Shown: piece by piece, positions 1 through 64,000 of the stretch
Layout: every line of letters starts with the position of its first letter
How positions within the stretch are numbered: the stretch's first letter is position 1
NCBI GenBank assembly: GCA_002269645.1
Contig: NIVC01000578.1
Location: 386,549 to 450,548, forward strand
Source: Macrostomum lignano
Taxonomy: Eukaryota
DNA length: 64,000 nucleotides
Direction: 5' to 3'
Program-made: the position numbers and the translations under genes
Notes under the pieces: generated by a model
Told to the model about the DNA's origin: nothing
What the model saw: only the letters and a program-made list of their open reading frames with translations
Database searches by the model: none

Positions 1-17
1 AAATCCAGAGATTCAGG

Positions 18-1150
18 ATGACATGGACATCCGCTATGAGTTCAATGCAGAAATCTGCACTGGCAAAGAAACACTGCTATCCACTACTTTGCATCACAGG
101 AATCAGGACTCTGATGCTCGGCTGGCCAAGGGCTCAGAGGTGTGGAGTGGTAGGCAAGTTGTTTGCCACTATGACTGATTCATTCAGAGGACACCAGTAC
201 AGTATCACATGTGACAGATTCTTCTCGAGTCCCTGCGCTGGCCAATCACTTATACCGAGAAATGGGATTCACGTTTCTTGGAACAGTGATGCGCACTCGT
301 GGTGGCCTGCAAGCCGATCTCAAGAATTCAACTCAAAACATGGCTCCACACACAAGCGAATTCCAGTTTTCTGAGGAGCTCACGTGTGTCCTACTGCCTG
401 TTCAGATCCTTCTGCTCTGAATTTGCTATATTATCATTTTTAACAAATTAAATATTTTATTTTTCAGTCGCCAGTTAAATCTGTAACTCTCCCATTTAAC
501 ATGGCACAAATGCATTGCATAATACGCAGACATGCCTGGTTTGGTGCCTTGATAGAAAAATCACAATGTTGGCAGTGTCAGCTTGTCAGGGCCGCATGGT
601 GGCACTCTGTTGAAGGTCCCGAAGGTTGTCCAGACAGAGCTGAATGCTGAACATGGTGCAGGATCATTGTATAATACGCAGACATGACTGGTTTGGTGCT
701 TGATAGAAAAATCACAATGTTGGCAGTGTCAGCTTGTCAGGGCCACGTGGTGGCACTCTGTTGAAGGTCTAGAAGGTTGCTTGTATGTCTACAGGTCAGC
801 CTAGAAGGTCGCCATTGTCCATTTCATTCACCAATTACGTCTACTGACTGAATGCTACATGCAGAAGAGGATTCTTCCATTTCAGTTTTGGGAATGCAGC
901 TGTCTCTGAGATGCCAATTGGGTGCTTTTGTTGAAAGTCCCAATGGTCGCCGCCGTTGCTTTAGACAGTGATGAAGGGGACCCTGGGGCCTGGGACACTG
1001 AGAACAAAGGCCTCACAACCAATATTCATAGTTGAGCCAATGTGGTTTCATGATGAGATTTTGTGAGCAGAACAATTTTGCCAATGTTGATGGTTTTTGC
1101 CACCAGACACCCACCCCAAGGAGAATTGTTGAATATCTCTATGATTCTCA
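18..1150 (+). mobile_element. Degenerate piggyBac-like transposase (frameshifted pseudogene, begins before the window)
   Basis: Joining two frames gives YSITCDRFFSSPALANHLYREMGFTFLGTVMRTRGGL, resembling the piggyBac DNFFTS...GTVR core. Downstream TCLVWCLDRKITML, RRSPLSISF...LNA and GRRRC remnants follow in the expected order with stops. An internal ~110-bp direct duplication lies at 519-628 / 671-779. Confidence 0.75.
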
Positions 1151-1359
1151 AAGTTGCTTCATCAAATAGAGCAGAAAATTTTAGCCCATGTTCTAGATTT
1201 TTATGGAAATTGGTTGAATATTTTTAGAGATACAGACAAAAGAAAAATATGTGTATTTGAAATACATCCCCATGATCTTTCTACTGTTAAGGACAAAAAA
1301 CCCAAGGATAGAATAACATCAAATGGGGTGGTCACCAAAGCTTTTATATAATAGTATAT

Positions 1360-2869
1360 GGGCATTTCCGCCAAATAGGGACACAAATTGTGTCCGAGTG
1401 TGCAAAGAAGAAGAAAAATGTTGAAAACAGGAAATCTAACTAGAATTTGTTATTAAATTTCTTTTTTTATCTTGTAGAAGCACAAGAAATTCTCTGGTAA
1501 CAATAAAAAGTTGCCAATAAGAGTTATACTGATCTAAGAAGACGATTAATACCGTAGGAGAATAAAATTTTATATTGAGGCGTAATTGCTTGCTTATAAT
1601 TAATTTTCTTTCAGTCAATAATTTTTTAATTGTTTCTTAATGCTTTTAATCAACTTTTTAATTCAGATTTTGTTATTTTGGGCATAAGTTCATACGATAT
1701 TTTTTAACTTTGTCAAAATGTTTTTTTTCTGCGCGATATACCGAACGTAAATCTCTAATTTTACTTTTCAGTAACTAGCCGATCACCATAATTATTCAGA
1801 AGTTCCAGTGCAACTTTGCAAGCAGCAAGAAATGCATATGCTTCCACAATCTAGAGAAAGTTTTTCTGAAGCAATATTACAAGTAAATGTGGGGAAAATT
1901 GATTTAGTACTATGTAAATTAATATCTACATACTATAGTGCAAAATGTAAATTACATTTTTATTGATAAATAAACAAGAAATTAATGTGAAACTGTTTTA
2001 TTTTCCAGCTTTTATACTTAATGATAGTCTTGTAAGACTGATTTTGAGAAAAAAACTAGCAAAAAATAAAATAAAGGGTACAACATGAAAATACATCTCG
2101 TGTAAGTAGTGTGCTTACTACATTTAAATGTTAATATTTAAGGTATTTTGACAGATTAAGGTTATGCAGACCACTTTTTGTGAAGCTCTGTATGTCAGCA
2201 ATCCATAAATATATCGTTTTCAGCTAATAAAAAGCACTAAAAAAATTATTGGGTACAACATGAGTACAATCTTGTGGTTAAGATGTCACATCGAAAAAAA
2301 ATTAATGTCTTAGAAAAATGTATTAAGCAAATTCTATTGCTAAAAAATATACTGATACATCATCGCAAAGATGTTTTCCTTCATTTAAGCTAAAAAACAT
2401 GTAGATTGAAAGCCTTATGAGTAAATGAGAGGGTACAACATGAGTACAAATGATACAAAAACTTACCGTTTATAATTTTTGGTATAGCAAGAAAACTGAC
2501 AAAAATCAATGACTTCTTGCAGGTGTTGTGACGAAAAGGAATGATTTTAACAAAGTTTAATGTGTTTTTTTCATGAATCAAAGAGAATTAATATAAAGAA
2601 TGTTTTTTTCGCTCTTTTATTCAATGTTGAAGTTAAAAATTGTGTGTTTGGACATCCAAAAAAGTGGCGTCTACGTAAGTTTAAAATGGTTTATTCAACA
2701 TTAATTTTGCGATTAACAATCTTTAAATAGCTTTAAATTGAGCAAAAGTGGTTGTATTTTTCAGTTTAAGTCCTTGTTTGACTTCAATTAGCTGGCCTAA
2801 GCTACAATTCATCATTTTCTGTTTGTTGAAGTGTAATTTTCCGTTAGTGCCTAATTGGCGGAAATGCCC
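1360..2869. mobile_element. Non-autonomous TIR DNA element (~1.5 kb, AT-rich interior)
   Basis: GGGCATTTCCGCCAAATAGG at 1360 and its near-perfect reverse complement CCTAATTGGCGGAAATGCCC ending at 2869. Both ends are flanked by AT (inside TATAT/ATATA). The internal motif GGGTACAACATGA recurs three times. No transposase ORF. Confidence 0.8.
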
Positions 2870-4532
2870 ATATAAATGGCAATATATTGACCAAATACAA
2901 CCTTAAAAATAAAAAGATAAAGACCAATATCAAAGAGCAATAGCCCAAAGAAAACATTTCCGAAATAATCTTTAAAAGCAAAATATAGTACCAATTTCTA
3001 TTTAGTAAGGTTGCTTAAACTACCAAATAAAAAAGCAAATATAAATTACTTAATGATATAAATATATGCTAGGGGCCTATGATTTTCTTGCATACAACAA
3101 GGGTGCTTGCTATTTTTTAGCATATATCAATATATCCTAGCATACATAACATGGGTACTAGTTGACTTTTTAACATTTTTATCAATTGGTCTAGCTATAG
3201 GCCTAATAATAATATATACAAAATGAGGTTCTATATTTTTTTCTAGCATTTACTAATACACTATCTAAATCTAAACTATGGCCTTTTTTCCAGGCCTTTA
3301 CTACTTAGGCAAGGCAATATCTATATATTTGATATGAAATCAGCCCTAGTTGGCTTATTGCATTAGGCTTATATAGCTATTAGTATTGGCCTAGTAATAT
3401 GCAATATACTTGTAGTATAATATTAATAGGGCCTAATCTTTATTTTGTTTTATATAGACCTAAAATATCTATGGCACTGGCTGCTATATTTAGAGTATCT
3501 TTACTTTATTTTGCTGCCACTAGCATAAGAAAATAATACTTTGAAATATTCACCATACAAACTATGGGCATGGCATTTGAATGAAACAACAAAACTTTCA
3601 AAAATCTACTTCTAGGCCTAGTCAAGTTACTTTCATTCAGTAACAAAGAAAATAACTCCTAGCGATTTTTATGGTAGGGCCTATTAGTAGGCCTAATTTC
3701 AAAGGAAATAGGCCTAAATTGTTCTGATAGCGGATAGCCTAGGCCCAGCTACTATTTTAGTCTACTTTAAAGAACTGCAAATTAAGGTGCTGAAGGGATC
3801 ATCATGAGGGTCATGAATGATCAATGAAGTCCACCATCTTTTACGGAAAGACAAGGTGCTTAAGCTTCTTATACCAAAATCATTGTCTTTGACAAATAAA
3901 AAAACAATTAATGCATATTTAATCTAATGGGCGAGGCCGCCGGACGTGCGGTGCACGCTAGTCGCTACGCCTCCCGACTGTTCTGTCTAAGAAAATCGAA
4001 TATTTTCGATGAAAATTAACAAAAGTATTTTGCTAGCTACTTTTGTGCACACGGTCCACTTTTGCTCTAGAAACTTGCATATGTATTGTTGGCTCACTCA
4101 TCACGATTAAATAAATCTGGCCCGACTCACCGGTTCAAACAGATATCCAAAATTCACACTATTGAAATCAAACGACCATGCCTTGGGTTTACAATACCCA
4201 AGGCCCTGCCCTGCATGAAGCCCGTAGGCATGTAAGTCGGGGTCTTTTGGGTCTATTTACGCGCGTAATTCTCTCGGATCTTAACATAAACATGTAATCA
4301 TTAGCTACCACGTAACAGTACCAAGGACTTCTCCTACGTACATTTTTGCACATGTACATTTATATGCACGTGTATTTTTTCCAGGAAATCAACCTCCTAA
4401 AAATTTACACGATCTTCGAGTTTTACGTCCTGTTATATACAGTGGTCCTTGGTCAATGCAACGACCACCAAAAGTAGTTACATGTATTTCTGAACTACAT
4501 GTAACTACTTAATGCCGGTTAGTCGATGATTA

Positions 4533-4917
4533 CCCTAGAAGACATTGACTTGTTGATTCTTAACAGAACTTGTCTATAATCTTGGGTTGCTGCGCAAGTA
4601 CTTGCAAGAACGTGCAAGATCTTTGCTATAATAATACTTAGGTAAACTTACCAGATCTTAGAGACTTGCTACATCGTACAATATCTTAGCTTTTATTTCT
4701 TTTTTAGCTTCGAATCGCATATTTTCTTAAATTTATTGCCACATTTTGTCATAAAATAAAATATTGTTCAGCTAGAACACTTTAGCCAAATGAATAACAA
4801 AAAAATGTACCTCCCATCTTAGAAGATCCTGCAAGAACCGAGCAGATTGAGAAGATCTGCTAAGAATGGCACAGAGACAAGATCTGCTAAGTTTGAGAAA
4901 CAGAATGTCCTCTAGGG
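4533..4917. mobile_element. MITE with 14-bp TIRs and TA flanks
   Basis: TA|CCCTAGAAGACATT ... AATGTCCTCTAGGG|TA; 13 of 14 TIR positions match; internal AAGATCT-type repeats. Confidence 0.75.
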
Positions 4918-4933
4918 TACTGCAGCGTTAGTG

Positions 4934-5193
4934 CAGGTGCGGATCCAGAAAATTTTGAATGGAGGGGCGCAGATTGCTATAAGGTAATATATGTACCATG
5001 TCATGTATATATAAATCATGTAACATGTATATGTCAAGGACTACTATGGACTCTAGTGGTCCTTGTGGTCCTAGTTCCTAGTGTTCCTTGGTATATATGT
5101 ACAACGATAATGTGTGCATTTTCCATAAAAAATACAAAACTCAAACTCGACGGGGGTGTGCGCCCTGAGCGCCTCCACCTAAATCCGCCCCTA
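4934..5193. mobile_element. Possible degenerate MITE (CAGGGGCGGAT-type termini)
   Basis: CAGGTGCGGATCCA at the left and AAATCCGCCCCTA at the right are imperfect inverted repeats. No clear TSD. Confidence 0.4.
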
Positions 5194-5242
5194 GGTGACG
5201 TTATATACCTAATAGTATGCCAGATACTTCATATTAACAGTA

Positions 5243-6155
5243 GAACTACCAAGGGGGGGGAGGAAAATTCCCCCCCTGACAATTTTTTTGCTGCGCCGGA
5301 ACGGAGCAACGCAGGCACACGAAATTCAAGAACACGGGCTAACTTTTTGTTGCGCACCTTCTCAAACAAGAATCAAGTCGCCAGCCCTTCGGACCGTCGA
5401 GATATTCGACGATTCTGCTAGAAGGTCGGATTTTTCCCATAAGCGCTAGTGTATTCAGTACACCCCTGTGCGCCAACCAGCACTGCGTCTCAGTGCAGCC
5501 TTGCCAAGCCTCCAAATTTCATCCAAATTCCACGTTGACCACATGTGTCTGCATCAGTTCTGACTTCGTTGGTCACTAGCCTCCTTCACCCAGGTGGAGC
5601 TTCTGGAACCTCAACAGCTGTGGCACCAGGTGACTATGGACACCCTGATGCGGATGTCTCTAGTTTCGCCGATCAAGCCTCGACAGTGGGCAAGAATCAA
5701 CCGTCAGACATTCTCAGCTAGTCTCTCAAGCATTCCGTCATCATCCCGACGCCGTCGGCTCCTTCAACAGATTACACCAGATGACTATGGACAGCCTGAT
5801 AAGAATTTCTCTAGTTTCGCTGATCAAGCCTCGACAGTGGGCAAAAATCAACTGCTGGACATTCTCAGCTAGTCAGTCAAGCATTCAGCCATCACCCCGA
5901 CGCCGTGCTGAGACGCAGTGCTGATTGGCGCACAGGGGTGTACTGAATACACTAGCGCTTATGGGAAAAATCCGACCTTCTGGCAGAATCGTCGAATATC
6001 TCGACGGTCCGGAGGGCTAGCGACTTGATTCTTGTTTGAGAAGGTGCGCAAAAAAAGTTGGCCTGTGAATTTCGTGTGCCTGCGTTGCTCCGTTCCGGCG
6101 CAGCAAAAAAATTGTCAGAGGGGGGGGGGGAATTTCCCCTCCCCCTTGGTAGTTC
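5243..6155. mobile_element. Foldback element with ~250-bp terminal inverted repeats
   Basis: 5243-5493 is the reverse complement of 5908-6155 (GAACTACCAAGGGGGG... / ...CCCCCTTGGTAGTTC) with few mismatches. The interior holds a ~135-bp direct duplication (about 5620-5757 / 5777-5905). Confidence 0.85.
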
Positions 6156-6645
6156 GACGGGCGGAAAAATGGCTTGGTATTCCTACTGTTAAATATGTTA
6201 AGGGATAGGCAAATCCCCAGAACAAGTACTAGGCCAACGTAATCGAACAGATAAAGATTAATATAACAGGTGTTGGAAATTACTACGAATATAGAGTTGA
6301 AAACGGGTCTCGAAGGGAAAATATACTTGAATATGTAACCTAGGAAGACATTTCAGACCTGGGACGAGCCTGCAAGCATATGGAGCAGTATAATTCCTAC
6401 AATACAAGTAAAAAAATATACATGTAACTTCAGCGCAGTTGCAGGTACATGTTGCAGCTTAACCTCCAGAGAGGAACATTAGCTATAGGCAATGCCAAAA
6501 TGCATATTAAGATTGCTAAATTACATGTACATGTATCTATCTACAAAAGAATTTGAATTAAAGATAAAACGAGACGTACACTGTACAATACATTATGTAG
6601 AAGGACTGTGATTACGGATTGTACTTTCTTTTCTACCTCTGGTTT

Positions 6646-8530
6646 TTATTGTGCATCCGGCAGCGCACTCATCTCATCAATATTTATTACGCACTCTCCG
6701 CTCTCAGTTTTGCTGACGCCAATGGCGACCGCTGTCGGATCTTTGTCGTCGGACTCCCGCCCCTGACGGCCAGTCTGAGCTGCAGTAGAAATGCCGCTCA
6801 GCAAGTGGTAGGCCAGCTCCAGCAGCTCGCAGACCGTGAGCAGGCTACAGCCGATGTACAGGCCGAGGAGGCCGCCGACGTCTGCAAGGAAGGCCGTCCA
6901 CGAGTAGGAGTAGGCAATGACAATCCTCGCTGACTGATGACTTTTCACGGCAATCTTGACCTCTATCATAGACTCCTCAACAAAGTTCTTGAACAGGAGC
7001 TTTTCATGAGCTGTGCAGTTGTCTAAAAAGAAGATTCAAATATGTACTTTGATAATTCCTTGTATATGCAAAACCTCGATGATAAAGATAACATTATTCA
7101 GGAAATAAATGGTTCTTGCCTAGCAGAATCCGTTTTGACAGTTTGACCAGTTGCTTAGTAGCAGGGCGGCCATAAAAAGAGTACTCCGGGTGTGCTCGAA
7201 GTCCGATGTCTTTATCATATTCTCTCACGAACCATTGGGCGAGCGGTCGGCCAGCACGCGGCCACTTCACGGACGTGGAGGTCGCAGTGTATTCATTATA
7301 TACACAAGGTTGCTCTTTCAAGCAATCGTTTACTACCTTCTGTGTGTGACTATCAATGAAATATCGAACCTCATGCAGGGATAAATTTGCAACTGAAAGC
7401 TTCTTTATGCCGATCTCGGTCATATTTTCGAATCTGGGTACGTTCCTCAGACTCCAAGGTTTCGGGTACAGGGAAAACACAAACTGGAACTTTTTCTGCA
7501 GCAGACTGTTCATTCTTGTGTAGAAGCAGGACGCTCTGCTGCTTTTAAACTCCTGTCTTTCACCAGTAAGTTGGTTCTGGAAGATGGCAACTTCCTGGTT
7601 GGGATTGCAGTACTTGCCGTAGAGTTCCGGACTATGAATTGTCTCTTCCATGCTGATAGTCACGTGATAAGATCTCCCAGCCGCCAGACTTAGCTTGGTC
7701 TCGTGCAGCATGGACGGGTACGTTCCCTTGGGAACCACCTGCAGAGTGAATCCCAGACTCTCCACGCTATGGTAGCGACGGTTGGCTTGCCAGAATTGAA
7801 ACGGAATGCTCTCGTTGAGCCACGGGTTCACTATTGGCCTGATCTCTGCTCCAGTATAAACTAACTCGGGAATGTGCGGATCAACAAACAGCATCGAATA
7901 GAGAACAGCTCGCTTGTAGCACAGGCTCTCTGAATTATTTTCCGGCACAGTCACCTTGAAGCAGATGCTGTTGTCCGGGTGTATGAAGACAGCTCGGTCG
8001 GCGTAGTCGATGTCCTCCGAGTAGGTCTGGTACAGGTTGAACGGCCACACAAGAAAGGACTGGTTCTCATGCTGCAGCAAGTTCTTGCTGAGGATTTGCA
8101 CTGGCATGGACAGCTGGATTCGGGCTACTCTTCGAAACGTGGCATCCTCTCCTCGAGTACAAAAGTCGGTGCTATTGGCGCAGTAGAGCTCGTCATATAG
8201 CTTGCTCAGCCTCTCGACTTTTTCATTTATTGCCTTAACTTCGGACTCCGTCAGTGTGTATGGAATGCTACCTGAGTATATTAGATTCGGGCAGAAGTAC
8301 AGGTCGGGAGTCTCGAACGACACCGCGTCAGACTCGTAGGTTTTGACCACGGAGATGGTGATGAGCCTGTCCACCATGTTCGACGCGCTTTTGCAGCACA
8401 GAATAAGAAATACAAAGAAGAGAAGCGTCCACATGACCCTCAGGACTGGCGACCTAGAACCGACTGCTCTGCTGATGCCATGAGCAGAGCTGCTAGCAAT
8501 GGCGTCCTCCACCGCTTTCCTTGCAGACAT
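6646..8530 (-). CDS. DEG/ENaC (amiloride-sensitive sodium channel family) subunit, ~595 aa, exons 8530-7120 and 7022-6646
   Basis: N-terminal SSAHG motif, hydrophobic TM1, large ectodomain, and TM2 FLADVGGLLGLYIGCSLLTVCELLE with the GxS filter. A 97-nt intron (7119-7023) with AG|GCAAGA donor and TTTTAG acceptor is phase 1 on both sides and joins the two ORFs in frame. Confidence 0.92.
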
Positions 8531-8899
8531 GCTCACTCCAGGCAAACCGGGGCTTTCTGAGAATCTTTCAGAGAATTCGACAGTTTAAGCCGGACTTTAT
8601 ACTGTAGCTTTATACCGAGTTTGAGCGCATTTTGTAGATGCATGCATAGTATGCAGCTTGTCCCACCAAGTTAGCAAAACTCATTCCACGTATACGAGAG
8701 TATCTACTGAATGCATGTAAATAGCTAAATTGCCCTTCAACTGTGGAGCAAAAAATTGAGCCTTTCCGGTTAAAAAAATAATCGAGTGTAATTATCTGAT
8801 GACAAACTGACTGGCATGGCAGCGGAATCAGTCTGGTTGCTGGCCCTTACAGACTCACAGACATGTTTAACATATGAATACGGAAGTCGCTTGGTGGCG

Positions 8900-9320
8900 A
8901 TTGGACTCGAGAGCTGCTAGCAAAGGGCCTGTCAGCCTAAGCTCATAAAGTGGAGTTCGAGTAACCTATGCACAGAAATGATATGTCATTCTGCTCACAA
9001 TGACACCAGGAAGCTGAGTTTGGTAAAAAGCGACGAAAATTGGACTTGGGATAGGGAGAGCAAGCAAGGGGATAATTAGGGACTCTACTTTAGGAGCATA
9101 AGTTGACAAAATAGTCTGTAATTATCCCTATTGCTTGTTGTCTTAAGTTCAATTTTTGTCGCTTTTCTTTTTGCCAAATCCTGCTTCCTGGTGTCACTGT
9201 GAATGACGCATCATTTTTGTACATAGGTTACTCCGGCTCCACTTTATTAGCAATTAAGTTGACAGGTCCTTTGATGTCCAGACACATCGAAATGAACTAG
9301 CGGTGGTTCGAGTCCACCAC
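8900..9320. repeat. Old imperfect inverted repeat (arms about 8900-9078 and 9119-9320)
   Basis: The arms align as reverse complements with many mismatches, e.g. ATAAAGTGGAG..GAGTAACCTATG..GACACCAGGAAGC..AAAAAGCGAC..GGATAATTA versus TAATTATCC..GTCGCTTTT..GCTTCCTGGTGTC..CATAGGTTACTC..CTCCACTTTAT. Spacer ~40 nt. Confidence 0.75.
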
Positions 9321-9361
9321 GTGCGTCAAAAGTTATTTGGAATTCATGGTGAGGCATTGAA

Positions 9362-9435
9362 GGGGCGCAGCCCAGTGGTCAAGCGCGGCGCTCTGATGTA
9401 TCAGCGGCTTAGGCTCGATTCCAAGTGAAGTCACA
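9362..9435 (+). mobile_element. tRNA-derived SINE-like head (not a functional tRNA)
   Basis: A-box-like CAGCCCAGTGG and B-box-like GGCTCGATTCC at tRNA spacing. The acceptor and anticodon stems pair poorly. Confidence 0.45.
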
Positions 9436-10067
9436 TTAACTTGGGGCTAAATTGGGATATCTCGGCTTGGCTCTGCTCGTGTAATTAACCCCATGGAGGG
9501 CCAACCCCCAATGTACAGTGAAGTGTACATGCCTCACGATGAATAAAATTAGGTTCGCTCTATACGAGTGTAAATATGAGTGCGTGCCTGTGCGTATGAC
9601 TGCGTACGTATCTGCGCGCTTGTGTGCCTGCTCTGTGCCTGCGCCTCTCGCCGGTTGTGACAATTGCAATGTCGCTGAAAGTGCACCAGGGTGCACACAG
9701 CCCCTGCCTCTAATAAAAAATATTTCATACTACATTTCGTCAAAACACATTTATATTTACTTACCTGCTTGAAGGCTAATAAAATCTCTATTGCTACTAA
9801 AGAGTATTTATAGAATCGAGCGGGACTCACGGATACTGTGCGGTAGTGCTGTCAGTGATCAGGGATAATGGTGCTGAGGGGAACGATGTGTAAGGGATGT
9901 CTGGGGGGGGGGGGGGTGATGCTGAGATGCTGAACTTTGTTGAGTGAGATGCTGGTGGCTGGGATTTTATCAGCTGGTCTTTGGTCCTATGTTGTAGTTG
10001 AATCGCTTAGTAAAACCTATAGACCTCAGACTTGAACTATTTGTGTCGTTTTTGCCATGAAGATAGT

Positions 10068-11064
10068 CAAAATTGATTGCGAATCCGATTCTGCGCTGCT
10101 AAATGTGACAGAATTGATTTGGAATCCGATTCTGTGCTGCTAAATGTGTCAAAATTGATTGCGAATCCGATTCTGTGCTGCTAAATGTGACAGAATTGAT
10201 TGGGAATCCGATTCTGTGCTGCTAAATGTGACAGAATTGATTGGGAATCCGATTCTGTGCTGCTAAATGTGACAGAATTGATTGGGAATCCGATTCTGTG
10301 CTGCTAAATGTGACAGAATTGATTGGGAATCCGATTCTGTGCTGCTAAATGTGACAGAATTGATTGCGAATCCGATTCTGTGCTGCTAAATGTGACAGAA
10401 TTGATTGGGAATCCGATTCTGTGCTGCTAAATGTGACAGAATTGATTGGGAATCCGATTCTGTGCTGCTAAATGTGACAGAATTGATTGGGAATCCGATT
10501 CTGTGCTGCTAAATGTGACAGAATTGATTGAGAATCCGATTCTGTGCTGCTAAATGTGACAGAATTGATTGGGAATCCGATTCTGTGCTGCTAAATGTGT
10601 CAGAATTGATTGGGAATCCGATTCTGTGCTGCTAAATGTGACAGAATTGATTGGGAATCCGATTCTGTGCTGCTAAATGTGACAGAATTGATTGGGAATC
10701 CGATTCTGTGCTGCTAAATGTGTCAGAATTGATTTGGAATCCGATTCTGTGCTGCTAAATGTGACAGAATTGATTGCGAATCCGATTCTGTGCTGCTAAA
10801 TGTGTCAGAATTGATTTGGAATCCGATTCTGTGCTGCTAAATGTGACAGAATTGATTTGGAATCCGATTCTGTGCTGCTAAATGTGACAGAATTGATTGG
10901 GAATCCGATTCTGTGCTGCTAAATGTGTCAGAATTGATTGGGAATCCGATTCTGTGCTGCTAAATGTGTCAGAATTGATTGGGAATCCGATTCTGTGCTG
11001 CTAAATGTGTCAGAATTGATTGGGAATCCGATTCTGTGCTGCTAAATGTGTCAGAATTGATTGG
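10068..11064. repeat. 41-bp minisatellite, ~24 copies
   Basis: Unit GAATTGATTGGGAATCCGATTCTGTGCTGCTAAATGTGACA; period 41 read from 10202/10243. Confidence 0.95.
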
Positions 11065-11261
11065 CGATTTGTCAATTTTGTTGCTTCTACTGAGGTAGTT
11101 CAAATTTGAATGTAGCAGGTGTAAAAATAGTAGTATATTTAGTATATTAGGATTTCTACGTTCTAAAAACTGCCGAATTCAAGATCTAAGTTCCATTAGT
11201 AGTTCAGCTTCACAGTTTTACTTTAACTGCAAGGTATCCACAACTACATGTATTGATAACT

Positions 11262-11610
11262 GATGGGAGCTTAGCAGAGGGCTGAGAGTCTTGATGGGAG
11301 CTTAGCAGAGGGCTGAGAGTCTTGATGGGAGCTTAGCAGAGGGCTGAGAGTCTTGATGGCAGCTTAGCAGAGGGCTGAGAGTCTTGATGGCAGCTTAGCA
11401 GAAGGTTGAATCTTGATGGGAGCTTTGCTGAGGGTTGAGTCTTGATGGGAGCTTAGCAGAGGGCTGAGAGTCTTGATGGGAGCTTAGCAGAGGGTTGAGT
11501 CTTGATGGGAGCTTAGCAGAGGGTTGAGTCTTGATGGGAGCTTAGCAGAGGGTTGAGTCTTGATGGGAGCTTAGCAGAGGGTTGAGTCTTGATGGGAGCT
11601 TAGCAGAGGG
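11262..11610. repeat. 31/29-bp minisatellite marking the left edge of duplicated unit 1
   Basis: Unit GATGGGAGCTTAGCAGAGGGCTGAGAGTCTT. The same family occurs at ~28706-28793 and 29886-30438. Confidence 0.95.
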
Positions 11611-12446
11611 ACTTGCAGCGACCAAGTCAGGGGCAATAGGACTGACTAAATAAGCTGAGATATTGCTGGTTTTGACTGCTGTAATAGAATGCCCAAAAAC
11701 GTGGGAAAAGCCTCAAATTCAAATCGAAAATCTATGGAATACAACGAATATCGAATGTTTATTTGCTGGAACAATAACTGACTGAAAGCCTATTAAATTG
11801 GCGACTACTGGATAATTGGTTATAAAATCAATTGAATATTTTAGGAATAAAAACGAAAAATTCGCATAGAAATAAAAATGGGATCGAGCTTTCTGTTTTT
11901 CTCAAATTAGCGCAAAACGAAGTCTCGTTGCTTAAAATATCACCTCAATACTACGTAAATTTGTGCAGGGCATTCTGAACGATACTAATTACGACAGTCT
12001 GAATATGAATATTGATAATAGCTTAACCAAGCCCACAGCTCTTAAACTCAAAAAAGTTCGGATACTTTACGCCTGTTACAAAAATTAAGGTTTCTAAAAA
12101 GCTTCAAAATGCCCTTTGCACAAATCTTGATTTCATGGCGCTATATGGACAGTGCAAACTGAATTACAATAAAATGAATATATACGTATACAAATTAAGC
12201 AAATACAAATCTGTGCCATAAGTTTTCAACACCTTCTAAACGCAGGATTCACAAGCTTCTCTCAGAACTCAAATGGAAATTTTGAGGCAGCTTCAAGTTC
12301 TGAAAAAAATTCAAAGAACAAAACTGCAGGATCTGAGGAGGTGCAGCAGAGGGGTAAAAAATTGAAATGAAAAACGTCGTACTGAGAAAATATGCAACAG
12401 TTTGTCCTCATTGTGTACTGAGTCAGCAGGTGATCGCGAAGGCCAC

Positions 12447-15400
12447 TCAGAAACCAATGCGGATGTAATCCTGGCATGGTCGTTTGAAAGTCTCAGAGTA
12501 GCAAAGCAGCACCACTGCGTGATCATGCAGTGACTTTGTCAGCTCGATAAGCTCCTTCTCGATCGAATACCAATTCTTCTCGTCCTGCACCATCTCTGCA
12601 GTCTGATTCAACACATTTCTCGCATAGGCATCCATCGCATCGAATAGCGAGCGGAATTCATTGTGCACTGGTTTGGTAGCGATCACGTTCACTAAATCCA
12701 GCATTAGGCCGCGCAGATTTGTGAAGGCAGCTCGCAGTATCTTGTCAGCACTGTCTCGCCCCACCAGGGGCTCGGCCAACTTGGTTATCTCATTGCGCAG
12801 GTTCAGCAGCTGCTGGTTGATTTCCAGGGCTTTCGGTAATTCCTTCACCAAATTCGCTTTCCGAAACTTTTTCAGACTCTTCTTTGAGCTCCTGTCTTTG
12901 AGGTCACTCAGCAGCTCCTTGGATTCCACTATGTTGTGTGTACCAACTAACACGCACGTGAGCGTTCTACTGCTAGCGCACTCGGTCCATTGAGCTGGCA
13001 CTCGCTCACTTAACGGAAAGCCGGGCTCAAATAGGCGCATCTGCTCCTCGGAGATTCTGCCAACTGCCTGTGCAACTTCCAGCAAGCTCAACCTCAGAAA
13101 ACTCGGAGCTCGACCTAACTGAACTGCAGCGAACTTGTTGGAAAGCTCCATCACTGCAGAAGCCTGTTCGAGTAGAGCAGCTGAGATGTTCTTTGACTCT
13201 AGGATTTCCGTGCTCATCTCCTTGGAGCACATTGCATTATAGTACTGCATTAGTTGCTCAGAGCGATCGCGCCGCCTCTTGGTCCGATGACGGAAATCAC
13301 TTAGCTTTCCAAGCTGTTCGTGCAACGGAATTGAGTCATTTACGAACTTCTCCAGTTTTTTGGTCAAGGATAGAACAACGTTGTCCGGGCTTCTGATTTT
13401 CGGCGGGAATTTCTGACGAATCATGAGACTCTCTTTGCTTGTTTTCGAAATCTTCTCAAGAGTATCTGCGTGCGGCTTCAGCTCCATGCTTAGACTCGTG
13501 GCTTCACCCTCAGTTGTCAGGTCCAATTCCGGTTCTTGAATAAAAGCCGCCAGGACGTCTTCACCAGCTTTCGATCGGTCTGCGTAAGTCAGAAACAGCT
13601 TGCATTTCTCTTTTACTGTTTCGTAGTCGATCCATCGTGTTCGTAGCGCCTTCAGCGATGCAACTATGTTCACGACGCTCTGGCTACTAGATTTGCTCAG
13701 CCCTTGAATGAGAAGGTCCCAGTCTTGCTCTATGGAATTCATTAATTCCTTGATGTTTTTACGAGTGGATTTTATGTCACAAACAATGCAATGGAGCTCG
13801 AAGGCGAAGTCAGGAAGACACTTGGCGCGCAAAGAGAGGTCCTTTACAGCAGTCAATACTGAACAGATTGCGTTGTTTGCTCTGTCCGGATGCCACGAAC
13901 GTTTCGACTCGTCGCTCAGACGTTTGGCAATCTCTTGCGGCTGATTCACTCTGATGTTATAAACAGTAGCAACTTCTTTCTGCAATGACGTGCCCACAGT
14001 CATGAAAATTCCCGCCGCAGAAAGTGTCAGAAATGGCGCATAGGCTTTGGTGTTTATCGTCTGCTGAGCCCAGTTATTCATGGCATCGGGCTTGTCAATA
14101 TTTTCATCGAAGAGCGCCACCACACAGATCCGGCCAACGCCATTTGCTTCAAGCGGCAGCAGAAGGCTGATGCTGACGCCCACCGACGTGCAATTCTCGC
14201 TGGTCAGCTGTTCGTAGAAGCCTTTCTGCAGGTCTGGCTGACCCGCAGCTGCCATCCGCCTCCGCGGTTGGGCCTCCTGTTGCTCTGGTTCTCTGCGAAA
14301 GATTTAACTTTTCATTTTTGCATGGACAATTGAAATAGAAGGAAATGCATTGGCCGGATAGGAAATCTCCAGTTCTCTAGCACTGTTTGCATCCTACGAG
14401 AAAGCATCTTCCAAGCCACAAGTTTAATGCGTTTTTATAGAATGGTACCAGCGAGTTCCAGCAAAATTACAGTTGTCTCTGTTGGGGCATTTTTGAGCTG
14501 ATTTGAACGAAACAGACTCGCTTCGTTTTGACTTGGAAAGTCAAGACGGTGGAATTAGGTGAGGAGACATTGGGAGCTTAGTACTAAAACCCTGAAAACT
14601 TCCAATCTGGCCAATGCATTTTGCCATGAAGACCTGCATCCTACCCAGTAGAATTGTTACAATCGACAGTCTTTTCAAAACATAGCATAATGTATAAAGA
14701 GTATTTTCATATGAAACCGATTCATCAAAAAGTGCGCACTACGATTAATGCATGACTAAAACAAAACACAAAACACAGTGTCTATCTCGCTAATAGTCAC
14801 CCTGTCTGTCTAATGCTCTCCCTGTCTCTCTAATGCTCTCCCTGTCTCTCTAATGCTCTCCCTGTCTCTCTAATGCTCTCCCTGTCTCTCTAATGCTCTC
14901 CCTGTCTCTCTAATGCCCTCCCTGTCTCTCTAATGCTCTTCCTGTCTCGCTAATTGCAACGCTGGCTAATTGCAACGCTGTCTGTCTAATGCTCTCCCTG
15001 TCTCTCTAATGCTCTCCCTGTCTCTCTAATGCTCTTCCTGTCTCGCTAATTGCAACGCTGTCTGTCTAATGCTCTCCCTGTCTCTCTAATGCTCTCCCTG
15101 TCTCGCTAATAGCCACCCTGTCTCTCTAATGCTCTCCCTGTCTCTCTAATGCTCTCCCTGTCTCTCTAATGCTCTCCCTGTCTCTCTAATGCTCTCCCTG
15201 TCTCGCTAATAGCCACCCTGTCTGTCCAATGCTCTCCCTATCTCTCTAATGCTCTCCCTGTCTCTCTAATGCTCTCCCTGTCTCTCTAATGCTCTCCCTG
15301 TCTCTCTAATAGCCACCCTGTCTGTCTAATGCTCTCCCTGTCTCTCTAATGCTCTCCCTGTCTCTCTAATGCTCTCCCTGTCTCTCTAATGCTCTCCCTA

Positions 15401-18400
15401 TCTCGCTAATAGCAACCCTGTCTGTCTAATGCTCTCCCTGTCTCTCTAATGCTCTCCCTGTCTCTCTAATGCTCTCCCTGTCTCTCTAATGCTCTCCCTA
15501 TCTCGCTAATAGCCACCCTGTCTGTCTAATGCTCTCCCTATATCGCTAATAGCCACCCTGTCTGTCTAATGCTTTCCCTGTCTCTCTAATGCTCTCCCTG
15601 TCTCTCTAATGCTCTCCCTGTCTCTCTAATGCTCTCCCTATCTCGCTAATAGCCACCCTGTCTGTCTAATGCTCTCCCTATCTCGCTAATAGCCACCCTG
15701 TCTGTCTAATGCTCTCCCTGTCTCTCTAATGCTCTCCCTGTCTCTCTAATAGCCACCCTGTCTGTCTAATGCTCTCCCTGTCTCTCTAATGCTCTCCCTG
15801 TCTCTCTAACGCTCTCCCTGTCTCTCTAATGCTCTCCCTGTCTCTCCAATGCTCTCCCTGTCTCTCTAATGCTCTCCCTGTTTCTCTAATGCTCTCCCTA
15901 TCTCGCTAATAGCCACCCTGTCTGTCTAATGCTCTCCCTATATCGCTAATAGCCACCCTGTCTGTCTAATGCTCTCCCTGTCTCTCTAATGCTCTCCCTG
16001 TCTCTCTAATGCTCTCCCTGTCTCTCTAATGCTCTCCCTATCTCGCTAATAGCCACCCTGTCTCTCTAATGCTCTCCCTATCTCGCTAATAGCCACCCTG
16101 TCTGTCTAATGCTCTCCCTGTCTCGCTAATAGCCACCCTGTCTGTCTAATGCTCTCCCTGTCTCGCTAATGCTCTCCCTGTCTCTCTAATGCTCTCCCTA
16201 TCTCGCTAATGCTCTCCCTGTCTCTCTAATGCTCTCCCTATCTCGCTAATAGCCACCCTGTCTGTCTAATGTTCTCCCTGTCTCTCTAATGCTCTCCCTG
16301 TCTCTCTAATGCTCTCCCTGTCTCTCTAATGCTCTCCCTATCTCGCTAATAGCCACCCTGTCTGTCTAATGCTCTCCCTATATCGCTAATAGCCACCCTG
16401 TCTGTCTAATGCTCTCCCTGTCTGTCTAATGCTCTCCCTGTCTCTTTAATGCTCTCCCTGTCTCTCTAATGCTCTCCCTATCTCGCTAATAGCCACCCTG
16501 TCTGTCTAATGCTCTCCCTGTCTCTCTAATGCTCTCCCTGTCTCTCTAATGCTCTTCCTGTCTCGCTAATTGCAACGCTGTCTGTCTAATGCTCTCCCTG
16601 TCTCTCTAATGCTCTCCCTGTCTCGCTAATAGCCACCCTGTCTGTCTAATGCTCTCCCTATCTCGCTAATAGCCACCCTGTCTGTCTAATGCTCTCCCTG
16701 TCTCTCTAATGCTCTCCCTGTCTCTCTAATGCTCTCCCTGTCTCTCTAATGCTCTCCCTGTCTCTCTAATGCTCTCCCTGTCTCGCTAATAGCCACCCTG
16801 TCTGTCTAATGCTCTCCCTGTCTCTCTAATGCTCTCCCTGTCTCTCTAATGCTCTCCCTATCTCGCTAATAGCCACCCTGTCTCTCTAATGCTCTCCCTG
16901 TCTCGCTAATAGCCACCCTGTCTGTCTAATGCTCTCCCTATCTCGCTAATAGCCACCCTGTCTGTCTAATGCTCTCCCTATATCGCTAATAGCCACCCTG
17001 TCTGTCTAATGCTCTCCCTATCTCTCTAATGCTCTCCCTGTCTGTCTAATGCTCTCCCTGTCTCTCTAATGCTCTCCCTATCTCGCTAATAGCCACCCTG
17101 TCTCTCTAATGCTCTCCCTATCTCGCTAATAGCCACCCTGTCTGTCTAATGCTCTCCCTGTCTCGCTAATAGCCACCCTGTCTGTCTAATGCTCTCCCTG
17201 TCTCGCTAATAGCCACCCTGTCTGTCTAATGCTCTCCCTATCTCTCTAATGCTCTCCCTGTCTCTCTAATGCTCTCCCTGTCTCTCTAATGCTCTCCCTG
17301 TCTCTCTAATGCTCTCCCTGTCTCTCTAATGCTCTCCCTACCTCGCTAATAGCCACCCTGTCTCTCTAATGCTCTCCTTGTCTCTCTAATGCTCTCCCTG
17401 TCTCTCTAATGCTCTCCCTATCTCGCTAATAGCCAACCTGTCTGTCTAATGCTCTCCCTGTCTCTCTAATGCTCTCCCTGTCTCTCTAATGCTCTCCCTG
17501 TCTCTCTAATACTCTCCCTATCTCGCTAATAGCCACCCTGTCTCTCTAATGCTCTCCCTGTCTCTCTAATGCTCTCCCTGTCTCTCTAATGCTCTCCCTG
17601 TCTCTCTAATACTCTCCCTATCTCGCTAATAGCCACCCTGTCTCTCTGATGCTCACCCTGTCTCTCTAATGCTCACCCTGTCTCTCTAATGCTCACCCTG
17701 TCTGTCTAATGCTCTCCCTGTCTCTCTAATGCTCTCCCTGTCTCTCTAATGCTCTCCCTATCTCGCTAATAGCCACCCTGTCTCTCTAATGCTCTCCCTA
17801 TCTCGCTAATAGCCACCCTGTCTGTCTAATGCTCTCCCTATCTCGCTAATAGCCACCCTGTCTGTCTAATGCTCTCCCTGTCTCGCTAATAGCCACCCTG
17901 TTTGTCTAATGCTCTCCCTATATCGCTAATAGCCACCCTGTCTGTCTAATGCTCTCCCTATCTCTCTAATGCTCTCCCTGTCTGTCTAATGCTCTCCCTG
18001 TCTCTCTAATACTCTCCCTGTCTCGCTAATAGCCACCCTGTCTGTCTAATGCTCTCCCTATCTCGCTAATAGCCACCCTGTCTGTCTAATGCTCTCCCTG
18101 TCTGTCTAATACTCTCCCTGTCTCTCTAATGCTCTCCCTGTCTCTCTAATGCTCTCCCTATCTCGCTAATAGCCACCCTGTCTGTTTAATGCTCTCCCTG
18201 GCTCTCTAATGCTCTCCCTGTCTCTCTAATGCTCTCCCTATCTCGCTAATAGCCACCCTGTCTGTCTAATGCTCTCCCTGTCTCTCTAATGCTCTCCCTG
18301 TCTCTCTATGCTCTCCCTGTCTCTCCAATACTCTCCCTATCTCGCTAATAGCCACCCTGTCTGTCTAATGCTCTCCCTGTCTCTCTAATGCTCTCCCTGT

Positions 18401-21400
18401 CTCTCTAATGCTCTTCCTGTCTCGCTAATAGCAACGCTGTCTGTCTAATGCTCTCCCTGTCTCTCTAATGCTCTCCCTGTCTCTCTAACGCTCTCCCTGT
18501 CTCTCTAATGCTCTCCCTGTCTCTCCAATACTCTTCCTATCTCTCTAATGCTCTCCCTGTCTCTCTGATGCTCACCCTGTCTCTCTAATGCTCACCCTGT
18601 CTCTCTAATGCTCTCCCTATCTCGCTAATAGCCACCCTGTCTCTCTAATGCTCTCCCTATCTCGCTAATAGCCACCCTGTCTGTCTAATGCTCTCCCTAT
18701 CTCGCTAATAGCCACCCTGTCTGTCTAATGCTCTCCCTGTCTCGCTAATAGCCACCCTGTTTGTCTAATGCTCTCCCTATATCGCTAATAGCCACCCTGT
18801 CTGTCTAATGCTCTCCCTATCTCTCTAATGCTCTCCCTGTCTGTCTAATGCTCTCCCTGTCTCTCTAATGCTCTCCCTGTCTCGCTAATAGCCACCCTGT
18901 CTGTCTAATGCTCTCCCTATCTCGCTAATAGCCACCCTGTCTGTCTAATGCTCTCCCTGTCTGTCTAATGCTCTCCCTGTCTCTCTAATGCTCTCCCTGT
19001 CTCTCTAATGCTCTCCCTATCTCGCTAATAGCCACCCTGTCTGTCTAATGCTCTCCCTGTCTCTCTAATGCTCTCCCTGTCTCGCTAATAGCCACCCTGT
19101 CTGTCTAATGCTCTCCCTATCTCGCTAATAGCCACCCTGTCTGTCTAATGCTCTCCCTGTCTCTCTAATGCTCTCCCTGTCTCTCTAATGCTCTCCCTGT
19201 CTCTCTAATGCTCTCCCTGTCTCTCTAATGCTCTCCCTGTCTCGCTAATAGCCACCCTGTCTGTCTAATGCTCTCCCTGTCTCTCTAATGCTCTCCCTGT
19301 CTCTCTAATGCTCTCCCTATCTCGCTAATAGCCACCCTGTCTCTCTAATGCTCTCCCTGTCTCGCTAATAGCCACCCTGTCTGTCTAATGCTCTCCCTAT
19401 CTCGCTAATAGCCACCCTGTCTGTCTAATGCTCTCCCTATATCGCTAATAGCCACCCTGTCTGTCTAATGCTCTCCCTATCTCTCTAATGCTCTCCCTGT
19501 CTCTCTAATGCTCTCCCTGTCTCTCTAATGCTCTCCCTGTCTCTCTAATGCTCTCCCTGTCTCTCTAATGCTCTCCCTATCTCGCTAATAGCCACCCTGT
19601 CTCTCTAATGCTCTCCTTGTCTCTCTAATGCTCTCCCTGTCTCTCTAATGCTCTCCCTATCTCGCTAATAGCCACCCTGTCTGTCTAATGCTCTCCCTGT
19701 CTCTCTAATGCTCTCCCTGTCTCTCTAATGCTCTCCCTGTCTCTCTAATGCTCTCCCTATCTCGCTAATAGCCACCCTGTCTGTCTAATGCTCTCCCTGT
19801 CTCTCTAATGCTCTCCCTGTCTCTCTAATGCTCTCCCTGTCTCTCTAATACTCTCCCCATCTCGCTAATAGCCACCCTGTCTCTCTGATGCTCACCCTGT
19901 CTCTCTAATGCTCACCCTGTCTCTCTAATGCTCACCCTGTCTGTCTAATGCTCTCCCTGTCTCTCTAATGCTCTCCCTGTCTCTCTAATGCTCTCCCTAT
20001 CTCGCTAATAGCCACCCTGTCTCTCTAATGCTCTCCCTATCTCGCTAATAGCCACCCTGTCTGTCTAATGCTCTCCCTGTCTCTCTAATGCTCTCCCTGT
20101 CTCTCTAATGCTCTCCCTGTCTCTCTAATACTCTCCCTATCTCGCTAATAGCCACCCTGTCTGTCTAATGCTCTCCCTGTCTCTCTAATGCTCTCCCTGT
20201 CTCTCTAATGCTCTCCCTGTCTCTCTAATACTCTCCCTATCTCGCTAATAGCCACCCTGTCTCTCTGATGCTCACCCTGTCTCTCTAATGCTCACCCTGT
20301 CTCTCTAATGCTCACCCTGTCTGTCTAATGCTCTCCCTGTCTCTCTAATGCTCTCCCTGTCTCTCTAATGCTCTCCCTATCTCGCTAATAGCCACCCTGT
20401 CTCTCTAATGCTCTCCCTATCTCGCTAATAGCCACCCTGTCTGTCTAATACTCTCCCTATCTCGCTAATAGCCACCCTGTCTGTCTAATGCTCTCCCTGT
20501 CTCGCTAATAGCCACCCTGTTTGTCTAATGCTCTCCCTATATCGCTAATAGCCACCCTGTCTGTCTAATGCTCTCCCTATCTCTCTAATGCTCTCCCTGT
20601 CTGTCTAATGCTCTCCCTGTCTCTCTAATGCTCTCCCTGTCTCGCTAATAGCCACCCTGTCTGTCTAATGCTCTCCCTATCTCGCTAATAGCCACCCTGT
20701 CTGTCTAATGCTCTCCCTGTCTGTCTAATGCTCTCCCTGTCTGTCTAATGCTCTCCCTGTCTCTCTAATGCTCTCCCTATCTCGCTAATAGCCACCCTGT
20801 CTGTCTAATGCTCTCCCTGGCTCTCTAATGCTCTCCCTGTCTCTCTAATGCTCTCCCTATCTCGCTAATAGCCACCCTGTCTGTCTAATGCTCTCCCTGT
20901 CTCTCTAATGCTCTCCCTGTCTCTCTATGCTCTCCCTGTCTCTCTAATACTCTCCCTATCTCGCTAATAGCCACCCTGTCTGTCTAATGCTCTCCCTGTC
21001 TCTCTAATGCTCTCCCTGTCTCTCTAATGCTCTTCCTGTCTCGCTAATAGCAACGCTGTCTGTCTAATGCTCTCCCTGTCTCTCTAATGCTCTCCCTGTC
21101 TCTCTAACGCTCTCCCTGTCTCTCTAATGCTCTCCCTGTCTCTCCAATACTCTCCCTATCTCGCTAATAGCCACCCTGTCTCTCTGATGCTCACCCTGTC
21201 TCTCTAATGCTCACCCTGTCTCTCTAATGCTCACCCTGTCTCTCTAATGCTCTCCCTGTCTCTCTAATATTCTCCCTGTCTCTCTAATGCTCTCCCTATC
21301 TCGCTAATAGCCACCCTGTCTCTCTAATGCTCTCCCTATCTCGCTAATAGCCACCCTGTCTGTCTAATCCTCTCCCTATCTCGCTAATAGCCACCCTGTC

Positions 21401-23008
21401 TGTCTAATGCTCTCCCTGTCTCGCTAATAGCCACCCTGTCTGTCTAATGCTCTCCCTATATCGCTAATAGCCACCCTGTCTGTCTAATGCTCTCCCTATC
21501 TCTCTAATGCTCTCCCTGTCTCTCTAATGCTCTCCCTGTCTCTCTAATGCTCTCCCTGTCTCGCTAATAGCCACCCTGTCTGTCTAATGCTCTCCCTGTC
21601 TCTAATGCTCTCCCTGTCTCTCTAATGCTCTCCCTGTCTCTCTAATGCTCTCCCTATCTCGCTAATAGCCACCCTGTCTGTCTAATGCTCTCCCTGTCTC
21701 TCTAATGCTCTCCCTGTCTCTCTAATGCTCTTCCTGTCTCGCTAATGCTCTCCCTGTCTCTCTAATGCTCTCCCTGTCTCTCTAACGCTCTCACTGTCTC
21801 TCTAATGCTCTCCCTGTCTCTCCAATACTCTCCCTATCTCGCTAATAGCCACCCTGTCTCTCTGATGCTCACCCTGTCTCTCTAATGCTCTCCCTGTCTC
21901 TCTAATGCTCACCCTGTCTCTCTAATGCTCAACCTGTCTCTCTAATGCTCTCCCTTGTCTCTCTAATGCTCAGCCTGTCTCTCTAATGCTCTCCCCGTCT
22001 CTCTAATGCTCTCCCCGTCTCCCTAATGCTCTCCCTGTCTCTCTAATGCTCTTCTCATCTCGATAATAGTCACCCTGTTTCTCTAACACGGGCGTAGGAG
22101 CGGAGAATGTGGCGATGTATCCCCCAAACAGCCTAAAAAGTTTTTGAGAAATCAGGTTTTTCTTTACGGATGGCCAACCCCCCCCCCTCTCGAGAAAATT
22201 TCAGGCTACGCGCCTGATCTCTACTGAATCTCCCTGTTTCTTCAACAAGTTAAAGGAACTTGTAGGTTGAATCTCCTATCAGACGCATAGCAGTCTCATA
22301 TGCGTACTGGAATCTTGGAAGGAGAAATATTCACCATTTTTCGTGCTAAAATGTAAAATATGAAAATCTCGCAAATGCTTTTTTATTTAGTCTTCAAAAA
22401 AATCCCGCTTGTTGTGTGCCTCTGGTTGGACAAAACATGAATGCGCATTTTATTCGGTAACGAAAGAAAAGCTTTTGTTTAAGAACTCACCGTCTAGACC
22501 AGAAACTCACTGCCTCTTCGGGATACATAGACACGTCGTAGTCGAAATTTTTGCCGCGGGGCGTGCAGTAGACCAGGCAGCCGTAGGACTGGGCTGTAAA
22601 ATAGTGGGTGCAGTTGGTGTCCGATTTGTTTTGTTGAATCAGAACAGTGCAGCGCGGCATCGAGCTCAAGCGGTCTCGATATGCAGTGCGGCGTTCCATG
22701 TAGTGAAACACTTTCTTGGCCTCAAGGCTCAGAGAATTGCTAAGACAAAGCTGTGGCAATTCTTTATCAGTTTTGTGATAATATCGAGTCCAGTTGATTG
22801 CCCCCACAACTCTCTCCTGAAGACGCAAACGCTCGTGCTGGATGAAGTTGTTAGTGTCGCTGTCCCTCAAACGTCGAAGAATTTTATCGTAGGCTTCCTT
22901 AGACATATCCGGCCCTGGTTCCAGACAGTGCAGCGTTGCCTTCAGGCTGACTCTGATTTTGGCCGCTAGCCGCTCTCTTTCACTTCTCCAGGTGCGCTGC
23001 TCAGCCAT
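12447..23008 (-). CDS. Uncharacterised two-exon protein, copy 1 (~787 aa; exons 23008-22491 and 14292-12447)
   Basis: CACCATGG start at 23008. The donor CG|GTGAGT (22490) and acceptor TTTCGCAG|A (14293) are both phase 2, giving ...FWSR-R-EPEQQEAQPRRRMAAAG... The same sites are conserved in copy 2. No family recognised. Confidence 0.8.
14781..22086. repeat. 20-bp intronic satellite, ~365 units, with variant units and higher-order duplication
   Basis: Main unit CTAATGCTCTCCCTGTCTCT; common variants CTAATGCTCTCCCTATCTCG and CTAATAGCCACCCTGTCTGT. Confidence 0.97.
22087..22216. mobile_element. Small MITE-like element in the intron (CAGGCGCGTAGC-type termini)
   Basis: CACGGGCGTAGG at the left and GCTACGCGCCTG at the right are imperfect inverted repeats. 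A homologue lies at 36747-37117. Confidence 0.55.
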
Positions 23009-23478
23009 GGTGTGAGACTCGGGCGCCAAGCTCAGAACAGGTGGGCAGGCCTGTTTGCCGCTATAATATACCACAGTGCCTGCAGCTGGTGTCAACTTTT
23101 AGGCGATCAATATTTAGAAGCACTCACGACAGCACCCTCGATTCAACTTGTACTCTGTCTGAGGCCTGCCCAACCAATCATGTTGCTCACTCATTTACTC
23201 ATTCTCAGGAATGTACACAGCCAGACTTTCGGGGTTGGCCCTCATTGGTTTGAATCGTACGCCAAGCGCCCCTCCTCATTTTGGTATTGAAAATGGCTAA
23301 TTGGTGCCCGACCCCAAATGTACACTCGGCAGCAGTCGAAACCGCCACCCCAGAGAATTGGCAGAGCGATTGACTTCAGCAGACTGCACTTCAATGACGC
23401 AAGGCTTTCCTGCTCTCGCTCAGGCACACGGGTGGCGGTTTTGACTATTGCTGAGTATATTCTCAGCTATTGCTGACA

Positions 23479-25234
<1,756 letters not shown>

Positions 25235-25495
25235 TTGAAGTTGAAGTGAATGCGTTGCTTCAGAGCGAGTAAAATGGACATGCGCAGCTGATAAAAGCAT
25301 TTTATGATTTCTTGAATGCCGAAAAGCATTTCTAAGAAGTACCGGGATAGTGCAATTGCAATAATTATACAGATTTTGTTCCCATCCGTATAATTTACAG
25401 CCTGTTCAATTCTAATGCGTCTAAATGATATAATAGCAAGAAATCAGTCCCCCATCAAGATCAGCTAACCCCCGACTCACTGTGTGCAGACTTGA

Positions 25496-25636
25496 GAATT
25501 GAATGGGCACCCGAATCGGTGCTGCTAAATGTGTCACAATTGAATGGGCACCCGAATCGGTGCTGCTAAATGTGTCACAATTGAATGAGAACCCGAATCG
25601 GTGCTGCTAAATGTGTCACAATTGAATGAGAACCCG
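25496..25636. repeat. 41-bp tandem repeat (~3.5 copies) related to the 10068-11064 array
   Basis: Unit AATTGAATGGGCACCCGAATCGGTGCTGCTAAATGTGTCAC shares GTGCTGCTAAATGTG and the 41-bp period. Confidence 0.85.
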
Positions 25637-25737
25637 AAGTAGAGTAGTAGAGAGTAAAGTAGCAGAGTAGTAGTAGAGTAGAGTAGAGTAGTAGTAGTAG
25701 CTAAAGTAGTAGACTAACTGAGTCTACTACTACTAAT

Positions 25738-26756
25738 GCAGTCCGAGGCCAGGTAACTGCAGGGCTGCCCTCACAGAACGAAAGGCAGCCCAGGCAAGCC
25801 CGCGGCGACGCCGAAAATCCTCGCGGACGCCGGGAACCAGACCGCCGAGGTAGACGAACTGCTGACTACGCGGAAGCTCTGTCGCCTGTCCATCAGCGCC
25901 TCGGCACAAAATCGCTGCCTCGATATCGCCCGGCACGCAGAGCACGACGGTCTTCTGCGTGTTGACCACCAGGCCGACAGTCGCCGCAACAGCAACTGGC
26001 TTGTCCAGTTGTCGCTCGGCGCCCTCGACAGTTGAGGACAGTAGGGCGAGGTCGTCGGCGTAGCCAAGCACGCTGAGCCACCTCTCCGGTTGGCGTCAAC
26101 CCACGCGTCGCCGCAACAGAAAGCCGTCGTCGTTGGTAAGAAGAGCGGTCCGAAACACCCAGTCAAGCACCAGGACGAACAGGAACGGCGCAAAAGCGTA
26201 TCTCCTTGAAGCACTCCGGAGGATGTCTCAAAAAATTCCGATAGGCCATCCGGTGTTAAAACAGCAGCTTTCGTATCATGGTACATCGCCATGATGGCGG
26301 AAATCAGCTGCTCTGACACGTTTTACGCTCGGAGCACCTTTAGGAGCACAGACCTGACGACCGAGTCGAATTCCTTCTTGAAATCTATGAAGATAACAAT
26401 CAGGATCGACTGGCGTGTCCGTGCTTCCTCGATGACTCGCCGAAGAGCCAGGATCCGCGTCACAGTGCCGCGATGGGGCCGGAAGCCGTTCTGCTCAGGA
26501 TGCAGGTATCCAGCACGGGCTGCAACAGCGATAGCAGCAACCGGTTGAACAACTTCGCAGCGCAGGATTGAAGGCAGATACCTCGATGCTCCTCAAGGCT
26601 CGTGGTGCCCGGCTTCCTAGGAACTGCGACAATGTGCGCCGTGGTCCACTTTTTAGGTGCCTCCTCACCGAAGAGCACGCGATTCATCACTCTGGCCACC
26701 TCAGTGGCCACATTGGATGCGCAGCGCCTTGATGGGCACCTCGTCCGGACCGCAAA
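25738..26756 (-). mobile_element. Non-LTR retrotransposon reverse transcriptase fragment (RTE-like), frameshifted and truncated
   Basis: Across frames: GPDEVP, HRGICLQSCAAKLFN, EQNGFRPHRG, IFIDFKKEFDSV, GVLQGDTL-APFLF, LGYADDL, VNTQKT, FVYLG. At least three frameshifts and one stop; followed by (TAG)n-like simple sequence. Confidence 0.92.
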
Positions 26757-28655
26757 TACTATAATAATCCCTATAATAATCCCTATAATAAGCCCTTTAT
26801 TAATCCTTATAGTAATCCCTATAATAATCCCTATAATAATCCCTATAGTAATCCCTATAATAAGCCCTATAATAATCCCTATAATAATCCCTATAATAAT
26901 CCCTATAATAATCCCTATAATAATCCCTATAATAATCCCTATAATAATCCCTATAATAATCCCTATAATAATCCCTATAGTAATCCCTATAATATTCCCT
27001 ATAATATTCCCTATAATAATCCCTATAATAATCCCTATAATAATCCCTATAATAATCCCTATAATAATCCCTATAATAATCCCTATAATAATCCCTATAA
27101 TAAGCCCTATAGTAATCCCTATAATAAGCCCTATAGTAATCCCTATAATAATCCCTATAATAATCCCTATAATAATCCCTATAATAATCCCTATAATAAG
27201 CCCTATAGTAATCCCTATAATAAGCCCTATAGTAATCCCTATAATAATCCCTATAATAATCCCTATAATAAGCCCTATATTAATCCCTATAATAAGCCCT
27301 ATAGTAATCCCTATAATAATCCCTATAATAATCCCTATAATAAGCCCTATATTAATCCCTATAGTAATCCCTATAATAATCCCTATAATAATCCCTATAT
27401 TAATCCCTATATTAAGCCCTATAGTAATCCCTATAATAATCCCTATAATAATCCCTATAATAAGCCCTATAATAATCCCTATAGTAATCCCTATAGTAAT
27501 CCCTTTAATAATCCCTATAATATCCCTATAATAATCCCTATAATAATCCCTATAATAATCCCTATAATAATCCCTATAGTAATCCCTATAATAATCCCTA
27601 TAATATCCCTATAATAATCCCTATAATAAGCCCTATATTAATCCCTATAGTAATCCCTATAATAATCCCTATAATAATCCCTATATTAATCCCTATAATA
27701 AGCCCTATAGTAATCCCTATAATAATCCCTATAATAATCCCTATAATAATCCCTATAATAATCCCTATAATAAGCCCTATAGTAATCCCTATAATAAGCC
27801 CTATATAGTAATCCCTATAATAATCCCTATAATAATCCCCATAACAAGCCCTATATTAATCCCTATAGTAATCCCTATAGTAATCCCTATAATAATCCCT
27901 ATAATAATCCCAATAATAATCCCTATAATAATCCCTATAATAATCCCTATAATATCCCTATTATAATCCCTATAATAAGCCCCATATTAATCCCTATAGT
28001 AATCCCTATAATAATCCCTATAATATCCCTATTATAATCCCTATAATAAGCCCCATATTAATCCCTATAGTAATCCCTATAATAATCCCTATAATAATCC
28101 CTTTAATAATCCCTATAATAAGCCCTATAGTAATCCCTATAATAATCCCTATAACAATACCTATAATAATCCCTATATTAATCCCTATAATAATCCCTAT
28201 AACAATACCTATAATAATCCCTATAGTAATCCCTATAGTAATTCCTATAGTAATCCCTATAGTAATCCCTATAATAATCCCAATAATAATCCCTATAATA
28301 ATCCCTATAATAATCCCTATAATAATCCCTATAACAATACCTATAATAATCCCTATATTAATCCCTATAATAATCCCTATAACAATACCTATAATAATCC
28401 CTATAGTAATCCCTATAGTAATTCCTATAGTAATCCCTATAGTAATCCCTATAATAATCCCTATAATAATCCCTATAATAATCCCTATAATAATCCCTAT
28501 AATAATCCCTATAATAATCCCTATAGTAATCCCTATAATAATCCCTATAATAATCCCTATAATAATCCCTATAATAATACCTATAGTAATCCCTATAATA
28601 ATCCCCATAGTAATCCCTATAATAATCTCTATAATAATCCCTATAATAGTCCCTA
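26757..28655. repeat. 12-bp satellite (ATAATAATCCCT)n, ~157 units
   Basis: Direct periodicity. The minus strand reads (AGGGATTATTAT)n. It produces the IIPI and IIGI pseudo-ORFs. Confidence 0.96.
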
Positions 28656-28705
28656 CAATGGTCCGGCGCAGCAGCTCGACGGGCAGCACCACAAAATTAA
28701 ACCCA

Positions 28706-28793
28706 AGAGATGAAGGCTTAGAAGAGGGCTGAGAGTCATGATGGGAGCTTAGCAGAGGGCTTGATGAATCTTGATGGGAGCTTAGCAGAGGGC
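28706..28793. repeat. Short degenerate stub of the 31-bp repeat
   Basis: About three GATGGGAGCTTAGCAGAGGG-type units, separated from the main 29886 array by ~1.1 kb of unrelated DNA. Confidence 0.85.
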
Positions 28794-28873
28794 TCAATGG
28801 CAGATTGTATAGTATTCAACGAAGTTGCATACTATACAAGTGCATTGTATTTATACTTTCACTCAGCGCTCAG

Positions 28874-29003
28874 TCATTATTCCACACTTTTGCGGCCATT
28901 ATTCCACACTTTTGCGGCCATTATTCCACACTTTTGCGGCCATTATTCCACACTTTTGCGGCCATTATTCCACACTTTTGTCGCTGTCATTATTCCACAC
29001 TTT
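28874..29003. repeat. 22-bp tandem repeat, ~6 copies
   Basis: Unit CATTATTCCACACTTTTGCGGC. Confidence 0.9.
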
Positions 29004-29176
29004 TTATCATGCTTCAATTGGCTGTTTTAAGAGATGTTTTACCCATAGACGACTGAGTTGTGTGGCTTAGTTTGACCATAGACAACACTGTGATGAGTGC
29101 TGATTTTGCTTGCGTCTTGCAAGAAATCAGGAAAGCGAGTAGTGCGAGAAAAAGCTATTTGTCTTGTCAAACAACC

Positions 29177-29595
29177 ATGGCTGGTGCATCTCGTCAAACA
29201 GCCGCGCTTATTAATTGAAAAAATCTTCCTGTCGACGACTGAACGAACCGTGCGGCGCTACCTAGGAAGAAAACGCGACCATGCAGTCTTCAACGCCTCG
29301 ACGGCTATAAGCGATGCCTCAAAGCGGCCAATCGATTCAGTCGAGCAGCCGGCAGTCCCAAAGAATCCCAGCTTGGATACTGCGGTACCAAAGAAGCTCA
29401 TCAGACGAAGCTCATCAGCCGCAAGCCAACTTAACCAAGACGTGCATCTTTCAAATGGTAAGTTCGGCAACTATACTTGAGCACCTGTATTTCTCTTTCA
29501 TAGAAAACATTCAACATAGACCAACTCCTTTTGCAGTGCCAAATCATCAGGCTAGAGTGTCGAGCATCTTTGGAAACTGCGGCTTTGAGAACTGT
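29177..29595 (+). pseudogene. Spliced gene fragment with an HTH-like motif, frameshifted
   Basis: ACCATGG at 29177 needs a frameshift to reach STTERTVRRYLGRK. Consensus donor G|GTAAGT (29458) and acceptor TTTCATAG (29503) are phase-matched; a second donor GTATGT is at 29596. Confidence 0.35.
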
Positions 29596-29885
29596 GTATG
29601 TTTCACTTTTGGGTGACAAATTGATTTTCACATTGTCAAATTTTGACTACAAACTGATAAACTGCACTAACTGTGACATTTATTATTAACTCTTTTCGTG
29701 TAGCTGGTACTTTAGTTTTAATGATTTTCCTTTTTGTTCATTTACTTCTTGTTGTTCTGTATTTATTAACAAAAATACTGAGCGATGGATTTTTTCAATC
29801 CAAATGTCTATGGTACACATCAAAACTGTGGAATAATGGCCAAAATATTTTGTTATTGCGTCTGGGTAAAAGTATAATTACACGA

Positions 29886-30438
29886 GTCTTGATGGAAGCT
29901 TAGCAGAGGGCTGAGAGTCTTGATGGCAGCTTAGCAGAGGGCTGAGAGTCTTGATGGAAGCTTAGCAGAGGGCTGAGAGTCTTGATGGGAGCTTAGCAGA
30001 GGCCTGAGAGTCTTGATGGCAGCTTAGCAGAGGGCTGAGAGTCTTGGTGGCAGCTTAGCAGAGGCCTGAGAGTCTTGATGGGAGCTTAGCAGAGGGCTGA
30101 GAGTCTTGATGGCAGCTTAGCAGAGGGCTGAGAGTCTTGGTGGCAGCTTAGCAGAGGGCTGAGAGTCTTGATGGGAGCTTAGCAGAGGGCTGAGAGTCTT
30201 GATGGGAGCTTAGCAGAGGGCTGAGAGTCTTGGTGGGAGCTTAGCAGAGGGCTGAGAGTCTTGATGGGAGCTTAGCAGAGGGCTGAGAGTCTTGGTGGCA
30301 GCTTAACAGAGGGCTGAGAGTCTTGATGGCAGCTTAGCAGAGGGCTGAGAGTCTTGGTGGCAGCTTAGCAGAGGGCTGAGAGTCTTGGTGGCAGCTTAGC
30401 AGAGGGCTGAGAGTCTTGGTGTCAGCTTAGCAGAGGGA
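29886..30438. repeat. 31-bp minisatellite (~18 copies) marking the left edge of duplicated unit 2
   Basis: Same unit as 11262-11610 and followed by the same GACTTGCAGCGACC flank. Confidence 0.95.
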
Positions 30439-31284
30439 CTTGCAGCGACCATAAGTGAGGCGCAATAGGACTGACTAAATGAGCTGAGATCGCTGGTTTT
30501 GACTGCTGTAATAGAATGCCCAAAAATGTAGAAAGGCGCAAGTTTAAAACGGAAATCTACGGAATATCGAAAACGAAAATCGAATGTTTATTTGATGCAA
30601 ACAACAACTGAGTGAAGGCCTATTGAATTGGCAACAATTTAATAATCGGTTATCCGTTATCAATATTTTAGGAATAAAAAAGGAAAAATCGCATGGAAAT
30701 AAAAAACAATCTTGTTGGAGTTGTTTGTATATTCTTTATTACGAGCGTAGTGTCGTTGCATAAAACGTAATCTCCCATATTAAATTTGTGCGCAGGGAAT
30801 TCTGAACGACACTAATAATCAACGATGGTTCTTGTACTCCGAAATTCGGTTCAGTATTAAACTATTTCATCAAAACGTACCACCATTCCCGTTCCTTCAG
30901 TGTGAAAGTTTTAATATGAAGCTTCAAAATGCCCTTTGCACAAAATCTGATTTCTTGGCGCTATACGGACAGTGCAAAATGAATTAAAATCAAAACACGA
31001 GTAGAAAGCAATGCTAGAGACAAATAATTCGTTTTTAATAATAAAGACGTTCGTCAAATTCAAATTCAACACCTTCTAAACGCCGGATTCGCAAGCTTCT
31101 CTCAGAACTCAAATAGCAATTTTGACGCAGCTTCGATTTCGATAAAACTGAACGAACAAAACTGCAGGATCTGAGGAGGTACAGCAGAGGGGTAAAAAAT
31201 TGAAATGAAAAACGTCGTACCGAGAAAATATGCAACAGTTTGTCCTCATTGTGGACTGAGTCAGCAGGTGATCGCGAAGGCCAC

Positions 31285-34200
31285 TCAGAAACCAATGCGG
31301 ATGTAATAATCGTACTGGCAGTGTCGTTTAAAAGTTTCAGAGCAGCAAAACAGCACCAGTGCGTTAGCCTGCAGTGACTCTGTCAGCTCGATAAGCTCCT
31401 TTTCGATCGAATCCCAATTTTTCTCGTCCTGCATCATCTTTGCAGTCCGATTCAACACGTATCTCACATAGGCATCCAACGCCTTGATTAGCGAGCGGAA
31501 TTCATTGTGCACTGGTTTGGTAGCGACCAAGTTCATAAAATTCGGTGTTAGGCCGCGCAGCCTTGCGAAGGCAGCTCGCAGTATCTTGTCAGCACTGTCT
31601 GGCCCCACCAGGGACTCGGCCAACTTGGTTATCTCATCGCGCAGGTTCAGCAGCTGCTGGTTGATTTCCAGGGCGTTCGGTAATTCCTTCACCAAATTCG
31701 CATCCCGAAACTCATTCAGACTCTTCTTTGAGCTCCTGTCTTTGAGGTCACTCAGCAGCTCCTTGGATTCCACTATGCTGTGTGTACCAACTAACACGCA
31801 CCTGAGCGTTCTACTGCTAGCGCACTCGGTCCATTGAGCTGGCACTCGCTCACTTAACGGAAAGCCGGGCTCAAATAGGCGCATCTGCTCCTCGGAGATT
31901 CTGCCAACTGCCTGTGCAACTTCCAGCAATTTCGATCCCTCGGAACTCGGAACTGGATCCAAAGGAATTGCAGGCAACCTGTCGGAAAGCTCAAACACTA
32001 CGTAAGCCTGTTCGAGTAGAGCAGTTGAGATGTTCTTTGACTCTAGGATTTCCGTGCTCATCTCCTTGGAGCACATTGCATTATAGTACTGCATTAGTTG
32101 CTCAGAGCGATCGCGCCGCCTCTTGGTCTGATGACGGAAATCACTTAGCTTTCCAAGCTGTTCGTGCAACGGAATTGAGTCATTTACGAACTTCTCCAGT
32201 TTTTTGGTCAAGGATAGAACAACGCTGTCCGGGCTTCTGCTTTTCGGCGGGAATTTCTGACGAATCATGAGACTCTCTTTGCTTGTTTTCGAAATCTTCT
32301 CAAGAGTATCTGCGTGCGGCTTCAGCTCCATGCTTAGACTCGTGGCTTCACCCTTAGTTGTCAGGTCCAATTCCGGTTCTTGAATAAAAGCCGCCAGGAC
32401 GTCTTCACCAGCTTTCGCTCGGTCTGCGTAAGTCAGAAACAGCTTGCATTTCTCTTTTACTGTTTCGTAGTCGATCCATCTTGTTCGTAGCGCCTTCAGC
32501 GATGCAACTATGTTCATGACGCTCTGGCTGCTAGATTTGCTCAGCCCTTGAATGAGGAGGTCCCAGTCTTGCTCTATGGAATTCATTAATTCCTTGATGT
32601 CTTTACGAGTGGATTTTATGTCACAAACAATGCAATGGAGCTCGAAGGCGAAGTCAGGAAGACACTTGGCGCGCAAAGAGAGGTCCTTTACAGCAGTCAA
32701 TACTGAACAGATTGCGTTGTTTGCTCTGTCCGGATGCCACGAACGTTTCGACTCGTCGCTCAGACGTTTGGCAATCTTTTGCGGCTGAATTACTCTGGTG
32801 TTATAAACAGTAGCAACTTCTTTCTGCAATGACGTGCCCACAGTCATGAAAATTCTCGCCGCAGAAAGTGTCAGAAATGGCGCATAGGCCCTGGTGTTTA
32901 TCGTCTGCTGAGCCCAGTTATTCATGGCATCGGGCTTGTCAATATTTTCATCGAAGAGCGCCACCACACAGATCCGGCCTTCGCCTTTTGCTTCAAGCGG
33001 CAGCAGAAGGCTGATGCTGACGCCCACCGACGTGCAATTCTCGCTGGTCAGCTGTTCGTAGAAGCCTTTCTGCAGGTCTGGCTGACCCGCAGCTGCCATC
33101 CGCCTCCGCGGTTTCGCCTCCTGTTGCTCCGGTTTTCTGCGAAAGATTTAACTTTTCATTTTGCTTAAAGCTGCATTTTTTGCATAGACAACTGAGATAG
33201 AAGGAAATGCATTGTCTAGCAATGTGACGATCATTATTCACATTTTTAATGCAGAACAATCCATTACTGCAAGCAATGGATAAATAACCGGCGCTCGCCA
33301 GACAATCGTTGTCACGCACTGGACCACTGATTCTTTGCATTGTTTTTCTGTTTGACGATCCTACAGACAATGCATTGTTTGTAGTAATGGATTGTCCTGC
33401 ATTAAAAATGTGAATAATGATCGTCAAATTGCTAAACAATGCAATATCTGTAGGATCGTCAAACAGAAAAACAATGCAAAGAATCAGCGGTCGCAGCACG
33501 TGACAACGATTTGTCTATGGCTCGCCTAGCGGCGCTCGCCAGACAATCGTTGTCACGCACTGGGACCGCTGATTATTTATCCATTGGCCGGATAGTCTAA
33601 TTTAGTTCTCTAGCACTGTTTGCATCCTACGAGAAAGCATCTTCCAAGCTAGAAATTTAATGCGTTTTTATAAAATGGTACCAGCGAGTTCCGGCAAAAT
33701 TACAGTTGTCTCTGTTGGGGCATTTTAGAGCTGATTTGAACGAAACACACTCGCTTCATTTTTTGACTTTGAAAGTCAAGACGGTGGAATTAGGTGAGGA
33801 GACATTGGGAGCTTAGTACTAAAACCCTGAAAATTCCCAATCTGGCCAATGCATTTTGCCATGAAGACTGCATCCTACCCAGTAGAATTGTTACAATCGA
33901 CAGTCTTTTCAAAACATAGCATAATGCATAAAGAGTATTTTCGTATGAAACCAATTCATCAAAAAGTGCGCACTACGATTAATGCATGACTAAAACAAAA
34001 CACAAAACACAGTGTCTATCTCGCTAATAGTCACCCTGTCTGTCTAATGCTCTCCCTGTCTCTCTAATGCTCTCCCTGTCTCTCTAATGCTCTCCCTGTC
34101 TCTCTAATGCTCTCCCTGTCTCTCTAATGCTCTCCCTGTCTCTCTAATGCTCTCCCTGTCTCTCTAATGCTCTCCCTGTCTCTCTAATGCTCTCCCTGTC

Positions 34201-37200
34201 TCTCTAATGCTCTCCCTGTCTCTCTAATGCTCTCCCTGTCTCTCTAATGCTCTCCCCGTCTCTCTAATGCTCTCCCTGTCTCTCTAATGCTCTCCCTGTC
34301 TCTCTAATAGCCACCCTGTCTCTCTAATGCTCTCCCTGTCTCTCTAATGCTCTCCCTGTCTCTCTAATGCTCTCCCTGTCTCTCTAATGCTCTCCCTGTC
34401 TCTCTAATGCCCTCCCTGTCTCTCTAATAGCCACCCTGTCTCTCTAATAGCCACCCTGTCTGTCTAATGCTCTCCCTGTCTCTCTAATAGCCACCCTGTC
34501 TCTCTAATAGCCACCCTGTCTGTCTAATGCTCTCCCTGTCTCTCTAATGCTCTCCCTGTCTCTCTAATAGCCACCCTGTCTGTCTAATGCTCTCCCTGTC
34601 TCTCTAATAGCCACCCTGTCTGTCTAATGCTCTCCCTGTCTCGCTAATAGCCACCCTGTCTGTCTAATGCTCTCCCTGTCTCTCTAATACTCTCCCTGTC
34701 TCTCTAATGCTCTCCCTGTCTCTCTAATGCTCTCCCTGTCTCTCTAATGCTCTTCCTGTCTCGCTAATTGCAACGCTGTCTGTCTAATGCTCTCCCTGTC
34801 TCTCTAATGCTCTCCCTGTCTGTCTAATGCTCTCCCTGTCTGTCTAATGCTCTCCCTGTCTCTCTAATGCTCTCCCTGTCTCGCTAATAGCCACCCTGTC
34901 TGTCTAATGCTCTACCTGTCTGTCTAATGCTCTCCCTGTCTCTCTAATGCTCTCCCTGTCTGTCTAATGCTCTCCCTGTCTCTCTATTGCTCTCCCTGTC
35001 TCTCTAATGCTCTCCCTGTCTGTCTAATGCTCTCCCTGTCTCTCTAATGCTCTCCCTATCTCGCTAATAGCCACCCTGTCTGTCTAATGCTCTCCCTGTC
35101 TCTCTAATGCTCTCCCTGTCTCTCTAATGCTCTCCCTGTCTCTCTAATGCTCTCCCTGTCTCTCTAATGCTCTCCCTGTCTCTCTAACGCTCTCCCTGTC
35201 TCTCTAATGCTCTCCCTGTCTCTCTAATGCTCTCCCTGTCTCTCTAATGCTCTCCCTGTCTCTCTAATGCTCTCCCTATCTCGCTAATAGCCACCCTGTC
35301 TGTCTAATGCTCTCCCTGTCTCTCTAATGCTCTCCCTGTCTCTCTAATGCTCTCCCGGTCTCGCTAATAGCCACCCTGTCTGTCTAATGCTCTCCCTATC
35401 TCTCTAATGCTCTCCCTGTCTCTCTAATGCTCTCCCTGTCTCTCTAATGCTCTCCCTGTCTCGCTAATAGCCACCCTGTCTGTCTAATGCTCTCCCTGTC
35501 TCTCTAATGCTCTCCCTGTCTCTCTAATGCTCTCCCTGTCTCTCTAATGCTCTCCCTGTCTCTCTAATGCTCTCCCTATCTCGCTAAAAGCCACCCTGTC
35601 TCTCTAATGCTCTCCCTATCTCGCTAATGCTCTCCCTGTCTCTCTAATAGCCACCCTGTCTGTCTAATGCTCTCCCTGTCTCTCTAATGCTCTCCCTGTC
35701 TCTCTAATGCTCTCCCTGTCTTTCTAATGCTCTCCCTGTCTCTAATGCTCTCCCTGTCTCTCTAATGCTCTCCCTGTCTCTCTAATAGCCACCCTGTCTC
35801 TCTAATGCTCTCCCTGTCTCTCTAATGCTCTCCCGGTCTCTCTAATACTCTCCCTATCTCTCTAATGCTCTCCCTGTCTCTCTAATGCTCTCCCTGTCTT
35901 TCTAATGCTCTCCCTGTCTCTAATGCTCTCCTTTGTCTCTCTAATGCTCTCCCTGTCTCTCTAATGCTCTCCCTGTCTCTCTAATAGCCACCCTGTCTGT
36001 CTAATGCTCTCCCTATCTCTCTAATGCTCTCCCTGTCTCTCTAATAGCCACCCTGTCTGTCTAATGCTCTCCCTATCTCTCTAATGCTCTCCCTGTCTCT
36101 CTAATAGCCACCCTGTCTCTCTAATAGCCACCCTGTCTGTCTAATGCTCTCCCTGTCTCTCTAATGCTCTCCCTGTCTCTCTAATACTCTCCCTATCTCG
36201 CTAATAGCCACCCTGTCTGTCTAATGCTCTCCCAGTCTCTCTAATGCTCTCCCTGTCTCTCTAATGCTCTCCCTGTCTCTCTAATGCTCTCCCTGTCTCT
36301 CTAATGCTCTCCCTGTCTCTCTAATGCTCTCCCTGTCTCTCTAATGCTCTCCCTGTCTCTCTAATGCTCTCCCTGTCTCTCTAATAGCCACCCTGTCTGT
36401 CTAATGCTCTCCCTGTCTCTCTAATGCTCTCCCTATCTCTCTAATGCTCTCCCTGTCTCTCTAATGCTCTCCCTGTCTCTCTAATGCTCTCCCTGTCTCT
36501 CTAATAGCCACCCTGTCTGTCTAATGCTCTCCCTGTCTCTCTAATGCTCTCCCTGTCTCGCTAATAGCCACCCTGTCTCTCTGATGCTCACCCTGTCTCT
36601 CTAATGCTCACCTTAGTCTCTCTAATGCTCTCCCTGTCTCTCTAATGCTCTCCCCGTCTCTCTAATGCTCACCCTTGTCTCTCTAATGCTCTCCCTGTCT
36701 CTCTAATGCCCTCCCCATCTCGCTATTAGTCACCCTGTTTTTCTAAAAGGGGCGTAGGCAACAGAAGATGTGGTGATGTATCCCCCGAACAGCCTAAAAA
36801 AGTTTTTAAGAAATCAGGTTTTTTACGGATGGCCAACCCCCCTTCGTATAAAATTTCTCTCCCTAGGGGCGGCCAATCCACCCCAAATAAATTTCGACTC
36901 TCCCTAGGGGCGGCCAATCCACCCCAAATAAATTTCGACTCTCCCTAGGGGCGGCCAATCCACCCCAAATAAATTTCGACTCTCCCTAGGGGCGGCCAAT
37001 CCACCCCAAATAAATTTCGACTCTCCCTAGGGGCGGCCAATCCACCCCAAATAAATTTCGACTCTCCCTAGGGGCGGCCTATTTCCCCTCTCAAGAAAAT
37101 TTCAGGCTACGCGCCTGCTCTCTACTGAATCTCCCTGTTTCTTCATCAAGTTAAAGGAACTTGTAGGTTGAATCTCCTATCAGACACATAGCAGTCTCAT

Positions 37201-37920
37201 ATGCGTACTGGAATCTTGGAAGGAGAAATATTCACCATTTTTCGTGCTAAAATGTGAAAAATGAAAATCTCACAAACGCCTTTTTTGTTTAGCATCCAAA
37301 TGAAATCCCGCTTGTTGTGTGCCTCTGGTTGGACAAAACATGAATGCACATTTTATTCGGTAACGAAAGAAAAGCTTTTGTTTAAGAACTCACCGTCTAG
37401 ACCAGAACCTCACTGCCTCTTCGGGAACTTCAGACACGCGGCGGTAGATGCCCATGATGCTTTCGATGCGGGGCGTGCAGTAGACCAGGCAGCCGTAGAC
37501 TTCGGCAGTAAAATGGTGGGTGCAGCTGGTGTCCGATAGGTTTTGGTGAATCAGAACAGTGCTGCACGGCATCGAGCTCAAGCGGTCTCGATATGCAGTG
37601 CGGCGTTCCATGTAGTGAAACACGTACTTGGCCACAATGCTCAGAGAATTGCTAAGACAAAGCTGTGGCAATTCTTTATCAGTTTCGTGATAATATCGAG
37701 TCCTGTTGATTGCCCTCACAATTCTCTCCTGAAAATGCGAGCGCTCCCCCTGGAGGAAGTTGTTAGTATCGCTGCGCCACAAACGTCGAAGAATTTTATC
37801 GTAGGTTTTTTTAGACACATCCGGCCTTGGGTCCACACAGTGCAGCGTTGCCTTCAGGCTGGCTGTGATTTTGGCCTCCAGCCGCTCTCTCTCGCTTCTC
37901 CAGGTGAGCTGCTCAGCCAT
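31285..37920 (-). CDS. Uncharacterised two-exon protein, copy 2 (~792 aa; exons 37920-37394 and 33136-31285)
   Basis: Paralogue of 12447-23008. CACCATGG start, donor CG|GTGAGT (37393), acceptor TTTCGCAG|A (33137), both phase 2. The ORF is intact, with only in-frame indels. Confidence 0.8.
33209..33586. repeat. Copy-2-specific ~375-bp intron insertion built from interleaved inverted repeats
   Basis: Absent at the equivalent copy-1 site (GGAAATGCATTGGCCGGATAG, ~14341). X 33209-33278 / X' 33375-33444; Y 33300-33370 / Y' 33447-33517; plus a partial direct Y at 33531-33573. Confidence 0.8.
34015..36746. repeat. 20-bp intronic satellite, ~136 units (homologue of 14781-22086)
   Basis: Same units and the same boundary sequences as in copy 1. 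Confidence 0.97.
36747..37117. mobile_element. MITE-like element homologous to 22087-22216, carrying an internal 41-bp repeat (5 copies plus a partial, 36857-37079)
   Basis: Termini AGGGGCGTAGG / GCTACGCGCCTG; internal unit CTCTCCCTAGGGGCGGCCAATCCACCCCAAATAAATTTCGA. Confidence 0.6.
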
Positions 37921-38639
37921 GGTGTGAGATTCGGGCGCCAAGCTCAGAACAGGTGGGCAGGCCTGTTTGCCGCTATAATATACCACAGTGTCTGCAGCTG
38001 GTGTCAACTTTTAGGCGATCAATATTTAGAAGCACTCACGACAGCACCCTCGATTCAACTTGTACTCTGTCTGAGGCCTGCCCAACCAATCATGTTGCTT
38101 CTCCATTCATGCCCATCCACCTACTCGCAGACCCGCAGTCACACAGGGTGTACAGTAGCCCTATAAACTGACTCATTCTCAGGAATGTACACAGCCAGAC
38201 TTTCGGGGTTGGCCTTCATTGGCTTGAATCGTACGCCAAGCGCCTGCCACTCCTCATTTTGGTATTGAAAATGGCTGCACTGTTCACAATGAAATTGCAT
38301 TTGTTACGATCTGGATCACTTGGCATGCTTCACTGGCTGCAGTTAAAATTTGATATTCTTGAGCTTCACTGAGGGTGATCGTGCCTGACCCCAAATGTAC
38401 ACTCAGCAGCAGTCAAAACCGCCACCCCAGAGAATAGGCAGTGCGATTGACTTCAGCTCACTACACTGCAATGACGCAAGGTTTTCCAGCTCTCGCTCAG
38501 GCACACTGGGTCTGGGGTGGCGGTTTTCACTATTGGTGAGTATATTCGGACTGAGGCTGACCCCATAAAAATGCTAATCCGTGTCGCTGCTGTAGCGGCT
38601 CCATCCATTTATTAGACGATAGCCATGAATACTACTACT

Positions 38640-39103
38640 TATACTAGTACTGCTGTTGTTTTTGTTGTTATTATTGTTGTTGGCTGTTACTGTTGTTGTT
38701 GTTGCTGTTGCTGCTGTTGTTTTAGTTTAGTTTTAGTTTTTAGCAAACTGGGAAGTCGCTCCATCCACCTCTCTAACTCTTTCCTTAAACTCCGCCCAGA
38801 GTTTTCGACCAGCGTCGGGGCTGCTGCACAGGTCTGCGAGGCACGTGATACCGAGGATGCGGCGAGCCTTTTCTATCTTGTCGCACTCCAGAACCACGTG
38901 GGTGTTAGTCTCCGGTGCCCTCATACAGAGTGTGCAGGTATCGGAGTCGTCCAAACCCAGCCGGTTAGCATAGGCTCTAAGACCTGTGTTGTGTCCTACT
39001 CTGAATTTGGTGTACTCAGCTCTCTCATACGCAGGCCACATGCACTCCGTGCGGCAGTTTGGGCCGGTGGTTCCGTAGGTGTCCCGGGAGCGGTCATGGC
39101 TCC
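38640..39103 (-). mobile_element. 3' end of a non-LTR retrotransposon (C-terminal CCHC zinc knuckle) with a simple-repeat tail
   Basis: KFRVGHNTGLRAYANRLGLDDSDTCTLCMRAPETNTHVVLEC matches the GH...CxxC...ET..H...C pattern of I/R1/Jockey-type ORF2 ends. After the stop come TAAAA and (CAA/CAG)n. Confidence 0.8.
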
Positions 39104-39403
<300 letters not shown>

Positions 39404-39565
39404 GATACTACCTTCATCTTCCCGACTCTTCCGACGGTGGATGCTTCTTTAGCCACTCCCAGAACTCGAGAGCTTCCTTGGGCCGCGCGCTGAGGTCGTT
39501 CAGCCCTATCAGCCCCCACGTCCTCCTCTGGAGCTCCGTGGCCGCGCACACAAACAGGTTGTACG
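39404..39565 (-). mobile_element. Second, shorter LINE 3' end related to 38640-39103
   Basis: YNLFVCAATELQRRTWGLIGLNDLSARPKEALEFWEWLKK* parallels HVVLECDKIEKARRILGITCLADLCSSPDAGRKLWAEFKE and runs almost directly into the (CAA)n tail. Confidence 0.6.
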
Positions 39566-40705
39566 TCAGTTGGGCTGCTGCTACTACATGTGTCACAATC
39601 GATAAAGTCGCTCTGGCTTTGACTGACTACTGTTAGTAGCTACAATGCACCGTGTAAAGATTTAGAACCGCATCATTAGAAGATCATGCTTCGGATAACT
39701 CCGTTGACAAAAGACGTCCTATTTGATATTCTTTATCCGAGCGAGCAGTTTGCACTTCAATGTTGTTTTCAAGTCGAGAGCGAATGCACTGCAGGGCAGC
39801 AGAGATGCAGCGCCCAAGCCAGGCGTGAGCAGCCCGCCTTTGTGCTCGCCATTATCTGAGCAGCATCGCTGCCTACCTGCCTCACTCTGCATCAAGCTTT
39901 CATCCCTTCATATTTGCTGCCTGTTTCCATGCAGTGTCCAACTGCGTGGGGCAATCGAAATCCTGAGCACTTTTACCAACCGAGCAAGCTCAGGACCGTC
40001 TGCTCCGCTGCATGAGCACTTTTCCCCCACCCGCTGGTCAATAAAGTCTTCTTCCGGGGATTTCGCTTCACTGCCGCAGCTCAAATATCCCGGCAGCTGA
40101 GGATCAGCCGGTCTGGTCGGCGGGGGGGGGGGCAGACAAATATTCATAAAACTGCGGACCGCGGGCTGCAGAATCCCCACCGGGATCGCACCGGGGGGAG
40201 GGGGTGGGGCGGGGAGGTTCCAAATTTGGTCCCGCGGATAAGAATGGGATTTCTGGAATCGAGACTTGGGGCGAGCTGGGGAAGGGGGAACATGTGTGAG
40301 CAGGGCGGGAGCATGGCAACTTAAGATGGAGATTTGCAAACTCAAGCCGCTGAGCCGTAGCGTCTTCCCGAACGGGGGCAGCTCTGAGAGGCCGGCTGAG
40401 CAGTCCCTGAGCAAGGCTTGAGCTATTTTTAGAGTTCATCTCGGTCCGAGAATAGCTGAGCTGCGCTGATGAGTGCGGAGTCATTCAGTGCTGCTGGAGC
40501 TGGGCCCTCAGCCATTCACTGCGGCCAGGGCTGGAGTGGCTTTGTATGAGGCCCAGCTTTGACAGGCTCTGTGCGAAAGTCCTCGCAATAAGTCCCTTCT
40601 CACTCAGTTAGTTCAAGTGGCTTTTGGCGCTACAAGGAGATTAGCAGCTGCTGATTCAGGTCAGTGGGGGCGAGTTCAGGGCGCCTGGATGAGTGCATTG
40701 CTGCG

Positions 40706-41165
<460 letters not shown>

Positions 41166-41639
41166 GTCTGGTGGAACTTTATTCCAGCTGTTGAGTGCAG
41201 CTCACCCAGACGGGCTGCCGCAATCGATCGTTCTCTGAGTTTTCTCCATCGCAGCCAGACTGGCTGGCAGCCAAGTGGCTCATCCAGTTGCAGAGGCTAT
41301 ATTTAGCACACGGACATTGGTGTGGTAGCGATGTCCCTCCAGTTACGCTCTACCAACTCAGCGTGACGAAAATTCATGGAACAGTTTTGATTTTGTTTGC
41401 ATTTTTCTGCCCCTGTGAGAATTTGAATGAAGCGAGTTTCATGAAAATTCAAAGTCAGTTTAACATGGGTAAAATTGAGTTTGGAAGATGATGGGAACAG
41501 GAATGCATTCAGATAATGAGTGAAAGCAAAGTACAACGATGACAGAGGGAAGGCGAATCACGACATAAAGGGATAGACGATGAGAGGGAGATAGGAGAAT
41601 GGCGAGTGAGAGCCTGAAACGGGAGAGACAGAAGAGAAG

Positions 41640-42025
41640 TGGAGAGTAGAAGGGAGGGAAAGAGGGAGAGTAGATTAAGAAATGGAGAACGATTTCAGAG
41701 GTTTAAGAGGGAGAGGGTTGGGAGATGGGGAGGAAGAGTGGACGAGATAGGGGGAGAGGGGAGAGAGGGGAAGAGAGATGGAGAGGGGGAGAGAGGGGAA
41801 GAGAGATGGAGAGGGGAGAGAGGGGAAGAGAGATGGAGAGGGGGAGAGAGGGGAAGAGGGAGGGAGAGGGGGAGAGAGGGGAGGGAGAGAGGGGAGGAGA
41901 GAGGAGAGGGAGAGAGGAGAGGGACAGAGGGGAGGGACAGAGGGGAGGGAGAGAGGGGACGGAGAGAGGAGAGGGAGAGAGGAGAGGGACAGAGGGGAGG
42001 GAGAGAGGGGAGGGGAGGGGCAGGA
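41640..42025. repeat. Almost purine-only GA-rich low-complexity tract
   Basis: GGAGAGGGG/GAGAGA-type degenerate repeats. Confidence 0.9.
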
Positions 42026-42584
42026 GACAAAGCCACTCAGAGGCCGCAGTCTGCACATCAATGAATCGCAGTCCAAGCAGTGGCAGCCAAAATCTACCAT
42101 AGGAGTTTCAATGCTGTTGTATATTCAGTATACTTTTCTCAATGTTGATGGCACAGCACAGTGGTTATAATTACACAGCACGGCTGTCATCGAAGATATC
42201 TAATTAGAGCAGTGGCTCATTCTTCACTGAAGCTGCCGAGGCTCAATAAAAAATAGTTTTGCAGAGAGCAGGGCAGAGAACGCACTCTGCAATATAGAGT
42301 GCTCTGAGCTGGGAGCTGACCAAGTGACCAGCGATTCGCTGCTTTCAGTTTCAGCTGCTGCTACAAATTGGCTGCGGATTAGAGTAGTTTTAAGCCAACA
42401 GCAGTGCCAGGCACAGTTAGGGAGCCCTGGCAAACTTGGCAAACTAGTTATGGCAGCACAACTGCCGGGATCAGGCCACTGACGTCTCGCCACCCCACTG
42501 CAATGCAGGCAGTGCCAGTGGCATGAGCTGCAGGAGCTGCACCCGTCTCGGAAGTAAACAGAGGGTGCTAACTGATGGCTGGGT

Positions 42585-42777
42585 GACTGAGGGACTGTGA
42601 GAGTGACTGAGAGACTGTGAGAGTGACTGAGAGACTGTGAGAGTGACTAAGGGAAAGATGGAGAGACTGAATGAACCAGAGAGGGAGTGACTAGGACACT
42701 GACTGAGGGAAAGATGTAGTGACTGAGGGAAAGATGCAGTGACTGAGGGAGAGATGTAGTGACTGAGGGAAAGATGG
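42585..42777. repeat. GACTGAG-based repeat block, left part
   Basis: Contains GACTGAATGAACCAGAGAGGGAGTGACTAGGAC, repeated at ~43668, and GACTGAGGGAAAGATGCAGT units. Confidence 0.85.
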
Positions 42778-43278
42778 TAGGTAGGTAGGTAGGTAGGTAG
42801 GTAGGGTAGGTAGGTAGGTAGGTAGGGTAGGTAGGTAGGTAGGTAGCTAAGTAGATTGTAAATTTGTTAGTTTGAATGTATTCGTCTTCTCTTGTAGGTA
42901 GATTTGTCTAACGGTTTCATTAAAAAAGTGCGTTTATTGAACGCATACATATATACATACAGATATACGTACATACTGAGTGACATACATACATACATGC
43001 ATACATACATACATACATGCATACATACATGCATACATGCAAACATACATACATACATACATACATACATACATACATACATACATGCATACATACATAC
43101 ATACATACATACATACATACATACATACATGCATACATACATACATGCATGCAAACATACATACATACATACATACATACATACATACATGCATGCAAAC
43201 ATACATACATACATACATACATACATACATACATACATACATACATGCATACATACATACATGCATACATACATACAT
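42778..43278. repeat. (GTAG)n (42778-42845) and (TACA)n (42943-43278) microsatellites
   Basis: Direct periodicity. Confidence 0.95.
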
Positions 43279-43629
43279 GTAAATGCAGCCAGCAATCCTC
43301 CAGCCCCATCCTCTGCCAGGTAGTGGAGTGAGGAGTCGCTATGTCGCAGACCCTGCAGCCCACCAACTGGAACTGAATAGCAAATCAGATGGGGTGCGGG
43401 AGACGCAGTTGATGGGCGGCAGAAGAGGCTGGCAGCCGTTATTAATTATTTATTTAACCGCCTTTGGAACAAACTTCAGTGCGCATTTTCCCTATTGGGG
43501 CTCTTTGAGCAGTTTTTAGAGAAAGAAGAAGTGCCAACCTGCCCGCGGATTCTGGGGCTTGAGGATGTTGGACGGCAACACATCTACCCTCAGATGCCGG
43601 GTTCGGGGGACAGATATAAACTTGAGTGA

Positions 43630-44440
43630 CAGAGCGAGTGATGGAGTGACTGAGGGAAATATGGAGAGACTGAATGAACCAGAGAGGGAGTGACTAGGAC
43701 ATTGACTGAGGGAAAGATGCAGTGACTGAGGGAAAGATGCAGTGACTGAGGGAAGATGCAGTGACTGAGGGAAAATAGAGTGACTGAGGGAAAGATGCAG
43801 TGACTGAGGGAAAGATGCAATGACTGAGGGAAAGATGCAGTGACTGAGGAAAAGATGCAATGACTGAGGGAAAATGGAGTGACTGAGGGGAAGATGCAGT
43901 GACTGAGGGAAGATGCAGTGACTGAGGGAAAGATGCAGTGACTGAGGGAAAGATGCAATGACTGAGGGAAAATGGAGTGACTGTGGGAAAGATGCAGTGA
44001 CTGAGGGAAGATGCAATGACTGAGGGAAAGATGCAGTGACTGAGGGAAAGATGCAGTGACTGAGGGAAGATGCAGTGACTGAGGGAAAGATGCAGTGACT
44101 GAGGGAAAGACGGAATGACTGAAGTGACGGAGTGACGGAATGGAGGCCCTGAGAAGTGAGCACTGAGACAGCAGCGGAGAAGAGCTGAGGCCCTGAGAAG
44201 TGAGCACTGAGACAGCAGTGGAGAAGAGCTGAGGCCCTGAGAAGTGAGCACTGAGACAGGAGTGGAGAAGAGCTGAGGCCCTGAGAAGTGAGCACTGAGA
44301 CAGGAGTGGAGAAGAGCTGAGGCCCTGAGAAGTGAGCACTGAGACAGCAGTGGAGAAGAGCTGAGGCCCTGAGAAGTGAGCACTGAGACAGCAGTGGAGA
44401 AGAGCTGAGGCCCTGAGAAGTGAGCACTGAGACAGCAGTG
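43630..44440. repeat. 20/19-bp GACTGAGGGAAAGATGCAGT array (to ~44125) followed by a 44-bp array (~7 copies, 44143-44440)
   Basis: 44-bp unit GAGGCCCTGAGAAGTGAGCACTGAGACAGCAGTGGAGAAGAGCT. Confidence 0.93.
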
Positions 44441-44918
44441 GAAGCCCGCACAGCTGAGTGGGGCAGTCAGTCGGAAGGGAGGCACTGCAGGACGGCGAGT
44501 CCATCGGAAGCCGGTGGATCAGCAGTGGTGGCCAGAAAATCCGCTTTATTGGCGCCGTTCCGTGCAGTAAAAAAGGGAGAAAAAATGATTTCAAGACAGA
44601 TAAGCGGCCGGGGGTGGACAGAATGCCACAGCTGAGAGACCGTGACTCGGTCAGGCTGGAGTTGCTAGGAGAGGAAGCACCAATCGGGTTGAGTCGCTGG
44701 CTGGCTGCTCATGGAATTCCCAAACCCCACGCGCCCCGTCCCTCCGCGGCCCACAGCTTTTATTCCCCACCCACCCACAGAGATCCCTCTCGCCCAAATC
44801 CCCAGGCTGCCTACCCCTCCGACCCGCTGCGCTACAGACAGAAAGACAAAAGCCTCTTGCGGAGCTGCCGGCAACTCGCACTTTTGCACCTCGCCAGCCC
44901 TGCCACTCTCGCAGCCCC

Positions 44919-45986
44919 ATGGGCCAGCAGCTCAGCAGCGAGTCGTACTGCCTCGCCACCATTGAGAAGCTTGTCGGTGAGCTCAACACGACCGACAGTC
45001 AGGTAAGCGAGAGTCACGTGACCTGCGGAGCCTGCGGCGGCAGCCCCGGAGGCGGTGAGTTCAGCGGCGATCATGGAGGCGGTGACGGCGGCGGGGAGGC
45101 CTGCCGAATCGCCTTCGCGTGGCGCGAGTGGGCCAGGGTGAGCAAATTCCTGGAGCGGGTGCTGCCCAACTCTGAGCAGAAGCGGCTGCTGCGCCACGTG
45201 CTGCTGGAGCAGACCGGCCTGAGCCACTGCAGCTTCGCTGATGCCAACGAAGGAGCCGACGAGAGTGACGAGCTCTGCGTCAATGGCAGCGCCTGTGGGG
45301 GTGCCGACGGCCCACGACCCTCAGCCGAGAGCCACTGGTCGGTGCACCTCAACTACGGCGACGACAGCGACAAAAATGCCATCCTCTACCGAGACTTCGT
45401 GAAGCTGTACTTCCAGCTGGATCACGTGACCGCGCCTCCGTCGGCGACCCAGCAGCAGCAGACGCAGCAGACGCAGACGACCTCAGCGGAGCTGGCGAGC
45501 CGGGACAGCGGCCTGTCCTCGCTGTCCTCCTCGTCATCCTCGTCGGCTGGTCAGCAGGGCGTCGATCTGGCTGACCGGCTGGCGGAGGACCTTCGCAGAC
45601 GCTGCCAGCGCATCGGTGTCGCCCTCGTAGTGACGAAGGCGGCCTACCACAGCCGCGACTGCTGCTGTGTGGTGAGCGGCACGGTGGACGTGCGCTCCGT
45701 GCTGCGCAACTCCGGCAGCCTGGAGCTGCGCAGCCGCGTCAACGTTGACGTCGAGGACGCGGAACTCGGCGACCAGCTGCAGAGGTCGCTCAGCGGCCTC
45801 CGGGATCGCCTGGCCGGGCAGCAGCAGCAGCAGCTGCAGTTTCTGCAGCAGGTCCGGGAGCAGCAGGAGCAGCAGGAGCAGCAGCAGCAGCAACAGGCGT
45901 ATTTCCCGATGGTCCTCTACCTGTGCGGGGACAGCAACCGAGTGATCCTCATCTACGGCAGGAGGCTGCGCCACCCAGCTGGCTGA
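44919..45986 (+). CDS. Uncharacterised 355-aa protein with a putative N-myristoylation start (MGQQLS)
   Basis: Long ORF with strong C/G third-position bias like the other genes here. Globular-looking segments are separated by G/S/Q low-complexity linkers. No family recognised. A strong internal donor CAG|GTAAGC at ~45003 makes splicing possible. Confidence 0.7.
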   Translation: MGQQLSSESYCLATIEKLVGELNTTDSQVSESHVTCGACGGSPGGGEFSGDHGGGDGGGEACRIAFAWREWARVSKFLERVLPNSEQKRLLRHVLLEQTGLSHCSFADANEGADESDELCVNGSACGGADGPRPSAESHWSVHLNYGDDSDKNAILYRDFVKLYFQLDHVTAPPSATQQQQTQQTQTTSAELASRDSGLSSLSSSSSSSAGQQGVDLADRLAEDLRRRCQRIGVALVVTKAAYHSRDCCCVVSGTVDVRSVLRNSGSLELRSRVNVDVEDAELGDQLQRSLSGLRDRLAGQQQQQLQFLQQVREQQEQQEQQQQQQAYFPMVLYLCGDSNRVILIYGRRLRHPAG

Positions 45987-46936
45987 CTGTCTGACTCTCT
46001 TGACAGCTGCCTGCCCTGAGTCTCGGGCCCCGAAGCCGGTAAACTTCGCTGACAGACACCTCTGCCCCTGTTTGTCCCGAGTTTGTTTATACCGCGGTCA
46101 CAGCGACAATTCCATATTTAAAAGTCGTCTTCTACTTACGGTCCCAATATTTTGAAGAAAACAATGAAGAAAACAATGGCGCTCGCCCGCCCGCAGCAAT
46201 AAAATCAAATTGAAAACAAATCCCGACTTTCGCTTTCAATTTTATTGACTGTCAGCCGGCTGACAGAGGCGGACAAGGTAGAGAGAGAGGAGTGTGAGAT
46301 TGCCGCTGTCCCGAGGGCTCTTCTAGATGCGGGCTTTAATTGAGTTGCTGACGGGACAATGTCCGGGCCGAGAAGAGACTGGACTCTTCATCGCTGATTG
46401 AATGGGGTGATCAATCACCGAGTGTTCGAGTCCCCATCTCACCCCGAGTCTCCCTCACCTCAGAGACGTCAGATCCCAAACCGGGAATCACAAAAACTGA
46501 CGCCCCGGGAGCTTTTAGAGGGGCATCCATCAGGCTAAGGGGGGCCGCAAAAATTCATCCCATTAGCGCCTGCAGCCTCCCAGTTCTCGGGCTGTCTTCC
46601 TTCTACAGTTCGATCGCCTGACACAGCAGAGCGGTGAGAAATCAGCCCAGTTCAATGGCAAAGCAAAATAATTCTTGTGTTTAACACGGCTATATTAAAA
46701 TTTTGTCTAGTAAATCCAATTGTTTCGGAATCGCAATGTTCGGGCAGTTATGATTTTGTACATGCACACCTTCCAGGGCAAAGAGATTGGTTGATCAGTG
46801 GTGAGTCCTGCAGTTTTGCAGCTCTGATTGAGGTGGGTTGTGAGTTGAGTTCTTGAACTACTCATAGATGATTAAATTAGAAACGCTTTGCCAACCAAAT
46901 ACCGTACGTACAGAAAAATAGAGCTTTGAAATAGAT

Positions 46937-48480
46937 CTAGTAAACTGATCTGTGAGCAGTTGAACATCCTACAGTGAGTTGGATACGCATGCGCCAGCAC
47001 CGCTCCAGAATGTTCCGCCCTGCTCACGGCAGCCGGTAGAAGCCGTGGCCGTGCGAGTAGCGGTGGAAGCAGGCAGCGCACATGTTGTAGTTCGGGCACA
47101 GGGAGCACTTGAACCGCCAGCCAATCAGCGGGTCGGTGCCGCAGCGGCTGCACTCGATGCCGAAGTGCACGAAGTCCGAGCCGTCGATGCCTTTGGCGGC
47201 CACGTTCTGCCGGTAACCGGCCAGGGATGCCTGCACGGCCGGCGCTGTGGCCGGACACTTGCGCTGGGTGGCCGTGCGCGGCCGCAGGTAGTCGGGGCGG
47301 AAGACGGCGCGGCGGTCGCCCGAAACGGCAGCGTTCGGCGGCGGCGACGATTTGAGTGGAGAGTCGCGCAGCTCCTGAAAATGACGGACGACTTGCAGTG
47401 CAGCATCAATGCGTTTGAGCTCTCCCAGCACACCTCACAACTCGCTTCAACAGAACTGCGAAACTGAAGGATCTCACAGACACCTCAAAGAAGCTCTTTA
47501 TGCAACTCTCGGGTGAGAACTCACTCTGATCCGACGAACGGACGGCTTCTCAGCAGCCGAGACGCTGGAAGCCCCGTCGCTCACGGGCCGCAGTCGGTCT
47601 GCGGGTGCCGCGGCTGCTGGCAGGACTGAAGCCGCTGCCGCTGGAGCAGCTGCGGCGGCCTTCGAAGCCTCCTCCGGGGCTGCCCCGCGGGTCGGCGCCG
47701 GCCGGGTGGTCCACCGCCTCCTGGCTGACCTCGACGTTGCCAGAGCTGCGTCGTCAGCTGGAGTGACGAGGATGCGGAACTCCGGAGGGGAGAAGTTGTT
47801 CAGAGCCAGCTGGAACTCCTCGTCCGAGGAGAACGTGATGAGGTCGCCGAACCGGTCTGAAAGCGCCGGGACGACGGAGGCTTGGAGGAACTCAGGAAAC
47901 CGTATGCTTCAATTCGGACTTGTTTCCACTGGCTTCCACAAGTTTCCCGACTTGTTTCCACTGGCTTCCACAAGTTTCCCGACTTGTTTCCACTGGCTTC
48001 CACAAGTTTCCCGACTTGTTTCCACTGGCTTCCACAAGTTTCCCGACTTGTTTCCACTGGCTTCCACAAATTTCCAAGCTTGTTTCCACTTAAAATTCAA
48101 AAGTCCCATCCTTTCCAAGCAGGTGAACTAAAGCTCAATCTATTAATTCACCATTTACCTCTCAGAGACTAACCGCAGACGGTCCTGCTTAACTTGTATA
48201 AAAAAATCAATAACTCCTGCATCAACAAGGTCGCGGCAAAATTGCTTCGCTCAGGCTGAAGATTTAATTTGCTCAGCAACATAGCAGATTCGCGGCACTC
48301 ACCGAGGTACTTCAGCTGGTAGCGGCCCTGAAGGTTGAACAGCCAGCCCAGCTTGCAGTGCAGCTCGTCCAGGTGCGCCCGGCGCAGCAGCAGCAGCCGA
48401 GTCTCGCTGAGCCCGGCCTCCTCCAGCCGGCACTTCACCGGCAGGACCCAGGCGCCCGGGGCCGCACCGGCCGGGTCCAT
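46937..48480 (-). CDS. PB1 + ZZ zinc-finger protein (p62/SQSTM1-like architecture, no UBA seen)
   Basis: Exon 48480-48303 (VKCRL...ETR...QLKYL) splices in phase 1 to 47856 (D-RFGDLITFSSDEEFQLAL, the PB1 OPCA motif). The ZZ finger HFGIECSRCGTDPLIGWRFKCSLCPNYNMCAACF lies in 47431-47028. A probable last exon is 46949-46937. The exon 2/3 junction does not phase cleanly. Confidence 0.8.
47917..48085. repeat. 32-bp intronic tandem repeat, ~5 copies
   Basis: Unit GACTTGTTTCCACTGGCTTCCACAAGTTTCCC, inside intron 1 of the PB1-ZZ gene. Confidence 0.92.
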
Positions 48481-49635
48481 CGCCGCTGTCATTAAGCAAA
48501 GAGCTGCCGAGTGTCTGCTAAGGCTGGCCGCCCGACCGGTCTGTCTCTCTCTGTGTGCTCGGCAACACGCTGCATCTGCATTTCTCAGGTGCAACTCCTG
48601 TTTATCTGGCCTGCCCCTCCCCCTGAGCAGTGTAGGCGAGTCAGAGATGAGCGCTATTGTTGAGCAAGGCGAGAGAGCAGTGCTCAAGCTACTCACAAGA
48701 ATGGGGTGCTCAGCTCAGCTCGGTAGCAGCTGCCTCACCCTCCATCCCGTGCATTCGGCTGTAGTTGTTATTCATTCAAGGCTCAGCACTCAGCGAGACA
48801 CATTTTCTGTCATTTTTCCTTCGACTGTCAAAGGCCAGTTTGAGCAGGGCGCCCCCCTCCGGCCTCGGCCCCGCCTGCCCCAGTTGCAGTCCCGCAAGCG
48901 GCGGCATCTGCGCCCCCAGCTGCTGCGCCTCCCACACCGCCCGCCAGAGGTCGCGCCCTCTTGTGCCTCAGCGATGACGGGGAGAGCCTGCAAGCATGCA
49001 GCTGTGCCTGTCGTGGCCAGAAATCGATGTAAAATATCAAAATTAATAATAGCTGCTTTTTAGCACGTTTGTTTTTTAAACGAAATGCACCAATGCACTA
49101 CTGTTATCAATATGCATGTCGCACGCCAAGGACCACTAGAAGTTACCGCAAAAGAAATACTCGTAGTTCGAATGTTAAAGTCCATGTTGTACCGGTGGGC
49201 CAAGAGTTTGGAAATATTGTCTCATTGATTTTGGAGGATTGACTATTCTTTGATAGTGAAATGTAGACTGTAATTGTAAGCTTTGCCTCATCTTAAAAAG
49301 AGAACAAAATTTTGAACACACTGGCGAAAAATCTTCATTCTAAATGCAACTGATCCGGAGTTGTGAGCATGAAAAGTTTAGCTGTAAATGTGAACAAGCG
49401 GGCATTTAGGTGGTTAAGCTAGTTCGAGCATGCTACTGCTTAATACTTTACTAGTATGCTCATGCAATGCTACTTGCAAGTAGAACAGAGCAAATCTTGC
49501 ATTAGTTTCTATTAAATACACCAACTGTGCCGCCCTAAGCCTGTGGCTTTAGTCAAAATAATTCAGAAATAAAACTCAGATGATAATCATTCTCTGAGTC
49601 AGTTAAATTTGGTTCCGAATGCAATCCTGTGCTAT

Positions 49636-51340
49636 CTCACTCTGTATCTCGCTCTGTATCTCACTCTGTATGTCACTACCTATCTCACACTCTATCCCAC
49701 TAGCTATCTCACTCTCTATTTCACTCTGTTTCTCACTCTCTTTCTCACTCTCCACTTCACTAGCTATCTTACTCTGTATCTCACTCTGTATCTCACTCTG
49801 TATCTCACTCTCCATCTCACTAGCTATCTTACTCTGTATCTCACTCTGTATCTCGCTCTGTATCTCACTCTGTATGTCACTACCTATCTCACTCTCTATC
49901 TCACTAGCTATCTCACTCTCTATCTCACTCTCTATTTCACTCTGTTTCTCACTCTCTTTCTCACTCTCCACTTCACTAGCTATCTTACTCTGTATCTCAC
50001 TCTGTATCTCACTCTGTATCTCACTCTCCATCTCACGCTCTATCTCACTCTCTTTCTCACTCTCTTTCTCACTCTCTTTCTCACTCTCTTTCTCACTCTT
50101 TATCTCAATCTCTTTCTCACTCTCTTTCTCACTCTCCATCTCACTCACTATCTCACTCTCCATATCACTCTCTTTCTCACTCTCTTTCTCACTCTCTTTC
50201 TCACTCTCTTTCTCACTCTCCATCTCACTCACTATCTCACTCTCCATATCACTCTCTTTCTCACTCTCTTTCTCACTCTCTTTCTCACTCTCCATCTCAC
50301 TCACTATCTCACTCTCCATATCACTCTCTTTCTCACTCTCTTTCTCACTCTCTTTCTCACTCTCTTTCTCACTCTCTATCTCACTAGCTATCTCACTCTC
50401 TATCTCACTCTCTATTTCACTCTGTTTCTCACTCTCTTTCTCACTCTCCACTTCACTAGCTATCTTACTCTGTATCTCACTCTGTATCTCACTCTGTATC
50501 TCACTCTCCATCTCACGCTCTATCTCACTCTCTTTCTCACTCTCTTTCTCACTCTCTTTCTCACTCTCTTTCTCACTCTTTATCTCAATCTCTTTCTCAC
50601 TCTCTTTCTCACTCTCCATCTCACTCACTATCTCACTCTCCATATCACTCTCTTTCTCACTCTCTTTCTCACTCTCTTTCTCACTCTCTTTCTCACTCTC
50701 TTTCTCACTCTCCATCTCACTCACTATCTCACTCTCCATATCACTCTCTTTCTCACTCTCTTTCTCACTCTCTTTCTCACTCTCCATCTCACTCACTATC
50801 TCACTCTCCATATCACTCTCTTTCTCACTCTCTTTCTCACTCTCTTTCTCACTCTCTTTCTCACTCTCTATCTCACTAGCTATCTCACTCTCTATCTCAC
50901 TCTCTATCTCACTAGCTATCTCACTCTCTATCTCACTCTCTATTTCACTCTGTTTCTCACTCTCTTTCTCACTCTCCACTTCACTAGCTATCTTACTCTG
51001 TATCTCACTCTGTATCTCACTCTGTATCTCACTCACTATCTCACTCTCCATATCACTCTCTTTCTCACTCTCTTTCTCACTCTCTTTCTCACTCTCTTTC
51101 TCACTCTCCATCTCACTCACTATCTCACTCTCCATATCACTCTCTTTCTCACTCTCTTTCTCACTCTCTTTCTCACTCTCCATCTCACTCACTATCTCAC
51201 TCTCCATATCACTCTCTTTCTCACTCTCTTTCTCACTCTCTTTCTCACTCTCTATCTCACTCTTTATCTCAATCTCTTTCTCACTCTCTTTCTCACTCTC
51301 CATATCACTCTCCATATCACTCTCTATCTCACTCTCTGTC
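49636..51340. repeat. 12-bp satellite (TCTCACTCTCTT family) with a 480-bp higher-order duplication
   Basis: The rare variant CATCTCACGCTC recurs at ~50029 and ~50509. It produces the ESEK and LTLF pseudo-ORFs. Confidence 0.95.
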
Positions 51341-51507
51341 ACACGCTATCTCAGTTTATATCTCATTTTCCCACTGGTTCTTCCCTGATCGCCATGAACT
51401 TTGGCCAGAGCTCAGAACCCGAGCCCTTCATTGAGAGGTCTCGAGAGATGCCGAAGGCGGGCCGGCAGTCACGCAGGCTGTCAACAAAGCCGGGAAATCG
51501 GCTTGGG

Positions 51508-51690
51508 GCCGCCCCGCCCCCGCAACCCGGCCAGACGTCAGGGACTCAGGGAGGGGGTGTTACCGGCCACCCCGCCCGCCCTATATATCCCAGCTCGGCT
51601 GCCGGCTCCCCGGGAACTCAATCTGCAGCTCAAGTCCAGCCTCATTGGAGCCTCATCGGAGTCTATCTTACATCAGATAGGAACAGTTAA
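51508..51690 (+). promoter_or_regulatory. Candidate TATA promoter and non-coding first exon
   Basis: GC boxes (CCGCCC), GACGTCA and TATATAT at 51581-51587, then ~80 nt ending in the donor AA|GTAAGC at 51691. Assignment to the downstream NR6A gene is inference. Confidence 0.55.
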
Positions 51691-51849
51691 GTAAGCGTTT
51701 CTGGGTCCGTTTAACTGACTACTGACCTGCTGTGGCCGCTCTCAGTAGTAATAATCAAATATGGCAACTAGTCCTAAGTTAACTGAGAAAACTTCCGACT
51801 TAATTAAGTTAATATGAACTGTTATAAAATATAAACTTTTCAAAAAAAA

Positions 51850-52722
51850 ATTAGCAATCCATTTTTTCGATTCCTATTTATCCGTGGGATAAATAAGCAG
51901 TCCATTATTTACATTCGTTATAATCCGTGGTATAGATTAGCAATCCATTATTTACATTCGTTATAATCCATGGGATGGATTAGCAATCCATTATTTACAT
52001 TCGTGATAATCCGTAGGATAGATTAGCAATCCATTATTTACATCCTTTATAGTCTATCGGGATAGATTAGCAATCCATTATTTACATTCGTTATAATCCG
52101 TAGGATAGATTAGCAATCCATTATTACGAAGTGTATTCCTTATACTCTGTAGAATCCTTTCGTCCTTCATACTCATAAATAGGATAGATTAGCAGTCCAC
52201 ACCCAAGGACTACTTAAGTCCTTGTGCTGAAAAAATGAAAACCTCCTATCTCTGTAGTGTATTTTTCGGCGAAAAGTTGCCTTCAAAACATTTACCACAG
52301 ATTTCGAGTGTTGCGTCCTTCTACTTAAGTTGTCCTTGTCTACACCTCCTTCATACTCATAAATAGGCTAGATTAGCAATCCACCACCTCCTTCATACTC
52401 ATAAATAGGCTAGATTAGCAATCCACCACCTCCTTCATACTCATAAATAGGCTAGATTAGCAATCCACCACCTCCTTCATACTCATAAATAGGCTAGATT
52501 AGCAATCCACCAGCTCCTTCATACTCATAAATAGGCTAGATTAGCAATCCACCACCTCCTTCATACTCATAAATAGGCTAGATTAGCAATCCACCACCTC
52601 CTTCATACTCATAAATAGGCTAGATTAGCAATCCACCACCTCCTTCATACTCATAAATAGGCTAGATTAGCAATCCACCACCTCCTTCATACTCATAAAT
52701 AGGCTAGATTAGCAATCCACCA
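51850..52722. repeat. Degenerate ~43-bp repeats (51850-52200) and a 42-bp array (~9 copies, 52343-52722)
   Basis: Both contain TAGATTAGCAATCCA; 42-bp unit CCACCACCTCCTTCATACTCATAAATAGGCTAGATTAGCAAT. Confidence 0.9.
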
Positions 52723-52814
52723 GCTCCCGCTAGGTAGCAGAGCTCAAAGCTGCCAGGCGCGCCAACCAGTCGACCCAGTGCTTTTCGTCCGAAGTCTGAC
52801 ATTTTTACTTTCAG

Positions 52815-52918
52815 ATGCCGGCGCGCACAGCATAGAGAGACAGTGTGTGAGCACACAGTGAGCACACAGTGAGCACACAGTGAGCACACAGTGAGGCTCA
52901 TGCGGCCCAGAGCAGCGG
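52815..52918 (+). other. Candidate 5'UTR exon containing a 6-codon uORF
   Basis: Acceptor TTTTTACTTTCAG|ATG CCG GCG CGC ACA GCA TAG; donor CGG|GTAAGA at 52919. Confidence 0.4.
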
Positions 52919-53164
52919 GTAAGACTCTGGGCGGCTGCTGAGTCAGTGAGATGCCCGCCCTCTCAGTTAGCGCGCCTGGATCCGTGAAGAGCCGAGCTGG
53001 GCTCAAATCCCGGATTAAGTCCTGTTCCATGGACACCCCTACTAGAGACCTGGACTGGAAACAGAGCTCCCTGAGCAGCAACTACTTAGCAACTTGAAAA
53101 TAACTGAACTCAAAGTTTACACAATCTCGCTGGAGTTTTAGAAAACCAAAACTCTTAAATCATA

Positions 53165-54297
53165 AATTAGTAGATTGGCAAAGTGAAGCATCTCAAATTA
53201 GTAGATTCGAAGAATGGAGCATCTCAAATTGGTAGATTAATAGAATGGAGCATCTCAAATTGGTAAATTGGCAGAATGGAGCATCTCAAATTGGTAGATT
53301 GGTAGAATGAAGAATCTCAAATTGGTAGATTAATAGAATGGAGCATCTCAAATTGGTAGATTGGCAGAATGGAGCATCTCAAATTGGTAGATTGGTAGAA
53401 TGGAGCATCTCAAATTGGTAGATTGGCAGAATGGAGCATCTCAAATTGGTAGATTAATAGAATGAAGCATCTCAAATTGGTAGATTGGCAGAATGGAGCA
53501 TCTCAAATTGGTAGATTGGCAGAATGGAGCATCTCAAATTGGTAGATTGGTAGAATGAAGAATCTCAAATTGGTAGATTGGCAGAATGGAGCATCTCAAA
53601 TTGGTAGATTGGCAGAATGGAGCATCTCAAATTGGTAGATTGGTAGAATGGAGCATCTCAAATTGGTAGATTAATAGAATGGAGCATCTCAAATTGGTAG
53701 ATTGGCAGAATGGAGCATCTCAAATTGGTAGATTGGTAGAATGGAGCATCTCAAATTGGTAGATTGGCAGAATGGAGCATCTCAAATTGGTAGATTAATA
53801 GAATGAAGCATCTCAAATTGGTAGATTGGCAGAATGGAGCATCTCAAATTGGTAGATTGGCAGAATGGAGCATCTCAAATTGGTAGATTGGTAGAATGAA
53901 GAATCTCAAATTGGTAGATTGGCAGAATGGAGCATCTCAAATTGGTAGATTGGCAGAATGAAGCATCTCAAATTGGTAGATTGGTAGAATGAAGAATCTC
54001 AAATTGGTAGATTGGTAGAATGGAGCATCTCAAATTGGTAGATTGGTAGAATGGAGCATCTCAAATTGGTAGATTGGTAGAATGGAGCATCTCAAATTGG
54101 TAGATTGGTAGAATGGAGAATCTCAAATTGGTAGATTGGTAGAATGGAGCATCTCAAATTGGTAGATTGGTAGAATGGAGCATCTCAAATTGGTAGATTG
54201 GTAGAATGGAGCATCTCAAATTGGTAGATTGGTAGAATGGAGCATCTCAAATTGGTAGATTGGTAGAATGGAGCATCTCAAATTGGTAGATTGGCAG
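53165..54297. repeat. 31-bp minisatellite, ~36 copies
   Basis: Unit GAGCATCTCAAATTGGTAGATTGGCAGAATG. Confidence 0.95.
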
Positions 54298-55260
54298 AGT
54301 GGCGATATCAAATAACCATGAGAATCAACGAACTCTGACGTCAAATCGAGTAAGTTTTTCACAGATCTGCCAAGCCATGAAAATGCAGACTGTTTAAAAG
54401 CTCAGCAAGTTTGTGGAGAATCAAAGCGGCCACGGCACGAGAATTCCAAATAAGGAAGCTTGGGGATGCCTCTGGGCGGCATTCAATAAATTTGCTGCCA
54501 TGAAATGCCGCACGGGATCTCCATTGAAACCCTGCCGCGGTGATGTCAGCAGATGCCCCCCCGGACACCTCCCGGCCCACGCAGTCAGTCCTCTCCGGGA
54601 AATTTGTCACATTTGCCGGTATTTTCTCGGCGGGGGATTTCGGGAAAAAAACAAATTTAAAGCCTCCATGGGGGATTTCCGACTGAATTTGAGGATCGAG
54701 TTTCGCACTCAGTCTGTGGGATCGGATGAGCTCCGCGTGGGCGACTCTCGATGCTGATCCGAGCGCTCAGGTTGCGCCAGGCTCAAACTTGCAGGAGACC
54801 CCGCTGCACTAAAGGCGGCCACCTGTCTGTTTACACAGCCAGTCACAGTGCTTTCTGGGGCTTTTAGTGGGTCCTGAGACCTCGGCAACTCACTGCTTGT
54901 CTGTCCCTCCGTCACGATGGGGTCGCAACTCGGCTTGCCCACTCGTGTGTCAGCTGACAGCAGCTTCCATGCAGCAGCTGCATCATCTGGGTCTCTGCCG
55001 ACCCAAGCCCCATTGTGTGCTCTCACCCCCCCCCCTGCACCCCATTGTGCCACCCTACGCTACTACTGGCTTGTGGCTCAATAGAGCCCTCCGTCTGGCC
55101 CTCAACCTGCCTCGGCCCCTCCACTGAGTCGCCCGCCTCCCCTCCGCCTCCGCTGGCCGAGCTCTCGCGGTCTTTATCAATGTCAGCGGGCGGGGCGCGT
55201 GCCCGGGCCAGCCGCAGATTCCAAGCCCTCACTGACGCCATCCTGTGAAGCATATCTCTG

Positions 55261-58200
55261 ATGCAATCGAAAAATCACCAAGCAGACGCAGCTAAGCTGA
55301 CGGCACCGACCAAAGAGATGAGCGAGGAGGAAACTGGCAGCAATGGCGGCGGCGGCGGCAGCAGCAGCAGCAGCAGCAGCGGCAGCCGCAGCCGCAGCAG
55401 CGCCTTCAAGCACATGAAGCTGAAGCTGCACCTCGCAGCCACTGGAGAGGACATGGAGGAGGCAAAGCAGGAGCCCGACGCGAAAAGCGGAACGGACGAC
55501 TCCGACAAGGTGCCCACCACCGGCGACGTCAGCGACAACTCCGACGACTCGGAGGTGAGCAACCCGAGCCAGCTGCTCAACCGGATTCTCAACGAGTTCG
55601 GCGTGTCATTCGTGCGCGACAACTCGAGCTGCAAGCTGGCCACCTGCGGCCTGAAGCTCTGCTCCCAGCAGCTGCTGCCGCCGATGGACGACAGCGACGA
55701 CCAGCCGTCGGAGGCGGCTTCGGAAGCGGCTGCAGCGTCAGCGGCTGCCGCGGCCTCAGCGGACGGCGGCAGCGACAACCCGGACGGGTCGCTCTACTAC
55801 ACCAAGAAGTTTCATGAGAAATTCGCCAGCGTGAACCGCAAGCGCAAGCTGGAGGCACCGGGACTCCCGCTGAACAACTTCGTGCGCTTCTACAGCGGCG
55901 GGGAGCACGCCGGCGCCATGGAGGAGCTCGGCGACGCCCTGGTCGAGACAATGTCCAGCACCAGCACGCTCAACGATGACACCGCGAGTCTGAAGGATTC
56001 GACTGCGGGCTCCGAGGCGGATGCCTCTTCGATGCCGCTGGCTTCCTCTGCGGGGGCGAAGGCAGCGGCCGCAGCTGCCGCGGTCGCCTCGGGGGAGCCG
56101 TGCGCTGTGTGCGAGGACCGAGCCACCGGCCTGCACTACGGAGTCATGACCTGCGAGGGGTGAGCAGGGTTCGATCTTGAGTGATGATGCGTGTTGAGGG
56201 TCCCAGAGAGCCGGGACTCCCCACCGCAGAGGGCTTTGTTCCGTAGCAGACAGGTCAGGCAGCTTTCTCAAAGCCGCCACCCCTCCCCGCAGCTGCAAGG
56301 GCTTCTTCAAGCGCACCGTGCAGAACCGCCGAATCTACGGGTGCGGCTTCGGCCAGGGCTGCGACGTGCAGCTGCAGCGCCGGAACAACTGCCAGTTCTG
56401 CCGCTTCAGGAAGTGCCTGGACACCGGCATGGTTGTGGAAGGTACGGAAGAGATAGCTGACGGTGAGACAGCTGACGGTGAGATAGCTGACGTGAGATAG
56501 CTGACGGTGAGATAGCTGACGGTGAGACAGCTGACGGTGAGATAGCTGACGGTGAGACAGCTGACGGTGAGATAGCTGACTGAGATAGCTGACGGTGAGA
56601 CAGCTGACGTGAGATAGCTGACGGTGAGATAGCTGACGGTGAGACAGCTGACGGTGAGATAGCTGACGTGAGATAGCTGACGGTGAGACAGCTGACGGTG
56701 AGACAGCTGACGGTGAGATAGCTGACGGTGAGACAGCTGACGGTGAGATAGCTGACGTGAGATAGCTGACGGTGAGACAGCTGACGGTGAGACAGCTGAC
56801 GGTGAGATAGCTGACGGTGAGATAGCTGACGTGAGATAGCTGACGGTGAGATAGCTGACGGTGAGATAGCTGACGGTGAGATAGCTGACGGTGAGACAGC
56901 TGACGCCCATGAAGGCCAACCTGTAAGGCACAGAGACAGAGACTGTACATGCCTGACGAGGAGAAAGTCAGAGCTTTGTACACCCTGTGTGAGTTCGAGC
57001 CTGCTTGCTCAAGGGTCACCGCCACTCTGAATGGGCCTGACTGATCCTGCATTGATGCACCCGCCGCCTCTTTCAGCGGTCCGCGAGAACCACATGCCGG
57101 GCGGCAGAAACTCGAAGGCTGTCTACGGAAAACTATTTGTAAGTCTATTCTCCTGACTCTGACTGGGGTTTGTCACAGCATGACTGACTCTGACTGGGGT
57201 TTGTCACAGCATGACTGACTCTGACTGGGGTTTGTCACAGCATGACTGACTCTGGCTGGGGTTTGTCACAGCATGACTGACTCTGACTGAGGTTTGTCAC
57301 AGCATGACTGACTCTGACTGGGGTTTGTCACAGCATGACTGACTCTGACTGAGGTTTGTCACAGCGTGACTGACTCTGACTGGGGTTTGTCACAGCATGA
57401 CTGACTCTGACTGGGATTTGTCACAGCATGACTGACTCTGACTGAGGTTTGTCACAGCATGACTGACTCTGACTGGAGTTTGTCACAGCATGACTGACTC
57501 TGACTGAGGTTTGTCACAGCGTGACTGACTCTGACTGGGGTTTGTCACAGCATGACTGACTCTGACTGGGATTTGTCACAGCATGATTGACTCTGACAGA
57601 CATTTGTCACAGCATGACTGACTCAGCTTTGCCGCCTACTGCAGGCGTCAAGCGCAAAGCAGCCGCGCTCTGAGGCGGGCGGAGACTCGACCAGACAGCA
57701 GCAGGCCGGACCTTCGGCGGCAGCCGATGAAGCCGCCGCGACAACGCAGCAGCCGCAGAGCCAGAAGCCGCAGCAGCAGAAGCCGCCGTCCAGACCGACG
57801 GGTCACGCGTCGCGAGGCGGCAAGACGGGCCGCCAGCAGCCGTCAGCGGCCGCTTCAAAGAAAGCGGCGGCTGCTGCGGCTGGCTTCTCGTACGGACCGC
57901 CGCCGCTGCCGCCGCCGCCGCCACAGCAGCCGCCGCAGCCGCCGTTCAGCGCTGGGTTGACTCGAGCGCCGCAACCACCGCTGCTGCCACCGCCGAGGGA
58001 TGGCGCCTTCGGCATGATGGGGCATCTGCAGCAGCCGCCGCGAATGCCGTCAGGCCTGGGCCTGCCCGACCCTGCGTTCTTGGCGGCCGCCACCGCCGGC
58101 CACCGCTACTTCCAGACACCGGCGCCCCCGCCGCTGATTGGCTACTCAGCCGCCTCTGCTTCCATGAGCCCCGGCCCGAGCGGCGCCAGGCTTCAACAGG

Positions 58201-58338
58201 CGTCGCTGCCGCCTCCGCTGCGCCGACCGCCGCTGCCGCCGCCACCAGGCGGTGCGGCCTATTATCCTCAGATGCCCGCAGCAGCCTCCGACACAGGCGG
58301 CATACCGTACTCCAACTTTGGGCAGCAGTACCAGCAGT

Positions 58339-58381
<43 letters not shown>

Positions 58382-60185
58382 TCAGTACCCGCCTCATCCA
58401 GTGCAGCAGCAGCAGCAGCAGCAGGCGGATTCGTCAGATCCGTCTCAAGCGCTCCGCCTGCTGTCCAGCGGACTGGCGCACCCGCTGCCTGTCAGCCTGG
58501 ACCTCGTGCGCGAAGCCATCGACAAGTCGGACGGCCTGGCCGGCTGCCTGACGGAGCTGGAGAAGGTCTGCCTGATGTGCATCTTCCGCTGGAGCCGCGA
58601 GACCGAGGCTGCACCCGGGGTTGGCAGCGGTGCCGCCTTCGCCAACTGGAAGCACATCCTGCTGCTGTCCGTGACGCGCCACTTCCTGGTGAACTCGCAG
58701 ACTCTGCGCCAGGCCGGCACCACCTCGATGAGCCACCTGGCCTTCGAGCTCGGCTGTCGGATGAAGCGGTACGCGGCCGAGCACCGCGTTGACCAGGCCG
58801 ACCCCGACGGGAGAATGAGTGAGTCTGGAGGGGCGGCGCTGTCCTGTCCTTGGGGGGGGGGGCGCCAGTCAGGTGGGTCAATATTCAGGGAGGGCGAGGC
58901 GGATGCCAGTCAGGTGGGTCAATATTCAGGAAGGAGAAGGCGGATGCCAGTCAGGTGGGTCAATATTCAGGAAGGGGAAGGTGGATGCCAGTCAGAGGAA
59001 TCATAGCCTTTATTAAACATGCTCAGAAAGTTCTTAAAGAATCGATAAAACTAGAATTGACTAGAATTGCAACTAGAATTGCAGAGCCCAGCTTGCAAGC
59101 AGCTTCATCAACCCCATCATTCCAGACTCCCTGCTGGCCGAGATGGCCGAGTTCTGCTCCGTAATTCTGGACGTGGTTCTCAACTCCAGAAAGGACGTCA
59201 TCAGCGACTTCATCTTCCTGTTGAGCAGCCACTCGGAAGAGCGTGAGCAGAGCCAGTGCTAATTTTGCTTCTAAACTCTGCTTTCGAGCCCGAGAATTGT
59301 TTATCAGTTGGTTGGTTGTCGCATTTTCCAGAGCACTGGGTGCGGTGGTCTGACTGAGTAAAGCTGAGAAACACTCCATCTGCAGAGAAGAATAGGCTGA
59401 CCCGTGACAATGAGCCCCTGTGCTGACAGTAGAAGATCAGATAGAGAGGGTAGGGGGGCTGCTGCAGCCCTCTCTTACTACGACAGAAGCGCAGACGCAC
59501 AAGCAGTCTCAGACGCTGCCATTGTCCTTCGCTCTTTTAGCCTACCCTAATAAACAAGGCTCGTAAAGAGAAGTTTTCGCAGGCCTGGGGCAAGCATGGG
59601 GTCATTGCGCAGAGCAAACGCATGCGGGGCGCCGCCAGGCTCGGAGCCCTAATTTCCGAGCCAGCTGCAGATGGGGCGCCGTGAAACGTGCTGCCAGTCG
59701 GCTCACAGAGCCGCAGATTGCAGCGGGGCCACGTGCGAGAGCGAAAATGCTTCAGCTCTCAAGACAATGGGCGGCTGGGTTCGCAATTAGTGGAGCAGTG
59801 AGACACGCTGTACAATGGAGCCTCACTGGGTTGTTGGAGTCGCACGAGCGGCTGCTGGGCCATGGGCATCCCGAGCTAAACATCTGGTTCGGGGACACCC
59901 AGAGTAGTTCCTCCACAAGCCCGCAAGCCACTGCTGCACGGGGGCACATTTTCGAGACCTTTAAGATGGGTAAATATTTACGAAAAGCTATAGTGAGCCT
60001 GCCGCCGTTCCAGATTCTATTTTCAGAACTCTCTGGCGCGGGACGGCGCAGACTGAGTGGCCTCAAACAGGCAGCAACACAAGCAGCGTGTATTCAAGAT
60101 GTCCCTGATTTGCAGATGGGAATCCAACTGGCACCCGGATAAACCTTGAGAAATTGTTGGCCTTGTTTTAGACATCTAGACATTT

Positions 60186-60218
<33 letters not shown>

Positions 60219-60947
60219 TGATTACACCTGCCAAAAGTGGGTTCGATGTGCAACCGACAGCTCAGCCGCAGCCATTGCGCGGTGCATCTGAAGGCTGCGT
60301 ACGGCTGTTCAGTCCAAGGACTGAAGGGTCACCACACACCCTCAATTACCCCAGCTAATGCTGGCACCCATTTTACAGCTGGGTGAACTGAAGCAATGCA
60401 GAGTTACAAGTGTCTTGCTTAAGGACTCAAATTGTTCCATTGGGATCGGAAATCGAACCCCCTACCTTCAAGTCGAGAGTCCGACGCTCTCTAGCCACTA
60501 GGCTACAACTGGGGGTTGCAGACTTCTAGACAAACAAGTACGAGTAGTGTAGTGTGTGTCTGCGTACAGTATGGATATTAGCGCATCCTAGTGGTCCTTG
60601 AGCGCTGGTTGTGTGCCAATAATGACTAATGCCTACTATTCAGATGAGTCACACCGTCTCACTCCACCCTTCATTGCCTCCGCCAACTCACAGAAATTGT
60701 CTCCCGCCTGGAAAACCAGCCGCGCCTTCTGCCCGCGCTGCGGGCCTTCCGGGCGGCAGCGACCGCGCTGGAGACGGCGCGCCCTGATCAGCAGGCGCTG
60801 CTGATGGCGCTGCTGCTCGGCTCTGCTCCGGTGCCGGTCAGCTCCACTGCCGCGGCGTCGTCGGCCGAGAGGATTCCAACGGCTCTGACGACCGTCGCGA
60901 CGTCCAGCAGCGCGTCTTCGGCCGCAGCGCCTGGCAGCGTTGCCTAG
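55261..60947 (+). CDS. NR6A: Nuclear receptor of subfamily 6 (GCNF/Hr4-like); exons 55261-56159, 56293-56441, 57077-57138, 57645-~58818, ~59085-59242, 60694-60947
   Basis: [23 protein letters not shown]|[17 protein letters not shown]...[13 protein letters not shown] followed by [17 protein letters not shown], the NR6A-type T/A-box. The terminal exon [12 protein letters not shown]...ALLMALL resembles LBD helices 10-12. All junctions phase-match except exon 4 to exon 5. Confidence 0.9.
56448..56905. repeat. 15/14-bp repeat at the 5' end of NR6A intron 2
   Basis: Unit GCTGACGGTGAGATA, about 30 copies, each containing GTGAGA. Confidence 0.95.
57154..57624. repeat. 31-bp repeat filling NR6A intron 3, ~15 copies
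   Basis: Unit TGACTGACTCTGACTGGGGTTTGTCACAGCA. Confidence 0.95.
58864..58996. repeat. 41-bp repeat (3 copies plus a partial) in NR6A intron 4
   Basis: Each unit begins GCCAGTCAGGTGGGTCAATATTCAGG. Confidence 0.9.
60186..60510 (-). mobile_element. tRNA-derived SINE with a CORE-like central domain and (TTA)n tail, in the last NR6A intron
   Basis: Minus strand reads TAGCCTAGTGG (A box), GGTTCGATTTC (B box), CCTTAAGCAAGACACTT...CAGCTGTAAAATGGG (CORE-SINE-like), then (ATT)n. Confidence 0.8.
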
Positions 60948-61040
60948 GAAACCAAGGCCTCAGCTGATTTCGACTGCACATGTACATTGCTTGCCTCAGT
61001 TTAACAAAACTCTGTGATGCGTGATTTTCTTGCTGCACCC

Positions 61041-61410
61041 TGAGCCCTGTAGCAACGGCCAATGTTTACCTTGACGACCCTGGGTCCTATAGCAACGGCC
61101 AATGTTTACCTTGACGACCCTGAGCCCTGTAGCAACGGCCAATGTTTACCTTGACGACCCTGAGCCCTGTAGCAACGGCCAATGTTTACCTTGACGACCC
61201 TGGGTCCTGTAGCAACGGCCAATGTTTACCTTGACGACCCTGGGTCCTGTAGCAACGGCCAATGTTTACCTTGACGACCCTGGGTCCTGTAGCAACGGCC
61301 AATGTTTACCTTGACGACCCTGGGTCCTATAGCAACGGCCAATGTTTACCTTGACGACCCTGAGCCCTGTAGCAACGGCCAATGTTTACCTTGACGACCC
61401 TGAGCCCTGT
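61041..61410. repeat. 40-bp minisatellite, ~9 copies
   Basis: Unit TGAGCCCTGTAGCAACGGCCAATGTTTACCTTGACGACCC. Confidence 0.95.
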
Positions 61411-62152
61411 TGCCCGGTTGCCATTGGTAACTATTTTTGTTGTCATAGACAGATTTTAATTGCCATCATACCCACTGCGAGCCGCGGAACATGTTGCTGC
61501 ACTCAAATTTGCATTTTCAATATATACGTCTAGATAACCCGTCACAGCACAGCCTTCATTGTCTCACCGATTCCAAATGTCAATATTTTTGTTAAAGAAT
61601 TCTACTTAAAAGTGAAGAGGAACCAACTGCATCGAGACAGATGTGCAACTTTTCTTGTCTGCACTTTTCCGCCGGGGAAACTAGAAGGAAAATCCTCATC
61701 TCTGCATTGCGGACTGCTTCAACCCGAGCTGTGTATTTCACAAAAACTGCGGCTTCACTGAAAATGCTTACAAAAAATTGGGGAGCCCGTGCGCCCTTGG
61801 CGCGGCTCCCCACTGTTTGGTGGAGAACAAAAATGACTCGAATAAAAATTGTTTCCAGCTCGCCCCTCTGCCGATCTTCATCTTCGATTCTTTGCGGGTT
61901 CCGCATAGCGACAGGGAGGTTTTAAGTGATAAAATATTGATATTAATGAAACTGACTCACGAGACTGCTTGCTTTGCCTGTACAAAGTTAATTAGAAATA
62001 AGGAGGGAACAGAAGCACCTAAACAGTAGAATGTGGGGGGGGGGGCTGCAATTAAAGATGCAACTCAGGCTGGGGTGCTGCTGTGACGCAAAAAAGTTCT
62101 GAACTCAGCCGGTTACACATTAAACAGACTGTCGGGTTGCTCCAAACCTACT

Positions 62153-63745
62153 CTACTTAGAAGTTGACGAGGACAATGCGGTGCCATTGGAGGCTCCGGA
62201 ATTTTTCCTGCCGAGCTGCGAGCCGAGGTCCCAGCCCAGCCCGTTGTCCAGCGCGTGCAGGCACATCCGCAGCGCCTTCTCGCCCGGCGCCCGGACCACC
62301 ACGCGGTGCAGGGGGACGTGGCCGGGCCGCCGCGCCCGCTGGAAGACGCCGATGTAGCAGCCGTAGCGCTGGCTGATGCTCTTCACCTTGCGGTCGCCAG
62401 GGTCGCTGAGGATTTCGCGCAGGCTCGGGCTGTCCCGCACCGTGAAGGCGTGTACGAGGTGGCAAGCGGCCGCGGCGCTGGCGGTGGTGACGGATGTGGT
62501 GGCGGCGGTGGCCGCGGAGGCCGTGGCGGCGGATGTCACGGCGGTGGTGCTGCGGGACCGCAGTGGCTGCTGCCGCGGGTGGCCACCGGCAGCTGCGGGT
62601 TTCGCTGGCTCCGCGGCGATCAGCGCAGGCGGCGGCTTTGGCGCCGGTTTTGGCGGTGGCGGCGGCGGCGGTGACGAAGCCTTCACCAGGCTGGAGTTGT
62701 TCCTGACTGTCAGCGGGGCCTGCTGGAACTGGCGATGCGCCGTCTGGGTGAGGAAGTAGGGCGATGACACCCGCTGCTGCTGCAGGCCGCAGGGCTGGTG
62801 AAGCTGCTGCTGGTGCAGGTGGAGGAGAGGCGCAGACGGAGTTCGCGGCGGCGGCGGCGGCGGGGGCGGCTGCAGCGAGCTTCGAGTGCGCGGGTGGGCC
62901 TGCAGCTCAACCGCTGATGGCTTTCTCAGGAGCCGAGGCGCGGGCTTTGGGGCCGGCTGCGGCGGCTGCTTCTGCGCAGTGAGCGGTCGCTGAGAAGTCT
63001 GGACCGAGCCGACCAGTCGCTGCTGCTTGCAGGAGCTCTCCGGCGTGCGGGTCCGCGAGCTGGTCAGCTGCGGCTGCTCCGCTGCCAGGAGGCCGGCGGA
63101 CATGAGGCCGCCCATGAGCCGCTGCTCGAAGCGCTCCAGGATGGGCGGCAGGACCCGGCTGAGCAGCAGCCTGAGGCAGCCGCTCTTCACCACCGAGTAG
63201 ACGCTGCCGTCAGCTGCCGGTGGAGCCGCCTGCGACCCGGCATCGCCGCCGCCGACCCGCTGCGCTACTGCCTGCTCGAGCTTGTCCAGGTCGGCCTCGA
63301 ACTGCCGCACGACCGTCGACCGGAAGGTGGCCCGGTCCTCGGACAGCTCGCTGAGGCTGCTGCCGCCGCTGCTGCTGCTGAGAGCGTCGCCCTCGCCCTC
63401 GTTCTTCAGCAAGAAATTCTGATCGGCGCCGCCAGCTTGGCCGAGGTGAAAGTCCGCGACGCTGTCGTCAAAATTGTCGCAACAGTCCGACGGCGGTGGC
63501 GGCAGAGAAGGCGACGGCGACCGCAGAGACGTCGGCGAGGCCCTGGCGGGCGGCGGTGGCGGCGGCAGGGGAGGCGAGTTCGAGGGCCGCTGCAGCTGGC
63601 GGCTCCTCCCGTGCGGCCGCCGGTGGAAGTTGCGGCCGCAGTCGATGAGTGAGCAGTCAGACAGGGTGCTGCAGACGCTGTCGCAGTCTTGAGTTGGTGC
63701 CACCGAGCTGCTCAGGAGCTGCTCGCGAGCTGCCACCCTGGCCAT
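62153..63745 (-). CDS. Intronless 530-aa P/S/Q-rich protein with a C-terminal degenerate KH-like domain
   Basis: Long ORF with strong codon bias. C-terminal HAFTVRDSPSLREILSDPGDRKVKSISQRYGCYIGVF...HRVVVRAPGEKALRMCLHALD follows the type-I KH pattern, with SDPG in place of GxxG. Confidence 0.75.
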   Translation of the reverse strand: MARVAAREQLLSSSVAPTQDCDSVCSTLSDCSLIDCGRNFHRRPHGRSRQLQRPSNSPPLPPPPPPARASPTSLRSPSPSLPPPPSDCCDNFDDSVADFHLGQAGGADQNFLLKNEGEGDALSSSSGGSSLSELSEDRATFRSTVVRQFEADLDKLEQAVAQRVGGGDAGSQAAPPAADGSVYSVVKSGCLRLLLSRVLPPILERFEQRLMGGLMSAGLLAAEQPQLTSSRTRTPESSCKQQRLVGSVQTSQRPLTAQKQPPQPAPKPAPRLLRKPSAVELQAHPRTRSSLQPPPPPPPPRTPSAPLLHLHQQQLHQPCGLQQQRVSSPYFLTQTAHRQFQQAPLTVRNNSSLVKASSPPPPPPPKPAPKPPPALIAAEPAKPAAAGGHPRQQPLRSRSTTAVTSAATASAATAATTSVTTASAAAACHLVHAFTVRDSPSLREILSDPGDRKVKSISQRYGCYIGVFQRARRPGHVPLHRVVVRAPGEKALRMCLHALDNGLGWDLGSQLGRKNSGASNGTALSSSTSK

Positions 63746-64000
63746 GCTGCGAGCCTGAAAGCTGCTTCGTCTTGTTCAAAGCAGCGGCAAGTCGGTGGCC
63801 GGTCTCGGCGAGGCCATGCAGGAGAATTGAAGGCGCGCTGTGGCCACCCGCGCTGAGCTCTCGGCGGTGAAAAAATGCGTGGGTCGGGGCGCAGCCGAGC
63901 TGCTCAGACTGATGCAGCAGCCAGCTGCCAGAGCTGCAGCAGCTGATCACCCAGGCGGATTCTCTTATGGTAGTCTATGGCCGAGAGCTCTTCTTTGGCA

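Follow-up and report, generated by a model that had tools for sequence, protein, structure and literature searches.

Hypervariable regions of immune, allorecognition and reproductive proteins carry many alleles and have a dN well above dS, with dS itself at ordinary values. Peaks of divergence are also known from paralogues under interlocus gene conversion, such as exon 5 of the red/green opsin pair in humans and the RHCE/RHD pair (PMC3924837). In a homogenized pair, a divergence peak that includes the silent sites is what one expects to see where a functional difference is protected (PMC3924837). Here we compare with both a short divergent stretch, referred to as the patch, in two tandem paralogues (copies A and B) of the flatworm Macrostomum lignano. 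The patch is probably an unconverted island of old divergence in a pair that short-tract interlocus gene conversion has otherwise made alike.

The window, i.e., the whole stretch of 64,000 nucleotides analyzed here, is identical to part of the sequence of contig NIVC01000578.1 of the M. lignano assembly Mlig_3_7. It contains copies A and B as two-exon tandem paralogues, both on the minus strand and both with a phase 2 intron with canonical GT-AG ends. In window coordinates, with a slash at the splice junctions, their parts are as follows.

12447 to 14292, minus strand: copy A exon 2 (1846 nt with its stop codon; acceptor TTTCGCAG/A).
14293 to 22490, minus strand: copy A intron (8198 nt; largely made up of a 20-bp satellite, 14785-22052, ~364 units).
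22491 to 23008, minus strand: copy A exon 1 (518 nt; begins ATGGCTGAG; donor CG/GTGAGT, phase 2).
31285 to 33136, minus strand: copy B exon 2 (1852 nt with its stop codon).
33137 to 37393, minus strand: copy B intron (4257 nt; the same 20-bp satellite as in the copy A intron, 34019-36715, ~135 units).
37394 to 37920, minus strand: copy B exon 1 (527 nt).

The full-length products have 787 (A) and 792 (B) amino acids. A first-pass annotation of the window had called the reading frame that holds the patch an exon, correctly so, as the exon-2 open reading frames (ORFs; 12447-14255 with 602 amino acids in A, 31285-33099 with 604 in B) belong to the second exon of a two-exon gene. The GenBank gene models were built from RNA-seq-guided transcript assemblies (PMC5730564), and the models BOX15_Mlig030318 (A type) and Mlig002417 (B type) read straight through the patch. 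The chance that ORFs of 787 to 792 codons stay open after 159 to 174 random substitutions is ∼0.001, and when A and B are compared all indels in the coding sequence are in frame, while the flanks are full of indels. Because the intron is a canonical GT-AG intron of phase 2, the models derive from RNA-seq and the ORFs have been kept open, the gene is real: a transcribed orphan with a maintained ORF. A literature search with the identifiers Mlig030318 and Mlig002417 found no paper, and an Rfam scan of the whole window gave no matches.

Among 5.8 billion clustered proteins and 1.84 billion representatives, we found no relative of the A/B proteins outside M. lignano, and neither a Pfam domain nor a relative in the PDB matched them. 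UniRef labels two of the database proteins, P0003 and P0008, as DHC_N1 (dynein heavy chain N-terminal region 1). This label was not reproduced with the Pfam model, which at E values up to 1 matched none of P0001, P0003, P0008 and the two window ORFs. The A/B gene is a fast-evolving orphan of ∼790 amino acids restricted to Macrostomum. AlphaFold2 predicted, with low confidence, an all-helical protein (mean pLDDT of 38.7 without an alignment and 37.0 with an alignment of four paralogues). In both models the patch has a pLDDT of ∼30 and lies across a helix-break-helix; predictions of this quality are too poor to be used for mapping it.

The patch and its immediate surroundings are located as follows.

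13086 to 13181, minus strand: patch, form A (codons 359-390 of the exon-2 ORF; residues 544-575 of the 787-aa protein; AALLEQASAVMELSNKFAAVQLGRAPSFLRLS).
31930 to 32025, minus strand: patch, form B (residues 547-578 of the 792-aa protein; TALLEQAYVVFELSDRLPAIPLDPVPSSEGSK; second half proline-rich).
13182 to 13284, minus strand: 103 nt of perfect A/B identity, directly 5' of the patch in gene orientation.
12959 to 13085, minus strand: 127 nt of perfect A/B identity, directly 3' of the patch in gene orientation.

A plus-strand reading of the patch coordinates gives stops and was ruled out; the feature lies on the minus strand. The first-pass annotation had counted 18 amino acid changes and 1 silent-only change in 32 codons, as well as ∼14 differences in the preceding ∼355 residues. 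Codon-by-codon comparison on the minus strand bears out both counts: 26 of the 96 nucleotides of the patch differ between A and B, with 18 codons changing the amino acid, a single silent-only codon (380, TTA/TTG) and 13 identical ones, and the 358 codons before it contain 20 nucleotide and 14 amino acid differences. When the 92 A/B differences were shuffled over the 1809 aligned nucleotides, the maximum in any 96-nt window averaged 10.7 and never exceeded 18 in 5000 shuffles, versus 26 observed, so that the clustering in the patch goes beyond chance (permutation p<2e-4). The changes from form A to form B are radical, with a gain of acidic residues and of four prolines in the stretch LPAIPLDPVP. 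The identical tracts of 103 and 127 nt that bracket the patch are homogenized tracts.

For a wider comparison, we gathered eight exon-2 copies from five contigs, the window included, via the members of the protein clusters and the contigs that encode them. All copies are from M. lignano and from the assembly of one inbred line, and a sample of one species and one line leaves the direction and timing of conversion unpolarized.

Window: copies wA and wB, the pair compared in the first-pass annotation.
NIVC01003545.1: copies cB then cA, in the same tandem order as in the window.
NIVC01003544.1 (L004): copies dB then dA, in the same tandem order as in the window.
L005: copy eA, a contig-end copy that resembles c, with frameshifting indels.
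L006: copy fA, a contig-end copy that resembles d, with frameshifting indels.

The long-read assembly Mlig_3_7 represents a neopolyploid and is redundant; it has three homeologous subgenome copies ∼2% apart and 36% of its length in chimeric scaffolds (PMC10733133). The scaffold join between A and B in the window may itself be chimeric; an (ACT)n array lies at 23479-25234 of the window, and the tandem A/B arrangement is seen on two contigs besides the window. Since the B-then-A tandem recurs on three contigs, which stand for at least two additional copies (homeologous or haplotype), the A/B duplication is shown to be older than the recent genome duplication of the species. Within the patch, the eight copies fall into three haplotypes (wA, A2 and B) and one recombinant. 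The A2 group consists of cA, dA, eA and fA, with small differences among its members, and differs from wA at 6 nt of the patch. The patch sequence is identical in all B copies (100% in contigs c and d), and A and B show fixed differences at 21 to 23 sites. The patch is dimorphic and not, as the first-pass annotation had described it, hypervariable.

The divergence between A and B varies strongly along exon 2, also at synonymous sites. We obtained a dS of 0.023 for codons 1-358, 0.21 for the patch, 0.00 for codons 391-460 and 0.06 for the C terminus, a ∼10-fold variation in which the patch lies ∼9-fold above the sequence upstream of it. The excess of synonymous differences inside the patch reaches significance (Fisher p 0.001-0.005), and silent and replacement sites are raised together inside it, as is characteristic of a conversion island. 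The non-coding 3' flank, 150 to 850 nt past the stop codon, has a gap-free divergence of 27.4%, the same level as the 27% of the patch, and the intron sequences of A and B upstream of exon 2 can hardly be aligned at all. Most of the gene (codons 1-358 and 391-460, with dS of 0.00 to 0.023) is far below the 27% of this flank, as expected of a pair under conversion.

A comparison of the three lineages gave a similar picture. The first 1074 nt of exon 2 are star-like among wA, A2 and B, with 10 sites fixed between A and B, 11 specific to wA and 16 specific to A2; here, outside the patch, the A copies are as near to B as to each other. In the patch, by contrast, the 21 to 23 A/B-fixed sites stand against 6 between the A copies. 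The first-pass annotation had also proposed a check for recombination, and this gave a clear result: three-lineage site patterns are clustered along exon 2, with 60 runs versus 85 ± 5.3 expected (p<1e-4, 10000 permutations). The runs are 12 to 120 nt long, suggesting that conversion tracts are short.

One such tract can be seen directly. Nine informative sites in a row (nt 1020-1107, counted from the ATG) match B exactly in copies dA and fA, which have the A state from nt 1117 onward; the patch of both thereby contains 42 nt at 100% identity to B. In dA the converted stretch occupies 15542-15629 of L004 (outer bounds 15494-15638). Copy cA, a near-twin of dA and fA (0.8% different overall), is A-type throughout, and eA is likewise not identical to B there. 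The tract is accordingly bounded in the way expected of gene conversion, with a copy matching the other paralogue where its nearest relative differs. At the protein level, the chimera is represented by P0004, TALLEQAYVVFELS/NKFAEVQLGRVPSFLRSS, a B-like part followed by an A-like part (the slash marking the switch). The chimera in dA and fA is a visible conversion tract of 88 to 145 nt, by its pattern from B to A, with one end inside the patch, and a clean flatworm example of short interlocus conversion.

Because the dS peak, the agreement of patch and flank divergence, the mosaic of runs and the visible tract all point the same way, we favor the reading of the patch as an island that conversion has left standing. 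In this old tandem pair, which is older than the genome duplication, recurrent interlocus conversion in short tracts (tens to ∼150 nt) would have homogenized most of exon 2, synonymous sites included, as the pattern of differences indicates. The outcome would be a mosaic whose few remaining short blocks retain the original A/B difference, the patch being the longest and densest of them. All site classes in the patch are at about the neutral level, and it behaves like a weakly constrained protein segment. The first-pass annotation had considered conversion from a distant paralogue as one origin of the patch. Conversion does appear to be the key process, although in the opposite sense: divergence would have been erased on both sides of the patch, and the patch would retain the old divergence.

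The patch is not the sole divergent part of the gene. Codons 461-604 contain 34 amino acid differences between A and B, and the number of fixed A/B differences per 40 nt reaches 14 in the patch, 14 at the end of exon 1 and 11 in a C-terminal block. At least two further islands therefore have a local density comparable to that of the patch. The exon-1 island covers the last ∼60 nt of this exon and includes a 9-nt indel in addition to its fixed differences, while the one in exon 2 is located as follows.

12683 to 12722, minus strand: second dense exon-2 island (nt 1534-1573 from the ATG, coding sequence columns ∼2098-2137; peptides LMLDLVNVI in A versus LTPNFMNLV in B; copy B equivalent at 31527-31566).

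Moreover, the A2 group has a difference cluster of its own at nt 253-283, where wA is identical to B.

Two causes could have let the island persist. Under a neutral cause, short tracts would combine with heteroduplex rejection, with conversion halting where a block has already passed 20% mismatch; under a selective one, converted haplotypes would be purged because the two forms do different things. We lean slightly toward the neutral cause. Conversion must have missed ∼70 to 96 nt over nearly all the time since the duplication. A strictly neutral island also had to survive an early phase in which the copies were still similar enough for conversion, and this early convertible phase favors either a degree of protection by selection or a complex mutation at the outset.

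The alternative that survives best refines the conversion mosaic rather than replacing it, differing in what made the island persist: the two forms would give A and B different properties, and haplotypes with an overwritten patch core would have been removed, as in the opsin exon 5 or RHCE/RHD type. We regard this as possible but less likely than not. Selection against conversion that preserves an A/B difference predicts the same peak, raised dS included, and is a weaker form of the selection reading of the first-pass annotation. A peak of exactly this shape is what theory leads one to expect where a selected site is exposed to conversion (PMC3924837), and the patch equals the unconverted flank in divergence although two tracts of complete identity enclose it. 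The A/B difference is retained on every contig with the copies, the proline and acidic changes of form B are radical, the nominal dN/dS in the patch is 1.8, and the sole observed invasion, that in dA and fA, stops short of the densest core (nt 1117-1170). On the other hand, this dN/dS is based on 4.5 synonymous changes, does not exceed 1 significantly (Fisher p 0.29-0.60) and drops to 0.66 between the two A lineages. Amino acid constraint is also weak gene-wide (dN/dS ∼1-2 in every segment, about 1 to 1.5 for the gene, 1.45 overall with p=0.09), there are several islands and not one, and the sequenced inbred line carries the chimeric patch on two contigs.

A more specific form of this idea is rather doubtful, in our view, though worth stating. 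The patch, chiefly its core codons 373-390, might be a specificity-determining surface segment, protected from conversion since before the genome duplication, and so constitute a functional split between A and B. If this were true, the two proteins could have different partners, e.g., in a reproductive or conflict context, and the gene-wide dN/dS of at least 1 with preserved ORFs would mean ongoing adaptive turnover.

Localized selection of the kind seen in immune, allorecognition or reproductive proteins, whether positive or, as put forward in the first-pass annotation, diversifying, would have copies of the same age throughout and a patch that evolves faster. In its favor, 18 of 32 residues differ in a lineage-restricted, fast-evolving orphan, and the dN of the patch (0.38) exceeds that of exon 1 (0.14; p=0.0006) and nominally also the dS of the patch. 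However, the ∼9-fold rise of dS in the same 96 nt is not produced by protein-level selection alone, patch divergence equals the non-coding level, and the eight copies carry few variants. The first-pass annotation had named a dN/dS not above 1 with more copies as refuting this reading, and on that measure it is not supported; the low dS of the flanking sequence needs conversion anyway. Since the dN/dS of the patch is not significant, is lower still between the A lineages and is accompanied by an enrichment of synonymous changes, accelerated amino acid substitution by positive selection is neither needed nor shown. We regard pure selection as improbable.

The first-pass annotation had also raised conversion from a distant paralogue. 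In such an import, a conversion tract of ∼100 nt from a third, distant paralogue or pseudogene would have entered A or B. The length of the patch resembles that of the conversion tracts at this locus (88 to 145 nt) and its boundaries are sharp. No donor was found, however: the 5.8 billion clustered and 1.84 billion representative proteins contain no further relative, and neither patch form has a second match in the window or in five further loci. Both forms are common to the contigs that carry the copies, so any import predates the genome duplication, and each of the other islands would need a donor of its own, which makes this origin very improbable.

Two local mutational processes might have contributed to the patch. 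An alignment of codons 386-390 with -2/+2 gaps reduces 9 mismatches to 4 plus two indels, but wins only with cheap gap penalties (76-77 versus 74); a compensated frameshift there is a possible contributor to 5 of the 18 changes. Form B has a tandem GTTCCGA GTTCCGA at the 3' end of the patch. A quasi-palindrome links 13130-13147 with 13303-13320 (15/18 complementary in form A and, counted by eye, 12/18 in form B), and a template switch at it could explain at most 3 of the 26 differences. A micro-inversion was rejected, as form A and the reverse-complemented form B share a local match of 5 nt at best.

Finally, a consensus error or a short retained intron can be practically dismissed: although 36% of Mlig_3_7 lies in chimeric scaffolds (PMC10733133) and L005 and L006 carry frameshifting indels, both forms recur base for base on several contigs (form A in the window and four others; form B in three, or at least two independently, as wB and dB are possibly one copy assembled twice), form B is also exact in P0003 and P0008, which come from sources other than the contigs of this assembly, the patch is free of indels and in frame in all six good copies, and the two forms share no frame-preserving GT...AG pair, with the transcript-based models continuous across it. 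The first-pass annotation was thus right to treat the patch as real sequence.

These observations have a practical side. In the redundant assembly of the neopolyploid M. lignano, where differences between paralogues cluster, a conversion mosaic should be the first reading, and dS should be checked before selection is invoked. The analysis also flags a transcribed orphan pair whose ORFs are maintained at a dN/dS of ∼1 or more. As transgenesis and RNAi exist for M. lignano, selective protection of the island is experimentally approachable.

Compared with hypervariable proteins, the patch shares the short stretch of variable amino acids in an otherwise similar, fast-evolving, lineage-specific protein. 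It differs from them in having three haplotypes, a dS raised as much as dN and a level of divergence equal to that of non-coding sequence. The opsin and RH pairs (PMC3924837) are closer, since there, too, near paralogues are mostly homogenized, a short diverged segment is bracketed by homogenized sequence and linked silent sites are raised. The opsin and RH peaks contain functionally characterized residues, and models and population data back selection against conversion there; unlike them, the A/B pair has a dN/dS that is not significant, several peaks and one copy with its patch partly overwritten. In the copepod Tigriopus californicus, the GOT1 paralogues (PMC3728101) encode a conserved enzyme of known function and were studied in multiple populations, whereas A and B are an orphan pair from one inbred line. 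The tandem HMA4 copies of Arabidopsis halleri (bioRxiv 10.1101/2025.10.29.685298), whose mosaic divergence is attributed to interlocus gene conversion, consist of homogenized and diverged blocks like A and B; that work, on another organism and gene, models selection on a new copy, while ours is a comparison of sequences. The phenomenon, concerted evolution with an island of divergence, is already known, and the A/B pair is a further example of it, in an orphan gene of a neopolyploid flatworm.

Judged from the aligned contigs, divergence between homeologous copies is highly uneven across the 20-kb locus, since the B copies are near-identical and the A copies are not. Over 1.85 kb of exon 2 (window 31285-33136), the B copies of three contigs (the window and the loci L002 and L004) differ at 0 to 2 positions, and at 8 positions over ∼3.1 kb when their flanks are included, while the A copies diverge by 2.5 to 6% per segment. 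Assembly redundancy may account for part of this unevenness, because the B copies of the window and of NIVC01003544.1 are possibly one genomic copy that was assembled twice. The features that bear on the locus and its surroundings are as follows (window coordinates unless a locus is named):

7094-8545, minus strand: 483-amino-acid ORF with a match to PF00858, amiloride-sensitive sodium channels (E = 5e-13)
13130-13147 and 13303-13320: 18-nt inverted repeat, 83% complementary, with one arm within the copy A patch
13973-14003 (equivalent; L001 ∼14795-14825, nucleotides 253-283 from the ATG): substitution cluster private to the A-type copies of the other contigs
14785-22052 (∼364 units) and 34019-36715 (∼135 units): 20-bp satellite TCTCTCTAATGCTCTCCCTG, filling the introns of A and B
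23479-25234: perfect (ACT)585 microsatellite
38775-39113, minus strand: fragment of a retroelement (zf-RVT, a weak match at E = 0.008)
55261-56163, plus strand: ORF with a terminal match to PF00105, the C4 zinc finger of nuclear receptors (E = 8e-7)
L005 1-1876 and L006 ∼380-2253: further exon-2 copies at contig starts

The two contig-start copies carry frameshifting single-base indels and are annotated only as fragments of 246 and 85 amino acids (P0005 and P0006). Given that the L005 copy resembles haplotype c and the L006 copy haplotype d, both are probably not pseudogenes but contig ends that are redundant and poorly polished. The sodium-channel ORF, which is the downstream neighbor of the gene pair, is 98 to 100% identical in all contigs over most of its length, with the exception of L006, where one tile falls to 93.6%. 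At the other end of the window, the zinc-finger ORF lies in the GC-rich (57 to 68%) right-hand part, its end aligning to the start of the zinc-finger model.

Upstream of copy B exon 1 lies the retroelement fragment, which is fused into the gene model of P0003, a B-type protein from a different source whose model, in addition, omits 124 exon-2 residues. P0003 and P0008 (UniRef A0A1I8GBJ1 and A0A1I8J233) are named “DHC_N1 domain-containing protein” by their source, a label that current Pfam does not support, with no DHC_N1 match at E values up to 1.

Within exon 2, a second cluster of 8 substitutions within 31 nt (FMTVGTSLQKEV to FAAVGRSLRNEI) is found only in the A-type copies other than that of the window, which here agrees with B. 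This pattern is consistent with another short conversion tract, from B into the window's copy A, or with an old A block that survives only in the remaining A-type copies. At the patch itself, a template switch at the inverted repeat is a possible contributor, because three of the A/B differences increase the palindromicity of form A; form B agrees with the repeat arm at just 12 of the 18 positions (counted by eye). The intron satellite shows an extreme strand skew (GC skew of about -0.55).

In a tiled comparison with NIVC01003544.1, identity falls across the (ACT)585 microsatellite, from 99.2 to 100% on its B side (window ∼34000-25500, most tiles at 100.0%) to ∼93 to 98% on its A side (window 23000 downwards). 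It follows from this drop that the window represents either a haplotype that has recombined or a chimeric scaffold whose parts were joined at the microsatellite; in Mlig_3_7, chimeric scaffolds make up 36% of the assembly length (PMC10733133).
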